Shown here: piece after piece, positions 1 through 64,000 of the stretch
Layout: every line of letters begins with the position of its first letter
Numbering within the stretch: position 1 is the first letter of the stretch
Assembly (NCBI RefSeq): GCF_006345805.1
Contig: NW_021826031.1
Location: 496,001 to 560,000, forward strand
Direction of reading: 5' to 3'
Source of the DNA: Octopus sinensis
Taxonomy: Eukaryota
Length of the DNA stretch: 64,000 bases
Translations under genes and position numbers: made by a program
The notes under the pieces: model-generated
The model's input: the letters and a program-made list of their open reading frames with translations, nothing else
The model's database searches: none
Told to the model about the DNA's origin: nothing

Positions 1-3000
1 AGACTATCATCTGAGAACACATCTCTGAGGGCTCAGCAAAGAGCTTATAATACTATTGCAGATGATATTTTGCATATAAAATCTGCAGTCAATAAGTATT
101 ACATTTATGGGTATTATCCTTAGAAACGATGATAATGACCGTAAATTTTACGAGAAACGATCGAATGATCTATCCTGCGAGCTTCTTGAATTACGAAATT
201 CTTTATCAAAACTTGAAAAACAAAGTGCAATTGAAAAATTTGATCTGACAGTATTTTTATAATATTTATCTTTTTAGAATCGTGTTGAAGAATCAGACAA
301 AGAACTTATAAAAATCTGTAGTGAATTAGAAATAGCGAAATCTGACATTGTCAAATATCAATCTGAGGTTTTGTAACTTAAAAATATATTTAGATTTCCG
401 CTCTCCGTATTCGATTTGGTACTGAATGCGACATTGGTTTATTTTTGTGAATTAATTGCAAAATAGGTGAAGTCGAGGAGCAGATGAGAAATGAGAAACT
501 ACAGATGACTAAAGAATTGAAAGAAATGAATATTGAACTTGACGGTTTGCATTATTTATTTTTAATTGATTAGGGGTTAGATCTATGTTGAACCTATCAG
601 AACAATCATTACAAGAGTTCAAAGATTTATCAAATAAATATGAATGTGCATTACACGAGCAACTTAAAGTTTGTTAAATTACAATTATTAATTTTTTGAA
701 ATGTTGCTATTTGTGTTATTTTAGGCTACCAAAATGATGGAAGAAAAATATGAAGTTAAAATGAATACCCTTGTTGCTGGTTGGTTTTATTTAATAATTG
801 TTTAAGATTTAACCGATGCCAAAAAAGATCTTAAGACTGTTTCAAACGAACTTGAGAAATCACAATTTGAGAAACTACAGAAAGATGATGAAATACTCAA
901 ATATGTTTGCTTTATCACAATAAACAAAATATATAGAAAAATAAACTCGACGAAATAAAGACTGAATACTCTAGTATTCAACAATTAAAAGAAAAATTAA
1001 CCCTTCAAGAATTTGAAATGGTCAAACTACTTCAATCACGTGATGAAATAATTGCACAAAAACAAGAAAGATATCAAGAAGAAATAAAAAGACACGCAGA
1101 GCACGTAAATGAATTAGATTTGTTAAAAAATGAAGTTATTTTGATTTTAATTATTTTTATAGCTGGAAACTACATTATCAATATGTGCAGATATCATATC
1201 CCAGCTGAATGCAACTAGATTCGATTTCACAGTTATTAATGTTTTTTTATTATTAATTAAATTCTAGACTAAATTTCAAAATTCGGAAAATAATTTCAAG
1301 TCCACAATTGGTGATTTAGAAAATAGAAATTCTGAATTAACTGATATTAATACTTCTTTATTGTTACAATTGGAAGAAGTTTACATAATAGCGAAATGTT
1401 TAGGCTGCTAATCACTATTCGAAGACTAATACCGTAAAAACTTATGATGGAGTTCAGAGTGACGAATTGTTTAACACAGATGTCAGTTCTTCACCTGATA
1501 AATTAATGGAAGTGATCAAGTAAGTAATTCAGTTTTATTTTTTATAAAATTAAATATTTATTTAATTTTCTAGATATTTGAGGAGGAGGAAAGATCTCTT
1601 AACCGCACAGTATGAATTATTATCTTCCGAGAACAATCGAAATGTCACAAACCTCTCTATTGCTAATAAAGAAATTGAATTAGCATATAAAAGAATAGGT
1701 GAATTGACATCAGAAGTTGAGGTTTTCTCTTTTGTGTAATAAACTTTATAGTCAAATTCTCTATATATTTCTGAATTTCTAAAACAAAAGAACGAGACCG
1801 AAGAGTTCAAAAATCTTCGTAGTCGTAACGATATCTTAATTGGTGAAAAGAAAATAACTGAGGATATAATTTCTAATAACAAAAAAGAAGTATTTCTCAA
1901 ATTTTACAGAATTTCGCTTTAGATTGAAAAGTTACAAGCAAATTTACATGAAAAAGAATTACTCTATCATCAGACTTTGGCATTAGTGGAAGCACTCAAA
2001 AATACAAACCAGAATATTGTATCCGAAAATGCGCATTGGAGGAATCGTGTGTCAAATTTGATTGGCGAAAAAGAAGATTTAGAATATATTAAATTAAGAG
2101 ATAAAATGTATTCATCTGTTTTTGGATTTTTAATCTATTATAGGTCTCAGTGCGAACTTTTAGAATGTGAGCTTGAGACTGTTAAATCAGCATTTTCTAC
2201 TTTAAGGTTTAAATTGAAATTAACCATTCCTATTAGTTCTGAACGTGACGACTTTATTGATAAAATCGAAAATCTTGAGGTTCAACTTTCTGATTTAGAG
2301 AAATTACGATCTTCTGAAATGTATTCGAAAACGAATTTTATATTCTAGTGACACTGTCAAAGAATTAAACACAAAGAATGCCACTTTATCTGAAACTATT
2401 TCAAAAGTAACGAATTATTTAAAAATCGATAGTTGAGAAAACTCGGTCGTGATTATAGAAATCAATGTGAAAGTTTGAAATCTGAAAATGCCTCTTTAAT
2501 CAAAAATACCTCCGAAAAAATTTCTGTAAAATATAAGTCTTTATTATATTAGAGTGCAATAAAAGAAAGTGAAAACGAATCTTTTAAGCTAATCTCGTCA
2601 ATCAATGAACAAAATGTTGTTTTACAAAAGGAATTGGATACGATTAAGGAAATTAATAAAACTGTAGAAGGTTTTAGTAATTTTTATTTTGTATTTTCAT
2701 AGATAAGAATAGCGAGTTAACATTATTACTTGATGACAAAAATTGCCGAATAAATATTCTTGAACTAACTGTTATTTTTGTATCAATTTATATTAGGTTA
2801 ACCGACATTTGGCTGCTAATCGGTCCCATGGAACATTAAAAACAGAAGATAATAATGATGATAAAACTTACAAAATGTTCGAAAATAAATCATTTTCGGG
2901 AGTACCTAACTGTGAACAACAATGTTGTTATAAAATTATTAATCCATAGCTAAAACTTCTACTCGAATTACGGAATTATTTGGAAAGCGGGGTTTGACCT

Positions 3001-3556
3001 CAGTCGATACTGAGGATGTTCAAATGTTTTAACTTATAGATGTTAAACTTTAGAGAAGATACAGATTCTTATTCAAAAAGACAAAGAGTTGAAGATGAAT
3101 TAGACTACGAGCCATCGGAAGGCGGTTTATTTATTCAATTTATTAAATCAGAACTTTCGTGTTCAGAGGAAACCTTGTTAATTGACAATGCGGTTTGAAT
3201 ATTTAAAATAAATAGATAGTGGGACTTGGATAAAAATGCAACAACCGAGGAACAAAACGTATTTATATTGTGTAAATCCTGTAGTCAAATACGGAAACAT
3301 TAAATACACCAATCGCAGGCTCTCTTCGATCACCAAATCACGATACTGAAAAGCAAGAATTGTTAATAATTTAATTTGTTAGTTCTAAAGTTGAAGATAC
3401 TCGAATTTTTGTGGATAATCCAATAACTAATGAAGAAATCTCATTAAGAAAAGAGCCACGTAATTTATCTATGATCACTATTTAATAGCCTTACGACGTC
3501 CACCTGGAGACAATTGGAGAAAAGGATTCCCACGTTTGAAGCGATTTGGACGCTAA
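1..3556 (+). CDS. TPR: Nucleoprotein TPR/Megator/Mlp1-like coiled-coil nuclear basket protein (3' part, 5' end outside window; many AT-rich micro-introns)
   Basis: Spliced peptides QKQERYQEEIKRHAEHVNEL, LMEVIKYLRRRKDLLTAQYELLSSEN and HWRNRVSNLIGEKEDLEYIKL resemble TPR segments ([48 protein letters not shown]). Stop TAA at 3554-3556. Confidence 0.75.
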
Positions 3557-3636
3557 ATTTATAAAAATTTTGTTGTTAGTTTGAGTTTTTTTTAATTTTT
3601 GTAAGTTTATTAATAAAAAAAACTTAAGAAAACTGG

Positions 3637-4720
3637 TCATTGGCAGATAGCCAGAGTATTGCCTCTGACTATGGCTATTCGTTCTGTTAAATACCGGTGC
3701 TCAGAGGGGTCGCCGGTAACCCTTTCCATTAGTGAGCCAATCCGCAGGAGTAGGCTTCGAGTAAAAGACCCCAGTATTCCTGACGTTTCAACAGCCAGGG
3801 GGACAAACACTCTGCCATTCCCAATTCCAGCGTATTTCTCACCCTTTCTTTTCTCAGCCCGTTTAGACGGGATTTCTCCCGGATTTTCGATACTCAATTG
3901 GATATTCTGATTGGAAAAGGAGTTAACGCACGTGACGTCCCAAACCAGACACTTTCCCTTTCAAAAAGGAAAGGTGGTCATCCCATCGGGTTCCAATTGT
4001 GGAATCCAGCAGTTCGGAGAGATCGACAGATGATCTGGTTCAGTTCGGAATGTCGTGAGGAACGTCCAATTTTGTTTCGGCATGAGAGGGAGTGATATCC
4101 AAACTCGTCGGTTCACACGCGTTTTGCATTGGTGTTGTGCATAAACTGATAGACCGAGGCGTAGACAGGCTCCAATTCTTACGGATTCATCATTAAGGGG
4201 AAGGTACATCCAGATAGCAGTTTGTCGAATTCGGTCATCTATTTCCGAAAGGAAAGTTCGTCCGTGTTGACATTCACAATTTCACATTTGCTGCAGTTGA
4301 ATTCAAGCCCCAGCGCTCCGAAATTAAACACAAGCGACTTCAGCGTTTTTAAGATGCTTTTGGGGGTTCCTCCAATTACTCCATCATCCAAATACCACAT
4401 GTTAAGGTCAGTTTTACACGATCTCGTTGTTTGGTGGATTGCGAGGGAGAATAAGAGAGGACCTAGAGGGTTACCTTGTTGAACTCCATTGGCAGAATCA
4501 AGTATGGTTGTCCCGAATATAAGCGCGGAAGGCTTGGAGTATGCCAAGTTGACAATCGATAGGATGCACGGAATTACTTTGGCCCAGGCTTCAAGGATAC
4601 AGTCTCTTCTAACATAATTAAATGCATTCTTTAAGTCGATCTTGGCCAGAATTCGTTGGGAATCGGTGAAAGAGTTAACAAACTGGACCCCGGTCTCAGC
4701 GCCTCCTCGGATACAAGAAA
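3637..4720 (-). mobile_element. Degenerate CRE-like non-LTR retrotransposon (RT plus restriction-like endonuclease)
   Basis: GVQQGNPLGPLLF, WYLDDG, EPDGMT, FVPLAVETSG and RIAIVRGN motifs; frameshifts and deletions. Confidence 0.75.
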
Positions 4721-5104
4721 GATGGAAAAAATTCCCACAGGTCGTTCTTGCATACTATTTTTTAAGAACCCAACACAGAAGAAATGAAAAAACAACCATT
4801 ACATGTAACTTCATTTAACCTAAGAAATTCACATAAACAACAGCCAATCAACTTTTACAATGGAGAGTGTCTTTTGAAGACTTATGATCTGGATGCTCTA
4901 TTCCGGTAATAAAAGAAATCATCTAGATAGGCAATTTTTGATTTGAAAGTAGATTTGAGATTAAGAAATACAGATTAACGTCCTTGAAAGAGAAATTAGT
5001 CTGTTTACCAAGACCCGACTCTATCTTCCCCATTCTAATGATAAGACGAGCTCTTTTTAATCAAATCTATGTTGCGGAATGTAAAAATTCTGATCTCTCA
5101 ATTC

Positions 5105-5185
5105 CAAAAATACTCGCGCCAGCGCATCGGCCTGGCCATTGTTCGGGGCAACGCACACTGCGTCCTCGCCGCTGGAACTTAACGA
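5105..5185 (+). mobile_element. 3' tip of a CRE-like element
   Basis: Translates QRIGLAIVRGNAHCVL followed by a stop, the typical C-terminus of this family. Confidence 0.5.
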
Positions 5186-6101
5186 TTTTCGGTGTTAGTT
5201 GTTTTCTATAGGGGATTAAGGTCTTAATTTAAACGGTGGTTATAATTTCCCAAAATTTGGTATTGCTAATACGCATTTTTCTTTTTGTTTTGTATAAAAG
5301 AGTTTTGGGAGGGGCGTCCGACAAGGCTGTATTCTATCCCCGCTACTGTTTAATATTTACACGGAGTAAGTCATGGAGGAGTTAAATTGCGAAAATGATA
5401 TCGGAATCAAGATTGGTGGCCTCAACATAAATAATCTCCGTTATGCAGACGATACTACTTTGCTGCCTGAAACAGAGGATGGCTTGAGGCAATTAATTAC
5501 GAGAGTCAAAGACAACAGTGCCTCTTTGGCCTATTCCTAAATGTGAAAAAACCAAAATAATGACAACTTCACTGTCTGGAAAAATTAGTGTCATCGTCGA
5601 CGACGAAGAAATAGAATGTGTTGAAAGTTATATCTTTCTTGGAAGTCTGATAACCAGAGATGGTGGTTGTGTCTCAGAAATTAATGGACGGATGGCTATG
5701 TGTAAGAGTACGATGATAAAACTGAATCGGATCTGGAGTAGCAAGAATGTTTGGTACTTTTTTATTTCATGAATCACGAAAATAGGCACTAAATTAATTA
5801 ATGAAAATTTATTTGAATATAAGAGGAAAAATTAAAAAAATAAACTATGCCGATTTTGTAAATATTATTATAAATTTTTTTTAAAAAAATTTTGAAATTT
5901 TTTGACTTAGTGGTGTAAATTTTGAATTCTAAAGTCTAAATAAGATATTATTAGGAAAAAGGTAAGTTAGATCTACGGATTGAAACGTTCGGTTGGCAAA
6001 ATTGCACGATTGCGTCCAACAATTCGTCGAATGCGTTGTCCAAATGGCTCACTTGCCTTCTCCATAAAATTCTACAAATTAATCTAAATATTTAATCTGC
6101 A

Positions 6102-6940
6102 GGTACATATGTAGTAGTTGGCGGCCACTTTTTAGCGAGAAGATCTTTTGTTGAATAACCCTTCCAGCAGTCTGATATGAGAATGGTGCCTTCTTCTAAC
6201 ATTCTCAAGAATAGCCTTCGTAAGGTTCTTCATTGTTCTGTCAGGTATTGCTTCTAAGAAGCATTGGTTCGTTTCTCTGCAGATTCCGCCGAAAACCCAT
6301 TGCTCAGGCAACATTCTGCCTCTGTTGTATTTCCTTTTTGAAAAATGACTTTCGTCAATTTCCACATCATTCCTTCACCCCTATTATATTATAAATTTAC
6401 GCACACCTATTTTGGATCTCTGACGAGATGTCAATGATAGCATGCAAATTTCACGCATGTACATTGACCAGTCCACGGTTGTATGTGAAGCCCAACCAAG
6501 ATTTTCCATGCATATCTCCATAGAGATATATTTTTTGCCCCACGTAGACAAACCGGATTATATCTTCGAATGGTACTTTGGTTCCTGCTAACCACGTTCC
6601 TGTTGAGTTTTAATGATATAAATACCAGTTTTTAGACTCGATTTACTTCGACAGCCCCTTCTGTAGCAATTCCAAGCCGGAGAGCTGCCAATGTTTAAAG
6701 TCATTTGGTGTCCGTGCGACACACTTTTTTTGGGATGATTCCTCTGGATTGCATGAAATTGATAGCTTCTGACATATTTGTGGTAGATTGAATATTGACC
6801 TCACTTCTCATTTAAATTAAGTAGCGTGGGATTTTATTATTTTTTATATTGTATTATTTTTAATTATATATTTTTTTAACTAAAAAAATATAGTTTTTAA
6901 AATTCGCTAAAAAGTGGCCGCCAACTACTACATATGTACC
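6102..6940 (-). mobile_element. Second Merlin element nested in the first; 3'-truncated transposase with two 26-nt introns
   Basis: Perfect 37-bp TIR ggtacatatgtagtagttggcggccactttttagcga; imperfect 9-bp TSD taatctgca/taccctgca; motif EIDESHFSKRKYNRGRMLPEQWVFGGICRET. Confidence 0.9.
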
Positions 6941-6985
6941 TACCCTGCAAAGTATTCACCATATAGTGGCGTGCGGTTCCTCTTT

Positions 6986-7020
6986 GTTAGGGTTGGGGTT
7001 AGGGTCGGGGTTAGGGTTAG
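6986..7020 (+). repeat. Interstitial telomere-like tract (TTAGGG/TTGGGG/TCGGGG, about 6 units)
   Basis: Sequence gttagggttggggttagggtcggggttagggttag. Confidence 0.8.
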
Positions 7021-7943
7021 TACTCTAAAGTACTCTCTTATTACACCGTTTCGGACAGAACTTGAAAATTCGACACTCGCTTTTATCGCACACCCAAGTT
7101 GTACCATGTCGCTTTAGGGTCATCAGATGTCTTTTGGCGCATTTCTTTTCGGTTGGAATGATTCCAACCTCCTGAAGGAAGGCTACGAACTTCATCTCAG
7201 AGCGAGGGAGTTCGTAGTCCTTCAATTTTGCGTATTTTCTCATCCCAACGTGACCGTCCATCCACACAACCGATTAAAAAATTCAAAATTTTATTTAAAA
7301 AAATTTATAATAATATTTACAAAATCGGCATTGTTCATTTTTTTTAATTTTTCCTCTAATATTCAAATAAATTTTCATTAATTAATTTAGTGCCTATTTT
7401 CGTGATTCATGAAATAGAAAAGAACCGGATGTTTCTCTCAAGACAAAGATAAGACTAGTCAACACGATTGTGTTTCCCGTTTTTCTCTATGGCTGTGAAT
7501 CTTGGACACTGTCCAAAGCTCACAGCAAAAGAGTGGACTCACTGGAATTATGGTGCTGGCGCAAACTTTTGAACATAAATTGGTACGGACAAAGTGTCAA
7601 ATGTCGTTGTTTCTCGAGGATTAAACCTACACTATCGCTTGTGGCGAAAGTTTAAAAGCAACAATTATCATATTTGGGGCACGGCTTGTTCGGGTGAATG
7701 GTATAGGAAAAGAAATCTGCTGTCTTCGTTCGCTGGAAAAAGAAGCAGGTAGACCGAAACTAAACTGGACATCGGAAGTAGTGAAACTTACCGGACATCA
7801 TTTGTCGGAAATAGCAGAGCTGGTGAGGGATAGAGTTTCGTGGAGGGACTTGTCTTACAGAATCGCCAATGGCCGGAATCGGCTGAATATGGCTTAACTT
7901 AACTTTAACTTATAAAAGAGTTTAACCGAGTCTTTATCTAGGC

Positions 7944-8557
7944 CAGTGATTCTCAAGTGCTGCCCCTAGGATTTAATTAGGCTTATGTTTCTATAAATAT
8001 TTTATTTTTTCAAAACGGCAAATATTTACATCGGAATGTTGTTTGCCCCCTGTTTTCTATATTGCACAAAAGTTACCTTCAAGTAACGATACTGTTACTC
8101 TTGTCTCAAAAGCTTAATTTCTTTTATTTTTATATGTAGATTTTATCAACTTCTTCCTAAAATCATTTTAATCACTGAAAATAAAGTGGACAATGCATTA
8201 TTGAAAGAGAATGGATGGGTAGCATATTTAACATTTTATGTGGATCTATCGGTAAATCTCTCTACCCTAAATGTCGAACTACAGGGGGAAAATAAGCTAA
8301 ATTCCAGAGAACCGATTTCCGAATCTATAATGCAAAGTAAAATTTAGCGATGTTTGGATCAACATATGTATGCGAATCGACATTTAGCAAACTTGTTCAA
8401 ATTAAAACAAAGTTTCGCAGCAGATTGACTGATAGTCATCTAAGTGATTTGTTACGTACTTCAACTAATGAATTAAATCTAATTTTGATTATTTAGTTAA
8501 TAAATAATTGTTAAAAATTATTTACGGCCCCTGATTAAAGAAGCTTAAGAATCACTG
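7944..8557 (+). mobile_element. Non-autonomous hAT (Charlie/Buster/SPIN-like) element
   Basis: TIR cagtgattctcaag / cttaagaatcactg; perfect 8-bp TSD atctaggc; dimerisation-domain remnant MFGSTYVCESTFSKLVQIKTKFRSRLTD. Confidence 0.9.
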
Positions 8558-8699
8558 ATCTAGGCTAATGATATTCTAATACAGAATAAATCAGCTAGCC
8601 TTGGCGATTGATCAAACAAGTTGATAAAATAAAATACTGATGTTCATCAAAAGCCTTATTTGTGGCATCAGACAAATCGACAGTGAAGCATATTTTTAG

Positions 8700-9130
8700 A
8701 AAGAAAAATTATATAAAAACTAATAGTATATTATCTACATTCAAACAAAAATTGGAAAGTAATTATCTTGGAGTTGTATGCCAAAATAATTGGATTTCAA
8801 AATAACATGGATGCGAAAACTTTCATTTTTGCCTACAAGTCTGTGGTGAAGTCAATATTATTATATGGATGCAAAAGCTGGGTATTCTCAGATAAAAGCA
8901 AAGGGATTTTCAACTTGCTTGACAAAAAATGAAATGTGCATTGAAGTTAGATTTCACTAAAAGAGTTAGCACACCATTGATTGAGTCAAAAAAATTCGGT
9001 GGATTGCTTCAATAATTTAATTGAGGATCTGAAAATAAACTTCTTACTTAAAGTAGAATAATTAGGGTACGGTAAAAATTACGAAGAGACAATCGAATGT
9101 CTCATAAAAGCACCAATCACCGATCCCCTA
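8700..9130 (+). mobile_element. Highly decayed non-LTR RT tail fragment
   Basis: YLGV and KSVVKSILLYGCKSW-like motifs interrupted by stops. Confidence 0.45.
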
Positions 9131-10079
9131 GTTAATTTTTATTTTTTTGTTTGTTTTAAATAATAATATTCAGGTTATTTAACCTGATATTATCAAAATC
9201 AGCGTTACTGTTATTTTCTCCGATTTTAAGTTTAAAAATTTGTACCGTGCATTCAATGAACCACTTTGTTAATGGAATGACAATTATTATTATTTATGCA
9301 CTTTCGCGATGCCATAGATTTTAACAAAACTTGTGGAGCACAGGAAACAATAATAAGTCTAATCCATTTCCCTCTGTCTTGACGACGTCCCGCAATGCAT
9401 GGTCGTTTCCGTCCTTTAGATTTTTTCCCATCCTCTGGAGGTTTCTGTACAGTGTAACCAGGAGAATATTTCTTGCACGTCTACGGAAACGTAGGCTATC
9501 TGCTTCGAAATAGTCCTCCATGGCGGTGTTTGCCGGTGCCTCCAAATCCATGATGTATTCGAATAGCCTTCACCTGCATTCTATAATTTCGAGAGAGATT
9601 GGTTTGCTTGACGGGCTGGAATAAACTATTTTACTACTGAACTTCGAATGCCATTTGGAGGCTAGAGTACGCCGAAGTTGCTCTCTATGGAACGAGTCTA
9701 GATTGTGATTTTCCGTATCATAAAGTCCCTATGTTCCAGCATTATAGACAGGATCGTTTTCACTAGTGAATTGTATAAGCGTATTTGTATTTGTGTACTG
9801 AGTCCTTTGCGTTTTAGCCCATTTTCTATTAGGCCACGTAATGCGCTGTTTGCGTGTGTTTTCCGCATAATTATATCTTGTTTATCTCCAAATAGAGTTT
9901 CAAGTTTCTTAGCTTTTCTCCAGTGTTAATCCAGCTTAAATATTTGGCTCACAAGTTCAATAAATTCATTTTTTCCACATCTACAATGATGAACCACTAC
10001 GCTTTCTAGAGCATTCCTATCGGAGGAAATAAAACCCACGTGATCTGTGTATGCCACCACATTGATCTTTCCTTTATAG

Positions 10080-11373
10080 CAGTGGTTCCCAACCTGGGGT
10101 CCGCGGAACCCTGGGGTTCCGTGGAGCCAGTTTTGGGGTTCCGCGAAATTTATTAAAAATTATTTTTTGCAAAAAACATAAATTGGAATAAATGTGTGGA
10201 TGTTTGTAGCGATGGAGCTAAATGTATGATCGGAAAAATTTCTGAAGAATAAAACAAATGGCTCCTAATTGTACTAGTAGTCATTGCATTCTTCACCGTC
10301 ATGCTCTGGTGTCGAAGAATATTTCCTTTTCATTGAGTGAAGTTTTGGAAGATGCTATCCAAATTATTAATTATGTTAAAAAAAGACCTCTCCAATCTCG
10401 TCTATTTAAAATATTGTGTGATGAAATGGGATACAATCATACATCATTACTTTTCCATTCAGAAGTAAGATGGTTGTCACGTGGAAGGGTACTGCAACGT
10501 TTGTTTGAATTACGAAACGAGCTTATTGTGTTTCTCAAGAAACGAAATTTTTTGATTTACACAAATTTGGAAAACAATATTTGGTTACAGAGACTTGCAT
10601 ATTTGGTTTCAATTTATGAAAAACTGAATAAATTTACATTATCACTACAAGGAAAATATCAGACAATTTTTATTTTGAATGAAAAAGTAATGGCCTTAAA
10701 ACGGAAAATCGAATTTTGGCGATCATCTGTAGATAATAATATTGCATGCTTTGCAGTTTTACAAGAGTATCTCGAAGAATCAAAATCATCATTGGACAAT
10801 ACAGTTCTTCAGGACATCAAAGATCATTTGATGATTTTGGACGATAACATTGCGAAATATTTTCCGGGTAAATTTGATGACGATTGGGTTCAAAACCCAT
10901 TCAAAGTTAAAGTAATACCAGCAGATCTAACATCAATTGAATATGAACATCTTATTGATTTGACATCAGAATCAGCGTCATATCAGTTATATAAAAATGA
11001 ATCCCTTTTTAATTTTTGGAGGGGATACATTTCAAAATATCCAGATATCTCGGAAAAGGCTATACGTAAACTATTACCTTTTCCAACGACTTACTTATGC
11101 GAGTCTGGGTTTTCAATATATACATCCACCGAAACAAAATATAGAAATAAACTTAATGCTTCCGCAGATATGAGGATACAGTTGTCAACAATAACTCCTA
11201 ACGTTACACAACTATGCTATGATAAAAAATCGCCTCAATGTTCACATTAAAATTGTTTTTGGTTATTACTATTATGTTTTAAGTGAAATTATAATAATTG
11301 AATTGGAGGGGTTCCGCAAAAAATAAATTAGCCCAAAAGGGTTCCGCGAGCACCTTAAGGTTGGGAACCACTG
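10080..11373 (+). mobile_element. hAT (Charlie/ZBED5-type) transposon with deleted 5' transposase
   Basis: TIR cagtggttcccaacct / aggttgggaaccactg; perfect 8-bp TSD ctttatag. Confidence 0.95.
10258..11250 (+). CDS. C-terminal half of a hAT transposase (330-aa ORF)
   Basis: HCILHRHAL, EVRWLSRG and LLPFPTTYLCESGFS motifs. Confidence 0.85.
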   Translation: MAPNCTSSHCILHRHALVSKNISFSLSEVLEDAIQIINYVKKRPLQSRLFKILCDEMGYNHTSLLFHSEVRWLSRGRVLQRLFELRNELIVFLKKRNFLIYTNLENNIWLQRLAYLVSIYEKLNKFTLSLQGKYQTIFILNEKVMALKRKIEFWRSSVDNNIACFAVLQEYLEESKSSLDNTVLQDIKDHLMILDDNIAKYFPGKFDDDWVQNPFKVKVIPADLTSIEYEHLIDLTSESASYQLYKNESLFNFWRGYISKYPDISEKAIRKLLPFPTTYLCESGFSIYTSTETKYRNKLNASADMRIQLSTITPNVTQLCYDKKSPQCSH

Positions 11374-12499
11374 CTTTATAGTATGGTTTTAAGTCTCTCA
11401 ATGCAGTTTCCATATATACGACAAACAGCATAAAAAATAACATATCCCCTTGAAGTGTTCCCAATGTTGCTTCAAATGGCTTAGAGTTCTTGTTTCTGAG
11501 AAGAGTGCCCTGATTATCCTGATAGAAGATTCTCCAAGGAATTTTGTAAAGACATCCATAAATTTCTTACGATTGATCGAGTATAAAAGCTCGTGACATA
11601 TCGATTCCATGAATGTTTGTCTCATTTTTGAAACCTTTGAATAATGGAACGTCGCCATCTATGCTCCAAACAACCTCAGAAGTCAATCTTCCTTAACAAA
11701 ATCCCCTATAGAAAGAGTATATAAATAATTCCGCACGAGGCTTTATTCTTTATAGAGTAATAATTGCCAGCACCTTCCGTATGCTATTCATAAGGATTAC
11801 TTGCTTGAGGTTCTCCTCTTTTTCTTTACCTTTGTTCTGCTTTTGGACAGGACCAGTATCTCTCGTCCCAGGGTAGATACTCGATTGTTTTAAACATTGC
11901 GTGGATGAGGTCCGCAATGAGTACATCTAGGTTTTCACTTCCATATTTATGTAGTTCTAATCCTATCCTACCTGGTTTATTGTTTTTGAGCTTACCACAT
12001 GCTCTTTGAACTTTTTCAGGAGTTATTTCCAACACGAATTTTCTGGGATGGCCAGTAAATGCTGCAATTCCTTTGTTTGCTGATGTAAAGTTTCTTGAAG
12101 TGGCTGGCAATTAATTCGGCTGCTTTCACAGAATCTGCGATTTGTCTTCCATTTTCATCTTTTATGATTGGACGTTGTTCGTGTTTACGTCCTCGTAGTG
12201 CTCTGATTGCCTAATACCTACTATGGTGCTTCAGAATTTCCATTGTTAAGATCTGTATCTCAGTCCCGTTTCTTGACATAGAGGAAACGCACATTTTTAT
12301 TTCCTTCTTGATATTTGTTCATTCCCGGGAAAGATTCTCTTTGATCTATTTTTGATTTGTATTTAAATATTGTAACAAAATAGATTTTTGTTTTTGACAA
12401 AGAGTGATATCTCAGTTGTTTTACTTAGTAATGTGCTGAAAATTCTTCAAATCCTGAGAATCTTCAGTTTGAAATGCCAGGAAGGGTTTAGAGGAGGTA

Positions 12500-12770
12500 G
12501 AACAAGTTGATATAGTCTACAATCACTGAAGACGGGTTTCCTTAAGAAAATCAAGTCTATTCGAGGAGAACTCGTTTCAAATCTTGAGGAGAACGGTTGG
12601 AAACACGTGGAGAACTCGTTTCATATCTTGAGACTACGTATTTTGAATCCTTAGTATGAGATAAAAAAAGGGTCTAGTGGAAATAAAACAAGTTAATATA
12701 GTCGACAATCACGGAGGACGATTTTCATGAAAAAATAATATCGATTGGTTGTGCACACGTTGAGAATTCG
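12500..12770. repeat. Diverged local duplication with internal direct repeats
   Basis: aacaagttRatatagtcKacaatcac occurs at about 12501 and 12687; ggagaactcgtttcaWatcttgag occurs twice (about 12565 and 12609). Confidence 0.6.
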
Positions 12771-13039
12771 CATATTAATTTTCTGTTTTCCATAGTGGGT
12801 TTTAAATTGTGAGACGAAATTTTGAAAAATTGTTAAATCCCATTGATTTCTCGAGCATTTCATTAAACTACAAGATATAGTATTTTGCTTCCTCTTTAGA
12901 GCATAGCCTGAAAACTGTTTCTTGCTCTTTTAATCGTGCTTAGAACAATTTAGCAATGATTGACATCTTTTTGATGATTTTGGAACAATTTTAAAAACTA
13001 CTCACCTTCAAAACGATATGAAGGACCTTAGAAAAAAGC

Positions 13040-13156
13040 AATACGATCATACTTAGTCGTAAATACCCGTTCCCATTCGAACACGGCAGTTAAGCGATTA
13101 CAGGCTGTTCTAGTACTTGGCTGGGTGACCGCCTGGGAACAAGCAGTGTCGTACTA
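13040..13156 (+). rRNA. 5S rRNA gene (single dispersed copy)
   Basis: Contains gatcatac, cccattcgaacacggcagttaagc and tagtacttggctgggtgaccgcctgggaa; the 5' tacga pairs with 3' tcgta; followed by a T-run Pol III terminator. Confidence 0.92.
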
Positions 13157-13654
13157 TTTTATAATTAACCGATGTTGTCACTTTTTCATCATGGTAATTC
13201 TTTGATCATCGCGATATGCATAGTGTATCAGGCTAAGGAAGATACAAATGATAAACTGTTCATTTAACAAGTTCACCTTTTTACAGATTCATTGACATGT
13301 GATGTTGAACCAATTCCTTTGCTTGCGATTGGTTGGTTCTGTCTAATTGCAGCCAGGTTTGAAAAATGAGATAGTTATGACTTTGGTAGCATTGTAAACC
13401 TGAGGGCTATTGGAAGCAAAGTTGCGATCTTTTGTCACTGGCCCATGTTGATAGTTTTGACACCTTGGTAAAACTTTAGTAAATGAAAAGACTGAGCAAG
13501 CGTGGCAATGCAGATATTTTTCTAAAAATCTAAACGACTTTCTCCAGAAAGCAAATCGTTTATGAATTTTTGATTCCAAATAAAATTGCTCGCGATCTGA
13601 ATCAGTTTATGTCACCCGGAATGTGAGCAACAATGCACTACAAACACACGTGAG

Positions 13655-13775
13655 ATTCATGAGGCGAAACATTGTAAACATAATGCTTTGGAAGCCGAAA
13701 TGTAGGCGAAGATTTTTTATAGTGAAAAGACAGATTATTTGCAAGTTGTTAAAGAATGCAATATCTGCAAATTTT
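13655..13775 (+). mobile_element. Remnant of an integrase-type HHCC zinc-binding domain (Ginger/gypsy-like)
   Basis: HEAKHCKHNALEAE...QVVKECNICK, with a stop or frameshift. Confidence 0.3.
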
Positions 13776-14217
13776 TAAAACTAGAAAACCAAACCTTGAA
13801 TTTAATTTCATTAAACCTAATTTAAATTCACCATATTATAAAAAGATGAATGTGCATTATGGAAAATACACTTTTTCAATAAAACAAGATTTCATTATTT
13901 AATTAAATGTAGATCTAAGTTTTAAAAAACTATGGAACTAATTCTTCTTTAAGGCTTGACAAAATTGAGAGCCCATATAGCGATAAAGTAGGAATTTCAA
14001 ATTTATTATCAAACAATTGTTTAGAAGTTAGTATATGTAAAATACTGTATTTTCTGAATTATAACACGCAGATTTTTGCTATATAATTCCGGTATTTTTA
14101 GGTTTGTTTTACTACCGAGGAAAATGGAGAAAAAAAATCTATTTGTTTTTACCCAATAGATTAATTTTGATGTTATAAATTTTCATTAATGTAATTTAAT
14201 TTTTGGTAAAATCTGTA

Positions 14218-14950
14218 TCATAAAGTCTCTTCCAACAACACAATAGGGGAATATATAAAAAATGCTTTTAGAGATGGATAATTCAAGCTCATGACCGAAG
14301 GCTTGTTAACGTTTAGGATGGAGTAGGGTTTCGTTGGAGAAATAAGCTTGAAAATTTCAACACTGATCCCGAAAATACTATAGATTTTACGGCGTTGCGT
14401 GTTGCGCTACTATTGTGATATTGATTAAAACGCGTTTGGTTGCTTACAGTGCACGTGACAGTTTAGGGATCAATAAAGGAAGCGATTTGAAAGTTTTTTT
14501 GAATTCCTCCTGGTTAAAGTTCAGATGATAGGTGAATAAAGATGTCGCCGTTTCTACATCCAAGATGAATCCTAACTTAAACTCAATCGGTTTGATCCAA
14601 TAGGTTGTTTGTATATAGAGTTCTTGATCCTAGAGTAATAACAGTTCATGTAGAATGTAGAGTTGTTGAAATGGGGGAAACAACTTTGAATCCAGAGGAG
14701 CATAATCTTGTACCACTTGCAGAATAAGCGCTAGGGTTTTATCTAAAGAAAATGGGTATTCGTGATATAAAGGGCCATAACTGGAAATGGCTGTTATGGA
14801 TGCGGCCTTTAATGAAAGTCTCCAACTATGAGAAGTAAAGAGTTGAGTCGATTTGATAATTTTCTTGCAAGTTGATTACCTGGTTAAACTTTTTAGTGCG
14901 GTTAAAAAAGTTCTGGTTTCATTTTCAACAAATGGCTTTTTGAATCTGAA
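14218..14950 (-). CDS. Possible hypothetical gene or pseudogene, no recognisable family
   Basis: Several 40-60 codon open stretches separated by possible micro-introns; no motif recognised. Confidence 0.25.
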
Positions 14951-15474
14951 TTTGCATCTTTACTATATATAAAAAATAATTCCGGAATTGACTAGCAAAC
15001 AAAGGACCACATTTCGGGGGATTAATTAAAACTAAAAAAAAGAAAGTCTCAAGGAACCTAATTAATTTTTTGTTAATCCTTCCAATTTTTTAATTTTCCA
15101 GTGGCATTTTTGTTCTTAAGTATTCTCCTTGAGAACATGTTTCAGCTGAGACTAGCCTCTGTTGGTCTCTTCACTGTGCTGAATGTGACGGGTTAGTTCT
15201 GTATCCTATGTTTAATTAAATTCGATTCGAACTTGTTTGTTCAATTTTTGTATTGTGGTTAACGTTGAGTGTAATGTTTTTGCCAGTTTGATGCCTTCCC
15301 GGCAATATTGATTAGACATTCGTGGAATTTGGTTATTAATCTAGTGCAAGGAAGAGTAAATAAGGTCATTAGGATGAATATCTAATTAGCCATTCAAGGC
15401 GGAAGTGAGCGCTGTGGTTTCTACGAATTGAGATTGGATAGATTATAATAGTACGCTACAGAGCGCACGATAGT

Positions 15475-18249
15475 ATGGTGTACGACGAGAAGGTGAAACT
15501 GACACTGGAAGAACTGATCAAGACTGAGGGAGACTACATCAGGACAATAGGAGTCGTCAAGCAAGTGCACGTGAGGTTAACGAGTGGAAGGAATATCTTC
15601 CGTACATGAAGGAGCATCCGATTGCGGAGGACAAGGTACGACTTATCTTCGCCAACATTGTGCAAATCCACGAATGGCACGACAAGTATGGCCTTCTGAC
15701 TATCAAGTGTTTTCTACAAAGAGCTGATGGAATGTCCGGATGACCCTTTCGAAGTGGCCCAAAAATTCATTCATTACGTACTGTCCTGAGTTTGATGTAG
15801 GCGAGGGACTTTCACATGTACGTGCGATACTGTGAGAACTCCAATCGGGCCAATTTGGTGGCGGGGGAGAACGAGCAGTATTTCCTGGTGTGTGGGGTCT
15901 GTGACTGTAGACTATGATGAAAAACAACCCTCGAATCACTCTCCACATCAAAGACCTCATCATCCGCCCAGTACAACGAATTATGAAATATCAACTTCTG
16001 CTTGATGTAGCCCCATAATCCTACTCCAGATCGTCCTAAAAGGACTTCTCAAGGACGAATTCGACGTCTCCTCCATCCAAGCGGCCATCAAATCCATTTC
16101 CGCCATCCCCGCCAACGCCAATGACATGATGAGTGTCACCAGGATACGAAAATTTCCTGTTGTCTCCAAATTTTACTACTTTCAGGGCAAACTGACCGCC
16201 CAGGGTCCTCTTTTCCTCCAGAGTGCAGTCCATGTGTCGGATGGAGGAGAATTTGTCAACAGACAGGCCTTTCTCTTTGAACAGGGACTGCTCATCACCA
16301 CTCTGTCTTTGCCCACCAAGAGATTCGATCTTCCGAACTATGAATATGTGACAAGTGTCCCGGTTTCACACATTCTGTAAGGCTAGATCAATTTGTTGGA
16401 CATAAAAATAACGGAACGAGAGAAGGAGGACCAATTTATGATTATCAACACCACCAACCATCACCGATTTGTTCTCAGATTCGAGGAAACTTCCACATTC
16501 GAGAAGTGGTTAGCCAAAATCGAGTCGATGGTCCTACGTCGATGCAATTTTTTGAGTAGTAAGAATCTCCCGTGATTGGCAGTATTGGCTGACCCATCCA
16601 CGGAGACAGTCCCTGTCCAGTACTCCACATATGAGAGATCTCCGATCATGACCTTCTTCATGTCTCATAATACCGCATGTGATCCCCCCACAATCAGTCT
16701 GATCGAATCAGTCATTGGGTATGTGGGCCACCCCGTGGTGCTTCGGGCAGAGTTTTTTGGTCGTCCTTATCCGACAATAAAGTGGAAAAAGGATGGAAAG
16801 GACCTTGAGGAGTCATGTCCTATAACTCCTTACTGCACATACCTCGAGGTGCGGTGAGTCGACTAGTCCTAGATCTTATGTTTGGTGGAGGAAGACGAGG
16901 GGGAGTACACGTTGGAAGTAACGAACCAGCATGGGACAGTGGAGGAGAGTGCTGTGGTAACAGTGAGCAAAGGTAGAGGACTGGGGGAAAAACGATTAGA
17001 GGATTTAACTCCACAGGAGACTCCGAAAGTGCAGTCTCTTTGGGCGGGAACAATCACGGTGGATTGGACAGACACATATATAAAGAAACAAATAAATGTG
17101 TTGTATGATTTGGAAATGTGTGGAGGTATTGGACAAAGTGATTGTAGACAGTGGAGAGTGGGTTACTATTGCTCTCAACTTGGAGTGCTCATCCTACCAC
17201 GTGAATGCGCTCAACTCGGAAGAATCCTACTCCTTCAGGATCGTGCCAGTGGTGAACTATGTGTGTCACCCTCCATCAGCACAGACTCCTCCCTTGCATC
17301 CCATTAAACACGACCAGTATAACACCAATTACATTGCTCGATGGGATATACTACAATATTATACATTTCCACAAAAACATAAATTCAGATTGGTCCAATT
17401 GAGGGTAGAACGTAACCACGAAAGACACTTGGCAGAGACACGGCACCTCCACGAATTGGCAGGGGTCGCTTACTCATTTGAATTAATAAAAAAATACAGA
17501 AATGAACACATTCTGGCCATATTCGATATATTCACAACACCCAAAAATACTATCACTCTCATTTACGAGGAGTATATAGTCCACATGCATATCTAGTGTG
17601 CTCGACGACAATCTACTTCTCTACTTGTCCAGGAACAAGGACTACCCTCAACACACTGTCATATTCTTTGTTGCACAACTCATCCGGGCAATCCACTTCC
17701 TACAAAAAAACAATATTCGTCACTGCAATATCAAAGTAGTCCTCCCAATCACTTCAGCCTGAATCACTCCACGTCCTCAGGAAGAGCAGTCACACATTTC
17801 TCAAACTTGGAGGACTCCACTACATGACAGACCACTCAACTCTCCCCTCATACTTTGTCCCTGATCACCAATTCTCTCCTCCAGAACTCGCCGTTCGACA
17901 ATCACACTACAACACTGATATTTGGTCCTCCTCTCTCTTTACTCACAGGTCTGCCGGAGCTGTTCTCTACACTCTCCTCTACGCACAGTCCCCCACTCTC
18001 ACATGTAAAATCCCTTCAGACCACGTGCTTTCCATTATGCTTTCAGTCAATCCAGAGTAATCGCACTCACTCAGTTCTGTAGTGATAGATCCAATGCCGA
18101 AACGTGTCTGGTGGAGATCCACTCGCTCATTACTGATGAAGTGTCCACCTTTCCTGGCCAGAAACTTGCCAAATATCTCCACAAACGAGCCACCCAGGTT
18201 ATACTAATCTCACGATTTGTAGAAGGGAAATACGTGTTGCATATATTGA
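15475..18249 (+). CDS. Trio/kalirin C-terminal-like protein: RhoGEF (DH)-PH-Ig-FN3-pseudokinase (start uncertain)
   Basis: LEELIKTEGDY, LIIRPVQRIMKYQLLL, GKLTAQG, GRPYPTIKWKKDG, DEGEYTL, an FN3-like W...YSFRI segment, and a kinase-like C-lobe IRHCNIKPES...PPE...TDIWSAG; many 22-27 nt introns. Confidence 0.8.
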
Positions 18250-18899
18250 GAGGACTATTTTACAATACAAGAGGACTATAATATATTTAATAAACCACAC
18301 TTTCATAAATTGATGATAGCATTTCAAACATCTACGACACCCATAAAAATGTGCCTTTACAATCAAATAGGGATGGGAATTTTGATATGACTGCAATATA
18401 TAGAGACCGTCCTTGAAGAAACGCGTCCTGATTATATATCTAAAGAATCTTAAGAATGGCGCTAAGCGATCCATGTCATAAAAACCTTCCGGAAATTTTT
18501 TAATTCTATAATCAAAGGAAGACGAGTTAGCTCTTTCAGAAAATCTCGGTTGCCGTGTTCTGCGAAAGCTACCGTGAACTGACCCTTAGGATCTCGGCTA
18601 CTTTTCCAGCCACCTATTCTAGCTAACATCTAACCTATTTATTAACTAATTATTCATTTTAAAAATTAAATAAAAATTTATTTGTTTCGAAATTCCGAAA
18701 CTGAAATTAATGTGCGGTTTAGCATTTAATATCATACCTTGAATAAATAAACAATGAAACTTTTGTATGTTATATTACAGTACAACTTTGAAATTTCCAT
18801 CATTATCTTACAATACCAAATTGTGATCAAAATCTCTATTTGGAAATAAGAACTCAATATTCAAGAAAGTTTCTTTTTTTTTAATTGTTTCAAAAAAGA

Positions 18900-19335
18900 T
18901 TAACTGCCGGCGCATAAGATCCTTATTTTGCTTTGCAATCTTTGTTTTCAGCCGACGAAGGAAAGAAGGCGATTCCGGGCAGATGACCCCGGATGTCTCA
19001 ACGACTATTGGTGCAAATATGTGTTTTCTACGAGTATTTCTTTGTCTTTGCGAGCTCAGCGTGTCTTGCCGTCGAGCCGAGCTCAGAAACTAACGAGATC
19101 AGATATGGGAAAAGAATGTTTTGGAGCATGTCGCGTTCCAGATGAGGCATTTCCCGTCATCGAAGGGAAATGTTTTCATGCCATCTGGGTGCTTTCCATC
19201 TCCGCAATCCAACCCGAATAATTTGAGCACATTATGGAATCCCGCAGATGCTAGGGCGCGGCTCATCATTAAGCCCAGAGTAGCGAAGGAAACGGCCAGC
19301 ACTACGACGGAAGGATAGCGGGTGTAGTCCCATTG
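18900..19335 (-). mobile_element. 3' fragment of a CRE-like element
   Basis: GLHPLSFRRSAGR and DGKHPDGMKTFPFDDGKCLIWNATC motifs. Confidence 0.75.
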
Positions 19336-20438
19336 CGATACCTTCAAACATCAAAATCCTGAATGCAACTTGCAGTCTATGTAACGTGGATTGTGTCTGG
19401 TTGAGCGTGTACCTATAGTGGCATAACAAGTGTTGTGTTCCGAGCTGTGTATTTAGAGATGACTAGTGTGTGTATTGACTGGTTGTATTCATTACACTAA
19501 TGTTAGTGGTATTTATGGAGTGACTGCCAATTTCGTTGTGTTTGGTCGTGAAATAAAAGAGTAGTGAATTTAAACCAGCTCAACTTAAGAATGTCGTTAA
19601 GCTGAATACACGCTGAACTTAAGCATATCGTTAAGCGGAAGAAAAAAACCGACCGAGATTCACGTAGTAATGGGGAATGAATTAGGAATAGTTTATCGCT
19701 GAATCATAGTTCAACTACGAACTGTGGCGTTTGCGGTGTTATTAGGAAATCTATACAGTACAAAGTTCTATCAAACGGGACTTTCAGAGAAAGTGAAAAG
19801 TCTGTAGTAACTGTGTACGTATTCCTGCAAACATCGTTAGAGTCGACTTGCTTGTTTCGAAATTCTAGCTAAAGTGGGTGAAAAGCTTCACCTAAGACTA
19901 AATAAATGCACGAGCTCGATTGGGAACAAATACCGTGAAAAGAAGTTAAAAAGAACTTTGAGAAAATGGTTTAAAGTGCGTAAATAGAGCCTTGATGTTT
20001 TTCGTTGCATTTAGCACGCAAAGCAGCTAGAAGATTGTTCTAACTGGTCTCTAGTTTTAATGTGCCCTTTTGATGACTGTGTATCCTGTTTATTGTTATG
20101 GTAATGATTCTAGCAGTTTGTTGGCGAGTACTAAGGATTAGCCTTTTGATGATTAACATGCAATGAAAATCGATTTTCAAAGTTGGGTATAGGGGCGAAA
20201 TACTAATCGAGCCTTCTATACCATTTACAAGTCAATTTTGCAGCTGAGGACATCATTTTTGCAATCTGGAAATTAAATTTGCAGTCAAGAATGGCAATTT
20301 TGCATGTAAGAAATCCGGTTTGCGGTTAGGAAAATCATTTTTGCAAATAGTAAATGAATTTTGCGACTGGGAAAACCAATTTTGCAATCAAGAAATTATA
20401 GTAGCTGGTTCTCTCCAAAATTTTTCTCAGGATAGCTG
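19335..20438 (+). pseudogene. Orphan rDNA fragment: 3' half of 5.8S, ITS2 and 5' 28S (mutated, internally deleted, interrupted)
   Basis: 5.8S-like aacatcaaaatcctgaatgca...ggttgagcg; 28S-like acgctgaactttaagcatatc, gaacaaataccgtga, gggtataggggcgaaatactaatcgagccttcta and gtagctggttc...ctcaggatagctg. Confidence 0.85.
20219..20400. repeat. 182-bp insertion containing 8 degenerate 20/21-nt units with TTTGC core
   Basis: The G of TTTGC is at 20240, 20261, 20281, 20302, 20322, 20343, 20363 and 20384; the insert is flanked by TA. Confidence 0.85.
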
Positions 20439-20503
20439 ATAATTTTCTGGAATCTTGAATACATTTAATTTATTTTAACAGTTTTTCAAGTAACTTAGAA
20501 GTA

Positions 20504-21319
20504 CACTTAAACCTCTCTATAGTGCCATCCCTTTATAATGCCACCCCGCTTATTGCCACGTCATGTTTTGGTTCTTTGAATTTGCCAACTCAGAATACGG
20601 AGACTATCTGTCAAAAGAAGGACTGTTTGTGAAATACTACGACACAGAGTCAAATTAGAAAACTTTTAACTCAAAAGCTAGGCGCATTAAATCTACGAAG
20701 CATTTGGATTTGAAGGAAGCTCTTTGGATTTAATTTGTAAACAAAAGGTCTCAAAATATTGTTTTGAATGATGATTTAGGAATCATGGATTTCAAATATT
20801 CAAATGGATGAATGCAGGGGTTTAAGCAAAGACATAATATTTGAATCCATTTATTGTCAGGAGAGAGTTCAAGCGTGGATCCTAAAACAGTTTATGATGG
20901 GATTGAAAATCAAACGAAATTTGTGCCAAATATAATGGAAATGCGGACAGTAATGCTAAAAAACAGTGTCATATTGAAAAAGACCAAATATTGTGTACAC
21001 TTCGAAGAATCAATGACAGTGATGAAGAAGACATAAAAGAAGACTTTACTAAAAAAAGACCTTCTAAAAATGATATGGCTAATGCGTTCGAGTTTACTCA
21101 GGGATGTCGGAAAAAAGCTTACAATATATTAAACATATTAAAAGGGAATATCGGGATTGTCTAAAAATAGTTATAGACGGTCAACGATTATGGAGTTTTT
21201 AATAAATATTGAATATTTTGTGTTTAATTAATTTTAGTAGGGTCGCATTATAATGCTACCCTGCAAAATAGCCATGAAATATTTGGTTTTTTTCGTGGCA
21301 ATATAGAGAGGTTTAAGTG
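20504..21319 (+). mobile_element. Non-autonomous pogo/Tigger-type element
   Basis: TIR cacttaaacctctctat / atagagaggtttaagtg; TA TSD; CENP-B HTH remnant FKYSNG*MQGFKQRHNI...LSGESSSVD. Confidence 0.88.
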
Positions 21320-21437
21320 TATTTCGTGAAATACTTGTTTAGGTGTTTTATAAATTTGTTGCAAATGTCTATAAACAAAAACATTTTTAAACTAATTTCA
21401 AATTTTCAAAATCAATAAGCTATATATTAAAAATAAG

Positions 21438-22194
21438 GGTACTTTTGTAGTAGTCTACAGCCACTTTTTAGCGAGTTTCTGGGATCATCTCAAGGAGACA
21501 GCTTTTTGTCTCTCGACATATCCCTCCAAATACCCATTGCTGGGGCAATACTCGGCCTTTGTTAAATTTGCGTTTTGAAAAATGACTCTCATCTATCTCG
21601 ACTACCATTCCTTCACCTCCTAATACTATTTAAATATACACTAACCTATTTTCCTTCTTCGACGAGTTGTGAGTGATTGTATGCAAATATCACGAAGGTA
21701 CATCGACCAATCCACAGTCGTATGCCCAGCCCACCCCAAATTGTCTGAACACACTTTGACCGATGATATGTTATTGGCCCACAAGAAAATAAATCTTATG
21801 ATATCCTCCAAAGGTACTCTGGCTCCCTCTAGCCAAGTTCCTGTACATTTTTACAACGTATTTTATACCGGCTTTCAATCCAGAACTAGTTCTGCACTCT
21901 CTTTTGTGACAATACCATACCGGTAAATTGCACATTCTGAGGGACATCGAGTGGCCGCGGCTGCATAACTTGACGATAGGCACTATTCCATTAGTTTGCA
22001 GGAATTTTGTGGCTTCGGTAGTGTCTTTTGGTAAATTGAACAGGTTGAGTTCACGTCTCATTTAAATTTATAACACGTTGGATTATTATTTTATTTTATA
22101 GTAATTAATTATAAAACACATATATTATCACTGTAAAAAATACTATTATTTTGAAACTCGCTAAAAAGTGGCTGTGGAGTACAACATAAGTACC
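21438..22194 (-). mobile_element. Merlin element related to 6102-6940; 3'-truncated transposase with two micro-introns
   Basis: TIR ggtact...cagccactttttagcgag; perfect 8-bp TSD aaaataag; VEIDESHFSKRKFNKGRVLPQQWVFGG motif. Confidence 0.9.
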
Positions 22195-22299
22195 AAAATA
22201 AGTTATCGATTGCATGTTTAATAATTTATTAGAATGAAATTTCTTAACTCAGAAAGTGTAGAATTAGTTGTTCTTCGGATTTCCATGTAATTCCTTTTC

Positions 22300-22770
22300 A
22301 GGATCGCCACTAATATCCTCTGAGAAATCCAAAGATTGGTATCAAAATTATTTTACCGAGGTCATTTAAAAGTGCCTTTACTTTCTCATCGAGGCTACCA
22401 CCCGTCTCGTAGAATGAATTCCACACTGTTCAAAGAGGCATACTTCGATCTTTTCAAGCTTCGTTTAGAAAACAGGTCTGATCACCAGTTCCTGCCGACG
22501 GGCGGAGAAAATTTTGAAAAGGTGTCGGTGGATTTAACATCTCAGGCGAGGAACTCGTGGTTTCAGTGTTTAGTCCCCACGTTTTAGTCCAGATAGTTTT
22601 TATTTTTTTATTTAACCCAAGAATCACCAACAGTTAATTAAGGTAATTAATTAGGTGATTACAGCAATCATCAAGATCTTTCTCAGTTTTTCCCGATGTT
22701 GGACTCTGGACCCAACACAAGTGCGAGATGGGCGGGGAGCAGTTTTTGTGAGGAATTGAAGTCCAGTTAG
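22300..22770. mobile_element. Decayed CRE-like 3' end (+) abutting the 3' end of another LINE family (-)
   Basis: Weak CRE-type C-terminal remnants; hairpin aatcacc...ggtgatt shared with the element ending near 53050. Confidence 0.4.
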
Positions 22771-23005
22771 TTAGAAATAGATCTAAAAATCCCATTATCA
22801 TCTTTACATTCTAATTTTCTTAATTTAATAAATTGGTTACATTGTGTAGCTATTACAGTACGGACTCTAATTATCAATATGATTAAATTATGTCGGACAC
22901 GTCAAAACCACAAATAAATTACGTGCGAATTATTGAGTAGTCTGCTGTTGATAAACTCGATTTCAATGCCAGTCTTTTAAATAGGATTTGCGTCAAATTA
23001 AGGAA

Positions 23006-24176
23006 ATGGCAAACGTTGAGCCCACAACTCTTTACATTTCTGGAATACATCCTAATACAGAAGAACGAGATTTGTCGGAACTGTTTTCCACAGTTCCGGG
23101 ACTCGTGGCAGTCAGAATGGCGGACTATTCCACTGGTTTCGATTCGAAACAGGCCTTTGCAGATTATTCGACAGACAGGGCAGGTTTGAGTATTTGATCA
23201 CATGCTATCAGCCGTCAGGGCAATAGAACAATTCGACTATAGTTTGTTCAAAGGATTGCCTCTACGAGTGATGAGAGCGAGCAGGGAGAAAAGCAAACAT
23301 GTTTGTGTCAAGGGAATTCCCTCCGATTACAGTCGCGATGACGTGACGCTCATTCTCAATTACTCAGGAAAAGTCGCGACTTTCGACGTAATTCTGATGT
23401 TTGTATCCACAGCTATTTCCCTCGGTGAATAATGAGCAGATGTGTTACGCCGAGTTTTATGAGGAGGAAGATGCAATCAAATGCTGTGAAACTCTCGACG
23501 GGTTTGTCACAGACGGAAAAAAACTGTAAATTATGGGATCTATTGCCAGGCTGTGCAATCTTTATTTCCCATTTTCGGGAAATGAAAATGTCGACCTCAA
23601 AGTGACAGGCTTCAAGAAATGTAACGAAAAAATGTTGTGGAAACTGTTTTCTAAATTCGGAGCAGTCAAAACTCGCATGGTATGTCTAACACAAATATTT
23701 GCAGGTTGTTGAACAAGACAAACCAGTTTATGGATTAGTCTCATTCGACACGAGAGCACTAGCAGAGAAAGTGAGATTCCCTTCATTACTTTCAGGCCAT
23801 TGATAAGATGGACGGGTATCTGGAGAATGACTCCGTGTTGACTGTAACGCGACTGTTGACATCTAAATCTGAGAAAAAGACGACTGAAGTGGACAAAGGC
23901 ACAACACTCGTCGTCAAAAACTTTGATTTGACAATCCCCGAAAGTACCTTCATTAATCTTTTTGAATCTTTTGGCGAGATCGTCAAGTACAAGGTTATCC
24001 CAACATTTCATTCCCAGATTGACAAAACTCCAAAGAACAATCGAGGATTTGCCTTCGTTACCTTTAGAGATTTTGATTCTGCAGAACATGCTGTGAACGC
24101 TCTAAATAATACTGCCTTTCTTGGAGAAAATGAACGTGCCAAAAAACTAAATGTCACTTTTTTTAAACTCTGTTAA
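23006..24176 (+). CDS. Divergent 4-RRM polyadenylate-binding-protein-like protein lacking the linker and MLLE domain
   Basis: RRM1 TLYISGIHP...FDYSLFKGLPLRVM (compare PABPC MNFDVIKGKPVRIM); RRM4 GTTLVVKNFD...NRGFAFVTF; about 4 micro-introns. Confidence 0.65.
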
Positions 24177-24247
24177 TAAATATGATAGACTTTCTATATC
24201 TATGAGACTTTTAAGTTGCTTAATTTTCATGCTTACTCATTTTTTAG

Positions 24248-24480
24248 TATCAGAACTTTTTATTCCCAGATTGTGAAAACTTCAAAGAGCAATCGAGGAT
24301 TTGCTTTCGTTACCTATAGAGATTTTGGCTCTGCAGAACAGGCTGTAAAGGCTCTTAATAATACTTCCCTTCTTGGTGAAAATGAGAAGGCTAAAAAACT
24401 AAATGTCACTTTTTTTAACTCTGTTAATAAATATTTTAGGCTTTCTATCTCTGAAAATTTTAAGCTTCTTAATTTGTGTC
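24248..24480 (+). repeat. Diverged tandem duplicate of the end of RRM4 and the 3' UTR (copy of about 23995-24225)
   Basis: SNRGFAFVTYRDFGSAEQAVKALNNTSLLGENEKAKKLNVTFF versus NNRGFAFVTFRDFDSAEHAVNALNNTAFLGENERAKKLNVTFF. Confidence 0.9.
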
Positions 24481-24614
24481 TTTGCAGTTATTCTTATTTA
24501 CTATTAGATTTGAATGACTGAAATAAGTTTTATAGACTTTGGTTTTTAAACAAGTTCAAGAAATAGTTCTAAACAACTTTGTCAGTTAATAATCCTATTA
24601 AATTACGAAAAAAT

Positions 24615-27600
24615 TTATAATTTTTCCAGATAATTAGTGGGAACAAATCCTGCAACCCCGTTCAATATCACTTTAGACCAGCCGTCACCACCTGCAATAG
24701 TGACCACGAACATGAAAATTACAATTTTCAATCAAATCGACCAGATCATTTTTATTCATGCTTAGCTCATTATCGCTCTGAGGCTCAAATTTGTATATTC
24801 CCTTGTACTTGTTTCTAATACTGGGTAAAGGGGGACTTGGTGGAGCACTATTTTATAAATAAAATAGCAAATACCCCCGGGCGTAGCTCCCAGCTTTGTT
24901 TGTGTCTAAAATTAATCAAAGTTTGATTACTGATGGGATTTACTCTCGTATTTGGAACATTCGGAACTAAAATAAAAAATTAATGAGCTGAACTGGTCGA
25001 ATTGGATAACCCTTCTCCAATTTTGATGACCAAGGACTTCAAACTTGTGGATAAAATTTCCATATCTGCTTGACCTTCTTTCTTAACTTGTACAGTGGAC
25101 TTTGAGCCTCCCATGAACCCCTTTTTCTGAACTTCAATTGTATATCTAAGGATAAAGACACGCTTTACTTGTCCACATAAACAATGTTGAGGGGCTCGTT
25201 TCCTGTTTCGATGCGGCATTTATTGAGGAAATACAGCAGTTCTGTTTTAAAAAGGCACTTTATGAGAAATGACCTTGACGTGAAATGGAGGCAGAGAAAG
25301 TCGTCCTGACAAGTACTAACGATGACAAGATATGACTTACCTCAAGGACACTTTGGTGAGTGTCGAGTGGACATCATTATGCATGATGACTTGGTTTATT
25401 TTGCCCTTGTCGGGGCCTTTGGCTACCTGGACATAACAAATGGCAAATGCAACTTGTTCTGCTCCAATTATATATATACAGTCCGACCCCCAAATGGGGC
25501 ACCAAGTGCCCCAAAATGCGGGGGTGCCCCAAAAACAGGGGTTTGTTATTTTTTTAAAAATTAAACCATTAATAAACATCAAAAAACATTTTTACTAAAA
25601 TATTCAGTTATTTTCTTTTTATTTGTAGAGTTTTGTCTGATATTGTTCGTCAATTTCAGCCGAAAATCAAAAAATCTCGGAGCATACTTGGTGCAACATT
25701 AGAAATTTTTTCTTCTAAATTGTTAAGCAGATCTTTTGTTTTTGCTACGACATTTTCACTATTTTCGGTTTCTGAATATGTATCATAAACATTATTGTTC
25801 ATGTCTTCGCATTCTCCATCAATTGTTTCGTTAACATCTTGATCTAAATGTTCATCTGTTAGACAGTTTTTTGTTGCATAAGAATCACGGTCCTGTCGAT
25901 TTTCTTCCAACAATTAACAATACTTTTAGCATCTATTTTCTCCCATCCTTTTGAAATTAGCATCATAACCTGACGCAAATTTAATTTACCAATAGAATGT
26001 GTAAAATCGTTTTCACATAAGATAATACTTTCTGGTCATATTTTTCAAAATAATTTTTCACATAAGATAAATCACATGAAGCTTTTTCACCACATATTGA
26101 CTTGAATTGAAGTTCATGCCGCAATTTAAATCTATCAAGCCACCCATTGGAAGCTTTAAAAGAAGTAAATCCAATTTTTGAAGCTGTAACTAAGGCAATT
26201 TTTTTCAAAATAGGGCCTGAAATCGGAATTTTATCTACGCGTAGTCTTTGAAATATTTCAAAGACTTGATCATCAAATTTATCTTTATCGGCTTTAAATG
26301 TGTCATATTCCTCAGAAATAGTATTGCCGTGTTGCAAGAAAGGTACAATATTTCGTTTTATTCTTGATATTGTTCCTTTACTTGTGTTGTACTTTTTCAT
26401 TAGTTGCCTCTCAGATAAATTTTTCTTCAAAATTTCTTTAGCAATCTTCAATTTAGTTTCGTAATCCATAACCACAACAATAAAAATATAAATTGAAAAT
26501 AAAACAAAAAATAATTAATTTATTATAATTTTATTTTATTTTTAATTCCTTATAAATGATTTTATGGTGCCCCAAAAATTCCATAATTTTTTATCGATTT
26601 TTATTTTTTTTCTGCCAAAATGTACTTTTGGAATAAAGTGCCCCAAATTGCGGGGGTGCCCCAAAATCCGAGGGTGCCCCACCCCTGGGGTCTGCCCCAT
26701 TTTGGGGTCGGACTGTATTCCGATTTGTGACAACGAGGTCTCGAAAAACCGCCTTGGGAATATATCAAAAGCAAATCACCTTGAAAATTCTGCTGTACTT
26801 GATAACGGTCTCTGAAAATAGTACTTTTTCTCGTTTTGGAATAAGGACAGCCTTTTCCGGCATGTTGCCAAGCCCGATATAGTCACCGCGGTATTTCCTG
26901 ACGATACTGTTCTTTCTCCGCTCCTTTTTATGCATCAAAAGCTTCGAGGCTGAGAAGTCAGTCCAACTGGGTATTACCCTCAATACAGGGAGTGTATTCG
27001 TGTGAACATCCCGCTATTTTCGTTAAGTAATTTTGCAGTATTTTTCCTGCCATATTTCTCTTAACTCCGATTCCATCTTCGATAAGAAAAAACTAGAAAT
27101 TAATTAGTAGAATGACAGTTTCGGGTTTTTTGATAAAGATTTTTGTCTTGCCGACAGCGTATTCGTCACTCGGGATGCTCATATTCTCCAGAATTATCAA
27201 AACGCCCTCCTTGGGGTCTCCTTTATACATTGGCCACGTTTTCGAAGAAAGGACGCTGTACCTACGGAATGTCAGTTAGTGTAATACCGACTGAGAAAAT
27301 TTTCAAATGTACTTCTGTAAGCAAATCCGGCTCTACGGACACGAATGTTTTCTTCTAGTCCAAGGTACTTTACTTGATGTTGAACTCTGTGGTGAAACCA
27401 GTTGGAAATACCTCGACTCGTCAAACTCTGATGGTTTTTTGAGGTCGTTTGGTTTGATGCAGCGAATGTAATGAGGGTTGCACTCCATCAACTTGGTCAT
27501 CAATTCTGCTGCCTGAGACCTGATTTTTGAGCCCGTAGTGGTGATTTTGCCGCGTCTCAACTCGGTTACGTCGTCAGTAAATAATCCCTTTATGAATTTG

Positions 27601-29516
27601 CTGACGAGAATACAGTAAGCAAAAAACCTTTTACTGCCTTGGAGAACCTGAACAATGTCTGCATTGAGAACGTCCCGGTTCCGTTCGCAAAATCCGTCGA
27701 CGTTGTAATTGACGTTTCCCGCGTAATGTTCAATGCTAAATCCCTTTCCGCCAAACCTGATTCGGGGGTTCGAGGAATGTGAAGACAGTTTCTATTTCCT
27801 AATAACCGGATGAAACCACCTCGACTAATTTCTGATCCACCCCTTCACTAGAGGCGTGCACAGTTTTGCAAATGTCGTCGGCAATTGAGAAAATCCCTGG
27901 AGGTGATTTGTTCTCAATGAGGTCACATATGACTTTGTTGTTGAAATATTTTATTTCTGTCCATTGGATACCTTCCCGGTTATATTCCTCCTGTTTGGAG
28001 ATAGTGGCATATGCGTACCTGCTCAGACTTGAGTGTCAACTCGATGAATATTTGCTGGAGTTTCTCGTTTACATAATTTATGCAGAATTGTTCAAATCCA
28101 TTTTTATCGAAAACTTCGAACCCGTAAATGTCCAAGATTCCCACATAACAGAGTTTTGACTTAATTTCCAAAACTTTGTTAACTTTCTAAAATCGCAACT
28201 ACCAGCTTCCCTCAATCAAAAAATCAAAGTTTCTGGCGTAAAGAGCTTTGGCAAGAGCATCGCGAACAAAATTGGCTTGTTCTGTGTTCAACAAGACATC
28301 AATGACTTCGCTCGTTTTGCCCCACTTGCTCTCCATGGTTCTCGAAATCAGATTCTTTAAAAGCAAGTCCTTCTCAATTTGGAGCAAACGCGCAGGGGCT
28401 TCCACAACTGGAAACACTCATTAATTCGTGAAACGATTGGGGTTGGTGATTTTTGATTTGTTTCCATCTTCTGCGAACGTCACATTTCCCAAATTCAGCA
28501 CCGCCGCAACGAGAGAGAAAACTTCGTTTTGAGTCTCCGAATCGAGTCCAATCACGTCCATGGCATTCTACGGACATGAGTACCCTCTCTCCTTGCCTTG
28601 GTACTTCTGAATTCCTCTTTATCGTCCATATCATCGTTATCATAAGTCCCTGTTTTGTTTATATAAGCGTAGTCCTCGCATTTTGTCAAACACAATGATC
28701 CTGCAATAGTTTGGAAAATATTCACTCAGTTTGCTGTTGTCAAAACCAGACAAAATTTGGTAGAAAATATGAAAACTTCTCTCGCCTTTGAACGCCGTGA
28801 CAACACGTGACTACATACTTTAGTCGGGGTTACTTTCTCTAACAAGAAGGTTGAGATCACGGTTCCGTCGGGGACTCCTCCGCTGAAATAGATCTGCACG
28901 TACTTGCCCTACACATAGAACAGGATGTTCTTACAAATCGACTCGAGTTGTTGTTCCTCAATGTTTTTGCGTTTCCGAAGGATTCAAGAAGAGGGTTGGT
29001 CTGGAGAATTATGTTTTTTGTTTTCTACGAATACTGGAAACTAAAAAACTTCCGAATTGGGTCCCCCTCCGGAAGATTTAATCAAATAGTTCATGATGGA
29101 CACACAACTGAAGGTCTTTCCCGCTCCTGACTCTCCACTGAAATAATATTCAAGAACACATGACCTGATTATGCAGCACTGGTTTTCCTGATAAGAGCAA
29201 ATGTTGGTCAGCATTGAGTCGGCAATGGCATACAAGTGGGGACTGTTTTCATAGATTGCCTAAATAGAACTGAATTGCCCTACAGCCCCCATATATGTTT
29301 CCATTTTGGCCGTCGTAAAAATATTTAATTTCTTGTATGGGTTGATAGCAATGAGCACAGGGCCGATATAAGTCTGGCCATATGACTAGAGACTGGTACA
29401 TATATTTCATCATTCGAGAAACGCAACTGGAGAGCCTTCATCACGTTTGTCGCAGTAATTTTCTCTAGTAAAACCAAATCACTGATTCCCCTCTTTACTC
29501 CTCTGTCTGTGGCCAT
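24615..29516 (-). CDS. MYO1E: Long-tailed class I myosin (MYO1E/F-like: motor, TH1, SH3), with the TH1 exon interrupted by a transposon
   Basis: [83 protein letters not shown], and SH3 GDGW...[11 protein letters not shown]. Confidence 0.9.
25479..26715 (-). mobile_element. pogo/Tigger-type element with deleted DDE domain, inserted in a myosin exon
   Basis: TIR cagtccgacccc(c/a)aaatggggca; TA TSD at 25477-78 and 26716-17; subterminal ggggcac/gtgcccc repeats. Confidence 0.95.
25981..26475 (-). CDS. Transposase N-terminal DNA-binding region (HTH plus CENP-B/Tc5 HTH), 164-aa ORF
   Basis: [22 protein letters not shown] and [15 protein letters not shown]...SICGE motifs. Confidence 0.8.
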   Translation of the reverse strand: MVMDYETKLKIAKEILKKNLSERQLMKKYNTSKGTISRIKRNIVPFLQHGNTISEEYDTFKADKDKFDDQVFEIFQRLRVDKIPISGPILKKIALVTASKIGFTSFKASNGWLDRFKLRHELQFKSICGEKASCDLSYVKNYFEKYDQKVLSYVKTILHILLVN

Positions 29517-29689
29517 TCTTTAATTCGTACGCAGATCTATAGATTTATTCAATTTCAATTGCCGTAGTTAATAGCATAATTTGTAACGGGCAAACATTTC
29601 CGTGCTAATCCAGAACAATCTTAATCTGTGTTTAATAACTTTGTTTCTATAAATCACATATTATTTTCGTATTCTCGCATTGAGGCAGC

Positions 29690-30510
29690 ACTGAGAGATC
29701 TCAAAACAAAGTGCGAAAAATCGATGCCGATGAAATTATATATGCAGACGACATAAACTTTGTGTCAGAAAATGATCAGGAACTTGCATCTATTTTTGAG
29801 AAAATTCCGGAAGAATTTGAGAGATGGTGTTTGCACGTTAATCGAGAAAAGATTGAACACGTAAGAATCGCAAGGGAATCGAAATATATTGATATGAAAG
29901 TTGGAAGAAAAAAAAAATTGGGATCATTACTTGGTGATAGTGAGGACATGATGTACCGGAGAGTTTTAGGCTCTGGAATGTACAAGAAAATGCAAAAGAT
30001 ATGGAATCATAAAAAACTTCAAAAAACAAACCTCAAGCTAAAGCTGTACAACGCATATATAAAACCAGTACTCATGTACAACTCGGGTACCTGGGGTGTC
30101 ATGGAAACAGAGTTACATAAAATTGACACGTTTCACAGAAAACAACTACGCAATCGACTGGGCCTAGGATGGCCAAAAAATATTCCTAACAGAAAATTAT
30201 ACGCTATGACACGATCGGTGCCAATAAGCATCGATATTATAGAATCAAGGTGGAGGCTGTTTGGACACGGACATAAACACACCAGCAAACACGATAATGG
30301 ATGATTACTTTAACAATAACAACAAAACACCGTTCAGAGGAAGGCCCAGGGTCGCTCTTCGTGTTGCACTAAACAAAGATCTCTATGGAATTGGAAGAAA
30401 ACTTGGTTGTGCTAACGACCTTGAAGACCTACGAGTATATGCTCAAAGCAGACCCCGATAAAGACGCCTGGTGAACAAGATTTCTGAACGTGCGGCACAA
30501 ACGGGACCTT
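29690..30510 (+). mobile_element. 5'-truncated RTE-like non-LTR retrotransposon
   Basis: IIYADDINF, LYNAYIKPVLMYNSGTW, SRWRLFGH and MDDYF...FRGRPR. Confidence 0.85.
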
Positions 30511-30743
30511 AGCTAATTTAACATTTCCTTTGTTCTGTGTACGTGCTATTAATAATAATTCTCGCATTCGGTAAAATTCTCTTTTATTTCCAAAACTATT
30601 CAGACACGAATTCGGTGGTGACTCGCAAACCAATCAAAGAAGATGCCAAAATACGACGGGGATTTTTAGTCATTTTTTAAGAAGTGCCAGTTTTGTCCAA
30701 CCAAATAATAACCTTAAATCAAAATAAAAATCCACTTTATTGA

Positions 30744-32067
30744 CTAAAAAAGAAGATGAATTAAATAGTACCGCATAATAAAGGACATGGCAGACCAACC
30801 GATCTACAGAATGAAACATAACCACACCTGGAAGCCAATCAACAAAACTGTGAGTTTCTGCTCACTCATCGGGCCACAGGCACACAACACGGCATTCAAC
30901 AATGTCAAATTGTTGCAAGTGACTCCGTCTTCAGATATTGAATAACTGACAAGTCTGCCAGTAGAGAGAATCCACCAAATAACCGTCCAAGAAAGACTGT
31001 CTGGTTTAAACGTAACAACACTATAGTCTTGATGTTGCCAGTTTGTTTATCAAAGCTACGAACGTGTAGGATTAGGGGTACAGAGGCATCTGATGACGAG
31101 GGCATGGAATCAGCCAGAACAGTTGGGGAATACACAAAATTGATGATTTGCGGACCAAAAAACAGAAGCATGGTCTTAGAAAAATGTCCATGAATTGAAA
31201 TTGTGGAAAAAAACATTCCTGCAAAATAGCAGTCCCCCACAAAGACTTTGGCAGGAAACCAATTGTGCTTCAAAAGAACCCCGCTCAGAAGTAAAAAAGG
31301 GACGAGATTTATGATCGAAAAGTACTGTGTCCAAACCAAACACTTATTGGCCATGTCAGCCACCCGATAAGACAGTGCAGGAGGATGGAAGAGGCAATCA
31401 CGATGCTTTGTCCGACCTCCAATCCGTTGATGCCGGCGTAAATGTTGATGGCATTCGTGCAGAACACAGCGAGTAGTGCCATGTACACGTAGTACAGTCC
31501 CCCTACTCTTAGTGGACAGAACTACCCAAGTCGAGAGAATGTCCAAGCAGAGGGGAGAAAGGACGGGGGACCACCACGATAGTATGGTGGGAAGTCAGGA
31601 AATAGATCACGAGGAGTGGTAGAGAGGACAGGGTGGGAATCACCAGTTTATATCGCCATTTGATATTCAGCACGTCGTCGACAAAACCCAGAAGTATCAT
31701 ACAACACGTGCACAACAAAGTAACCATGAAGCCCGAGAACTATTGATAGGTGGCCAATGTGTACCTCAATGAGGGGAAATTGAGAAACCTGATCAGTGAG
31801 AACGACAGGATAGAAGGTGGAGGGAATCAGAAGAAGGACGACTATAAGATAGACTGCTCCCACGAGCACTCCCTGAGCTTCAGGACTAGTTGGATTGTTT
31901 TATGAAATCAACAGCTTAGGTCTGTTTAGTTTGTGCACGTCCAAACCGAATAGTTGGGCAGAAATGAAATATTCCTTCATTTCGCAGATTAGTTTATTAA
32001 GCATATACGACCCAATGAGCGAGAGGACTATCGACATTACTATTCCCGTTAGCATGTCGTAAGGCAT
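30744..32067 (-). pseudogene. DPAGT1: UDP-GlcNAc:dolichyl-phosphate GlcNAc-1-P transferase (DPAGT1/ALG7); 5' half intact, 3' half with three apparent frameshifts
   Basis: [62 protein letters not shown] and CNNLTLLN motifs. Gene identity is secure; pseudogene status is not. Confidence 0.7.
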
Positions 32068-32191
32068 TCTGTGTGGTTAGCCAGTTTGACGAACCTGCAC
32101 TCAAATGTATACATTACACGTATACCATTATGTTTATTTACACCAAACAATGAAAGTTAATAATAATTATGTAAATTCTATCTTAAATTAT

Positions 32192-33430
32192 TTAAGAATC
32201 CAGATCGTCAGTGGTTTCTCTTCTTCGCTTGGAAGAAGAGTTTGCAACAAAATTCTCATCATTTCTCATTTCTGCGTCAAAGTAATTGTTTAGCTGAGTA
32301 TCCTCACGACATGCTAGCTCCGCAAGTTGATTGGCGGCAGAGGCGTACTCCTCGTTGTCTACCTTTATCCCATGTCTGTGCTCGATAAGCATACTCTCTA
32401 GAGTCCTCTTCAGCACAACAGACTGGATGTATGTCCTCGTTCCTTCTTCAATGGATAACTTGTCCATATGACTTTTTAGAACTTTGAGACAACTCCATCC
32501 CATGTCAAGACAATTGAAATAATCTTCACTTTTGCTTCATAGAGAACCGACAGTTTGTTTGCAAGCAGGTCGTATTTGTGAAATTTATCCACTTCAACTT
32601 GCTTTAAACGGTCTTGCGAGGTAACTTCCACTTCGATTAAATGAATTTCTCTTTTCCTCTTGTCATAAACGAAAATATCAGGTTTATTGAATTTAACTTT
32701 CGTTTCAGTCATAATTGACGTGTCAACTCTGATTTCGACATTTTGGGTCGACATTATTGACACAACCGAATGTCCTTTCAATTTCCTGCTTCGTTTAATT
32801 CCATACATTCGACAAAAGTGGAGATGAATACACTTTACCACTTCGTTGTGTCTTCGGAGATAATCACTGTTTAGCATCCTACCACACCGCGTGGCTAGAT
32901 GGTCAACAGTCTGCCTGCTTTTTTGCAGTGGACGCATAGTGATCCCGTGTATGCAAAGAACAAATTCCTATCTTGCAAAAGACAGTACAATGCTTCGCTT
33001 CGTGGACCATTGTTCCCTTTCGATAGCCATTGCGAAGAAGTAGATATGTAGATATTCCTCCATACATTTGAACATCACCGAGTGTAGTGATTTACGGTTG
33101 ATTCGGTTAAGCAAGAGTTTCCTTTGTGCGTCCTTCAGTAACTCAATGGTCAGATTTTCCCTGCCGACAACTGCATACTTGGAGACAAGAAATTCTGCGA
33201 TTGTGGCTAAGTGCCATTTTTTTCTTTTTATTACTCGCAGAATACCCGACCTCCGCAGACAGGTATTCGACTGTTTTTCCAAACTTTTAAGAAACTGGAA
33301 GAGTATTAATTCGCTTTTGAACGAAATTGAGGCAAGTTCTCTTCCAAGGGTCTTGCGGTCCAAATACAACCTCTCCTTATTTGCAGGCTGGAGGTGTAAC
33401 TTGAGAGTCGTAAGTAATCGGGTTTTTATC
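32192..33430 (-). mobile_element. R4/Dong-like non-LTR retrotransposon, 3' fragment (CCHC finger plus restriction-like endonuclease)
   Basis: ERLYLDRK, TVDHLATRC...YLRRHNEVV and KPDIFVYDK...LIEV...KYDLLA motifs. Confidence 0.8.
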
Positions 33431-34249
33431 AAGAATAACCAAAAAACCAAAAAACAAGGAAAAATTATTAACGGCGAGATAAAAAAACGAAGCACCGAAG
33501 TGTCTCTTACTGTGTGAGTAGTGCTTAAGCCAACATGTTTAATCGATTGAGACTAATTTTTTTATAATTATTCCCAGAACTGATAGAGTTGTACGAAAAG
33601 ATAATCTTCAGGAAGAATGGCAATGTACGTGAGCTCACTCAATTTGCAGAACACGATCGAACCCACTGGATATGTTCAAATCACTTCCACCAACACACAG
33701 TACGTGTCCAAGTCATACAAAGTGAGGGTCCTTCTTATTCCCAGTTCTCATTCTCCCGCAGTCCCCTCAATTTCCGAGAGAAAGTGGTCGTAGAGGTGAG
33801 ACTGGTTTCACTCCCAGCCCCAATCGAGTTTACTTTATCTTCTCAATCGTTTGACTGACTAAGTCACTTTTTTGGAGGACTTGTCTTTTGTCTATTTGAA
33901 GGATTAGATTTCCAATTTTTGTCAGCGGGAAATTTTACATGCGCACTATATTCGATTACTGCGCTTTTCCAGATTTGTTTGACCTAAAATTTACCTGCGT
34001 GTTATTTTCAAGTACGCGTGAAAATTGAGAAAATACGGTAAATAAAACTCATTCATTTTGGGGTATTGATTATTTTTCTTTAATTCATTCAAGTATGTGA
34101 TAATGGAAAGGGTTAGTCATTGAAGAAAGTCCACTATTTTTTCACCAATGGAATATCTACAAATTTGAAAATAAAAGTGAGTGTGTCCACAAGAAAGGGA
34201 GGTGGATTAGACGGCAAGAGGTTGATGGATGTCTCGATAGTGTGCCTGG

Positions 34250-35060
34250 TGACTTTTATTCTCGGATATGGAAGTTATTAACGTCAGAAAGTGTGAGCTT
34301 ATAAATATTTTTTGTTCGCCCGAAAAATTCGGTTTTGCATCAAACAAACTGCAGCATCGCCTGCCGGGGCTGACAACCATACCAATTGATGATTTCTTTT
34401 CCTCGGTGTGCTCATGGGCCAAAGCCAACTCAAGAAGTCGCTATCTGAGAACTCCAAATGGGTCACTGATTTTACAAATAAATTCATGCTGCTTGATAAT
34501 CAGTACGGATTTTTATGCTCAGAGTAAATCTTATGCTGTCAAGACTTCTAACATCAACTGCTTAATACAATCTGACATACTTCAATCGCTCGATACTTCT
34601 CTGAAGTTGGCCGCTGAAAAAATTCTAAACATTTGATTTGATGACGCTGGATGGACTTGTTGCAAATTATTTCTACGCCTTAATGGACTTGGACCACGTT
34701 TGCCACTGGACATGGCCCTTCCTGACTTTCTCTCCTCACGCGCCAGCTCCCACGTCTTCATCACCCAAATCCTACGTAACATTTGGGGATTGGAAGAGGA
34801 CCGGGTTTTCTCTGAAGCTTGTGAACTCTGGAAGGGATCCAGATTGGCCATTCCATCTAACATCCTATGGGAATGGGATCTAACTCCAGCAAAGCTAAAA
34901 TGAACGCAATCAGACCTACATTGGATCAGCACCGCCTTGCTTCTTTCTGTGCCCCTGCTAGGCCTGAAAGTGGTGCGTGACTTAATACCCTCCTTTGCCC
35001 CCACTCTCAATAATGACTGTGTAAAAATTGGCGTAACAATGCGTTTGGAACTTAATGTTT
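34250..35060 (+). mobile_element. Degenerate CRE-like element, internal fragment
   Basis: INVRKCEL, LRLNGLG...DMALPDFLSS and L..DCVKIGVTMRL remnants. Confidence 0.6.
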
Positions 35061-35580
35061 ATTCGGGGTCAATGCCAAAGGATTACACCACATTTTTAGT
35101 AAAGTTGATACCAAAGGATTACACCCCCTTTCATGCAGGAGTAGTGCTGGCCGTGCTTTCAGACATTAGATTATTCAACTAGATTATTTCGGCTGCGGAA
35201 GAAAACTGAAATCGGCAGATGACCTGGACGATCTGAGAAATCTTGCACAAAACAGGGGATGGTGGAAACGACTAGCAGAGCCTAAAGGAAGCGAGCTGCC
35301 AACGTAGTAATAAATAATAACATCTAACTAAAACCGCGAGTTCAATCAAAATATGACGATCAAAGCAAACCATCTGAATCAGAAAGCCTGCAACTATCTA
35401 TATTTATGACGAAAAAAAACCGAATAAAATGACTACCTGTTCGTTAAAGAATTAGAATAGTGCCTCTAAGACTCCGATAGTTTCTTTTTAAAATTGTTGA
35501 ATAAATCTAAATAACTAGCTAAATAAATTTATAAATTAATTGTTTATTTTGAAGACATAGTGATACGACTTTTATATTTA

Positions 35581-37649
35581 ATGTCCGATGCCTGTGGTTC
35601 TGATATTTGTCACACTTATGTGCCTCAAGTAGGATTTTAAAACGATTTAGGACGACTTTGATGTGATTCAATATCTATTTAACACTCCAATCAACCAAAA
35701 ATTATGTCAAAAACTAGAGCAGCAGCTAGAATCATTAAATTCACAAATTTTTCAAATAACGACAAACAATTTTCCTTCAATATTATCAATAAAAACAAAT
35801 TTGGTCAAAAATTTTCAAATTATTAAAAATAGTCACAATTGAAGGAAAAAACGGGGCACTTAAACAACCAATTTATAAGTATCAAGGAAACTGCACAAGT
35901 ATATTAATGCTATAATCAGACTATGTTCGATGATGTGGGAAATATCCTTCGGAAATATACATTATTAAAACAACAACATCAAAAATTGGCTACCATTCGT
36001 GTATTGGCTGTTCTAATCGGCAGGTGTTTATCAGAGACTGTCGAGTGGTCGAAAGTGATCTTCAAAGACTGGATTCATATTTTTGTCGACTCGAACAAAC
36101 ATTTGTTTCGAGGTATTGACATTTGTATATTCGAGTGAGAGGATGTCTCTTATCCAATTGTCTGGGTTGTCTCTCCTTAGAACTGCTGCCTTCCTCTCCT
36201 GCTGGCCAGACTCTGCCATTTCTGTCAAATACCGACAAGTTTTTACAAATTTCATATTCGAAGCAATTTACTGTTCACCAGGCACAGTTTGAGAGGAATA
36301 TTCGATCTCTGCTCAGTGGCACAGACTTGGGCGGAGTTCTACGTCTGGCCCGTTTGACGGGGAAACAGGCCGTCGTGGAGGATGAACTGAGGACCTTAAC
36401 AATCGAAAGACTGTTTGTGGATCATCGCGGAGACTTGTTTGGTCACGTTTTTGGAGTATTGGAGTCCATTTTTGTGCCATTCGAACAAGTCGTGGAATCT
36501 TATGACGGATTTGATTTTCCTGCCAATTCACTCCTGTCTGCTTCTGTGGAGTACTTGTCGTCTCTTAAAACGAGTTTCTCTGCCGGGAATCCCGACATAT
36601 TTCGCCGAGTGGGCCATTTTGGTGACATTTTTAGAACTACGAGGAGGGAATGGATTTTTTGTGTCGCTTCCAGGTCCGATTCGTTAAAGATGTACTTAAA
36701 TTCCGTGATTCCGCGTCTTTCAGGAAATTTATGGACTTGTGGAATCTCTCTGTGTATTTCCAGATAAGGTAAGGATATGGATAGTCAGTCAGGTTTCATG
36801 AAATAGGCGGTGGTTTGGAGAGATGTGACCCTTTTTCGCCGGGGAAGGAGTTTGTCTACTCCATTTCTGAGGCTACTTGGATTGCATTCAAAACATGTTG
36901 GAGTGACTCAGTGTTTATATTCTCACTGGCTCACCGATTTTTTAAACTGTCGTGGCAAGTCGTAGCCAAGTTTGTGGAATCAGTCGAGCCGAGGATGGAA
37001 GATATTTTGGTGGCAAAGGACACGGCACAGTTGTCACGATTAGTAAGTTGTCCAGTAACAATGCTAGATGGGTGATCTAGTCGAACACTCAGTTCTGCCT
37101 CTGTTAAGTGAGTTTGGGGTAGGGTCGTCATTCCGTACTATTTTTGACACATTGAGGAGAATCGAGAGGCGTGTATATGAGACTGTGTTTCATTCGAGTT
37201 TGTGTCGAGTTGACGAGATGTTGGGACAGGTTGGTGACATTCCAAGACTATACAAATACACCAACCGACCTGTAAGATTTTTGGCTAATCTGGAGAGTCC
37301 GGTCGTACCGTTGGCTTATATGAAGAAGGCAGTGGAACAACTTGAGGATTTATTTGTGGTCGGGGAGAGTGGAGATGTTCCCATGGCTGTTTTGGAGGAG
37401 AGACTCGTATCGACTGTCAAGTTGTATGGAAAGAGGGTCGAGGGGGTGGGTGTTGACATTGAGCGCACAGAAAGGTCATTGCGGAAGTTGAGAGGGGAGA
37501 GTGTAACTGAGGGAACATTGAGTGACGAGCACAAAATGCGGGAACAGATTAGACAGGATGTTGAGTCATTTGTGTTTTGTGTTGGGAAGCATTGCCCTAT
37601 GCCATGTTTGGAAGAATTAAAGTCTACCTATTTATGTGATATTGCCTAA
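35581..37649 (+). CDS. COG2: Conserved oligomeric Golgi complex subunit 2
   Basis: LAHRFFKLSWQ, DIPRLYKYTNRP and ERTERSLRKL...LSDEHKMREQIRQDV match the COG2 C-terminal region; micro-introns give an in-frame model where checked. Confidence 0.8.
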
Positions 37650-38156
37650 TAATTTATTTCCCTGAGGTTGGGAAAACAAGAATATTTTGTAGTTTCTGTT
37701 GATGTTATTCACAGACCAATATAAAAATGGAATAGACACTATTAACAATTTTAGAGAGAATATGTTAGTATTTGTGCTTTCTCGGAATAAATTTACTCAA
37801 TTGTCGAAGTGGGAAACAGCTAATTAATAGGCAAATTATCCACTCGGTAAAATGGTTCTGAAATAATGGATGACGTAGACTGCGGGTTGGCTATTTGTTA
37901 AATGTTATTTTGTGTATCGAATAGGGCAATTAATATGTTAATTAATTCTACTAGTGACGTGGAGGTGATGGATTTACTAAAAAAATGATTTCCTAATACT
38001 TAATGCTATTTGTTGTGATATATGTCGAAGCTTGCATGAATATTTTATTAACAATCTTTATAAAGTTTTTTTAAATAAAATTACATTTAAAAAATTTATT
38101 AAAAATTTTGAAAATTAAATAATACATACTAATTGAGTTAAGAATAATATTCTATT

Positions 38157-41100
38157 ATGCCAAATCTGTTGAGACTCAGTGGAGTTAACTCTCGGCCTGG
38201 ACACTACGTCCTCACCCAGAGAAATCGTTCGGACGGGATTTACTTCACTCCGCACAGAATAATATCCACGAGTACATTCCCATCGTTATTAGCAGCCAAA
38301 TCTCAAATGGAAAAACTGATTCTCACCCGGATCCTCGACTCCGTAGGGTTTCTTGGAGTTCACAACTCACCAAGTAATAAACGGAATCATCTCCACAGAC
38401 GACCGATATCTCTGTTTTGTTCAAAACTCCTCCCTGGCAGGCACTGTCAACCAAGTCAATATTTTTACCCTCGGAGGAGTCACCTTCCACCCATTGAACT
38501 ATGAGGGAGGTTCAGAAAGTCCGGAAATTGGGGAACTTCAGAAATTCTTTAGCTGTGGGTCGTTCTATTTCTGCTCCAGCGATACTCGGAGGACATTCAA
38601 CATTACACTTAACCAGGCAGCTTTTGCGCAGAACGACCCAACGGATTCAAACTTTCTCTGGTTGGCTGAGAGAGTAGTCATACTATAGGAACGGAGAAAT
38701 GATGGGTCTCCTCTATTTTGCAGGAATTGATGTGCCCAGTTGGACCGTTGATGTCATCGGGGGGTTCTTTAGTTCCAAAAAAATATATTTCGGAGCACTC
38801 AGTGCCCGTGTTTGTCTCATCTCTCGAAAAAGTCGTGAACGTGCTGGGACTCGGTTTTCCGTGCGAGGAGTGGACGACAGCGGGTGTGTGGCCAACTACG
38901 TGGAGACAGAACAGTTCATCTGCCACTCGGATTCGATGACAGCGTCCTTTTTAATTTTGAGGGGGTCAGTCCCACTTTTCTGGGAACAGTCGGGACTTCA
39001 AGTTGGGGCACACAAAGTCACACTTTCTCGCGGTTTTGACGCGACGTGTCCAGCTTTTCATAGGTTGTGAGTGGTGGACTAATCTGATAGACACGTGGAT
39101 AAGATGCGAGACAGTTATGGAGATATTTTCATATTAAATCTGCTTGGATTATCACCTGGAGAGTTCTGCCTTTCCTACAACATGGAGCAGCAGATAATTG
39201 GAAGCAAAGTCACAAAGTACGTGACATTCGACTATCATTCACTGACTGGCGCTAAGAGTGCGACTGAGCGAGATAGACTCTCCCAAACTCTGATGGCTCA
39301 AGTGATGCCGTTTGTGTCTGCGATTGGTCATTTGGTGACGAACGATCGCGGAGTCGTCGAGAAGTATCAACACGGTCACATCCGTAGAAAGCAGACGGGG
39401 ATTGTGCGAGTGAACTGCATTGACTGCCTTGACCGGACTAACTCAATGCAGCGGGAGATATCTCTGCAAGTACTCCGTCAGCAGTTGACCGCCCTCGGAG
39501 TCAACACAACCGATTCAACGTTTGCAAAATTTTCTGAGGCCTGTACTGCCATGTGGGTTGCCAATGGACACGCCATCAGCAGAATATATGCAGGGACGGA
39601 CTCTTTGGAGTTCAACAAAAGTCGAGTATGACCACAAAGTCAGTGGTAGTATACTAATGTCTTCCGAAATGCCGAGCGAGCTATCCAAAGCAGCATGTTC
39701 GACTCTCGCAAAAACACTGCCATTTCTTTTCTGGTCAAAAACACTACGGCCACTGTCAGGGGCTACGACAGTCGGCTTGGAGCTCTGCTGGGAGCACAAA
39801 TCCTGAAAGGTTATCTACTTGTTTGGATCGGCAGCTCCTCCAAATTTTGTCGAGTCCTTGTACAGACTAAGGCGTCAGTTTTGTCATGAACGGACACTGC
39901 GGGTGTTTGCAGGGACTTGGAACGTTAATGGAATGAAAAACTACCAGAGCATAGTCCGGAAGGGGAATATTGGCATGTGGCTCCTGAATGGGCCTGAGAT
40001 TACTCGCAAGACGTACTGGCTGTGAATTATCCTAGTGGAATGGGGTACTGCTCTCAGGGAGATATCTCCACGCCAAACGACATTTATGGAATTGGTTTTC
40101 AGGAGATGGTGGACTTGACTGCAACTAATATAATCACCGGCGGAGGGTTAGTGGCATGTCCTCAAATGAAGCAACTCAAAACGTCTCTACTGGGCTGATG
40201 AAATTGAGAAAAAACTGTCAGTGAATGAGAAGTACTGTTTGGTGACATGTATCCAGTTGGTGGGAGTGTGCTTGTTTATTTTTGCTCGAAAATCGTTGTT
40301 GTGGCACATCAGGTATTTCCCGGTCGGACTGGCAGGGATGTGATGACTGCGAGTGTCATGACGGGAATGGAGGGCACTGCGGGCAACAAGGGGGCGGTGG
40401 GAATCCGAATGGTGGTCTACAATACAACCATTTGCTTTGTTTGTTCACATTTTGCTGCTGGACAGTCCAACGTCGGTGAACGAAACGGCAACCAACTTGA
40501 AATATTGCGGAAAATGACATTCTCCGGAGTTGTCTTTTTTCCGTCATATCCAGATTAGCATCTCCGACCACGACTACATTTTTTGGTGTGGAGACCTCAA
40601 TTATCGAATCGACCTTGACAGGGAAACTGTTCTCCGAGAAATATCCCTTCAGAGTTGGGCCAGTCTGTTGCCTCATGATCAGTTGCATGTGCAGAGGACT
40701 TTAGGACAGGTCTTTAATTGTGCTGAGTCGGCAGGTATTCAAAGACTTTATCGAGGGGCCTGTTTGCTTCCCTCCAACATATAAATATGATTTGTATGTG
40801 GAAGAGTACGACTCGAGCGACAAGTGTAGAGTGCCGGCTTGGACTGATCGTGTGTTGTGGAAGAGTTGTCCCCTCTATTCCCATCATTATAGTTTCTGAC
40901 CCTTCTAGGATAAGTCGACTCGTCTACTATGGCCGAGCAGAACTGGTCACATCAGACCATCGGTGTATTTAATCATTCACCACCATAGACCTGTAGGGGC
41001 TATCATTGAGATTGTTGTGGATGAACTCGTCCCTTCTCGTCTTGAGACAGTCGTGACTGACCTTCTCTCCAGATTCGTCCCATTTGATGCCTCTCTGATA

Positions 41101-41534
41101 GTCTCGCCTTATACACAAGACATGGAAGGTGTGTACAAATCACATTTTTCCTCTCTTGGACCTGTGCAGGAAACTATGTGGAAATGTTTGGTCACTGTGT
41201 TTAGTTCCCTTAATGGAGAGATCCTCATAGGCTATTCCGATTTGTTTTGTCCCACAAAAATCGAGCGATTCAAAAATACCAAAGTTGACACTGTTGACTC
41301 AATTTTAAGATAAATCGGAATAATCTCGAAATCAGAATTCCCCTGCTAAACACTTGGATCTCCTTCGCACTTGGGTTCTTTGGAATGAAGTCCGATTTTG
41401 TCAGAATTTGTCGCGAAAAGTCTCCCTCTAAGGATAAGAACGTGGCCGTATTGATAGACAAATATAATTTGGGTGCACCAGGAGAGCTTCCCCTTGATTT
41501 TGGCCTTGGAGATCCAGGGTCGCCCCCAATATAA
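38157..41534 (+). CDS. SYNJ: Synaptojanin (SAC1 plus inositol 5-phosphatase)
   Basis: [72 protein letters not shown] and SDHRPV motifs. Confidence 0.92.
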
Positions 41535-41661
41535 TATTTATAAGATTTTACAACTGAATAATTATTTTTGTTTTTTTAGTTGTAATATATGCAATTGTGG
41601 CATACTACTGATCAGAAAAAGAACATTTAAAAGATTATTTAGTATATATGCCTATATGCCA

Positions 41662-43036
41662 CTAGTTATCATTTAATTGAAGTCCAACTTTCTCATTCCA
41701 CAAAGTTTTGTTTAGTTCAGCAATAAGAGGTTCTTCGGAAATTATTTTTTTGATGGATTCTTGGTGTTTTTTTATTTTTGAATTGCTGTTTTTGGAGATT
41801 GGATGAAGTATGTCGTAAATGCCATCAGTCTGCAGTATTCCACAATAAAAAACCTTATTTTTGTTTTTAACAGGCGTGAACTGACCGACAGAATTACTAT
41901 TTAATGACTTCCTTGAGGACTCGAACTCGGGAATGAGTTGTTTGGAATTACTTTCATTAGAGTGACTAATTACTTTTTGTTTGGTCGGCCTTTCGCAAAA
42001 CTCTCTCTCAAAATTTCGGCATCGACTACAGAAATGGGTCTTATTTGTTGACCCTAAGTTTATAAATGATGTAGAACTTGTTTTCGGCTCTTCCTTTCAG
42101 CTACTGATAAATCCTATAAACATAATTAGAAAAAATAACTTCAAGACTCAATGCACTTGTTTGAAATCGGACCTTTTTTCTAATTCTGCGCTTTTCTACG
42201 TCAATCCACTTGCCAGACAAATCTTCCTTTTGGTGAGCCAAAATTTCGACTTCTTCGGCCACTTTCGGCGAGAATATTCGAATGCTAGATGCCTGAAGTT
42301 CTGGTTAGCACATTTTACCAGAATAGGACTCATGTGGGCCAGAAACATGCACCCAATGTGACGGCGCTTCTGACACAATGACAACGTGAAAGCTTCCTGA
42401 GTATCGTACACATTTTTGAGACACGCGATGTGGTCGCGTTTGACAATTTCCAACACGTGATGGTTATTTGTAAGTTTTTCTTTCAAATAAAAATAAAAAC
42501 GAACTTCTCGAGGTAAGTTTTTTTTCCAAGTTTCTGGCTGTGGAAGAAAGTTTTTTGAGATTTGAAATCTTTTTTCGCGTCTGTTGTTTGTAGCAACGAT
42601 CGGACGCGAGGATGTCGTTTTTCCACATGTTGGAGAGACCTGAGAAGACGACATCTGAGTCAGTTTTTACAGCATTTGCAATTTGGGTCATTTCCATTTC
42701 TAATTTTTTAAAGTCAGAAGTAATTTGGAGGATTAGGTTTCCCACGTCTTTGCAATCTGAAAGTACTCCAAACAGAAAATACCGCTTGCCACATAAAAAA
42801 AATAGCCGATTACCTTCAGAGTATTTATGTAAGCAGTAAGAGCAGGCTTAATTGAGCTACAACTCATAAATAGGCCATACTTTATGGCAGATGACAGCTT
42901 TGCTGACTTGGCCGAAAACTCTTCCCAAAAAGGGGACATTCCCTTAAACTTCAGTTGCAATTTTAACTTTCATTTTTTTGAACAAACTGAAGAAATTGGA
43001 CTCCAAATCGAGTATTTTCTGGTCTACTGCTGACAT
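41662..43036 (-). CDS. MTSS1/MIM-like IMD (I-BAR) domain protein
   Basis: KGMSPFWEEFSAKSAKLSSAIK resembles MTSS1 KGSYPVWEDFINKAGKLQSQLR; helical IMD-length region; 3' boundary approximate. Confidence 0.65.
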
Positions 43037-43599
43037 ATTTTATAATCCAAGAAAATAGCGTATTATTTCATATATTCTGATATGATTGTGTTCCCTCTAC
43101 GTCATGGATGTTATTACTATAATTTGCGATATATCCTTAGTGACAGAATGATTTAATAAACTTATCTGAAAAAACGATCGATCAGAGAAAAATCCTCAAA
43201 AATACAAATTTTGAAGTTAAAAAAATAAATTGCCATTTTCTAATTCGAAGTATGTTCTAATATTAAAGATAATCAACTTTGGAAACAAATGCTTGTGAGT
43301 AGTTTTCCAATTTTTAGGGTTTAGGTAGATAATAAAATAGGATGAGGTAACAGACAAATTTCCATGGATTACTGTAGAAAGTCACCATAACATTCTTTGT
43401 AGACTTTTACGACTAATATCTGGATTGGCGGAATCACGAAATTTCGTCTAATAAAAATAATACGTTCAAAACAACATTGATTTCGGAGTTGGATTTTTTT
43501 TGTTAGTCGTGAATAGAGTAGTTCAGCTGATTTGTACATAGCCAAGAAGATATGTTGTTAATATTTGCCTGAAGTCTTTGGATTGCTGTGAGTAGATTT

Positions 43600-44600
43600 T
43601 GGTCCCGTGATCCTATGATGATATCGAAGGCACGGGCGATGTTGAAGACACACTTATTTGGTGATAAATCTCGTTTAGTTTTTTGTCCAGTTCGAGCATT
43701 CTTTCCTAAGGTTCAAATCTGTTTTTATGACAAGCAACCATGTTCTCAAGGGTTTTCTTTATAGTGAGTGATTGAATGTATGCGTGCGTTTTCTCACTGA
43801 TGTTAAGCGAACATGCATATTGTAGGAATTTTGGAGTAACCAGTTCATCCCATGTTAATACAATAGGTACTATTTTCACTTTCGCTTAATAGATTAATTC
43901 CAGCTCTTTAGATAGACGATCATATTTTCTCATTTTTTCGATCTCCACTTGTTGTCAGTTTTTGAAAGATGTCATCCTAACTTCCACCAACAAAATTTGA
44001 TTCCTTATATTGTCGAAAACAAACAAATCTGGTTTGTTATGTTTCAAGACGATGTAGGTCTTTATAAATGTGTTAACTCTGATTTCAACATTCTCATTCG
44101 ACAATACAGATTGAGTTTTTAATCTGTTTTGAGTTTTTTATCATTCTTGAGTCTAAATTCTTGACAAAAATGAAAGTGGATGCATCTCACTACTTCATCG
44201 TGGCTCCTGACATAATCCTCATGTAACATCTTCTCACATCTAGTGGCACAGTGATCGACAGTCTTCTTCCATCTCATGCAGTGGGAACACATTGAGTTAT
44301 GTTCTGCAAAGAATAAATTTATATCTTGTACGAGACAGAATAAGCCTTGTGGGGAGTTATTCCATTTGGCCAGCTAGTGAGTAAAGTTTTTGACATTCAC
44401 AAAATTTTAAAAAAATCTGGTCCAGAAGGTACTTGTTCTGGGCACCGACCAACAGTTTTTTGTTAAGTAAAAATAAAAGTGATTCTTCAAGTAGATATTT
44501 ATGATTCAAGTATTCTTCAATAGTGGCCAGATGAGTTTTTCCAGCATTTCGGCCTGAAGAATCAAAAAGCTTCTTTTGCAGACAACACTTCGGTCTTGTA
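43600..44600 (-). mobile_element. Second R4/Dong-like retroelement fragment, decayed
   Basis: TVDHCATRC...YVRSHDEVVRCIH and KHNKPDLFVFD motifs with stops. Confidence 0.75.
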
Positions 44601-44702
44601 AGTCCGTAAGAGCTATGGTATCATAATTGGTAGTCAGGAAAATTAAATTTATTAATATTATTACCTTTTATTATTTTATAAATTATTTTAAATATTCTAT
44701 TA

Positions 44703-45310
44703 ATGCTTATTATGACCATGTGCCTCCCTCCTCACGTGGCGCTGGACTGTGAGTTTGTTGAAGTAAATCACATCAAATCTGCACTTGGTATTGCTCTAAT
44801 CTTATTTTAGCTCGCTGTACTGTACTAGATTTCTCAGGGAACGTTTTATTGGATCAATATATCAAACCAGAAGAGCAAATAACCGACTATCGAACTCCCT
44901 ACAGTGGAATTTCAGAAATACACATGAAAGAGGCAATTCCCTACAAAGATGCCAGAGAAACAATCTGGAATCTCATAAAGGGGAAAGTAGTCGTTGGACA
45001 CGCATTAGACAACGATTTCCAGGCTCTGGGGTTCTCTGTGCCCTTACACATGAGAAGAGACACTTTGTGGTCTCCTGATTTGAGAAGAATGATGGACAAT
45101 GCGGGGATTAATAAAATGTCCCTCAAGTCGATGGCCAAGCATATACTGAATCGACACATTCAGAATGGTCCTCACTGTTCCTTTGAGGATGCTCTGGCAA
45201 CCCTCGACTTGTTTAAATGCGTTCTTTTAACTCGTGGGGTATGGAAGCAGGCTGCACGTGATTCAGGAAAATTTACACATTTATTTGACGACCACTATTG
45301 GGTCGCTTGA
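44703..45310 (+). CDS. DEDDh 3'-5' exonuclease, ISG20/AEN/REX4 family (one 23-nt intron)
   Basis: VALDCEFV, ITDYRTPYSGI, VVGHALDNDF and HCSFEDALA motifs. Confidence 0.88.
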
Positions 45311-45412
45311 TTGTGTTTATAAATATTATTTTATTAAATATTATTTAAAAAATTGAGTTATTAATATAAGTAAATTATTTTATGAATAGTCAGACGTTAT
45401 TTTTGTGTGATC

Positions 45413-47098
45413 ATGTCTCAACAGCTTTATTTGTCTTTGGAAAATTCATGTAAAACTTTGAATCACAGCGATGTTTTGTCAAAATCTAATAGCAGTACTA
45501 GTTATATAAATTATTAAAAGTAATAAAAAGTGAGAACACTCCTCCGGAAGCCGTTTTTATATCAAAAGCTCTTTCTCTTATATTTTTAAACCGCCCCAAA
45601 GAAGCTTTTGAATCCTTAAAAGACCTTTCCGGCGACGTGAACATGATCCGAGCATATGCTCAACACAAAATTGGTGACCAAATATCCGCCCTTTCACTTG
45701 TGGACAACATCCCTTCCAATCAGTTGGGTAGAAACGACCTAAAGTCGCAAATTGTGATTTAATTGGATATAAATAGTAGTTGTACAAGCTTGGACGATTC
45801 AGGGAGTCCTCTGATGCGCTCAAGCTATCCAAAGTTGTGGGATTTGTCTATTTTAGGATGATGAGTTAAGCATAGAGAGGCAGACGAATGTGATTGCCAG
45901 TGAATATTGGGGGGATTGTCGTCTTGTAACCCTCCCTTCCTTATATAGACTCATATCGGGGACGAGCACGTGTCATATGAGCCATACTTTAATTTATCTT
46001 TGCTCTATTACAAGACCAGGGACTTTCTGTTGGCATTGGAGTACAGTCGGAAGGCGTTAGGTATCCCCCTTATATCAAAGACAGCTCTGATTGACAGCCA
46101 ACTCGTGGGGGACACATCTTTAAAAGGCGACCATAGGAAGTTGAGGTGGTTTTGGTGTCTGATTCTCAAAGAGTGCAGTACGCTCTTCTCCTCCAGCTGA
46201 CGGGAGATGAGGATAAGGCAGTTGAGGTATATCGACAAGTGTTTTCTGAGGGGTTGGCACTTGTTGTGAGAGTTTAGATTTGACCCATCTAATGAAGTCG
46301 ATATGGTAGGTGCACTCAATGCGAGTTTGGTGGATGACCAACTTGGTGTGTGGGGTGAGGCAGTCAACTTTGTGTTGTCAGACAAATGTGAACTGAGAGA
46401 TATTGACAAACAAATTATTGAACGAGTAGTTTCGACACAATCTTGCTCAGTCGAGTCTGTGATTAGGATTATCGATGTATTTTTATATAATTATTAATTT
46501 AGCGAATTAGAGAGACTGACGAGGTTGTTTTGTTGATTCACTCCAGTCTGACCAAATGGCCGTACTTTGCTTGACTGTTCTCTTACAGGCAGGCAGAATG
46601 GAGGAGGCTGTTAAACTAGTGTCTGACCTTCTCTCTTTAAGGCCGCAATCAACCCGTCTTCTTGCTTTTGCCGTGGTTCTTGAATTCCATTTAAGGGATA
46701 AACCGGGCAAAAATGCACATTTATTGTCTACACTGGCAACATACCTTGGTGGATTTTACAAGTTTAGCTACTTTTATAATGCTCTAGTGAATTCCAGAAG
46801 GTTGACTTGGAGTGCGAACGACTTGACATTGGTCTGAAGGTGGAGAAGAGGACAAGAAGTCGTCCTAGAGGGAATGCAAGTCTCAGATGGATAAAAAAGA
46901 GTGAGAGAATAGTGAAGGGACGGAATGGGCAAAAGTACGCCTCACACGGACCGCAGGGACAAGTGACCAATGTTGAGAAGCTGTATATCACGTGTATTGA
47001 GTTATAGTGATATTGTGAATATTATGTCCATGAAAACAGCCCCACCAATCAAGCATGCTAAGAATTTTCGGGGAAAGCAGAAAAGGAGAAAGAAATAA
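45413..47098 (+). CDS. Hypothetical helical-repeat (TPR-like) protein with a basic C-terminus
   Basis: Consecutive ORFs joined by candidate micro-introns; YFNLSLLYYKTRDFLLALEYSRKAL is TPR-like; ends GKQKRRKK*. Confidence 0.5.
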
Positions 47099-47126
47099 TC
47101 GAGTTTATTTAATGTTAGTTTGGTTA

Positions 47127-49623
47127 TTAGTATTTAACTGGGTCTATTTTTATATTTAGTTTTTTGTTGAGAGTCGTGGTTGCTTTGGGGATTGATCTGC
47201 TTCTTGGCATTTTCTGTGTTTTATCTGCAATTTCAATCGGTCTGGTCTCTCGTATAGGATTGGGTTGAATATCCTCGTCGTAGGGCGTTCTGTAGTCGGG
47301 GTGGATTAGTTTGTCGAGTCGGGAAATTATTTCGTAGTCAGGAATAGCCAATGTTGAAATATCGAGTGACAGCATCCGGGCTATAGTTTCCCTCAAGTCA
47401 AGAAGCTAATGTTAGTTCAGCCTGTTTTACTTGCTTTTCTCTATCACGACAGTATTCGAGGGACTGTGTCAACCCGTCTATTTGTTGTTCCATGTTTTGT
47501 ATTTGCGGGTTCGTTTCGTTTAGGACTGATTCCACTCGCTTTTTCTGGTCTCTTAGCTTATCCGCTTTTGCGATTTGTTTTGATACTTTTTCCTGCAGTA
47601 AGTAGATTTCGTCTTGTAGATGCTGAGTGTTTGCTCGTTCTTCCGAAATTAGTGATTTCTGTTTGTCAGTAAACTCAACTTATACCTCTCTATTTGCGTA
47701 ATCGCACAAATCTGCTTTAAGTTGTTGGATGTGTTTTTTGGCAGATTCGAGTTCCTGATTCAATTTGACGTTCATTTTAAACGCTTTTTGTCCCTTGAAA
47801 TAATCAGAATGAATAGACAACTCGATAAATTTTGTCGTCCGCTGACTGTTGCAGAAGAGACTTTGATCCAATCTCTTCTTCAAGTTGCATCACCTTTTTG
47901 CGCAGCATAGTATTATGCAAGTCTTTGTTTTCTATTTGTTCCTTCATCCCCTTTATCTAATCTGTAGACTTGGACTTTTACCTTTCTCTGGAGCATGTGC
48001 AACTGGGAATTTCTACTGGCCAGTGCTTCAGTCTCCAGTGAAACCAATTGTTGTGCTCGCGTGAGGCAGGCAGATTCGGTGGAAAGTCCTTCAATCGAGG
48101 ATGGAAGTTTCAAGTTGTGGCATAACTCTTCCGCAAATCGCATGTGCTAGAATTGTCTCCATCAAAAAAACCCTTTCCTTGCCTTCTCTCAATCCGTCGG
48201 TAATCAGTTCGTTTGAGGCCAACGAGTCTCGCAATTGCCGAATGTCTGTGGCCATTTGAGCTTCTGTTCTTTTTTGATGTTCAAGTTGCTGAAGATATTC
48301 GCTTGTTTGCAGGTTTTTCAATTCCGACTCTTTTTTTAGGACTTTGAGGTCGTTTTCCAAAAACTCTACTTTCTTAAAACTTGGATTTTCAAATTACATT
48401 AAGCCGGTCCCTCAAGTTGGCGATTATGTCCTCCGACTCGTTCCACTGTTCGCGGCAGTTGCAATATTCCTGGTCGCGACAGGCAGAAATGCCGAGACTG
48501 TCGACCACTTGGTCTCTGAAAGTGTTGAAATTGTTTGTGGTGTAATTCAATGCTTCTCTAAGCTGATTCAAATTTGAATTTGTTTCAGTCAATTCTGCAG
48601 ATTTTTCGCTCAGAATCCGAGACAAATTGTATTTATCATTTTTCTCAAAGTCCATTAATTCAGTCATGGTTTCAATCTTCCCTGAAAGTGCCTCACATTC
48701 TGCTTCGAGTCGACGAACTTCCTAAATATATTTAATAAATTATTTTACCGATTTTTGCTCATTTAGCAAATTAATGTTTTTTATGGTAATTTGCTGTTCG
48801 CTTGTAACCTCAGATGCAAGACGTTTAATGGTCTCGCGAGCTGCTCGTCCTTCCACATCATACGACTCGGCTGCTCTCTGAAGGGACTCAAACTGTTCGT
48901 TCAAGTGTTGATTTGCTCTTGAGTTCACTTCAAACTGAAAATGAAAACGTTTGAATACAATCTCGCATATTTTATCAAACGAAAGTTCCCCCTCGCCTAC
49001 CAGATCCTGCATTTTCCGAAGGAACGTCCTCACCGAGTTGTCCAAGTGGTAGTACTGCCTTTCCAGACTGTCTTTGGCCAATTTTATGTTTCTATGTCTC
49101 ATTGATGCAAATTTACTCATTTTCAGAAGTGTATGTGGAAATGGACTGATAGGCCAGCTTGGCCTGTTCCCTGCATTCGTCTCGCTCACATATCACTTGT
49201 GCCATTTCACGCTCGAAATTATTAATGGCGAGAGTCTTGTCAGCCAACTGCTGTCTGTTCAAGTCGATGAGAGTATTTAGACGAGCGTCGTTTTCCTGGT
49301 ACTTGTCATTCTTTTCATGTGAACGAGAGAGTTCGTTTTGAGCAACACTTAGTTTGGTTTCTAGTTCATTAATCTGAGAATGATTTTAAACGGAACCCTC
49401 GAGTTCAGGCACTCGATTCTCTTATAGAGGGCAGCGTTCTCGGCCATTGAGTTTTCATAGTCAGAGTACATGTAACCAATGTCAGACTTGGTATATATAT
49501 ATTGGATTGTTCAGTATCCATGACGATTCACTCAATAACGCAGAAATTAGTCCACAATTAAAGTATGTTTGAATTTAATCAATCCCTCCTATTTCTGTAA
49601 ATTAGTCCTTTTTCAGCATCCAT
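47127..49623 (-). CDS. CCDC170: Coiled-coil domain-containing protein 170-like
   Basis: Long coiled coil ending in RETIARMLSLDISTLAIPDYEIISRLDKLIH, the CCDC170 C-terminal signature. Confidence 0.75.
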
Positions 49624-49908
49624 ACTGAAAATGGGCCTAAATTGATTTAAAACAAGAAAGTTGAAGGTTGGACTTAAGGTGACTTCAAACAATCCAAAGT
49701 GGATCTTAATGACTCGGATATACGGCAAGAAAACTCATAGCAAGACAATGATGAATGGGCTTGCCTATTAATGGAAGGAAATTGGCACAAATATAAGCCA
49801 CGGAAACTGTAGAAACGTGATGTCGCAATTGCCTAGCCCTAACAGACCTGACTAAGCAAATTTGATCCAAAATTAAAGACAGACAAAAAATTAAAAAAGA
49901 AAGAGTAA

Positions 49909-50188
49909 CTAGGCCATCGGTTCAAGAAGGATGAGGTTGATGATATTGTTTCCCTTAATTACCTGTAAGGGAATTAGACTAGCACATTACTATTGTTTTC
50001 CCGAAGAGTTCTTCCTCGTTGATGGAGTCACAATCGAGGACGATATTGAAGAATGGGTCGTATCCACGGAACACTCCCTTCACAACTGTGTTGGAAATTA
50101 ATTTTACCAACAGTCTTTTTTCTAAATACCTACAAAATAATCCAAGTCGAGACAACTTTCTCAGCTCCGGAAAGTTAACACGAGACAT
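49909..50188 (-). CDS. SNRPG: Small nuclear ribonucleoprotein G (Sm fold), two micro-introns
   Basis: PELRK/YLEKRL...GVFRGYDPFFNIVLD...VIKGNNII. Confidence 0.8.
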
Positions 50189-50479
50189 GTTGTATACAAT
50201 TAATTTAATAAATTATTAAATTAATAGTATTTATTCATTTTATTTTATTTTTTAGCAATTTATAAATGTAGAGTAGCAAAGTTTAATTTTCTTTGGAGGA
50301 TACGGAAAACTGTAATCAAGATTTGGAGGTCTATGTTGGTCGGCACAAACGACTCCTTTTCTCTGTCTCTGTTTTCGATTATCTAGTTATGACTGTTGTT
50401 TGTGCTTGAGCTGCTACCTATGATGTGGAGCTTGAGGGTTACAATATGAAGAAACAAGAAGAACTTATCAGATTCCATT

Positions 50480-51000
50480 CATTTAACTTTTGTATAAAAA
50501 AGGAATGACTAGAAAGTTGAGTTAGGAACAAATATAGAAACATTGTCATATAAAGATGAATTTACCAAATTCAAATTAGTGAATGCTCTACCTTTAATTA
50601 ATGATGCTTGGAACGAAGTTACAGTGGAAACTATCAAAAATTTCCTTAGCAAGAAATTAAACAATTGGGCGAAGATAGATGGAAAAAATACTCGAAGAAT
50701 CCACTGACGAAAAAGGTGTTAAATTAAAAACTTAGAGGTAATAAAAGTGAAACTATGATTGAGTTTCCTTTCTGTGCACCTGCTAGGAAAACGCATATTT
50801 TGTGAAAAGTAAAATGAGCATGAAGAAATAGATAGCACAAATGACAATTCCATTTGCTTATGCAGATGCACCTAAATATTTGGAAAATATTGAAAAATAT
50901 TTTTGCAAGAATTTGGTGAACATATTTCCCCAATTACAAATTTGAGAAATATATTCGCAAAAATTAAAAAGAAGAAACCTTAAATTAGATTACATGACAT
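50480..51000 (+). mobile_element. pogo/Tigger transposase C-terminal remnant
   Basis: LVNALPLINDAWNEVTVETIKNF; no TIR pair found. Confidence 0.45.
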
Positions 51001-51089
51001 ATTTTTAATTAAAAAAAATTTTGTGAAATTTACAAATGCTCTAATTTCATTTTCGTTAAATGAATAGTCTACTGTAACAATGCTACCGC

Positions 51090-53020
51090 AAAGACAGAAG
51101 AACGAATCTCGATCAAGGAATTAGTCAACAGCTTTATGTCTTCAGACTTATCCGCTTTCGCCTGTGAACTCATTTTCTAAGCCCATCTGTTTCCTTTTAC
51201 TAAAAAAACGCCTGGGTACGTCAAATTGCCACCATGGAACGTTTTCCGTTTCCTAGATTTAAAGCTCGCCTGCTGGTCGAACTCCCCTGAACTTTCAAAA
51301 GCTTTCCTGCGGCTACAGCTTGGAATCGGGGAATCCCTTAAGACGTTAGGCAGCGCGGCATGTTGCCAGATGTTTTGTGACCGAGAGTTCACAATCCTGA
51401 ATTGACTAAGTAAAACGTGACATGACCAACGCATTTAACAGTCCGCTGTGAATTTGTGCTAAAAGCTTGCTTCCTCTGCTGCTCATTCATTATCAGTTCG
51501 TGTTATAAACCTACGGCTCTCCTTCTCTTCTTATTTCTGGCTCTTCTATCATTATTTCCGCCACCGGTGTACAAGGCAACCCACTCGGCCTTTTTTTTTC
51601 ATTGGCCATCAATGAGGCGGTTCATTCGTGCACTTCTGAGTTCAACGTTTGGAACCTCGACGACGCTTCCATTGGCGGCCCGGCCGATAGTGTTATAAAT
51701 GACTTGAATAAAACGGTTCCGATTCTGGTTTCTATAGGCCTTACGGTGAATCCACAAAAATCAGAGATTACAACATTGGCTACGACCATGCACTCTTTAC
51801 TTTCGAAATCCGACTTTGTTTCATCATTATCTTTTAGTCATACGTCTTGCCCGAAGATCTTATTCTTCTTGGCATGCATTTTTTCTCGTGCGGAATTCCA
51901 TCTTTTATCCACCGTGAACTTTGCAAAATGGAAAAGTCATTCGATAAACTTAAATCCATCGACGCCCACGTGACTTTCTTCTACTGAAGAACTTTATTGT
52001 TTTTCCTCCATTGGAGTACGCACTCCTTACTTCACCCTGTTTTCGGTTTCCGGACGCAGTCGGAGAATTCGATTCGTTAATGAGAGATACTTTTGTTCAG
52101 AATTCCGACGTAAATTTTGAAGAAATGGGTTGGTAACAGGCTATCCTGCCTATTAGGCACGGTGGTTTTGGATTCCAGGCCTCCTTGGCTATCTCCATGT
52201 CATGCTTTTTTTCCTCCTCTCACTAATGCAGACTTTTCGTAGTCTAGATCCTTTCTCTTCCATCTGAATCGCTCACGGACGAAGAGCTTTAATACGGCAC
52301 ATTTTTGTGAAGAATCCCGAAGACCTATGCCAAATCCACGAGTGGACGGAAGCCAGTAGTTCTCAGTCTTTCCGGAACTTACTGTCTCACGGAGATCAAC
52401 ACCGACATGCTTGCTTGTTGTTCGGAGCATTTCCACGATTTGGCGCTTGGATTAACGGCTATCATTTCCCTGTAGTCGAAACCTTGCTAGACCCAGATTG
52501 CTTCGACTCGGCTTGGACATTTGTCAGCCTCACCAATGTCTATATAGGCTGCAAACCTCTACTCGCTCTCTTGTCGTAAAAGCCCTGGGAGGATCATGGA
52601 ACTTAATAGCATTGTAAAAAGTCTGCTTGAAGCAACCGGCATCCCGTGCCAGCTGGAGCCCTTTGGTGTTAACAGGGAAGATGGTAAGCCCCCAGACGGC
52701 GTCTTGCTCTCTTCTATAAGACACTTTTGCGTAAACATGTCTTCTCGCGTCTGCGACCAAAGCCGGCATAGCGGCGACGAAAGCGGAGATTCGCAAAATA
52801 AATAAATACGGATCTCTTTTAGACAGATTCTACTTAGAACCTGTGTCAATCGAAACTTCAGGCACACTAGAACCATCGACACTACGTTTCCTTACCGAGA
52901 GAGGCCGCCACCTTGGACGAACTAGAAACGATCTTCACAAATTAATCGGCTTTTTGAGCGTGTTTCAATAGTTGTTCTTAGAAAGAATAGTTTTTCGATT
53001 CTCTCTGTGGCTAGTAGCTG
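51090..53020 (+). mobile_element. Degenerate CRE-like element
   Basis: GVQGNPLG, NVWNLDDASIGG, LPIRHGGFG, EPFGVNREDGKPPDG and FERVSIVVLRKNS remnants. Confidence 0.75.
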
Positions 53021-53021
53021 A

Positions 53022-53505
53022 TTATTTATTTATTTATTTATTAACTCCAAGATCACCGAGAAAGATAGGTCAGAACTAACTAATTAGGTGATCCCTGCCT
53101 CCAACCACAGCCGTACTTTCCTTACATGATCTTCTGATGACCCGCCCGTAATCCGGAAAAGCCTTATCTTCCTTCTGCAGAGGAACTCAATTGGAGTGCA
53201 TTTCTTTATAACCGACCGAAATTCCTCTGCATGTGCCACCTTTTCCTTGAGTGGGTTTCCCAGTTCCTTGCAGAAACGTAGGAAACCCTGTCCATTCTTC
53301 TGCGTCGCCTCCTCGGAAGCAAGACTGCCAACTGAGGTGTCAGTGTGGAGCATAATCTTCCTTCTGAGTGAGTTCAAACGTTCCGCTTTCGAACAAGCAA
53401 TAGCAAACCTCCAGGCTGAGCAGGCATACTCAACCGTCGGGGCAATCACTTGTTGGTAGACTTTGCTGACACAATCTTTCAGGGGGAAGGGACTCTTCTT
53501 TAACA
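53022..53505 (-). mobile_element. 3' end of a LINE with a (TAAA)n tail and a terminal hairpin
   Basis: VYQQVIAPTVEYACSAW RT-tail motif; hairpin gatcacc/ggtgatc; (ttta)n on the + strand. Confidence 0.65.
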
Positions 53506-53649
53506 GAGCTGATTGCTTTCAGTTGTTTGTTTTGTTGATTATAAAAATACTGTGAACATAAAAGTTAATTATTTTTAATTAATTCAGAGTTAGGACGCGA
53601 GAATCACCCTTTAAGTTATTTTTTCGACAGTCTTATAACAAATTGTCGA

Positions 53650-54560
53650 TACATCAGATTTCCATTTTTAATAAAAATGGCTAAAAATATTGAAATTTCT
53701 AAAGAGTTATCTAAACAGCCAAAATCCAATTGTTTTTGTGATAGATACCAAAAAAGATTTGTTGAATACTAAGAAATGACAAACTGCTATCCTGTCCGTT
53801 TAGATAAGGATAGTCTTTCCTATTAACTGGTTAGCACATTGACCGGCTGGCTTGTGACTCACTGATTACTTGGGAATAAGTTTAGTTTGATAATAAGCCT
53901 AATTGTAATATCGAACAAAGTTAATAATTAATTACGCGTACTATTACTGACGTAAAAATTCTTCTGCCTTTTGACTTAATTTTTCATTTTTTTGTTTTTG
54001 GGAATTAAGGAGTCGTCCAATAACTACGTTTTTTAACTGAGTTCTGTTATCATCCGCAGTTTTCTGTTCTAACCTGACCAGCATAGAAAACCCTGTTTTT
54101 CTCTATTTTCAAATTGTGGTTAATAAGGGTTCTGCTCTGCTCTTTGCTAATTTCGTTTATCTTGGACTCCAAAACTTTTTCAATATACTCATTTCCAAAC
54201 TTGACAGAACTATGCTCGATCCACGGATGGGACTCTGGAACGGTTTCACGGACACATCTAACAATAAAAATGGTCGTACTTTTTCTTTTTGGCAATGTTT
54301 TGTTGTTTGCTCATGACTGCTAACAGTGTACTATTGCGCCACATCATTTATTAAGTTCACAAACTGCATCGTATTCACACGATTTGGCCGAATACTTTAA
54401 AGTAAATCTATTCTGTGGTCATCGCATTTGCTTGCACTTTAATGGTTGTATTTCTATTATTTTTGGTTAGCTACGAATTGCTTGAATTAAATCGTACCTA
54501 AAACCTGTCATTTACGGCTCAGAAACGCATTTATCCAGTAAGATGTCACGTGTCGTCAAT
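53650..54560 (-). CDS. Possible hypothetical gene with micro-introns
   Basis: ORF 54050-54295 bounded by intron-like gtacgaccatttttattgttag; no motif recognised; boundaries uncertain. Confidence 0.3.
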
Positions 54561-54999
54561 ATTTTCTCACTATTCTTGATTAATTGACTTTTAAATTTAA
54601 ATTTACTTTGTTTGGCATCAACCGTATGGAAATATTATTCTAAATACAAATATGATTTTTCTCCAAGTTGAATTGATTCATAACTATAACTATTCAAAGC
54701 AATAAAAATAAAACGTTTTAAGGATTTTTTGTTCCTCTTCTTTGAAACGAAAAGTCAGATTCTAATACTGTCATGTAGAATTTCATAAACTAAACATGTC
54801 GAGATATCCTTTTCGCTCACTACGAACATGCTACATCGACGGAACATGTCGTGCACCCATGACAAATGGCTTCCAGTCGATTCTTTAACAATTCGATGAT
54901 TCAGAGGAAACTAAAGAACTAAAGTACACAGAATTTGCAGACAAGGACACATTTATTGTGGTAGTCACGCCGGAAATTTCTACGCGCATTTATTAAGGG

Positions 55000-56500
55000 A
55001 CCATATTTTCTGAGGTGGTCATGGTTATACATTTAGCTTATTTGACTGCCGTATTTCTGTTAATTCTTTGGTACTAGGCACTATTTTAAATTTTATTTAT
55101 TAACTATTGAATTGTCTGAATCTAGGTCGTCTGCATATATTAATTCCTAGGCCAATTTTAGCTCTCAAATCACGGGGAGCAGTTTCCAGGTAAAAAACGA
55201 ATAGAATCGGAGATAAGGAGTCACTTTGTCGAGTGGCAATGTATGCTTTGAATTTAAGAGAGTGCTCCGAGCCAATCCACACTTCCAATTTAGTGTTTGC
55301 GAGTAGGACATGTATCATTCTCAAACTGTCATAATCCAACAATGTTCCTAATAGCTGAATAAGGTTTTCTCTGCGAACAGTGTCAAACGCTCTGGATAAA
55401 TCTATCCCCAGTATTTGAACTGCCTTTTTGAATTTCTGTGTCATGGCACATGCCTATTCCACATACAAAAATTTGTCAACGTTAGGAGATATTCTGTGAA
55501 GAACAATCAACGACAGTAGTTTTTGTAGAGATGTTAAGAGAATTATAGGTCTGAAATGTTCTACTGATCCAACCAACTTTCCTGATTTCTGTACAAGAAT
55601 TAGCACTCTTCCGAGTAGAACGTCTGTATGTGTCATAAAAATGCCGTTTAATATGTCGCATAACTGATAAACAAGTGAGCTTGGCGAGCATTTTAAAAGT
55701 CCTTCATTAATGCCACCAATACTCCTACCATTATTCAATTTCCGCAGAGCAGTTTCCATCTTTGTGATATTAATTAGAACAGTTAGATATCTAGGATCTC
55801 CAAAAAACTAAAGTATGTACTCTTTGTCATTTCTAAAAAGGGATCCAAAGTATATAGCAATTTTTTCGGCCATCTCTTTTTTATCAAACATTCTTCTTTC
55901 ATAGTCATCATGTAGAAAAAACTCTTTAGGCCTGTCTATTCTGTTCAACAATCGAATAAGCTTGAAGCATTTTAGGTCATAATTGAGCTGTTCAACTTCT
56001 TCGGCGTACTTCTAAGTTCCAGCGATGATTAGATGGATATACTCGGGATTCAATTTTGAATCAAATGTGCTGAGTTTCTTATTGAATTTATTGCTCGTAG
56101 CATCGTTTGCGTGTAAGTTTTCTACGGCCAGTCTTCCATAGGAATGTTTCTTGTTTTTTCTTTTAATCACATTTTGACGTAAATAAAGTTTGAATCGAGA
56201 GACAACAGCTTTATGGTCACTCGATAGAAGTGTGCCTCCTTACAAAGATTGTGAGTCAGTCAGCATTCACTTAAAATTACGTCTACAGATGATTTAATCA
56301 ATTTGATTGTAAGTAGGTAGAATTTTCCCATTCTGGTTCTGTCTTTGCCCCACCTACGTCGTCATATGTCTTGTCCGATGTATTAATGTCGTGTTGCACA
56401 AAAAAAGATCAAATGAACTGCAGAAGTCTGTTAAAGCTACGCAATTTGAAATCCTTGTTCCTCTACTATGATCTCAGATAAAATTTTCGTCCTTACTTTG
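55000..56500 (-). mobile_element. Degenerate RTE-like element (endonuclease and RT remnants)
   Basis: YNQID.IICRR, FRPIILL, IDLSRAFDTV and RQSDSLSPILFVFYLETAPRDL. Confidence 0.75.
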
Positions 56501-56894
56501 CATTTCAGTTACCTGAAAGGAAACTTTACCACCTCAACAAAAATATTTGTAATTATCTTTTAACAGACAAAAGTGATATTGAGACAATAATCTTTGGAGG
56601 AGTCTGCTCAATCAATACCATCTGCCTAAATGATCAAGCTGTCATTATTACATAAACTAAAAAACAAATATAACATTAAAAAACTATCAAAAAACTTAAA
56701 ATCACTCCAAACAGAATGACAGTGAATAGACATAATCTTGTCTTATAATGCGTCTCATTTTCGTGATTTCAAGCACTAATAAGTAGAGTTAACATGAACT
56801 GAAACACCCAATTCACTAGTTTCTACAATGCTATTCAAATAGACAATTAGAGCTAGAAAACAAGCAAATACATCGCCCTTGACAACTTTTCAAA

Positions 56895-57884
56895 TTAAAA
56901 AGGAAATGTGGGCGTAAAGGGAGCTGTATCCTCAAGTAATAATCCGCACTTCTCGGAAGCCCCATGACATTCAGAATAGTACCGTCTTAGAGCACTGCAG
57001 TACCCCCTCAGTGCCTTGTTCATCACCATGGACTACTATCATCGGATTCCCTCAACAAACCCTGTTCTCCTCCAACATCTTCATTTTAGTGATCATGTCA
57101 TTCTTCAACATTTCAAAATCCTCCCGGAGACTATCAGTCTTTTCACCGAGACGGTCAATCTTGTCACTCCGAGTATTATTCCGAGACCTCAGGGAAATCA
57201 TGTCGTTTTTGTAGGCGTCAAATCTCAATCTAGAGGTCCTCTGAATAATTATACCTCGTTTTTTCGAATTTTTGAATCGTCAGGATCGTGTCCTCGATCA
57301 CCTTTTCTCCCAAAGTGTTCAAGGAATCCATGATGAAGGCAAACTCAACTTTTCTGTTTTTTACAAAATGAGTCACCTTGGAGCGACGAATTAATTTCAA
57401 CCAGATTGAGAGTATAATTGGCACATGTCTGGACGAGTCCTCCCAACTTGGTCTCCGAGGACCTGGCAGACATCAAGGAAACGTGAAAATCAGATTGAGC
57501 ATTTTTAAGATCAAAAAGTGCGGAAGAATAGCAAGCGAGTGACTGGCACATGGTTCTGGTGTTATTCTGATGTCGTCGGACTTCCTCTATTGCTTTTGTG
57601 AGAGATTCGTCTACGATAGGGAGGGCAGAGCCGACTCTGCCAGTTATTAATACAAGTACTTTTCGGTTATGAACTGCTTAGAGACACGAAGAGCGTCCTC
57701 AGACCATTCCTTGAAATCTCCCATTGCTTTGTTGACTTTTTTGGAGACTAAAACTTTAATTCAGGGGATAACTGTTATGGGTGCTGGAGAGGGAAAAATT
57801 GGTGAAATTTGTTGGTTTATTTCGTGGTAATGGAGACGCGAATGGCTGCTCAAAACTGTAACGATTCTGGTCGTTATTAGACAT
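56895..57884 (-). CDS. ARFIP: Arfaptin (AH/BAR domain)
   Basis: KEWSEDALRVSKQFITEK, SLNTLGEKVIEDTILTIQKFEKTRLRFDAYKND and DMITKMKMLEENR match arfaptin. Confidence 0.85.
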
Positions 57885-58099
57885 CGAAGCGACACAAGAC
57901 CGATATGTTTATTAAATTAATTAATGTATTTAAATTGAATATAAATAAATTTTATATTTGAATTAATTGAGTACTATCTATTATTTATTCAAATTACATT
58001 AGCACTACTAGACAAGTGTGATATTTAGATTTCGTTGCAGTTAGTGCAGAAAATTCATTTTCGTATAAATATGAGATAACAAATGGCAACCAAATTTCA

Positions 58100-58600
58100 T
58101 ATTCCTTACTTCGATTTAATCAAAAATGAATTACTGGTTCTCTCTCAAATTGTTATTTAAATAATGTATCACATAAAAATTCCATCAATTTTTCTTTTTC
58201 AAAAGTTTTCAATACAAATTCTTTATTTTCTTCATCAATAAATGTCCATGAGAACGTTTTACAGTCGAGATGGATATTTTCTTATATATTGAATTTACAT
58301 AACTAATTTTCAATGAATGCTTTTACTTTGTCTTTTAAGTGTATGAATGCAGTTGTGGTCTTTGCATTTATTTATTCATTACACTCAATTTCCCAAAAAT
58401 GTCAATTAAATAGGTTATCATTCCTGAACAATTTTGCATCTTCAATATAATTTTCACCAAGGAAATCTGTTACCTCATATTTGAGTTCAAACACTCTTCG
58501 AATCACTTTTGCACAAGATAGCCAGCGCAATAATATAAAAGTCATGTATAATTTGCATCCACATCTTCACACAGCTTTGCAAAAAGCTTAGGTTTAAAGG
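58100..58600 (-). mobile_element. hAT transposase remnant
   Basis: LRWLSCAKVIRRVFELKYEV motif. Confidence 0.5.
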
Positions 58601-58615
58601 AGTGTGTTTTATGTA

Positions 58616-59500
58616 CAGTACCGTGCAAATGTTCCGGACCACCCAATTATTTTTAAATTCTATATATATTTGGCACCTACGGCTTGACTTTCTTAGACAA
58701 ATTTTAATATTAAATGAATAAATAACTTTTGTACTTTTTCCATAAAATTTTACAATATTGAATTTTTAGCAGTCAGTAAATTTTGACCCGTGCATATGTT
58801 CCGGAAAAATTACATTAATCTTGACTTTAAAAAATTACATTAATCTTGACTTAAAATTTCTTATTTTAAGTTTCGGTTTTTTTACCATTATTCTACCATG
58901 AAGATTATTGGACCTTAAACATCGTTTAATCGTATCTACAGAAACGGATAATGACAAATTGAGATAAGATCTAATTTGATTGGCTGTTTTAGAAGGATCC
59001 ATTTTTGATCGATAAACAATATTTCGTTCATTTCTTTTAGATAACTTCTTGGGTCTTCCAAATTTAGGTTTATCCTGAATTATGGAACATGTAGAATATC
59101 TTTTAATAGTTCTCTGAACTGTAGACTTGGAAATTCCAACACATATGATATTTTTCTTTGAGACATTCCAAGTTTATACAGAGTGATAATTGAGGCACGG
59201 TTACCGAAACTAACACAAGGCATTTAACGAATGAAATATATATTGAGCATTAAAATATCAGATGAGAGTGTATTTAATAATAATTAAAAAAAATTAATGA
59301 GTGGTCCGGAACATATGCACGGGTCAAAATTTACTGACTGCTAAAAATTCAATATTGTAAAATTTTATGAAAAAAGAAAAACCAAAAAAGTTTTTTATTC
59401 ATTTAATATTAAAATTTGTCTAAGAAAGTCAAGCCGTAGCTGCCAAATATATATAGAATTGAAAAATAATTGGGTGGTCCGGAACATTTGCACGGTACTG
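58616..59500 (-). mobile_element. Tc1-family IR/DR-type element, internally deleted
   Basis: About 190-bp TIRs starting cagtaccgtgcaaatgttccggacc, with inner direct repeat ccgtgcatatgttccgga; TA TSD; paired-like HTH remnant GISKSTVQRTIKRY...GRPKKLS. Confidence 0.92.
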
Positions 59501-59729
59501 TAGTTTATAACTTTTGTAATTTTTGTAAAAATATTGTTCAGTTCTGCGCTCATTATTTAAAAAGTGCTGATTCGTGACTGTTGTTCTCTAATTTCTAATT
59601 TCTTTTATTTCTTTTCATATCAATTCTTTTTCTCTAAATCCTTTCTATATCAATCTCTCATTTCTCTTTCCAATTCTGAATCTCTCATTTCTGCATCCTA
59701 TCCCTCTCATATCAATTCTTTTTCTATAG

Positions 59730-60390
59730 TTCGTACCGATCTCATCCCTCCGCATGGCTCTCTCTCATCCTGCGCCAATTGCCATTCTCCTGTGCAGATC
59801 CTGCAACGTGGTTAACAAAAAAAGAGGGCCCGACTCTGTTCTTCCTGTTCTCTGTTTTTTCGTCTCTCTTGCGTCTCTTTCCCTCGCCGGGCTTCGTAAC
59901 GTATTCCATCGTGGGTGTGTCCTGCCTGTCTCTCTTTTTATCCATGCATTCCACCATTACGATCCCTGGCATTTGCCACTCCCCAGATTCCTTCCCGTTC
60001 TCTGAGCCCATTTCTGGGACCCATTCTATCTTGTTAGTTCTCAAATCCACCAAACTCCTCCGCCGTCGCCGGCAAATTCCGTCAAGAATCCCTAAAGCTG
60101 CTCGTATCCTAGCAGCCTCTTCTTTGTCCACTGCAATTGATGAAGCTTTGGCCTCCGATGGGCAATCCGATTGGTTTAAGCTGTTCTGCTTTCCTCTTCC
60201 GGCCTAGGCTTTTTTCCATCCAGAGTCTGTAATAAAACTTCTTCCTCGCTTGCTACTATTGTCAAACAAAAATTGGCCTCGTACGACGAGTGCTGTTTTT
60301 GAAATTCGGCTCCGGGATATGACAAGATCCCTATGTCCTGCTTCAAGCATGCACCAAGCTGTTTGGTGTCTCTGCTCACAAACCTCTTCA
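59730..60390 (+). mobile_element. 5' fragment of a CRE-like element
   Basis: SRIPKAARILAA...WFKLFCF motif. Confidence 0.55.
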
Positions 60391-61635
60391 ATTCCAGCCT
60401 CCAGAGAGGGTACGTCCCAAAATCATGGAAAAAAAACTGAAGTTCGAATGGTTCGAAAACCTAAGAAACCTAAAGAGGAAGCCTCGAGCTATAGGCCCAT
60501 AAGCCTAATCTGCTCTATATCAAAGATAATGGAGAGAATCGTCTACAGAAGGCTAGTACGCCACATAGAAAAGAATCACTGGCTCTCCCACGATCAGTGG
60601 GGTTTTTGTGCGGACCGGTCCTGTGCTGACTGCATTTATCGACTGAATTCGATAGTATCTAAAGCACGAGACTCTGGCTTATCGACCAGTATTATCTGCT
60701 TGGATGTATCGAAGGCTTTCGACAGTGTCTGTCACTCAGTTTTGCTGGAAAATCTTGTGAATTGCGACATTGATGCGGAAACTCTTGAATGGCTAGCGAG
60801 CTTCTTGAATGGGAGGATCTCCTTTGTCAACTATCTTGGCCGAGACTCGAAAGCCATTCTCCAAAAAAGGGGAGTACCTCAGGGCTCAGTCCTAAGCCCG
60901 CTACTATTCAACGTATATATGGCAGACTTTCCTAAACCTGTGTTCATCTCAATGAATGTGCTCATCTATGCAGATGACGTCATTATTACGGACGAAGCAG
61001 CCCTTCCGACGACGTCGGAAATGAAGCTAAAAATTTACTTCGAACAAATACAACAGTGGATGGCCGTGAAATACTTGACTCTGTCAATCGAGAAATGTAC
61101 GCTCACTAGAGTGTCGGCAAAAAGAAGTGCGAAAATGTTACCATATACGATCGAATCCATCCGGAGGACCCACTTGTTTCTGTACCTGAGAGTCCAATTT
61201 TCCGAGAACGGAAGGTGTGAGGAAGATATCATCCTAAGGAAAAAACGGTGCACACAAATGATCAAGTGCCTGATCAAATTCCGCCTACCCCCAGATACTG
61301 TGCTATTCATCTTCCGGGCAGCTATCCTTTCAGTACTGATGTATGGCCTGGAAGGGTGGATTTTGTCCCCCTCCAAGGCAAGAATTATAAAACTGCTGAA
61401 GAAAACGAGGAGATTAGCGCTCAAGGTGGCCTTCGGCGTAAATCTAAGAGAGAAAATACCGAGCTGGCGCAAAATCTTTCCTATGATTGGCGAGCTTGTT
61501 GAAACCCAATTCCAAAAGTTCCTAGAGAAAAGAAGAAAATAGCCCCGGACGATCCTGTGTGTAAGGTCACTACTGGCACTTAATTTCTTTTATGTCCGAT
61601 ATCCCGTTGCAAAATAAACCCTTATCTATCTTATC
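60390..61635 (+). mobile_element. 5'-truncated LINE (Jockey/I/CR1-like) with an uninterrupted RT reading frame to 61542
   Basis: SYRPISLI, LDVSKAFDSV, GVPQGSVLSPLLFNVY and YADD motifs; AATAAA followed by a (TATCT)-like tail. Confidence 0.85.
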
Positions 61636-62059
61636 AAACGAATTGACTCGATTGCTTTTTTGTTCAAAGGACAGAAATTAGAGTTTATTAGGTTTGAAAA
61701 CTTAATGACTTGTATTTAAATTTGTCGGTCGCTGCCGTTAACTACCGGTGTTACGGCACTTGGGCAAAATCGATTTTGCGCGGTCGTTCTCAGCCTGGTA
61801 TCATTCTCAACCGATGACAATCAATATACTTTTACCTGCGAAAATAGTGGCCGACCCGACTTTAAGATGTCATCGAATGTGTCTGTTTAACAATTTATTC
61901 CTATTTGAAATTAACGCAACTGAGTTCGAAATGCAGTTATTGGACTTGACATGTAAGGAATTATAGGCATCAAAGTTTATTCGCCTTTCAGAAAAACTTG
62001 AATCTTTGGAACATAAAATTTTTTTTAGTAAATACAAAAATTCAATAAAGTCAGATCAA

Positions 62060-62890
62060 TTAGTGCAAGAAGAAGAACTGATGGCGATCCTGTTTCCCCT
62101 CACTATCGCTTGGGACACGTTCTGGACGAGGCATCTTGTCTCCAGAGGATTGTGTACTCAAGATCTTGAGACGTCCAATACACTTGAGGAAGCATAACGA
62201 CTCCTTCCCAATCGATCCCAGGGTTTCGACAGCAACCGGCTGGAAAACGTAACGATCGGTGAGCCCATCATATTTCTTCTTCTTGATGTCCTCTGCTTTA
62301 TCCGCGGCTGTGCCGGCATTGCAGGCACATTCCAACATGTTTGGACAAGGAGTCGGAACATGTTGAATCCCATACGAGAGGCTTTCCTTCCAAAAACGGA
62401 AAGATGGTCATCCCGTCTGGGCGTTTTCCATCTCCTCGGTCCAAACCAGGTGGTTCCAGCACTGATGGGAATCCGATTGAATCGATAGCTCTTCTTATAA
62501 CGTCGTTGAGAGCTGAATGCCTCGGGAATCTACCAGCGCTTTTTCGACAGGAAAGAGGGTGAAGTCCAAATTGATCAATCGATGCACCACAGCGGCATTT
62601 GTGTGGTTCACAAACTTTGAGACCGATACGTAGACAGATACCAACTCGTAGTGTGTCAGAATCCAAGAGAGTCCCCAAGCTTCCGATCGGGAAGGCTTCC
62701 AACCATTCTCCACTCCCCGTGGACCTCCCGGCAAGCAAGCATGCTCTACGGTGTTGATTCGATGTCTTTAGGAGACTCTCGAACCGACCTTCGCACACAA
62801 TCTTGTCATAACTCTTCTGTAAGGACAAGTCCGACGGCAGCTTCGATTCGTTTGCGCTCCAACTGTCAAAGTAGGGAGTCGGTAAAATTA
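62060..62890 (-). mobile_element. CRE-like element 3' portion, well preserved
   Basis: GLHPLSCRKSAGRFPRHSALND, DGKRPDGMT...LVWDSTC and FQPVAVETLG motifs. Confidence 0.85.
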
Positions 62891-63137
62891 AGAATGATAT
62901 TAATTTTATACTGACAAAAATTGAAGATTTGATTTTTAAAACTTGGAATTCAATTTCAACACCAAGGTATTTCAGGTTCTCCGTTACTGTAAACCCATGG
63001 AGGTTTCTCGGCGGTTCTCGTTTAGCTCCCTGTTTGCAATCCAAGTGGTGGTGCACTTTTTGCAAAAATAGTCTGGGTAATTTTTAGCAATTATTTATTT
63101 TTTGTCTATTACGTTTTATTAACCAATTAAGTAAAAA

Positions 63138-64000
63138 TTATTTTATTTTTGAGTAAAATAATAAGTAAATTCTTTTTGAATTTTGAATCTTTTTGAAGTG
63201 AACTCTTGTGAGTTGTTCGTCATTAGCGTTTATCCAGTACTTTTTCCCATTTTCCGAAAATGCCTTAATATAGGCAGTATAGTGTCCTCGTTCCATTGAC
63301 CCAGAGTGGGCAACCGCTCCTGATAATTCATATTTTGCGTCTTTGTTAGACACGCAGTATTCAGACATATCCAATTTCTTATTTATACGTACTGATTGCT
63401 TGTTCTTCACAAATTTCCCATCCATCTAATAAAATTCAAAAACCATGGTCATTACGTAACAAAATCGAATCAAATGAATCACTAGCACGTCGGGGAGAGA
63501 GACCAGTCTTGTCGAGCGGATCCCAGTTGTTTTTACTCCTAAAATACTAAAATAACACAAAAAACCTTCAAAACACTCCGAACACTCAAAGTTGTCAAGA
63601 ACTTCATTTTTTACGAATTCTGAAAGTAGAGAACTGATGCTCTCGATTTGTGAAGTTTGAATGTGACTCAGATCAATTGATTGTTCAGATGGTTCCAATT
63701 GGGTTGTAAAATACGGTGATATTTTGTCCCAAATCCCAATGAACGGCCGAGTGAGGTATTTCGCAGTGCCAACAAATGAGGAATAAGCAGATGCAGTCTT
63801 GACTGGTCTGAACCATTCGTCTGACTGTCCTCTGTTGGGTGTGGCTACGGTAGTGTCTACACTCTTATTTTTGAGTGGCAACGACAGACACGTATATTCT
63901 TCGAGCGACTCACGTGTCTAAATAAGGATGTGTTGCAATTTACATTTTTGCATTGATCGCACTGGTAACTGTTAGTTTGTATGCCTCCAAAAACGCTGTG
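63138..64000 (-). CDS. Ubiquitin-specific protease, C-terminal part (5' end outside window)
   Basis: LPDVLVIHLIRF and His box YELSGAVAHSGSMERGHYTAY...WINAND...YLLFY. Confidence 0.85.

Follow-up and report, generated by a model that had tools for sequence, protein, structure and literature searches.

A pogo transposon in a TH1 exon of a dicyemid-type myosin IE: probably one segregating insertion allele of a young family

The interrupted gene and its surroundings

The window, by which we mean the whole 64,000-nt stretch of DNA analysed here, is C2502:496001-560000 in a 2.72-Gb assembly of 13,516 contigs, and it carries a myosin IE gene whose TH1 exon is split by a DNA transposon (Table 1). When the element and one TA are omitted, our gene model (29516-24615) encodes 1,002 aa in which Pfam recognizes Myosin_head, TH1 and SH3, and the motor, IQ region and C-terminal SH3 together give the layout of a long-tailed class I myosin. 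Over 910 aa the product shares 50% identity with P0116, a MYO1E-like protein of a mollusc. The 25 introns of the model measure 23-31 nt (median 26), and two of them have unusual borders, one GC-AG (28596-28568) and one GG-AG (28210-28187). The RNA-type contigs of sequencing run X2 skip four of these introns, among them the GG-donor intron (24 nt, minus strand). A sequence-only reading of this DNA had held that the gene is otherwise intact, and the model bears this out.

The element sits in a conserved strand of TH1. An alignment with seven MYO1E homologues is ungapped at the insertion point and there are no indels among the seven around it. These homologues came from a separate homologue search; the representative search gave only motor fragments (46-70% identity), which were not used, and a homologue search with the TH1 piece alone returned no match. 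The flanks of the insertion are single-copy in the assembly by sequence search. Six TH1 matches were found in the assembly, of which only the one on C2502 is of the micro-intron type. A second intact MYO1E locus of that type, an outcome that the sequence-only reading had set against its own proposal, was thus not found among them. One of the TH1 loci, on C9337, has two exons 1.6 kb apart and was considered as another interrupted myosin; it was rejected, since this gene is of host type, its intron is an ordinary GT-AG one, and the locus contains microsatellites and does not match the element. Myosin IE is thus the only TH1 myosin found for the organism that carries it, and its knockout should be costly.

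That organism is most likely a kidney parasite of dicyemid type, pooled for sequencing with its octopus host, because the micro-introns of the window match those of dicyemids (median 27 bp; PMC6543705, PMC13644364) and a host-type MYO1E, with ordinary introns and exons 95-100% identical to the Octopus protein P0071, lies on chromosome-scale contigs. Besides the chromosome-scale host contigs the assembly includes many small ones from a second animal, whose introns measure 23-31 nt, and all 73 element ends described below lie on small contigs. A published dicyemid genome shows 1.24% heterozygosity and 49% repeats (PMC6736024).

The window holds other repeats. The last RRM exon of the gene convergent with myosin IE is present as a tandem duplicate (about 24010-24180 and 24260-24430). 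Mobile-element remnants lie at 29684-30304, 4242-4754, 55103-55453, 58838-59173 and 60208-61539, made up of four ORFs for reverse transcriptase and one HTH of Tc1 type. One of the reverse-transcriptase fragments lies about 170 bp upstream of the myosin IE start codon.

Table 1. Coordinates of the split gene, the inserted element and related features (positions are those of the window unless a contig is named)
Feature	Position	Strand	Basis or remark
Myosin IE gene (motor, IQ, TH1, SH3)	24615..29516	-	hand-built model, blastp/MAFFT check, Pfam
5' half of split TH1 exon	26716..26752	-	alignment-checked gene model
3' half of split TH1 exon	25454..25476	-	alignment-checked gene model
Intron after 3' half of TH1 exon	25453-25427	-	27 nt
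pogo-superfamily DNA transposon, internally deleted, non-autonomous	25479..26715	-	comparison with full-length copy L007
5' terminal inverted repeat, 23 bp	26693..26715	-	identical in all copies examined
3' terminal inverted repeat, 23 bp, one mismatch to 5' repeat	25479..25501	+	mismatch family-wide
TA target-site duplication, upstream side in gene orientation	26716..26717	.	
TA run holding second TA (25477-78)	25469..25478	.	
Truncated transposase ORF, 162 aa, HTH_Tnp_Tc5 DNA-binding domain, catalytic domain missing	25981..26469	-	
Deletion junction private to myosin copy	26015..26022	.	513 nt of full-length element replaced by 8-nt filler
3' remnant of transposase ORF (approximate bounds)	25579..26014	-	alignment to L007
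88-nt GT-AG segment skipped in runs X3 and X6	25541..25628	+	contigs, other family copies
Putative AKAP17A-like gene	L101, C9495:313347-313538		Pfam
Putative CAAP1-like gene	L109, C9535:37711-37905		Pfam
Putative RTCB-like gene	L111-L112, C9077:57603-58931		Pfam

The element and its family

The element is 1,237 bp long and has the same orientation as myosin IE. It is bounded by TA on both sides and by 23-bp terminal inverted repeats (TIRs) with one mismatch, as the sequence-only reading had described. Removing it with one TA restores the frame, as also claimed, and the resulting 17-aa junction peptide aligns without gaps to the MYO1E homologues. Frame restoration says nothing on mechanism, however, because the same result follows whenever a TA-duplicating element inserts into an intact exon. 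In its empty form the site reads (TA)5, which is longer than any other TA run in the myosin IE coding sequence. Read-through meets a stop 41 codons into the element, close to the 40 or so codons estimated before.

Compared with the full-length copy L007, the myosin copy shows only 2 substitutions and two 1-bp gaps apart from its internal deletion, whose 8-nt filler is templated from 26055-26070, 45 nt away. Transposase residues 150-320 are missing, and with them all three catalytic Asp. The sequence-only reading was therefore right about the loss of the DDE domain; the TIR mismatch that it also seemed to take for decay is real but common to all copies examined, and hence no sign of decay. Near the 3' end of the element, contigs of runs X3 and X6, which come from two other studies, skip an 88-nt segment on the strand that is antisense to transposase and myosin. 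This suggests spliced antisense or read-in transcripts of family copies. Both runs hold the element at about 99% identity together with only short, diverged bits of myosin, and are uninformative on myosin IE.

A DNA search with the element gave 264 candidates, of which 40 were scored and proved mostly 99-100% identical. An exact 32-mer of the 5' end matches 73 times in the assembly, always on small contigs, and these ends reduce to 60 distinct insertion sites. Here the inner end of the nested copy L010 is excluded, which takes 61 flanks to 60 sites and 47 two-ended entries to 46; for 14 sites no 3' end was recognised in the stretch examined. Substitutions relative to L007 have a median of 0.15% over 71 copies. 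A full-length element measures about 1,744 bp, and L007 and L022 keep an open 465-aa ORF with HTH_Tnp_Tc5 and DDE_1 domains and DD29D spacing (catalytic triad D160, D266 and D296 in L007). TA stands on both sides in 47/47 two-ended entries, and the preferred target is A-TA-T, with A at -1 in 29 and T at +1 in 23 of the 47. Internal deletions mark 24 of the 46 two-ended sites, with breakpoints that are nearly all different, as expected from excision followed by abortive gap repair (PMC3814204). By its TA duplication, 23-bp TIRs and the transposase domains of its full-length relatives the element classifies as a new member of the pogo superfamily, and the family is young and still spreading, with an intact DD29D transposase in some copies.

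Some copies have themselves been invaded: a copy nested in the 5' part of another, recognizable by a doubled 262-bp 5' end (L010, L011, L018, L019), is present four times on three contigs. A second pogo-like family (L096-L099 and others), about 66% identical in the catalytic region, has dozens of copies on the same small contigs.

To describe where the other copies sit, we scanned the flank ORFs of the 59 other sites with Pfam (248 of 251, the three inside the nested L010 end being left out). Nine of the 59 sites adjoin a transposon-type ORF (RT, DDE, HTH), a count for which we took DUF659, DUF6451 and zf-C2H2_12 to be transposon-associated. Five lie 30-430 bp from host genes, and none of these five was found to be exonic. 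We also applied a gene finder for micro-intron genes that had been trained on the motor domain alone. Among controls it recovered 8 of 16 exons and called 1 of 47 shuffles, and among the 46 junctions it flagged 4, namely the held-out myosin site and L041, L022 and L058. The latter three were rejected as exonic insertions and assigned to retroelement remnants, the flanks of L041 and L022 presumably so, as judged by eye from motifs. Thus, with detection that is about 50% sensitive, 1 of the 46 two-ended sites is a recognisable host-exon insertion, and it is myosin IE. The lack of other interrupted exons, which the sequence-only reading had also set against itself, therefore holds within that detection limit of about 50%. 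At 8.6% coding, a proxy obtained by arithmetic from a table in PMC6736024, neutral insertion predicts 1.3-2.7 exonic sites. The single site observed is compatible with this expectation and speaks for no enrichment, at a power too low to show depletion. Beside one element copy (L070:508-1166) lie ORFs of the aminotransferase class IV and DAHP/KDO8P-synthase families. The latter family is, to our knowledge, unusual for an animal, and these ORFs are possibly a bacterial transfer or contamination.

Four of the other sites were also searched by flank, and for two of them, both non-exonic, there are contigs with the empty, one-TA counterpart. The pair L059/L089 differs at 2 and 7 positions in 700 on each side and the pair L066/L104 at 2 and 3 flank positions; the flanks of the two pairs are 98.7-99.7% identical. 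L036 was not counted as an allele pair, having only paralogous empty copies at 91-96%, nor was L062, which sits in another repeat family. Since non-exonic sites also have filled and empty forms, presence/absence variation is general to the family rather than peculiar to an exon. Pairs of filled and empty contigs would equally be expected from differences between germline and soma.

The empty site in sequencing runs

Four of 14 sequencing runs were examined (X1, X2, X3 and X6), all as contigs. In DNA run X1, a contig of 2,824 nt joins 25476 to 26716 and skips 1,239 nt, that is the element and one TA. Its depth is 69, and neighbouring unique contigs stand at 64, 64 and 82. Over 2,613 positions it differs from the window three times, once synonymously (24681) and twice in introns (24697 and 28194). 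An unbroken myosin IE allele therefore exists as DNA. X1 is possibly the source sample of the window itself and hence not independent. Flank substitutions separate filled from empty forms at all three sites seen in both, the myosin site included, in what is a polymorphic pool read through contigs that carry no phase.

No contig with a filled junction is listed for X1, and the depth in the bin beside the junction is exactly 69. In assembly graphs, a short branch that leads into a high-copy repeat can be lost during cleaning. Because contigs drop rare variants and minor paths, X1 gives no filled:empty ratio, and its unbroken contig fits a 50:50 mixture, a rare filled form and a germline-only element alike. 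We thus rejected both the unbroken contig and the X1 word share of 0.93 as measures of allele frequency.

Three internal stretches of the element reach depths of 4,674, 4,361 and 4,555 in X1, which at 69 per copy makes 68, 63 and 66 copies, and the assembly holds 69, 59 and 60 copies over the same stretches (57, 47 and 50 distinct sites). This is a rough, contig-depth estimate; as the family depth in X1 matches the copy number in the assembly, the pogo family is not removed from bulk DNA as a class.

Run X2 comes from the same sample as X1 and was taken as RNA since four micro-introns are skipped in it. It covers myosin IE exons on both sides of the insertion at a depth of about 3, and myosin IE is thus shown to be transcribed and spliced; no X2 contig lies over the insertion junction.

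One insertion allele and its alternatives

To explain these results we propose that the element is a recent, segregating loss-of-function allele, heterozygous or confined to a minority of the parasites, which stands beside an intact allele. We put this at about 80%. The insertion duplicated a TA, has full-length relatives with an intact ORF, and is missing from an exact empty form in DNA; from these and the spliced myosin RNA we infer its allelic status, its frequency and the loss of function. The transposase of an autonomous copy would have cut and pasted the element into a preferred A-TA-T site, and its catalytic domain would have been lost when an excision was followed by gap repair that aborted and left the templated 8-nt filler. 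A long-read assembly of many parasites pooled in host tissue may then have kept the filled haplotype, and the short-read contig would follow one that was never interrupted. Translation of filled-allele transcripts would end 41 codons into the element, so that the SH3 domain and most of TH1 would be missing unless rescue occurs at the RNA level, and the empty allele would supply the myosin function. The sequence-only reading had listed a recent or heterozygous insertion as the last of three options, and it is the one that fits best.

Its headline was another: programmed excision resembling that of ciliate IESs, in which the element stays in the germline and is cut out during somatic development with one TA left behind, so that bulk DNA and mRNA are empty. 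The exact empty junction is indeed the path followed in X1 bulk DNA, in a myosin IE that is otherwise intact and single-copy. Moreover, genome rearrangement and chromatin elimination have been reported for dicyemid somatic cells (Noto 2003 and Awata 2006, as cited in PMC6543705), and a pogo-derived MITE forms IESs in Blepharisma (PMC9942856). Yet the same junction is also the pre-insertion state, and a TA-bounded element with a one-TA empty form is therefore not diagnostic. The X1 family depth would confine removal to a few sites, a recognisable host exon is hit at only 1 of 46 sites, whereas in Blepharisma, with its 77% genic genome, about 70% of IESs are intragenic (PMC9942856), and the substitutions between filled and empty flanks at all three sites would be left unexplained. 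With the family undepleted in bulk DNA, exons not enriched and filled/empty pairs outside exons, we find no support for this headline and regard programmed excision as quite improbable. Our literature searches gave no report of programmed excision of transposons in dicyemids, and in the literature found the reported elimination of somatic DNA in this lineage is never tied to defined sequences. If true, it would be the first IES-like gene repair in an animal and would give dicyemid chromatin elimination a defined target. Empty sites might instead be made by unprogrammed somatic excision, through the family's own transposase and end joining. The family is active, with an intact transposase, Tc1 empty sites accumulate in the C. 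elegans soma via NHEJ (PMC13148408), and a TA run could, we suppose, favour scar-free repair. The typical somatic Tc1 footprint is, however, +4 bp (78%, PMC13148408), X1 has one clean junction and the other family copies are not depleted, which makes this route very improbable. Hardly any weight remains for an assembly chimera at the filled site. It would account for the missing filled-junction contig in X1, for the depth of exactly 69 in the bin beside the junction, and for the word share of 0.93, near the 0.945 expected if all window-private words were absent; but exact TIR ends, a duplicated TA and a deletion found in this copy alone, with its templated filler, are what real transposition and repair leave behind.

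Other alternatives act on RNA. The earlier note missed one of them, SOS splicing, a spliceosome-independent and imprecise process that cuts TIR elements from mRNAs in C. elegans and human cells (PMC12779559). A filled allele common or fixed in part of the population could remain functional if pairing of its TIRs triggered such splicing. In C. elegans, exonic Tc1, Tc3 and Tc4 are removed from 90-100% of mRNAs, and paired ITRs suffice without transposase (PMC12779559). Here, RNA contigs cover the exons 3' of the insertion, and compact parasite-type contigs carry, besides the host copies, Pfam matches over the cut-off for three candidate SOS factors, AKAP17A-like (C9495), CAAP1-like (C9535) and RTCB-like (C9077). 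These putative genes are present despite the reduced parasite genome; a second, broken RtcB match lies at C2292:174097-174867. Against this, no RNA contig spans the junction, the process leaves indels and rescues only poorly conserved regions (PMC12779559) whereas the myosin site is a conserved TH1 strand, the TIRs have 23 bp compared with 54 nt for Tc1 (PMC12779559), and the empty DNA allele already explains the RNA. We consider SOS splicing unlikely as the main explanation; it could possibly act on top of a segregating allele and partly rescue its filled form. The sequence-only reading had instead offered the spliceosome, which would splice from a GT donor at element position 3 (26713) onto the acceptor at 25427, taking out 1,287 nt as an intron and leaving an in-frame product 7 aa shorter. 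Both sites exist in a shared phase 0, the acceptor being the only in-frame AG downstream of that GT, and the 88-nt skip in X3 and X6 family copies means that introns longer than 31 nt occur in such transcripts. All 25 myosin IE introns are nevertheless 23-31 nt, the protein would lack a conserved TH1 strand, IYIIGAEQ, and the proposal finds no read support and no RNA contig over the junction; it is highly improbable.

On our reading there is nothing unusual in the case, which amounts to a single insertion allele of an active pogo family. Even so, the myosin locus is a ready-made assay that could tell polymorphism, programmed DNA excision and SOS splicing apart, and the assembly is flagged as carrying many contigs of a second, micro-intron animal.

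The element resembles the pogo superfamily of Tigger, pogoR or Lemi type in its TA duplication, TIRs below 40 bp, single 465-aa ORF, 1.74-kb length, HTH_Tnp_Tc5 and DDE_1 domains, DD29D triad and many internally deleted derivatives. In that superfamily, type 1 TIRs reach up to 40 bp and the triad ranges over DD29-59D, DD29D fitting Tigger, pogoR and Lemi (PMC7386202). It differs in that no CENP-B_N match was found here, the copies sit on parasite-type contigs and the myosin copy is non-autonomous. About half of the copies here have internal deletions with short homology or filler at the junctions, like the deletion derivatives of Ac, P and Tc1 that are attributed to abortive gap repair or microhomology (PMC3814204), but the deletions of the present family are nearly all singletons rather than an amplified MITE family. 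Exonic Tc1 alleles subject to SOS splicing in C. elegans share a TA-bounded TIR element in an exon and an early read-through stop (PMC12779559), and AKAP17A-, CAAP1- and RTCB-like genes are predicted on parasite contigs; in contrast, the myosin case has shorter TIRs, an empty DNA allele and no junction transcript seen. Finally, the IESs of Paramecium and the pogo-derived MITE of Blepharisma are likewise TA-bounded, transposon-derived, exonic and reduced to one TA in their empty form (PMC9942856). Theirs are germline-limited, number thousands, are mostly intragenic and are cut by a domesticated piggyBac (PMC9942856), whereas the pogo family described here stands at full copy number in bulk DNA, rarely enters exons and brings its own intact transposase.
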